From Candidatus Latescibacterota bacterium (GTDB lineage: Bacteria; Latescibacterota; UBA2968): a DNA stretch of 14,543 bases. A program made the translations under genes and the position numbers. The stretch covers positions 30,200 through 44,742 of the forward strand of contig JAYODI010000044.1 in assembly GCA_038279365.1 (NCBI GenBank). Direction: 5' to 3'. Below the pieces are notes generated by a model. The model made no database searches. It was not told the origin of the DNA and was given only the letters and a program-made list of their open reading frames with translations. Below are positions 1 through 14,543 of this stretch, piece after piece (the stretch's first letter is position 1; each line of letters begins with the position of its first letter).

Positions 1-52
1 CCATTTGCCATTTACCTCCATTCTCTCTTACCCCCAAAAAAGGTCATAAGCT

Positions 53-1057
53 ATGTACACCCCCCTCAACACCGTCACCCTAAAAAGTGGCGAATCTGTC
101 GAACTGGGTCTTGTCAAAGGCCCCGACGCAGACTGGGCAAACCGCATCGACGAAGACCTCCTGGGTCACAAAGGTCCCACATGGCGCTGGGGCAATCAAG
201 TCATGCTCACCCAAGACTTGGGCATAGATGCCTTGTTCTACATTTTACATCGTAACGGCATTCCCTTTGCCAATGTTATGACCATTGAATACCAAGGAAT
301 CGGTATTCTCGGGCATGTTTTTACCAAGCCCGAAGACCGCCGCCAAGGTGCAGCCTCACGCATCTTCGATCATCTGATGCCGCACTTTCGCAACCGAGGC
401 GGTCGTGTCTTAATTCTTGGAACCGGATACGACTCACCTGCCTACCACATTTACAAGTCATATGGCTTTGAAGGCATTGGCCCCAACAGTGGCACCATGA
501 CATACTACGCCAAAAACCAACGTGCCTTTGAATCTCAATTTCTCACCACAGGACCAACCACCATCGAGCGTTTGGCTCCCAAACATTATCCTGTTGCGCC
601 TATTCTCTTTTTAAACCAGTGCGCAGGCCTTACGCGAATGACCACGGCAAAGTTATTTGGTCGTGGCTCTACCGAAGGCCCATTTATTCCACTTTTGCGA
701 AACGAACTCGAACGCAAAGCAGAAAATCTGCCACCACGCACAGCCATGCTTATTCAACAAAAAACCGAAGCCGTTGTTGGATACGCCACCACAGATCGCG
801 ACCCCATCTGGCCCAATACCTGCATCGTAGATGTGTTTTGTTTACCCAATTTTTGGAGCCAAGCACCTGCACTCCTCAATGTGATACACTGGCCAAATGC
901 AGATCGATATATCGCTTATTGCGATGTGGGCTGGAAAGAAAAGGAAGAAGCACTTCAAAACGCAGGTTTTCAAATATGTGCCACCCTGCCAAAGTGGCTC
1001 GCCAAAGGCCATACAAGCAACGAACAGATAGATGTGAATATGTGGCTCAAGCAATGA
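53..1057 (+). CDS. GNAT-family N-acetyltransferase (N-terminal GNAT domain plus probable second degenerate GNAT-like domain)
   Basis: 334-aa ORF. Acetyl-CoA binding motif A 'LGHVFTKPEDRRQGAAS' and motif B-like 'PAYHIYKSYGF'. The C-terminal half ends in 'EEALQNAGFQ', another GNAT motif B-like segment. Confidence 0.8.
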   Translation: MYTPLNTVTLKSGESVELGLVKGPDADWANRIDEDLLGHKGPTWRWGNQVMLTQDLGIDALFYILHRNGIPFANVMTIEYQGIGILGHVFTKPEDRRQGAASRIFDHLMPHFRNRGGRVLILGTGYDSPAYHIYKSYGFEGIGPNSGTMTYYAKNQRAFESQFLTTGPTTIERLAPKHYPVAPILFLNQCAGLTRMTTAKLFGRGSTEGPFIPLLRNELERKAENLPPRTAMLIQQKTEAVVGYATTDRDPIWPNTCIVDVFCLPNFWSQAPALLNVIHWPNADRYIAYCDVGWKEKEEALQNAGFQICATLPKWLAKGHTSNEQIDVNMWLKQ

Positions 1058-1070
1058 CCCTTGTTTTAAG

Positions 1071-1099
1071 TTGTGTCTCACCCCTATAACCTCTATATT
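1071..1099 (+). promoter_or_regulatory. Possible sigma70 promoter for the cyclase gene
   Basis: TTGTGT (1071-1076), 17-nt spacer, TATATT (1094-1099) in the intergenic gap. Confidence 0.35.
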
Positions 1100-1144
1100 C
1101 TTAAAGGACTTTTAGCACCCCTATTTTAAAACAATCATCTCCTG

Positions 1145-1171
1145 ACCTCATTTATGAAACCTCATTTATGA
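1145..1171 (+). repeat. Tandem 13-bp direct repeat ACCTCATTTATGA overlapping the cyclase start codon
   Basis: Exact copies at 1145-1157 and 1159-1171. Confidence 0.85.
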
Positions 1172-2646
1172 TGCATCAAAAATCCATTTTGCGTACGCTC
1201 AGCCTCTATGCACTCAGCATCATTGCTTTAACATATTATGGAATTGAAGTCTGCCCCTTTCTTGAAACCCTGTCTACATTTGAACTCCTCACCATTCTCG
1301 CCATCGCTTTTGCCATTTCAGGTATCTGCCGCGCCCTTATTCTGCATGCCTTAGAAAACACTTCATCGCCCCACGAAGTCAATCTTCAAAAGCCCTGGCA
1401 ATATCTTCAAATAGACATTGCCATGTGGTTATTCACGGGCATCTTGGTCACCGCTTGGAATACATACCACTACCAGTTTCCCATTGAAAGTGGTTTTAAA
1501 GTCGTTTTGGGTTGCCTGACCTTGGGCATTTTTTCTGCCAGTTATTTGGCCCTCAAAGTCGAACACGAACTCATCCAATGCCTTTCAGAAGACAACACCC
1601 AAATCTTAATCCATCGAGGTGCCTTCTTTTCCATCACCACCAAATTTCTCATATTTACCATTTTATCCGTTACGGTTGTAACAGGTGTCTTACTCCTTCT
1701 CATTTACAAAGACTTTGTCTATGTTATCGACACCCTTTCCATGAACAAACCCTTCGAATTCATTTGGATTGTGCGCGAAATATTGTTTGTCATTTTCGTT
1801 TTATTATTTGGCAGCTTTGCCGTTGCCCGCCAATACAGCCGCAACCTACACCTTATGTTCGAACTGCAACTCAAGTCATTTGGTGCCGTCGAAAAGGGCA
1901 ACTACGAAACCTTTGTGCCGGTCGTAAGCCACGATGAATTTGGCATCATAGCCAAACAAACCAACCAAATGATTGTCGGCCTCAAAGAAAAGGTGCGCAT
2001 CGAAAAAGCATTTGGAAAATACATGAGTCCCACCGTTGCTCACGCCGTATTACACAGCGAACAAGAAACGCATTTAGGCGGCCGCGAAGTCGATGTGGCC
2101 ATCCTCTTTACAGACTTGCGCGACTTCACCCCACTCTCAGAAAAGTGTACCCCACAAGAGGTTGTTGCCATTCTCAACGAATATTTTACACTTGTTGTTC
2201 AAGCGGTTCACGCACATCACGGTGTGCTCGATAAATTTATAGGCGATGCTGCAATGGCGGTCTTTGGCCTAGATGGACAAAGCGCCCACGAAAATGCCAT
2301 TCTCGCCGCATTCGACATCCAAGCAGGCTTAGACACGCTCAACCAAAAACTCACAGCACAAGATCGGCCCACCATTCGCAACGGCATTGGCGTTCATTGT
2401 GGCCCTGTTGTGGCGGGCAACATCGGTTCAGAAGAACGCCTCGAATACACCGTCATTGGCGATGCCGTCAACACAGCCGCACGCCTTGAAAGCCTCACCA
2501 AAGACTTGCCGTCAACACTGGCCGTATCCGAAATATTATATGCCCAATCTTCACCCGCAATACAGCAAAAACTCGTCTACCTGCAAGACTACGCCCTTAA
2601 AGGCAAAGCAGATAAAATTGCCGTCTATGGTTTGCCAAACAATTAA
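1168..2646 (+). CDS. Membrane-bound class III adenylate cyclase (about 6 TM + HAMP + catalytic domain)
   Basis: Catalytic motifs 'ILFTDLRDFT', 'DKFIGDA' (Lys indicates ATP specificity), 'GIGVHCG' and 'EYTVIGDAVNTAARLE'. HAMP-like 'HDEFGIIAKQTNQM'. Several hydrophobic N-terminal helices. Confidence 0.93.
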   Translation: MMHQKSILRTLSLYALSIIALTYYGIEVCPFLETLSTFELLTILAIAFAISGICRALILHALENTSSPHEVNLQKPWQYLQIDIAMWLFTGILVTAWNTYHYQFPIESGFKVVLGCLTLGIFSASYLALKVEHELIQCLSEDNTQILIHRGAFFSITTKFLIFTILSVTVVTGVLLLLIYKDFVYVIDTLSMNKPFEFIWIVREILFVIFVLLFGSFAVARQYSRNLHLMFELQLKSFGAVEKGNYETFVPVVSHDEFGIIAKQTNQMIVGLKEKVRIEKAFGKYMSPTVAHAVLHSEQETHLGGREVDVAILFTDLRDFTPLSEKCTPQEVVAILNEYFTLVVQAVHAHHGVLDKFIGDAAMAVFGLDGQSAHENAILAAFDIQAGLDTLNQKLTAQDRPTIRNGIGVHCGPVVAGNIGSEERLEYTVIGDAVNTAARLESLTKDLPSTLAVSEILYAQSSPAIQQKLVYLQDYALKGKADKIAVYGLPNN

Positions 2647-2678
2647 GCCATCTTAAACTTTCTATTTATGAGGCACCC

Positions 2679-3689
2679 ATGCAACAAATCAACACAGAAG
2701 CCCAACTGATTGATCAAATGACCACCCCATCAAGTGCCGTCAAAGATGCCGTTTCCAAACTGGATGGTGACATTCTCATTCTCGGCATTGCAGGCAAAAT
2801 GGGCCCCACACTTGGCGAATTGCTTGTGCGTGCAGGGGCACCCAAAGTCATCGGCGTATCTCGCTTTTCCAACCCCACCGACCAAGACGATCTCAACGCC
2901 CGTGGCATCACAACCCAAAAATGTGACCTCTTAGACGATCAGGCACTCAAAGCCCTTCCCGACGCGCCCTACATTTACCTGATGGCCGGACACAAATTTG
3001 GCGCAACAGGCAACGAAGCTCTCACATGGGCCATGAACACCATGTTACCAGGCAAAGTTTTACAACGCTTTCCCAAATCGCGGATCATCTATGTCTCATC
3101 AGGCAATGTTTACAAATACACCCCCGTCACGTCATCGGGTGCTACAGAAGCAGACCCCGTCGAACCCATTGGCGAATATGCCATGTCGCGTTTGGGAGGC
3201 GAACGACTTGCCGAATTTTACAGCCAAAAACAAAACACGCCCCTATCCATTGTGCGCCTTTTTTATGCCACCGAATTGCGTTACGGCATCCTCATCGACA
3301 TCGCCCAAAAAATTGCTTCACAAACCCCCATCAGCTTGGCCATGGGACACGTCAATCAAATTTGGCAAGGTGATGCCAATGCCTATCTTGCCCAACTGTT
3401 TCCACATTGCACCAGCCCAGCAAACACCATCAATATGACGGGCAAAGATGTTTTATCTGTAAGAGCATTGGCAACTGCATTGGGAGAAAGCATGGGCATA
3501 ACCCCAATCTTCGAAGAAACCGAAAGTGACAATGCGCTACTGGGTGATGCCACAAAAATGTTCGACCAATTGGGCACCCCACAAATCCCAATAGACACCA
3601 TGATCAGTTGGGTAGCGCACTGGATAACCAACAACGGAAAAACATTAGGCAAACCCACCAAATACGAATCGCGAACAGGCAAATTCTAA
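2679..3689 (+). CDS. NAD(P)-dependent epimerase/dehydratase (extended/atypical SDR)
   Basis: Rossmann GxxGxxG 'ILGIAGKMG', 'SSGNVY', catalytic-site 'EYAMSR' (YxxxR variant) and 'IVRLFYA'. GAGG SD upstream. Confidence 0.85.
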   Translation: MQQINTEAQLIDQMTTPSSAVKDAVSKLDGDILILGIAGKMGPTLGELLVRAGAPKVIGVSRFSNPTDQDDLNARGITTQKCDLLDDQALKALPDAPYIYLMAGHKFGATGNEALTWAMNTMLPGKVLQRFPKSRIIYVSSGNVYKYTPVTSSGATEADPVEPIGEYAMSRLGGERLAEFYSQKQNTPLSIVRLFYATELRYGILIDIAQKIASQTPISLAMGHVNQIWQGDANAYLAQLFPHCTSPANTINMTGKDVLSVRALATALGESMGITPIFEETESDNALLGDATKMFDQLGTPQIPIDTMISWVAHWITNNGKTLGKPTKYESRTGKF

Positions 3690-3747
3690 TGGTAAAAACC
3701 ACAACACATGCCCTGATCCTTCTCAAAAAACACACACTGGATACCCA

Positions 3748-4944
3748 ATGAAATTTACCGAATTAGATTTGCATCCTCAGGTTTTAAAAGGACTCAATGA
3801 AATGGCGTATGAAGATATGACGCCCATTCAAGAGGCAACCATTTCTCATATTTTGGCAGGGAAAGATGTTTTGGGATTGGCAGAAACAGGCTCAGGAAAA
3901 ACAGGTGCATGTGGTATTCCATTGGTGCAAATGTCAGACCCCAATGTGCGCGAAATTCAAGCGATGATCTTGGTGCCCACACGCGAATTGGCCCAACAAT
4001 ACGTGGCCGAAATTGCCGAAATTGCAAAATACACCCGCATCGCTCCCTTTGCCATGTTTGGTGGGTTTGACATGGACATTCAACGCGCCAAACTCAAAGA
4101 CGGGGTACAAATTTTGGTCGCCACACCAGGTCGCTTAATCGACTATTTGTGGAACAATGCCATGCCCCTCGACAAAGTGCGCACCATTGTTTTAGACGAA
4201 GCCGATGAAATGCTCAAAATGGGTTTTGTCGAAAATGTAGATTTCATCATGTCTTGCCTGATGCACGAACACCAAACATTGATGTTTTCAGCAACCATGC
4301 CCAAAGAGGTCGAACGTTTATCACGCACCTACCTCAAAGATCCCATTCGGGCCGAACTCATCAAAGAACAAGCCGCCCCCCAATCTTTAACCCATTGTTT
4401 TCAAGTTGTCCGACATACCGAACGCCTCCAAATACTCGAATCCTATCTCAAAGATGAAACCATTGGGCAAGGCATTATCTTTTGTAATTCCCGATCAAAT
4501 GGCAGTCGCCTAATACGTGAGCTAAAAAAAATCGTGCCTTCTGTTGATTATATTCACGGCGGGTTAGAGCAATCGCAACGCACCTCCATATTCAACAAAT
4601 TTCGTCGCAAAGAAATTCACCTATTGGTCGCAACCGATGTTGCAGGACGTGGGCTTGACTTTTCACATGTCACCCATGTTATCAATTATGAATTTCCGAA
4701 TTCAGCCGAATCTTATACCCACCGCACAGGGCGTACAGGGCGTATGGGGCGCGAAGGTACAGCCTTAACTTTTGCCACCGATCGAGACCTCAAAACACTC
4801 AAACGCCTGTTGCGAGACAAAGCCCTCACCCCCAACTGGCGAGGCACAGTGCCCAATCTCGACCACGTATCAACCCAGCCAAACAATGGCAACACAAAGA
4901 AAAACAAGCGTTTTAGCAAAAATCGCAGGACACCAAAGAAATAG
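3748..4944 (+). CDS. DEAD-box ATP-dependent RNA helicase (DeaD/CshA/RhlE-like)
   Basis: Q motif 'YEDMTPIQ', I 'AETGSGKT', Ia 'PTRELA', Ib 'TPGRL', II 'DEAD', III 'SAT', V 'TDVAGRGLD', VI 'HRTGRTGR', and a basic C-terminal tail. Confidence 0.97.
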   Translation: MKFTELDLHPQVLKGLNEMAYEDMTPIQEATISHILAGKDVLGLAETGSGKTGACGIPLVQMSDPNVREIQAMILVPTRELAQQYVAEIAEIAKYTRIAPFAMFGGFDMDIQRAKLKDGVQILVATPGRLIDYLWNNAMPLDKVRTIVLDEADEMLKMGFVENVDFIMSCLMHEHQTLMFSATMPKEVERLSRTYLKDPIRAELIKEQAAPQSLTHCFQVVRHTERLQILESYLKDETIGQGIIFCNSRSNGSRLIRELKKIVPSVDYIHGGLEQSQRTSIFNKFRRKEIHLLVATDVAGRGLDFSHVTHVINYEFPNSAESYTHRTGRTGRMGREGTALTFATDRDLKTLKRLLRDKALTPNWRGTVPNLDHVSTQPNNGNTKKNKRFSKNRRTPKK

Positions 4945-4947
4945 GCC

Positions 4948-4994
4948 AATACCATATATGGTATTACTTGCCCGCGTGGCACAATATATAGATA
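4948..4994. promoter_or_regulatory. Tandem palindromic operator-like boxes resembling NrdR boxes
   Basis: Perfect 18-bp palindrome AATACCATATATGGTATT (4948-4965) and a related box GCACAATATATAGATA (4979-4994), centres 30 bp apart. Both resemble acaCwAtATaTwGtgt. Confidence 0.45.
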
Positions 4995-5022
4995 TACAAC
5001 ATAATTATAGTGTATAAATCGC

Positions 5023-5052
5023 TTGACAGGCCGATTCTATATTATAGATATT
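5023..5052 (+). promoter_or_regulatory. Possible sigma70 promoter for the beta-propeller gene
   Basis: Consensus TTGACA at 5023-5028, followed 16-18 nt later by AT-rich TAGATATT. Confidence 0.4.
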
Positions 5053-5198
5053 TATTACCGTAACCTCTTTTATATAAAAAGTTTCCGAGTGGCGGGGGGC
5101 ACATTCGGACATCATCCAAAGAAATAACGATCTTGTAAAACACAGCTACCAGCAAAGGATATTCCCATTCCTTGCTGTAATGGTGTTACAGGAGACCC

Positions 5199-6383
5199 GT
5201 GATGTCCTTTTTTCGACATGGGTTGTTTGCTTTCATTTTGCTGATACCGCTAACAGGCCAAGCACAAACAACCACCAACATAGATTTTGATAATAATGGT
5301 GTCATTGATCAACGCGACTTCCAAGTACTGCTCCAAGCTTTTGGTACCAATCAATCTCGTTATGATCTCCATCCCGATGGCAAAGTTGATTTTCAAGATT
5401 TTTTAATCTTTGCCAAAGCATTTTCCCAGCGCAATACTTCTGTGTCTGCCGAACAAGTCTTTGCCCAAAATGCAACGGCACAAATTGACTTTTTCAAACT
5501 CACAACCCTCGGCAGTCGTCCACAAGACCTTGTTGTCGATGCACAAGGTCGCGTTTGGTTTACCGATTCGGGCACCCACCAAATAGGGCGTATTGACCCA
5601 CGTACCGAAACCGTGGTTGCTTACCCACTCAACACACCCAGTGGACAACCTCATAGCATCACACTCGATGCACAAAGCCGCGTTTGGTTTACCGAAATTG
5701 GTGGCAACCGCATTGGGCGTTTTGATCCCTTCTCTGAAGAAAGCCGTTCCTTTACCATACCCACACCAGGCAGCCGTCCCAAAAGCCTCGTCTTTGACAG
5801 CAAAGGGGTCTTGTGGTTTGGTGAATCATCAGGCGGGCGCATTGGTCGGTTCAATCCCACCACCGAAACCGTAAATGAATTTTCTCTCAATACATCAAAT
5901 AGCAAAATATGTGGCATTGGTGTTGATGCCACGCATAACATTTGGTTTGCCGAAGGCACATCGGGGCGCTTGGGCATGCTCAACCCCGAAACCGAAGCCA
6001 TTACATATTATGCACTGTCAGAAAACACACTCGATATTCGTCAGCTCATATTAGACAAATCCGGAAATATTTGGTTTACAGATGCACAAAATAACCAATT
6101 GGGGTACTTCAACACACAAACGAAAAATACCATTTTTTATGCACTTCCCAAAACACTCAACCAACCCCATGCCCTTGATAATGATCGCAGTGGACGCATT
6201 TGGCTTGCAGGACAAAGCGGGCGACACATTGCACAATTTGATCCAGATACCCGCCGTTTAATCATTTACGAATTGCCCACATCAACCATTCGTATCGAAA
6301 ATATTGATGTCGATTTTACAGGCGCAGTATGGGTCACAGACTCAGAAGGCAACCGCATTGGTCGCATTACAACGGGGTCCTAA
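5199..6383 (+). CDS. Secreted protein: signal peptide + paired EF-hand/dockerin-like module + Vgb (streptogramin lyase)-like 7-bladed beta-propeller
   Basis: Signal peptide ending '...TGQA/Q'. Ca-binding loops 'DFDNNGVIDQRDF' and 'DLHPDGKVDFQDF'. About 7 repeats of 'P..i..D..G.vWFt..g.n.iGr.dP'. AGGAG SD at 5190-5194; start is GTG 5199 or ATG 5202. Confidence 0.85.
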   Translation: MMSFFRHGLFAFILLIPLTGQAQTTTNIDFDNNGVIDQRDFQVLLQAFGTNQSRYDLHPDGKVDFQDFLIFAKAFSQRNTSVSAEQVFAQNATAQIDFFKLTTLGSRPQDLVVDAQGRVWFTDSGTHQIGRIDPRTETVVAYPLNTPSGQPHSITLDAQSRVWFTEIGGNRIGRFDPFSEESRSFTIPTPGSRPKSLVFDSKGVLWFGESSGGRIGRFNPTTETVNEFSLNTSNSKICGIGVDATHNIWFAEGTSGRLGMLNPETEAITYYALSENTLDIRQLILDKSGNIWFTDAQNNQLGYFNTQTKNTIFYALPKTLNQPHALDNDRSGRIWLAGQSGRHIAQFDPDTRRLIIYELPTSTIRIENIDVDFTGAVWVTDSEGNRIGRITTGS

Positions 6384-6398
6384 ATAACGCAACACCAC

Positions 6399-6436
6399 AA
6401 AAAACGCGCTCTGAGCACTTTCAGAGCGCGTTTTTT
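6399..6436 (+). terminator. Intrinsic (potentially bidirectional) terminator
   Basis: AAAAAACGCGCTCTGA-gcactt-TCAGAGCGCGTTTTTT, a perfect 16-bp inverted repeat with A/T tracts, 15 nt after the stop. Confidence 0.92.
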
Positions 6437-6440
6437 ATGT

Positions 6441-6469
6441 TTGACACAGCGTGAACGGTGCGCTACTAT
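6441..6469 (+). promoter_or_regulatory. Sigma70 promoter of the ABC operon
   Basis: TTGACA (6441-6446), 17 nt, TACTAT (6464-6469), immediately after the terminator. It argues for the ATG at 6518 rather than the ORF-track start at 6458. Confidence 0.75.
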
Positions 6470-6517
6470 TACCAACGTCCACATCCAACCCTTCATCTTT
6501 CATCACAGACAACAACA

Positions 6518-7927
6518 ATGCGTTTTGCTCGATTTTTTACTTATCATCTTTTATTCTTGCTCCTGCTGCTCCCCAAATTTGCACAGGCCGACCAATTGGT
6601 TTTTATGTCGCCCCATTCAGACGAAATTCAAAATGAATTTGAAGCCGCATTCAAAACCTATTATCAACAAAAAACAGGGCGAGAAATACACTTTGAATGG
6701 CTCGATATAGGAGGTGGCACCAGCTCCATTTTGCGCTATATCAAATCGGAGTTTGGGCGCGTGCCAGAAGGCATTGGCATCGATTTGTTTTTTGGTGGTG
6801 GCATGGACCCCTACATCGATCTTGCAGAGCAAGGCCTGTGTGAACCCTATCAACTCCCCAACAACATCTTAAACCGTCTTCCAAGCAAAATAGGTGGTGT
6901 ACCCCTCTACGACCCAAACCACCAATGGTATGGCGCCACATTGGCCGGCTTTGGCATTGTTTACAACAAACGCGTGCTCGAAATGCTGGGCTTCCCCCCA
7001 CCCAAAACGTGGGCAGACCTTGGCCATCCTAAGCTTTTTTCATGGGTCGGCTCAGGTGATCCCAGAAAAAGTGGCAGTGTTCACATGGCCTACGAACTCA
7101 TCTTACAGGCATATGGATGGGAGCGTGGCTGGGAAGTCATTACCACCATGGGGGCCAATGTCCGTAACTTTGGTGCAAGTGGCTCTTATGCCCCCAAAGA
7201 AGTCGCTGTTGGAGAAGTTGCTTACGGATTATCCATCGACTTTTACGCCTGGATACAAGCCGAACAAGTCGGAGAAGATTATATCGGTTTTACCATGCCA
7301 GATAATCTCACCATCGTCAATCCCGACGGCATTGCCATCTTAAAGGGCGCCCCCAACCGTGAAGCTGCACAAATGTTTGTAGAATTTGTGATGTCAGATG
7401 CCGGACAAAAATTGTGGTTTCTGCGAAAAGGAACACCAGGTGGCCCCATCAACAGCCAACTCAACCGTTTTACCGTACTGCCAGACTTATATGACCAATA
7501 CCAAAAAGAAGCCGCCATCAGCATCAATCCTTTTCGTTGGAAGTCCGACCTGATCTACGATGCAGCAATCGGTGGTGGGCGATGGAATATTGTCAACGAT
7601 TTGATTGGTGTCATGGTCATAGATTCTCATGCGGCACTCCAACAATCTTGGCAAGCAGCCATCAAAGCCGGTCTTTCAGAGACCAAACGCAAACAACTGT
7701 CTGCCATGCCCATTACCGCAGCCGAAGCGCAACAATTGGCACAATCTTGGCGTGACCCAGAAGTGCGCAACCACACCTTAGCGGCTTGGACCACATTTGC
7801 ACGGGCCAAATATGGCGAGTATCGCCCTCCGTTATTGACGCAAATTGTCGATTGGCTTACACTCATCTTCCCATTGGGCATTGCCTCATTGGCCGTGATC
7901 TATTTATGGCGCATGCGTACCTCATAA
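6518..7927 (+). CDS. ABC transporter substrate-binding protein, Fe3+/thiamine (AfuA/FbpA-like) family, with C-terminal TM helix
   Basis: Signal peptide MRFARFF...KFAQA/D. Family motifs 'IDLFFGGG', 'FGIVYNK', 'PKTWADL', 'DPRKSGS' and 'PDGIAILKGAPNREAAQMFVEFVMS'. C-terminal hydrophobic helix followed by WRMR. Confidence 0.88.
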   Translation: MRFARFFTYHLLFLLLLLPKFAQADQLVFMSPHSDEIQNEFEAAFKTYYQQKTGREIHFEWLDIGGGTSSILRYIKSEFGRVPEGIGIDLFFGGGMDPYIDLAEQGLCEPYQLPNNILNRLPSKIGGVPLYDPNHQWYGATLAGFGIVYNKRVLEMLGFPPPKTWADLGHPKLFSWVGSGDPRKSGSVHMAYELILQAYGWERGWEVITTMGANVRNFGASGSYAPKEVAVGEVAYGLSIDFYAWIQAEQVGEDYIGFTMPDNLTIVNPDGIAILKGAPNREAAQMFVEFVMSDAGQKLWFLRKGTPGGPINSQLNRFTVLPDLYDQYQKEAAISINPFRWKSDLIYDAAIGGGRWNIVNDLIGVMVIDSHAALQQSWQAAIKAGLSETKRKQLSAMPITAAEAQQLAQSWRDPEVRNHTLAAWTTFARAKYGEYRPPLLTQIVDWLTLIFPLGIASLAVIYLWRMRTS

Positions 7928-7970
7928 TAAACAGATCTGTATCACCAACACCATTAAAGTAGGAAACCCA

Positions 7971-8906
7971 ATGATTCGCATATTTTCATACTCGCGGGCA
8001 TCAACCCGCATGGAAACACCTAAAATTGCCGAACTGCCACAACATTTAGAAGATCCAGATCGCATTGTTTGGGCAGATTTAGAAGCCCCAGACGATGAAG
8101 AAATGGGCGTTTTAGGTGGCATTTTTGGTTTTCATGTCTTGGCCGCCGAAGATTGTATTCAGGGTGGTTACCTGCCCATGTTTGCCCAATATGATACCTA
8201 TTCTTTTTTTGTCTTACATGCCATTGACACCGCAGAAATGGAGCAACACTTTCAAACCATCGAAGTGGGTTGTTTTTTAGGCGAACGTTTTTTGGTCACG
8301 CACCATGCCAAACAAGTCAAAAGTATATTTGATGCACGTGGCAAAATTGCCCAAAACCCAAGTGTGTTGCTCAATTCACCCGACGGTCTCTTGCACACCA
8401 TCATTGACGCCATGACCGATCATTATACCCCGGCCATTGAAGCCTTTAAAAATCGAATCGCAAACACAGACAACAGCCCAGACGAAATTAAAACACGCCA
8501 TATAGAAGCCGCAACACTCCTGCAAATTGGAAGGCTTCAACAAACCGTATTGACCCGCCTCTCACAAGAAAACGTACCATTTATTGCCAACGCCTATCAA
8601 GTCTATTACCAAAACGTGCAAGCACACCAAATCCGTGCCGTACAATTTGCAGAATCATGTGTTGCACATTTGGAAGCGCATTTAGAAACATTGAGAACCC
8701 AAGCGGCACAAGTTCAAAACATACGCACACTAATCGCCCTTACAACAACCTTTGCAACAGCTATTTTCCTTACTGTTTTAATCGATCCCAAAATGGACAA
8801 CCTCATCACCCTGTCCGATGAAGCCTGGAGCATCACCACCACACTCATCGTCTTTATCGTGAGTGGCGCAGTGGCTGGTATTTTTAAGTTCAAAAAGTGG
8901 TTCTAA
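7971..8906 (+). CDS. CorA/ZntB-like divalent cation transporter homolog lacking the GMN signature
   Basis: CorA N-terminal motifs 'WADLEAPDDEE', 'FGFHVLAAEDC', 'FLGERFLVTHH' and 'LLHTIIDAMTDHY'. Two C-terminal TM helices and a 'FKFKKWF' end. No YGMNF. Confidence 0.8.
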   Translation: MIRIFSYSRASTRMETPKIAELPQHLEDPDRIVWADLEAPDDEEMGVLGGIFGFHVLAAEDCIQGGYLPMFAQYDTYSFFVLHAIDTAEMEQHFQTIEVGCFLGERFLVTHHAKQVKSIFDARGKIAQNPSVLLNSPDGLLHTIIDAMTDHYTPAIEAFKNRIANTDNSPDEIKTRHIEAATLLQIGRLQQTVLTRLSQENVPFIANAYQVYYQNVQAHQIRAVQFAESCVAHLEAHLETLRTQAAQVQNIRTLIALTTTFATAIFLTVLIDPKMDNLITLSDEAWSITTTLIVFIVSGAVAGIFKFKKWF

Positions 8907-8943
8907 ATCCCTTTACGACTATTTTTCAAACAAAGAGTCTTTT

Positions 8944-10035
8944 ATGGTTGGTGTCACACTCGAAAATGTTACGAAGCGCTTTGACAACGTCGTTGCTTTA
9001 GAGCGCATCAATTTACAAATCCACGCAGGTGAATTTTTCTTTTTATTAGGGCCATCAGGATGTGGCAAAACCACACTCTTGCGCATCTTGGCAGGGTTTT
9101 ATACACCCGAAGGTGGGCGAGTGTCTTTTGGTGATCGCGATGTGACCATGGTGCCCCCTCATCAGCGCAACACAGGTATGGTGTTTCAAAACTATGCACT
9201 ATGGCCTCACATGACCGTCTGGAAAAATGTGGAATATGGCCTCACCATGCGCAAAATAGAGCAACATGAAAAAGACAAACGCGTGAAGCGTGCCTTAGAA
9301 ATGGTACAAATGGCAGGCTATGCCGACAGATCGCCCAATCAACTTTCAGGTGGCCAGCAACAACGTGTGGCACTGGCAAGGGCATTGGTCATCGAACCAG
9401 GTGTCATCTTAATGGACGAACCCCTATCCAACCTCGATGCACGGTTGCGCCTTGAAATGCGTGAGCAACTCCAAGACCTGCACAAAGCCTTGGGCGTTAC
9501 CATCATTTATGTCACGCACGATCAAAAAGAAGCCTTAGCAATGGGTGACCGTGTGGCGGTTATGCAAATGGGAAAAGTGGCACAAATAGGCAACCCACGC
9601 GAAGTTTACACACGCCCTGCCACCCGCTTTGTAGCAGACTTTATTGGCGAAATAAACCTTATTCCCGGTGAGGTCACCAACGAAACAGACGCACTTATTC
9701 AAACCGCGGTAGGCCCCATTAAAGGTGCAACAGATCGCTCACTTTCCAAAGGACAGCGGGTGTTATGCGCAGTGCGTCCCGAAGCATTAGACTTTCTCGA
9801 TAGTGATCCATCAGAAAACGACAACGTTATCACAGGTCAGGTCAAACACGTTATTTATTTGGGCGAAGTAGAGCAATACATCGTCGAACTCATAGATGGC
9901 ACACAGGTCAAGCTTGTGGAGTATGACCCTGCCGAACAACGCGCCAAATCCGGCGACAGCGTACGTCTTAAGTTTTCGCCCCACCGCGTTGTTATTTTGC
10001 CTCACGAGGAGGATGACCGTCATGAGACGGTATGA
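8944..10035 (+). CDS. ABC transporter ATP-binding protein (PotA/FbpC-like, TOBE C-terminus)
   Basis: Walker A 'GPSGCGKTT', Q-loop 'VFQNYALWPH', signature 'LSGGQQQR', Walker B 'ILMDEPLSNLD', H-loop 'VTHD'. Start moved to ATG 8944 to avoid overlap with the corA-like gene. Confidence 0.95.
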   Translation: MVGVTLENVTKRFDNVVALERINLQIHAGEFFFLLGPSGCGKTTLLRILAGFYTPEGGRVSFGDRDVTMVPPHQRNTGMVFQNYALWPHMTVWKNVEYGLTMRKIEQHEKDKRVKRALEMVQMAGYADRSPNQLSGGQQQRVALARALVIEPGVILMDEPLSNLDARLRLEMREQLQDLHKALGVTIIYVTHDQKEALAMGDRVAVMQMGKVAQIGNPREVYTRPATRFVADFIGEINLIPGEVTNETDALIQTAVGPIKGATDRSLSKGQRVLCAVRPEALDFLDSDPSENDNVITGQVKHVIYLGEVEQYIVELIDGTQVKLVEYDPAEQRAKSGDSVRLKFSPHRVVILPHEEDDRHETV

Positions 10036-11707
10036 TCTTAGTTGGGCAACGCTTGCCTTTTTGTTGGCATTGGCTCTGTTTTTTATTGCCTTTTTGTTTT
10101 ATCCACTTTGGTATGCCATTGTCAAATCAGTCACCGTAAATGGGCAAATAACCGTTACGTTTTATAAACTGATGCTGACAAGCCCCGTGCACCAAGAAGC
10201 CATACTCAACAGTTTTCGCTTGGGCACCATCACCACCATTGCCACCACCCTCCTCAGCCTTCCCATTGCGTTTGTTTTAGTACGTTACGACTTTCCTGGC
10301 AAAAACGTTTTAAACGGGCTCATCTTAGTCCCAATGGTCTTGCCACCCTTTGTAGGGGCCATTGGCATGAAACAAATGTTTGCCCGATTTGGCTCCATCA
10401 ACTTACTGCTTTTAGACATTGGCTTCATTGATCAACCCATCGACTGGTTTGGGGGGGGCGGTTTTGTAGGTGTGGTGATCTTAGAAGTTTTGCACCTGTA
10501 TCCCATTATGTATCTCAATGTGGCAGCATCTTTGGCCAATATTGACCCCAGCCTTGAAGAAGCCGCACGCAATATGGGCAGTTCGGGGTTTAAACTTTTT
10601 AGAACCGTTACCTTTCCACTCATGCTCCCAGGTTATTTTGCCGGTGCCATTATTGTCTTTATTTGGGCGTTCACAGATCTGGGCACCCCACTTATTTTCA
10701 ATTACAGGCAAGTGGTTGCCGTCGAAATTTTTAATGCCATCGAAGACATCAACGAAAACCCAATGGCTTATGCTCTTGTGGTCTTTGTTTTGTTGCTCAC
10801 CATCTTTTTCTTTTATCTGTCCAAATCTCTTTTAGGCAACAAACGCTACGAAATGATTGCCCGAGGGCATGTCTCTTCGGCTTCAAAACCCGCATCTCGC
10901 GGTCTTACAGCCATCATCTACATCGCCATGCTCTCACTGACTGGCATTGCGCTCATCCCGCATATCAGCGTCTTTTTAACCTCCATTACCCAACACTGGT
11001 TTATGTCCGTTTTACCACAAGAAATAACCGGCAAATATTATGGCATGGTATTTGAACACCCATTGGCCTTTTCAAGCATCAAAATAAGCCTCATTTTAAG
11101 CGTTTTGAGCACCACCTTAGACGTTGTTTTAGGCATTGCCATTGCCTACTTACTCACACGCACACGCATGCCCTACAAAGGTGTCTTAGATGCCACCGCC
11201 ATGTTGCCACTGGCTTTGCCCGGTCTGGTGCTTGCATTTGGTTATTTGGCAGGCTATTCGGGCACCTTTCTCGATGCCAGAGACAATCCAGTGCCACTCC
11301 TTGTTATTGCTTATGCCGTTAGGCGTTTGCCCTATATGGTGCGCGCCGCTTATGCAGGATTTCAACAAACAAGCGTCACCCTCGAAGAAGCCGCACAAAA
11401 TTTGGGGGCTTCGCGTTTGCGCATTTTGTTTCAGATCACATTTCCACTGATTATTGCCAACCTCGTCGCAGGTGGTATCCTCTGTTTTTCATTTGCCATG
11501 CTCGAAGTCAGCGACAGCCTTATCTTAGCACTCAAAGACAATTATTATCCCATTACCAAAGCCATCTATGCCTTGCTTGGGCGCATATCCGATGGTCCCT
11601 ATTTGGCCAGTGCAATGGGTGTTTTGGGCATGTTTTTACTCATTATCAGTTTATTTTTAGCAGGGCGTTTTTTAGGTCGTCGCATGGGCGAATTGTTTAG
11701 AGCGTAA
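10022..11707 (+). CDS. ABC transporter permease with duplicated TM domain (FbpB/ThiP-like)
   Basis: Two EAA loops, 'LEEAARNMGSS' and 'LEEAAQNLGAS', and about 12 TM helices. SD GAGGAGG precedes ATG 10022, which overlaps the ATPase 3' end. Confidence 0.93.
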   Translation: MRRYDLSWATLAFLLALALFFIAFLFYPLWYAIVKSVTVNGQITVTFYKLMLTSPVHQEAILNSFRLGTITTIATTLLSLPIAFVLVRYDFPGKNVLNGLILVPMVLPPFVGAIGMKQMFARFGSINLLLLDIGFIDQPIDWFGGGGFVGVVILEVLHLYPIMYLNVAASLANIDPSLEEAARNMGSSGFKLFRTVTFPLMLPGYFAGAIIVFIWAFTDLGTPLIFNYRQVVAVEIFNAIEDINENPMAYALVVFVLLLTIFFFYLSKSLLGNKRYEMIARGHVSSASKPASRGLTAIIYIAMLSLTGIALIPHISVFLTSITQHWFMSVLPQEITGKYYGMVFEHPLAFSSIKISLILSVLSTTLDVVLGIAIAYLLTRTRMPYKGVLDATAMLPLALPGLVLAFGYLAGYSGTFLDARDNPVPLLVIAYAVRRLPYMVRAAYAGFQQTSVTLEEAAQNLGASRLRILFQITFPLIIANLVAGGILCFSFAMLEVSDSLILALKDNYYPITKAIYALLGRISDGPYLASAMGVLGMFLLIISLFLAGRFLGRRMGELFRA

Positions 11708-11730
11708 CACAGGAAAGGTATGTAGGCATT

Positions 11731-12870
11731 ATGCCAGAAAAAGTTTCTATCTTATTTCCCATCCCCATCAATAAAAAAGATGCACCCCTTGTTGCAATGA
11801 CACGTCAAGGCATCGAAACCCAAACTTATCCGACAACACTTACCGAAATCATCGAAATTCAATATGTACCCACAGCACCAGGTGCACATGCTTCTGCACT
11901 CAATGCGGCCAAAGAAGCCGCAACAGGTACCTATATTGTCCACTCTGCATTAGGCGTTCAGTGGGACACAAGCAAATTAGAACGCCAAGTTTCTCACTTA
12001 GAAATGTATCCCGAATCAACAAGCAATGTACACCACGTAACCCTTCAAGCAGAAACAGGACAAACACAAAAACACCTTTGTAGCACCATTAAAAACTACG
12101 GCGGTAAAATAGGCAGTTTGTTAGAATCGCCTTGGGCACCTGGCACAATCATGCTCACCAAAGAAGCATCCAGCCAATTGGGTGCATATCGCAACATAGA
12201 CAATACCCTTTGGGAATATGCGCTTCGACAAATTAACCGCCAAGCAACACCTCAAATCTTAGAAGAAGATTTGGCCATCTGGCGAACAGAAACCCAACAT
12301 ATCAAACCCAGTCTTGTGGCGTCACAAATACAACATCGGTTTTTGAAACCCTATATCGACAAAACAGACACGCCCACATTGTTTACAGAACACCATTTGG
12401 TATCTGACATTCATGGACACTTGGTTCGCAATGCACTTTACCAAAAAAATGACGATCTTGATGCCGCACACCAAATATGTCAATCGGTGGGAGAAGGTTC
12501 ATCCTTACCCGAAATAAGCTATTGGCACGGCATTATTCATCGCAGAGAACCCGACATAAATAATGCGCGCAATTGGTTTCAAAGAGCTCAAAATTTGGCA
12601 GCCAACGATGCGCTTTATCGCGCAGCATATAGCCATTTGCAACGTGCCATTCAAATGCCCGATTATGGTGAGGCCCGAGAAACAGCCCTCCAATTTTTGC
12701 GCCACTTACAAACACAAGACACTTGGGACGCCCTTTATTTTTTGAATTTATGTGCATCTTGTTTACAAAATAAAGATCCCAATTTACAAAAACTCTTAGA
12801 AGACCTCCAAACCATAGAATTTAAAACGCTGTTCCATTGGACCTTTCAAAAAGCCACAGGACAAATATAA
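11731..12870 (+). CDS. Hypothetical protein: degenerate GT2 (GT-A)-like N-terminal domain fused to a conserved helical 'YWHGIIHRREPD..NA..WF' domain
   Basis: GT2 landmarks 'KVSILFP', 'ASALNAAKEAATGTYIV' and 'W...KLERQV..L', but no DxD. The C-terminal motif 'DLDAAHQICQ...YWHGIIHRREPDINNARNWF' I recognise from small hypothetical proteins. Confidence 0.6.
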   Translation: MPEKVSILFPIPINKKDAPLVAMTRQGIETQTYPTTLTEIIEIQYVPTAPGAHASALNAAKEAATGTYIVHSALGVQWDTSKLERQVSHLEMYPESTSNVHHVTLQAETGQTQKHLCSTIKNYGGKIGSLLESPWAPGTIMLTKEASSQLGAYRNIDNTLWEYALRQINRQATPQILEEDLAIWRTETQHIKPSLVASQIQHRFLKPYIDKTDTPTLFTEHHLVSDIHGHLVRNALYQKNDDLDAAHQICQSVGEGSSLPEISYWHGIIHRREPDINNARNWFQRAQNLAANDALYRAAYSHLQRAIQMPDYGEARETALQFLRHLQTQDTWDALYFLNLCASCLQNKDPNLQKLLEDLQTIEFKTLFHWTFQKATGQI

Positions 12871-12887
12871 CATCCTGAAAATATTTC

Positions 12888-12922
12888 AAAAAAAAGCCAT
12901 CGCAAATGCGATGGCTTTTTTT
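12888..12922. terminator. Bidirectional intrinsic terminator between convergent genes
   Basis: A8-GCCATCGCA-aa-TGCGATGGC-T7. Confidence 0.93.
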
Positions 12923-12960
12923 ATTTAAAATCTGTTGGTCACACGTTCAAATCCGACACA

Positions 12961-13473
12961 TCACGATGCATAAGGCGAAAAACGCCGCAGCAATACAGGC
13001 ACCAAAAAAACACAAATAAGTGCTTCTGGAATCACAAAGCTTGCATTATATAAGGCAGCATACATCCAAACAGGTGTGCCCTCAGGGGCATATTCGCCAA
13101 AAAATACAAAACCAGATACAAAATGCGAACACCACCGCAACAAACTGGCACATAAAATACCCAACCAAATTCTGTTGGGAAACAACCCCGCCAAACCCAA
13201 CAAAGCAAAAGGCAATGGGTAATCTAAGACAACCTGCACAGGATGAAAAATAAATGCCCCAAAAAACAATTGTAAAACCCCATCCAAACACCCCGTTAAA
13301 ACACCCAATCGCCAACCGCCCCAAAAAGCCATAAACAAAATGGGCAATGTCTCAAGCGTAATAGAACCGCCTTGTGGCAATTGCAAGGGCAAGACTTTTC
13401 CCACCATACCCAAAACAACAGCCAATGCCGCCGCCATGCCACAAAAAGTAATGTCGCGTGTGCCCAATTTCAT
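12961..13473 (-). CDS. thiT: Energy-coupling-factor thiamine transporter S component ThiT
   Basis: ThiT/YuaJ motifs 'LPQGGSITL', 'HPVQVVLDYPLPF', 'HFVSGFVFFGEYAPEG' and 'YAALYNASF'. About 6 TM. GAGG SD upstream. Confidence 0.92.
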   Translation of the reverse strand: MKLGTRDITFCGMAAALAVVLGMVGKVLPLQLPQGGSITLETLPILFMAFWGGWRLGVLTGCLDGVLQLFFGAFIFHPVQVVLDYPLPFALLGLAGLFPNRIWLGILCASLLRWCSHFVSGFVFFGEYAPEGTPVWMYAALYNASFVIPEALICVFLVPVLLRRFSPYAS

Positions 13474-13651
13474 GCCGTCCTCAATGTTTGTCTATTCGTC
13501 ATACAAGAGCCTCTTTTTTGCGTTGCTGTGTCTTCAGAATATCTTTATTATGTCATATTGCTTACAAGGCCAACCCTATTAAAATACGGCCTGCGTCTCA
13601 CATTTTCAAAAATATTTCTCGACCATGGCAAACGGCGTATGATCATGGCAT

Positions 13652-13685
13652 AAAAAAAGCGTCAGAATACTTTATTCTGACGCTT
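13652..13685 (-). terminator. Intrinsic terminator following the DUF5069-like gene
   Basis: 13-bp inverted repeat AAGCGTCAGAATA-ctt-TATTCTGACGCTT with an A7 tract on + (U-tract on -). It starts 12 nt after the TAG at 13698. Confidence 0.88.
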
Positions 13686-13697
13686 CATAATACGGTG

Positions 13698-13973
13698 CTA
13701 TTTTGCCTTTTTTTTGTCCCAAATGGGTTTTATTTTTTCAATAACCTCTGCATCCGTAGGACAGGTATTAATAATTTCGGTAAAATCATCTGCAGCAATC
13801 CCAAGTTCCTCCAGGAACTTTTTGTCTGCGCCTCAAGGGTAGATATAATCACCAATCGTACCACGCAACTTGGCGCGTGCTTTGTCTGTAATACGTGGCA
13901 ACCAAGGCATGCCTCCCATTGTTAATTGACGGCTTCGTGGCCGAAAGTCAACAGCTGGACTCAGTTGATCCAT
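13698..13973 (-). CDS. DUF5069-like small protein with in-frame UGA; probable selenoprotein (91 aa, Sec47)
   Basis: Manual translation: MDQLSPAVDFRPRSRQLTMGGMPWLPRITDKARAKLRGTIGDYIYP-U(TGA 13835-13833)-GADKKFLEELGIAADDFTEIINTCPTDAEVIEKIKPIWDKKKAK*. Matches the DUF5069 pattern as I recall it ('PRS....GG...L.R..DKARA...G..GeY.Y.C..D..fL..lGi') on both sides of the TGA. Has a perfect SD, SECIS-like hairpin and terminator. Confidence 0.85.
13803..13820 (-). other. Candidate bacterial SECIS element
   Basis: mRNA reads UGA-GGCGCAGACAAA-AAGUUCC-UGGA-GGAACUU: a perfect 7-bp stem starting 12 nt after the UGA, with the apical loop 19 nt from it and G at loop position 2. Confidence 0.75.
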
Positions 13974-13977
13974 AAAT

Positions 13978-13988
13978 ATCACCTCCTT
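13978..13988 (-). promoter_or_regulatory. Strong Shine-Dalgarno sequence for the DUF5069-like gene
   Basis: AAGGAGGTGAT on the - strand, an 11-nt complement of the canonical 16S 3' end, 4 nt before ATG 13973. Confidence 0.9.
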
Positions 13989-14013
13989 CTCATCAAATGG
14001 TTATCATCACTTC

Positions 14014-14042
14014 AAAATGAACCTTTTAAGTTCTGTTGTCAA
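14014..14042 (-). promoter_or_regulatory. Possible sigma70 promoter for the DUF5069-like gene
   Basis: - strand TTGACA (14042-14037), 17 nt, CATTTT (14019-14014). The -10 is weak. Confidence 0.4.
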
Positions 14043-14543
14043 GAACGAAAGCGATGTGTTTAACGTGCAAAAACGAAAATATAACAGTTGCAATTTCTAC
14101 AGCGCATGCATTTTCCTCATTGCGCTTACCATTGGGCCTCTCACGCAAAATGCGTCAGCCCAAACCTATCAGGAAGCCCCTGAGTTTGCCAAACGTGTTG
14201 CAAAAGGTGAGTTGCCACCCGTGTCACAACGTTTGCCCGAAGAACCATTGGTGCTTGAGCCCTATGAAGAAATTGGGCAATATGGCGGCACTTGGAATCG
14301 CATGATGAAAGGAACCAGCGATTTCCACGCTTTTGGACGGTGTGTTTACGAACAAATGCTGCGCTGGGCCCCAGATCCCAAAGATGGTATTTTGCCCGGC
14401 CTGGTCAAAGAATGGGCCTTTACAGAAAATGGTAAAACACTCACCCTTATACTGCGCAAAGGCCTCAAATGGTCAGATGGGCACCCCTTTTCAACAGATG
14501 ACATTCTCTTCTGGTGGGAAAAAATCGCCCAAGACCCCAATCT
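14017..14543 (+). CDS. Family-5 ABC substrate-binding protein (DppA/OppA/oligosaccharide-type), 5' part only; not in ORF track
   Basis: Open frame to the window end: signal-peptide-like '...IFLIALTIGPLTQNASA/Q', then 'YQEAPEFAKRVAKGELPPVSQRLPEEP', 'IGQYGG' and 'LRKGLKWSDGHPFSTDD'. The true start could be ATG 14017, GTG 14056 or GTG 14065. Confidence 0.9.
   Translation, partial: MNLLSSVVKNESDVFNVQKRKYNSCNFYSACIFLIALTIGPLTQNASAQTYQEAPEFAKRVAKGELPPVSQRLPEEPLVLEPYEEIGQYGGTWNRMMKGTSDFHAFGRCVYEQMLRWAPDPKDGILPGLVKEWAFTENGKTLTLILRKGLKWSDGHPFSTDDILFWWEKIAQDPN

What the first reader, a model, noticed from the sequence alone, without database searches (positions are those of the whole stretch)
13698..13973. 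Hidden DUF5069-family selenoprotein (UGA = Sec47) invisible to standard ORF calling
Seen in sequence: a perfect SD, ATG, 46 codons, an in-frame TGA, 44 more sense codons, TAG, then a dedicated terminator. Both halves fall below the ORF-track length cutoff, so the gene is missed. Recalled family knowledge: DUF5069 proteins read roughly 'PRS...GG..L.R..DKARA...G..GEY.Y(N/P)CP.D..(F/L)L..LGI'. Here the TGA sits at that Cys ('GDYIYP-U-GAD') and similarity continues after it. TGA is an ordinary stop in the GNAT, ATPase and thiT genes, so this is not a reassigned genetic code. Inference: a Sec-for-Cys variant, which implies the conserved Cys of this uncharacterised family is redox-active, catalytic or metal-binding. 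Cys71 (TCPT) could be a resolving partner. I do not know of DUF5069 being characterised as a selenoprotein family, but I cannot check the literature.
Basis: partly seen in the sequence, partly recalled or inferred. Interest (0 to 1): 0.92.

Follow-up and report, generated by a model that had tools for sequence, protein, structure and literature searches.

The report
New selenoprotein family: short DUF5069
A small gene that ordinary gene finders split at an internal TGA is almost certainly a real selenocysteine-containing protein of the uncharacterised DUF5069 family, which marks that family's conserved cysteine as its working residue.

Summary
On the minus strand (13973..13698) there is a strong ribosome-binding site, ATG, 46 codons, TGA, 44 codons, TAG and a 14-bp terminator. 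Read through, the product matches Pfam DUF5069 across the TGA (E 2.3e-18). U47 aligns with the family's conserved Cys, including the Cys of PDB 3omd.

The genome carries selA, selB, selD (itself with an in-frame TGA) and tRNA-Sec. Of 104 orthologs found in 151 genomes of the phylum, 91 have the same in-frame TGA and 13 have none.

A hairpin (GUUCC-UGGA-GGAAC) lies 14 nt after the UGA. Its 12-nt core is exact in 72 of 74 distinct Sec forms, with no synonymous variation in codons 52-56, but in only 1 of 11 Cys forms. Codons after the TGA are under purifying selection (dN/dS 0.21). An independent DNA contig and two metatranscriptome contigs carry the TGA unchanged.

DUF5069 is not among the 119 families of a May 2026 selenoprotein inventory, has no NCBIfam selenoprotein model, and gave no full-text hits. 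Cys71 is not conserved, so the proposed resolving partner is not supported.

Function remains inferred: a single-selenol redox or catalytic centre at a helix N-cap in an orphan helical fold. Selenium incorporation itself is untested.

The parts
13978..13988 (-). Shine-Dalgarno sequence AAGGAGGTGAT, ending 4 nt before the ATG
   Evidence: Read directly.
13698..13973 (-). Coding sequence of the 91-residue short-form DUF5069 selenoprotein (ATG 13973, TAG 13700..13698)
   Evidence: Translation with TGA=U. Pfam PF16798 at 67 bits against a cut-off of 27, residues 12-83 spanning the TGA. Orthologs. dN/dS is 0.078 upstream and 0.207 downstream of the TGA.
13833..13835 (-). UGA codon 47, read as selenocysteine (motif Y-x-Y-P-U-[G/P]-x-D)
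   Evidence: It aligns with Cys in homologs and in PDB 3omd. The TGA is confirmed without differences in one independent DNA contig and two RNA contigs.
13792..13829 (-). SECIS-type element inside the coding sequence. The upper hairpin AAGUUCC-UGGA-GGAACUU is at 13820..13803, with core GUUCC/GGAAC at 13818..13805, 14 nt after the UGA. A weaker 3-bp lower stem pairs 13829..13827 with 13794..13792.
   Evidence: Fold, consensus fold and pair counts. Fifteen nucleotides are invariant in 35 of 35 Sec orthologs. The 12-mer is exact in 72 of 74 Sec forms against 1 of 11 Cys forms. Codon entropy is zero at codons 52-56. selD of the same genome has a comparable hairpin 12 nt after its UGA.
13656..13686 (-). 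Intrinsic terminator-like hairpin (14 pairs) with T-run, 11 nt after the TAG
   Evidence: sequence.

Best explanation
This is a genuine selenoprotein gene and the founding example of a selenoprotein subfamily within DUF5069 (PF16798).

How it is decoded (inferred from the anatomy and the standard bacterial mechanism). The mRNA carries, 14 nt after UGA47 and inside the reading frame, a hairpin GUUCC-UGGA-GGAAC with two G in the apical loop. This would recruit SelB-GTP-Sec-tRNASec so that UGA47 is read as selenocysteine. UGA elsewhere remains a stop. In four relatives the same gene even ends in UGA.

What is made. The product is a roughly 10 kDa protein, predicted as a short beta-hairpin plus four helices, which is the N-terminal two-thirds of the DUF5069 fold. 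Sec47 sits at the N-cap of helix 2 in the motif G-D-Y-x-Y-P-U-[G/P]-x-D. It lies among the family's near-invariant charged residues R13, R27, D30, K31, R33, D50 and D74.

What it probably does (inferred, about even odds). Sec47 is a single redox or catalytic selenol. It has no conserved intramolecular partner, so it would be recycled by an external thiol system.
For: Shown by tools:
1. Anatomy.
2. Family: Pfam DUF5069 E 2.3e-18 across the TGA. PDB 3omd matches by sequence (E 4.8e-11, its Cys opposite U47) and by fold (Foldseek TMq 0.78; VIA Z 12.7, next best 4.0).
3. Sec/Cys pairing: among 192 domain rows of 175 family proteins, column 47 is C 119 (one of them the query, written C for U), S 29, W 9, gap 15 (14 ORFs that end exactly at Y-P plus one partial row), and other 20. 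One W-form (P0003) and five of the truncated forms map onto loci whose codon is TGA.
4. Machinery: selA (592 bits), selB (379 bits), selD (367 bits, 1 in-frame TGA) and tRNA-Sec (68 bits; ARAGORN anticodon tca) lie clustered on contig C34. selA is over the cut-off in 40 of 41 relatives, including single-contig genomes that also carry the TGA gene.
5. Recurrence: 35 of 37 orthologs in the order have the TGA, as do 69 of 80 loci and 91 of 104 orthologs in 151 genomes of the phylum.
6. SECIS: 15 invariant nucleotides in 35 of 35. Codons 52-56 show no synonymous variation in 69 Sec forms, while every other conserved residue with more than one codon shows 0.6-2.5 bits. The 12-mer is exact in 72 of 74 Sec forms against 1 of 11 Cys forms. 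The two Sec exceptions keep a stem in the same register (L136 with the same UGGA loop; L144's read by eye), and L132/L134 carry A-U in place of G-C. Lower-stem pair 18-51 is CG 12, UA 9, AU 2. Sec and Cys interchanged 5 times on the tree, at least 2 of them forced.
7. Downstream translation: dN/dS 0.207 for codons 57-84 (431 pairs).
8. Not an assembly error: DNA contig X5 and RNA contigs X9 and X10 span the TGA with 0 differences.
Against: - There is no direct evidence of selenium in the protein. All organisms concerned are uncultured MAGs.
- The hairpin alone is not more stable than shuffled sequence (z -0.33).
- Its upper stem never varies within the order, so it offers no covariation there: 5 of 6 pairs never vary. 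The lower-stem pair is unpaired in 8 of 32 distinct rows.
- The genome bin has 7.4% contamination, and the sel genes lie on a different contig from the window. Single-contig relatives mitigate this.
- Column 47 is Ser in 29 of 192 family rows, so the residue is not indispensable to every DUF5069 domain.
- No conserved operon partner was found in 14 loci, and no structural relative with a known function. The functional part is therefore inference only.
- The RNA evidence consists of assembled contigs. It shows presence in RNA libraries, not expression level or transcript ends.
Confidence: 0.9

Rival explanations
1. The TGA is a true stop. The gene is a decayed DUF5069 pseudogene or encodes only a 46-residue peptide, and the downstream frame is not translated.
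For: Public gene callers treat it this way: 14 database ORFs end exactly at Y-P. TGA is an ordinary stop in 3 of 11 other ORFs in the window.
Against: The downstream 44 codons stay open and conserved in 74 distinct TGA-bearing sequences, with dN/dS 0.207. Pfam and 3omd alignments run straight through the TGA. The TGA is kept in 91 of 104 orthologs across the phylum, which a decaying pseudogene would not show.
Confidence: 0.02
2. The UGA is read through, but not as selenocysteine. It is decoded by a near-cognate or suppressor tRNA (Trp, Cys or Gly), or the organism uses an altered code.
For: Nine database homologs are written with W at this position. No selenium measurement exists.
Against: The W is a gene-caller artefact in the one W-form (P0003) that could be matched to DNA, where the codon is TGA. 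TGA ends other genes here. The aligned residue in homologs is Cys, never Trp in a sequence with verified DNA. A complete Sec machinery is present. An RNA hairpin is held invariant at synonymous sites only when the codon is TGA, which is the signature of SelB-dependent decoding.
Confidence: 0.03
3. It is a selenoprotein, but Sec47 is not a redox centre. It binds a metal or metalloid, carries sulfur or selenium as a per(seleno)sulfide, or acts as a nucleophile on an oxyanion or phosphorylated substrate held by the conserved Arg and Lys residues.
For: There is no UxxC or CxxU motif and no conserved second Cys. Near-invariant R13, R27, K31 and R33 together with D30, D50 and D74 surround the site. 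Ser replaces Cys in 29 of 192 family rows, which is more typical of nucleophile or ligand positions than of disulfide chemistry. A review table read here lists metal-binding and transferase selenoproteins among the known families (PMC13188914, section 7 parts 1-2).
Against: Nothing tested here separates this reading from a redox role. That review states that most uncharacterised selenoproteins are thought to be redox proteins. One Poribacteria locus (L118) has a glutaredoxin-fused pyridine-nucleotide-disulfide oxidoreductase immediately upstream, but this is 1 of 14 loci.
Confidence: 0.35

Closest known systems
Pfam DUF5069 (PF16798) Cys-containing proteins, including PDB 3omd (uncharacterised protein of Leptospirillum rubarum)
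   Same: Same domain by sequence (67 bits; 3omd E 4.8e-11) and by fold (VIA Z 12.7, rmsd 2.0 over 84 residues). The motif Y-x-Y-[P/G/N]-C-[P/G]-x-D is shared, with Cys where this protein has Sec.
   Different: This protein has Sec instead of Cys. It covers only profile positions 4-75 of 133, so it is a short form of about 90 residues. The same genome's five other DUF5069 domains are full length and have no in-frame stop. No function is known for any member: full-text searches for DUF5069 and PF16798 gave 0 papers.
Catalogued bacterial selenoprotein families (119 in Table 1 of PMC13188914, May 2026; NCBIfam selenoprotein models)
   Same: Single in-frame UGA, Sec/Cys pairing with homologs, a SECIS hairpin directly downstream, and a host that uses Sec. 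These are the same criteria by which those families were defined.
   Different: PF16798/DUF5069 is not in that table, which I read in full. The best NCBIfam hit is a sub-threshold 13 bits to SaoT. The review says most catalogued families have a thioredoxin-like fold or a UxxC/CxxU motif. This protein has neither: it is predicted mostly helical and the motif is U-[G/P]-x-D.
SelD (selenophosphate synthetase) gene of the same genome, used as an internal reference for the SECIS
   Same: In-frame UGA followed by a coding-region hairpin that begins 12 nt downstream, with G residues in a small apical loop (GGU). The spacing is comparable to the 12-14 nt and UGGA loop seen here.
   Different: The hairpin sequence is unrelated, and the protein family is unrelated and well characterised.

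Membership tests
Bacterial SelB/SECIS-dependent selenoprotein | In-frame UGA inside a reading frame that stays conserved and under purifying selection downstream | tested here: met
   dN/dS is 0.207 for codons 57-84 over 431 pairs.
Bacterial SelB/SECIS-dependent selenoprotein | Homologs with Cys aligned to the UGA (Sec/Cys pair) | tested here: met
   11 of 80 loci have TGC or TGT at the same codon. 119 of 192 family rows have C, one being the query itself. The Cys of 3omd aligns with U47.
Bacterial SelB/SECIS-dependent selenoprotein | Stem-loop shortly downstream of the UGA with G in the apical loop (the spacing range of the published bSECIS consensus is recalled, not from a call) | tested here: met
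   A 5-7 bp stem begins 12-14 nt after the UGA, with loop UGGA. It is invariant at synonymous sites in Sec forms and lost in 10 of 11 Cys forms. Conserved apical-loop guanosines are mentioned in a passage of PMC2398784.
Bacterial SelB/SECIS-dependent selenoprotein | selA, selB, selD and tRNA-Sec in the genome | tested here: met
   All four are over their curated cut-offs on contig C34. selA was found in 40 of 41 relatives.
Bacterial SelB/SECIS-dependent selenoprotein | Selenium physically present at the residue (75Se labelling or mass spectrometry) | not testable with these tools
   No proteomic data could be reached, and the organisms are uncultured MAGs (record titles).
Pfam DUF5069 (PF16798) | Score above the gathering threshold | tested here: met
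   67 bits against a cut-off of 27, E 2.3e-18. Only profile positions 4-75 of 133 are covered.
Pfam DUF5069 (PF16798) | Same fold as the solved member, 3omd | tested here: met
   AF2 model with pLDDT 87.1. Foldseek E 3.9e-4, TMq 0.78. VIA Z 12.7.
Thioredoxin-fold UxxC/CxxU selenoproteins | UxxC or CxxU motif | tested here: not met
   The motif is P-U-[G/P]-x-D. No Cys lies within 3 residues of U47 in any ortholog.
Thioredoxin-fold UxxC/CxxU selenoproteins | Thioredoxin-like alpha/beta fold | tested here: inconclusive
   The model is four helices plus a small beta-hairpin. No thioredoxin-fold chain appears among the fold-search matches, but a missing match does not prove that the folds differ.
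Any NCBIfam selenoprotein model | Hit above the curated cut-off | tested here: not met
   The only hit is NF040730 (SaoT) at 13.2 bits against a cut-off of 65, E 0.057.

The most novel reading that the evidence does not exclude
DUF5069 is a previously unrecognised class of single-Cys/Sec enzyme with an orphan helical fold. Its active residue sits at a helix N-cap among invariant Arg, Lys and Asp residues. Its Sec form is the default state in one whole class of Latescibacterota and in many Poribacteria. That would make it a core selenium-dependent function of these uncultured sediment and sponge-associated lineages, for example a thiol-recycled peroxide or oxyanion reductase, rather than one more thioredoxin-like protein.
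Probability: 0.35. Interest if true: 0.7.

Novelty: new member of a known kind. Interest (0 to 1): 0.58.

Why it matters
First, it adds a selenoprotein family that is missing from the most recent inventory of 119 families and from NCBIfam. As a result, current pipelines either truncate the gene at the TGA or write Trp at that position.

Second, Sec-for-Cys replacement is a strong natural pointer to a functional residue. It gives the first functional handle on DUF5069, a family with a solved structure (3omd) and no described function. The handle is the Cys of the Y-x-Y-P-C-P-x-D motif, which can now be mutated and assayed.

Third, the fold is neither thioredoxin-like nor UxxC/CxxU, which widens the range of structural settings in which Sec is used.

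Fourth, the gene is kept as Sec in 91 of 104 orthologs across a class of an uncultured phylum. That makes it a useful marker for selenium use in these lineages.

Tried and rejected
Leads that gave nothing:
- Gene-neighbourhood inference of function. ORFs around 14 loci showed no consistent partner. An RsmD-like methyltransferase lies upstream in 3 Latescibacterota loci, and an HDOD protein downstream in 3. UPF0182 and pheA flank the gene in Poribacteria. A Grx-fused disulfide oxidoreductase appears upstream in only 1 locus. The neighbours of the genome's own long-form paralogs were also uninformative.
- Fold searches for a functional relative found only 3omd.
- An Rfam scan of 12800-14200 found nothing above a gathering score, and no TPP riboswitch before thiT.
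- Single-sequence folding of the SECIS region is not significant on its own.
- The + strand ORF 13458-13925 was rejected as the real gene because it has no Pfam match and lies antisense to the conserved frame.
- Cys71 was rejected as a resolving partner because it is not conserved.
- The U47-C71 distance could not be measured, because model coordinates are not exposed.
- GOS_A, a 2008 hypothetical selenoprotein, was considered as a possible earlier description. Its sequences in the GOS supplement are unrelated, and the family motif DKARA does not occur in either supplement file.
- The search for '3OMD' returned only unrelated biomedical papers.

- The search of earlier findings.
- Paper reading from then on. 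The supplements of the Olavius, Sargasso, ISME 2016, Tara and deep-Sep papers were therefore not checked. PMC12013261 (Haft & Tolstoy 2025) is not held.
- RNA contigs are absent on the thiT side of the gene (13400-13678). This is recorded here only, not as evidence.

Full report
OBSERVATION

The feature lies on the minus strand. Reading 13973..13698 with TGA=U gives a 91-residue product with U at position 47 and TAG as the stop. An 11-nt Shine-Dalgarno match, AAGGAGGTGAT, ends 4 nt before the ATG. A 14-pair hairpin with a T-run follows the stop at 13686..13656.

A standard 60-aa ORF list omits the gene. It lists instead an antisense ORF at 13458-13925, which has no Pfam match.

TGA terminates 3 of the 11 other ORFs of the window: FR47/GNAT, the ABC ATPase and ThiT. 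The code is therefore not reassigned.

FAMILY AND THE ALIGNED RESIDUE

The read-through product matches Pfam DUF5069 (PF16798) at 67 bits against a cut-off of 27, E 2.3e-18. The match covers residues 12-83, straight across the TGA, but only profile positions 4-75 of 133. NCBIfam gives no real hit.

The only solved relative is 3omd, an uncharacterised protein. Its Cys in Y-N-C-P-L-D lies opposite U47.

An AlphaFold2 model built on a 94-sequence alignment has pLDDT 87.1 and pTM 0.74. It shows a small beta-hairpin and four helices, with U47 immediately before helix 48-57. Fold searches find 3omd and nothing else of note: Foldseek E 3.9e-4, TMq 0.78; VIA Z 12.7, with the next best at 4.0.

A full HMMER pass over 1.84 billion representatives found 472 relatives at E<=1e-3. 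In 192 domain rows from 175 proteins, the column of residue 47 reads as follows:
- C in 119 rows, one of which is the query itself, written C for U.
- S in 29 rows.
- W in 9 rows.
- A gap in 15 rows: 14 are ORFs that stop exactly after Y-P, and one is a partial row.
- G in 5, A in 3, and other residues in 12.

The column of Cys71 is not conserved: G 32, gap 28, A 25, N 21, S 20, C 16.

THE W AND TRUNCATED FORMS ARE TGA

One W-form (P0003) and five of the truncated forms (P0023-P0027) match fetched loci in which the codon is TGA. The other eight W-forms and P0028 found no identical locus in what I fetched. Public gene calls therefore either cut this gene at the TGA, often adding a spurious N-terminal extension, or write Trp.

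SEC MACHINERY

Contig C34 of the same genome carries the following:
- selA (592 bits).
- selB (379 bits).
- selD (367 bits, with one in-frame TGA).
- tRNA-Sec (68 bits; ARAGORN anticodon tca).

The bin has 199 contigs and 7.4% contamination, and C34 is not the window's contig. However, selA is over the cut-off in 40 of 41 relatives. The one miss, G020, is 91% complete and also lacks the ortholog. Single-contig genomes carry both selA and the TGA-bearing gene.

RECURRENCE

- In 41 genomes of the same order, 37 have an ortholog. Of these, 35 have exactly one in-frame TGA, always at codon 47, and 2 have TGC.
- Among 80 loci from named MAG records, the codon is TGA in 69, TGC in 6 and TGT in 5. 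The record titles are Candidatus Latescibacterota, Candidatus Poribacteria, and some labelled Gemmatimonadota.
- The two sets overlap. Together their 117 loci give 85 distinct gene segments, 74 with Sec and 11 with Cys.
- In an even sample of 151 genomes of the phylum, 104 have an ortholog at E<=1e-15. Of these, 91 carry the TGA and 13 do not. All hits lie in four families of one class (103 of 114 genomes, not counting the window's own), and none in 36 genomes of the other families.

SECIS

Directly downstream lies a hairpin, AAGUUCC-UGGA-GGAACUU. Its core stem starts 14 nt after the UGA and its apical loop 19 nt after.

On one sequence it is not more stable than shuffles (z -0.33). The evidence is comparative:
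- In 35 Sec orthologs of the order, 15 consecutive nucleotides are invariant (the 2 Cys rows were left out of this alignment).
- RNAalifold recovers the hairpin plus a 3-bp lower stem.
- 96.2% of cells pair, against 11-60% when the partners are slid. The upper stem gives no covariation (5 of 6 pairs never vary). Lower-stem pair 18-51 is CG 12, UA 9, AU 2, UG 1 and unpaired 8.
- In 69 gap-free Sec forms, codons 52-56 (AAG TTC CTG GAG GAA) have zero codon entropy. Every other fully conserved residue with more than one codon shows 0.6-2.5 bits. Five of the 74 forms were dropped for a one-codon insertion, FLD in place of FLE, or an N.
- The 12-mer core is exact in 72 of 74 Sec forms and in 1 of 11 Cys forms. 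In the sequences printed, both Sec exceptions keep a stem in the same register: L136 CGCUUCC-UGGA-GGGAGCG (reported by the script), and L144 CGCUUC-CUGGAU-GGAGCG (my reading of the printed sequence; the script's best stem for L144 was a different 6-bp one). L132 and L134 have A-U where the others have G-C.
- On a tree with residue 47 masked (84 rows, one dropped for N), Sec and Cys interchange 5 times, with at least 2 changes forced by well-supported branches.
- selD of the same genome has an 8-bp hairpin with a GGU loop 12 nt after its UGA.
- In four relatives the gene's own stop is also TGA, so decoding depends on position.

DOWNSTREAM TRANSLATION AND READ SUPPORT

Median NG86 dN/dS is 0.078 for codons 7-46 and 0.207 for codons 57-84, over 431 pairs with 0.2<dS<2.5 in both parts.

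Three assembled contigs span the TGA with no differences: one from an independent DNA run (X5, 13745-13899) and two from metatranscriptome runs of different studies (X9, 13806-13982; X10, 13806-13984). These are assembled contigs. They show presence in RNA libraries, not expression level or transcript ends.

FUNCTION

Nothing direct is known.
- Neighbourhoods are not conserved.
- The genome's five other DUF5069 domains are full length and have no in-frame stop. Two are tandem genes on C180, and three sit in one 443-residue protein on C109. Their neighbours are uninformative.
- What the sequence shows is a single Sec at a helix N-cap in Y-x-Y-P-U-[G/P]-x-D, with no UxxC or CxxU motif and no conserved second Cys. 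Near-invariant residues are P12, R13, R27, D30, K31, R33, A34, Y43, D50 and D74.

My inference, at roughly even odds, is a single-selenol redox centre recycled by an external thiol system. The main alternative is a nucleophile or ligand for a metal, metalloid or oxyanion.

NOVELTY

- Full-text searches for 'DUF5069' and 'PF16798' returned 0 papers.
- Searches pairing 'selenoprotein' with 'Latescibacteria' or 'Poribacteria' listed nothing relevant; I saw the listings only.
- I read all of Table 1 (119 families, each with a domain ID) of the May 2026 review PMC13188914, section 7 parts 1 and 2. DUF5069 is absent.
- I saw only passages of the deep-Sep paper (PMC12013277) and the BSepDB paper (PMC13326102). 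Neither names the family.
- The one BSepDB supplement file held has no 'DUF5069', 'PF16798' or 'DKARA'.
- The two GOS supplement files lack the motif, and GOS_A is unrelated.
- Paper reading closed, so the supplements of the other surveys remain unchecked. PMC12013261 is not held. Its families are represented in NCBIfam according to the review table, and NCBIfam gave no hit.

VERDICT

This is a real, widely conserved selenoprotein gene, and a new selenoprotein subfamily within an uncharacterised domain family. Selenium incorporation and function remain to be shown experimentally.

Noticed in passing
G000 contig C34:31069-36920 (loci L001, L006, L014, L018): The Sec genes are clustered as selA, selB, selD, tRNA-Sec. 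selD is itself a selenoprotein (in-frame TGA in the G-G-U-A-S-K site), with an 8-bp hairpin and GGU loop 12 nt downstream.
   Followed up: partly
G000 C180:16600-17439 and C109:10804-12045 (L026-L030): There are five further DUF5069 domains in the same genome, all full length and without in-frame stops. Two are tandem single-domain genes beside an ECF-sigma/ankyrin ORF. Three sit in one 443-residue protein beside a DUF480 gene. Triple-domain ORFs of about 435-480 residues recur in relatives.
   Followed up: partly
window 13458-13925 (+): A 155-codon antisense ORF overlaps the real gene and its terminator. It is what a length-filtered ORF list shows here. It has no Pfam match and is probably spurious.
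   Followed up: yes
L050, L053, L058, L060 (relatives): In these orthologs the gene's own stop codon is also TGA, about 45 codons after the Sec-TGA. One mRNA therefore carries both a Sec-UGA and a stop-UGA.
   Followed up: no
L135 (Cys form, TGT): This Cys-form locus keeps a 7-bp hairpin in the same register, but with loop UACA and no G. It may be a fossil SECIS left after a Sec-to-Cys change.
   Followed up: no
L118:1750-2973: In one Poribacteria locus, a glutaredoxin-fused pyridine-nucleotide-disulfide oxidoreductase lies immediately upstream of the Sec gene. This is the only redox neighbour seen in 14 loci.
   Followed up: no
window 8863-10035 against 7971-8906 and 9896-11707: The longest-ORF calls of the ABC ATPase overlap the CorA-like ORF by 44 nt and the permease ORF by 140 nt. 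The cause is probably start-codon choice by the mechanical ORF list rather than real overlaps.
   Followed up: no
window 13474-13655 (-): No TPP riboswitch or other Rfam family was detected upstream of the ThiT-family thiamine transporter gene, although such genes often carry one (that expectation is recalled, not from a call).
   Followed up: partly
record titles: Some records that hold close orthologs (57-74% identity) are titled Gemmatimonadota/Gemmatimonadetes (L089, L096, L098, L104, L107), while most are titled Candidatus Latescibacterota. The public labels look inconsistent.
   Followed up: no
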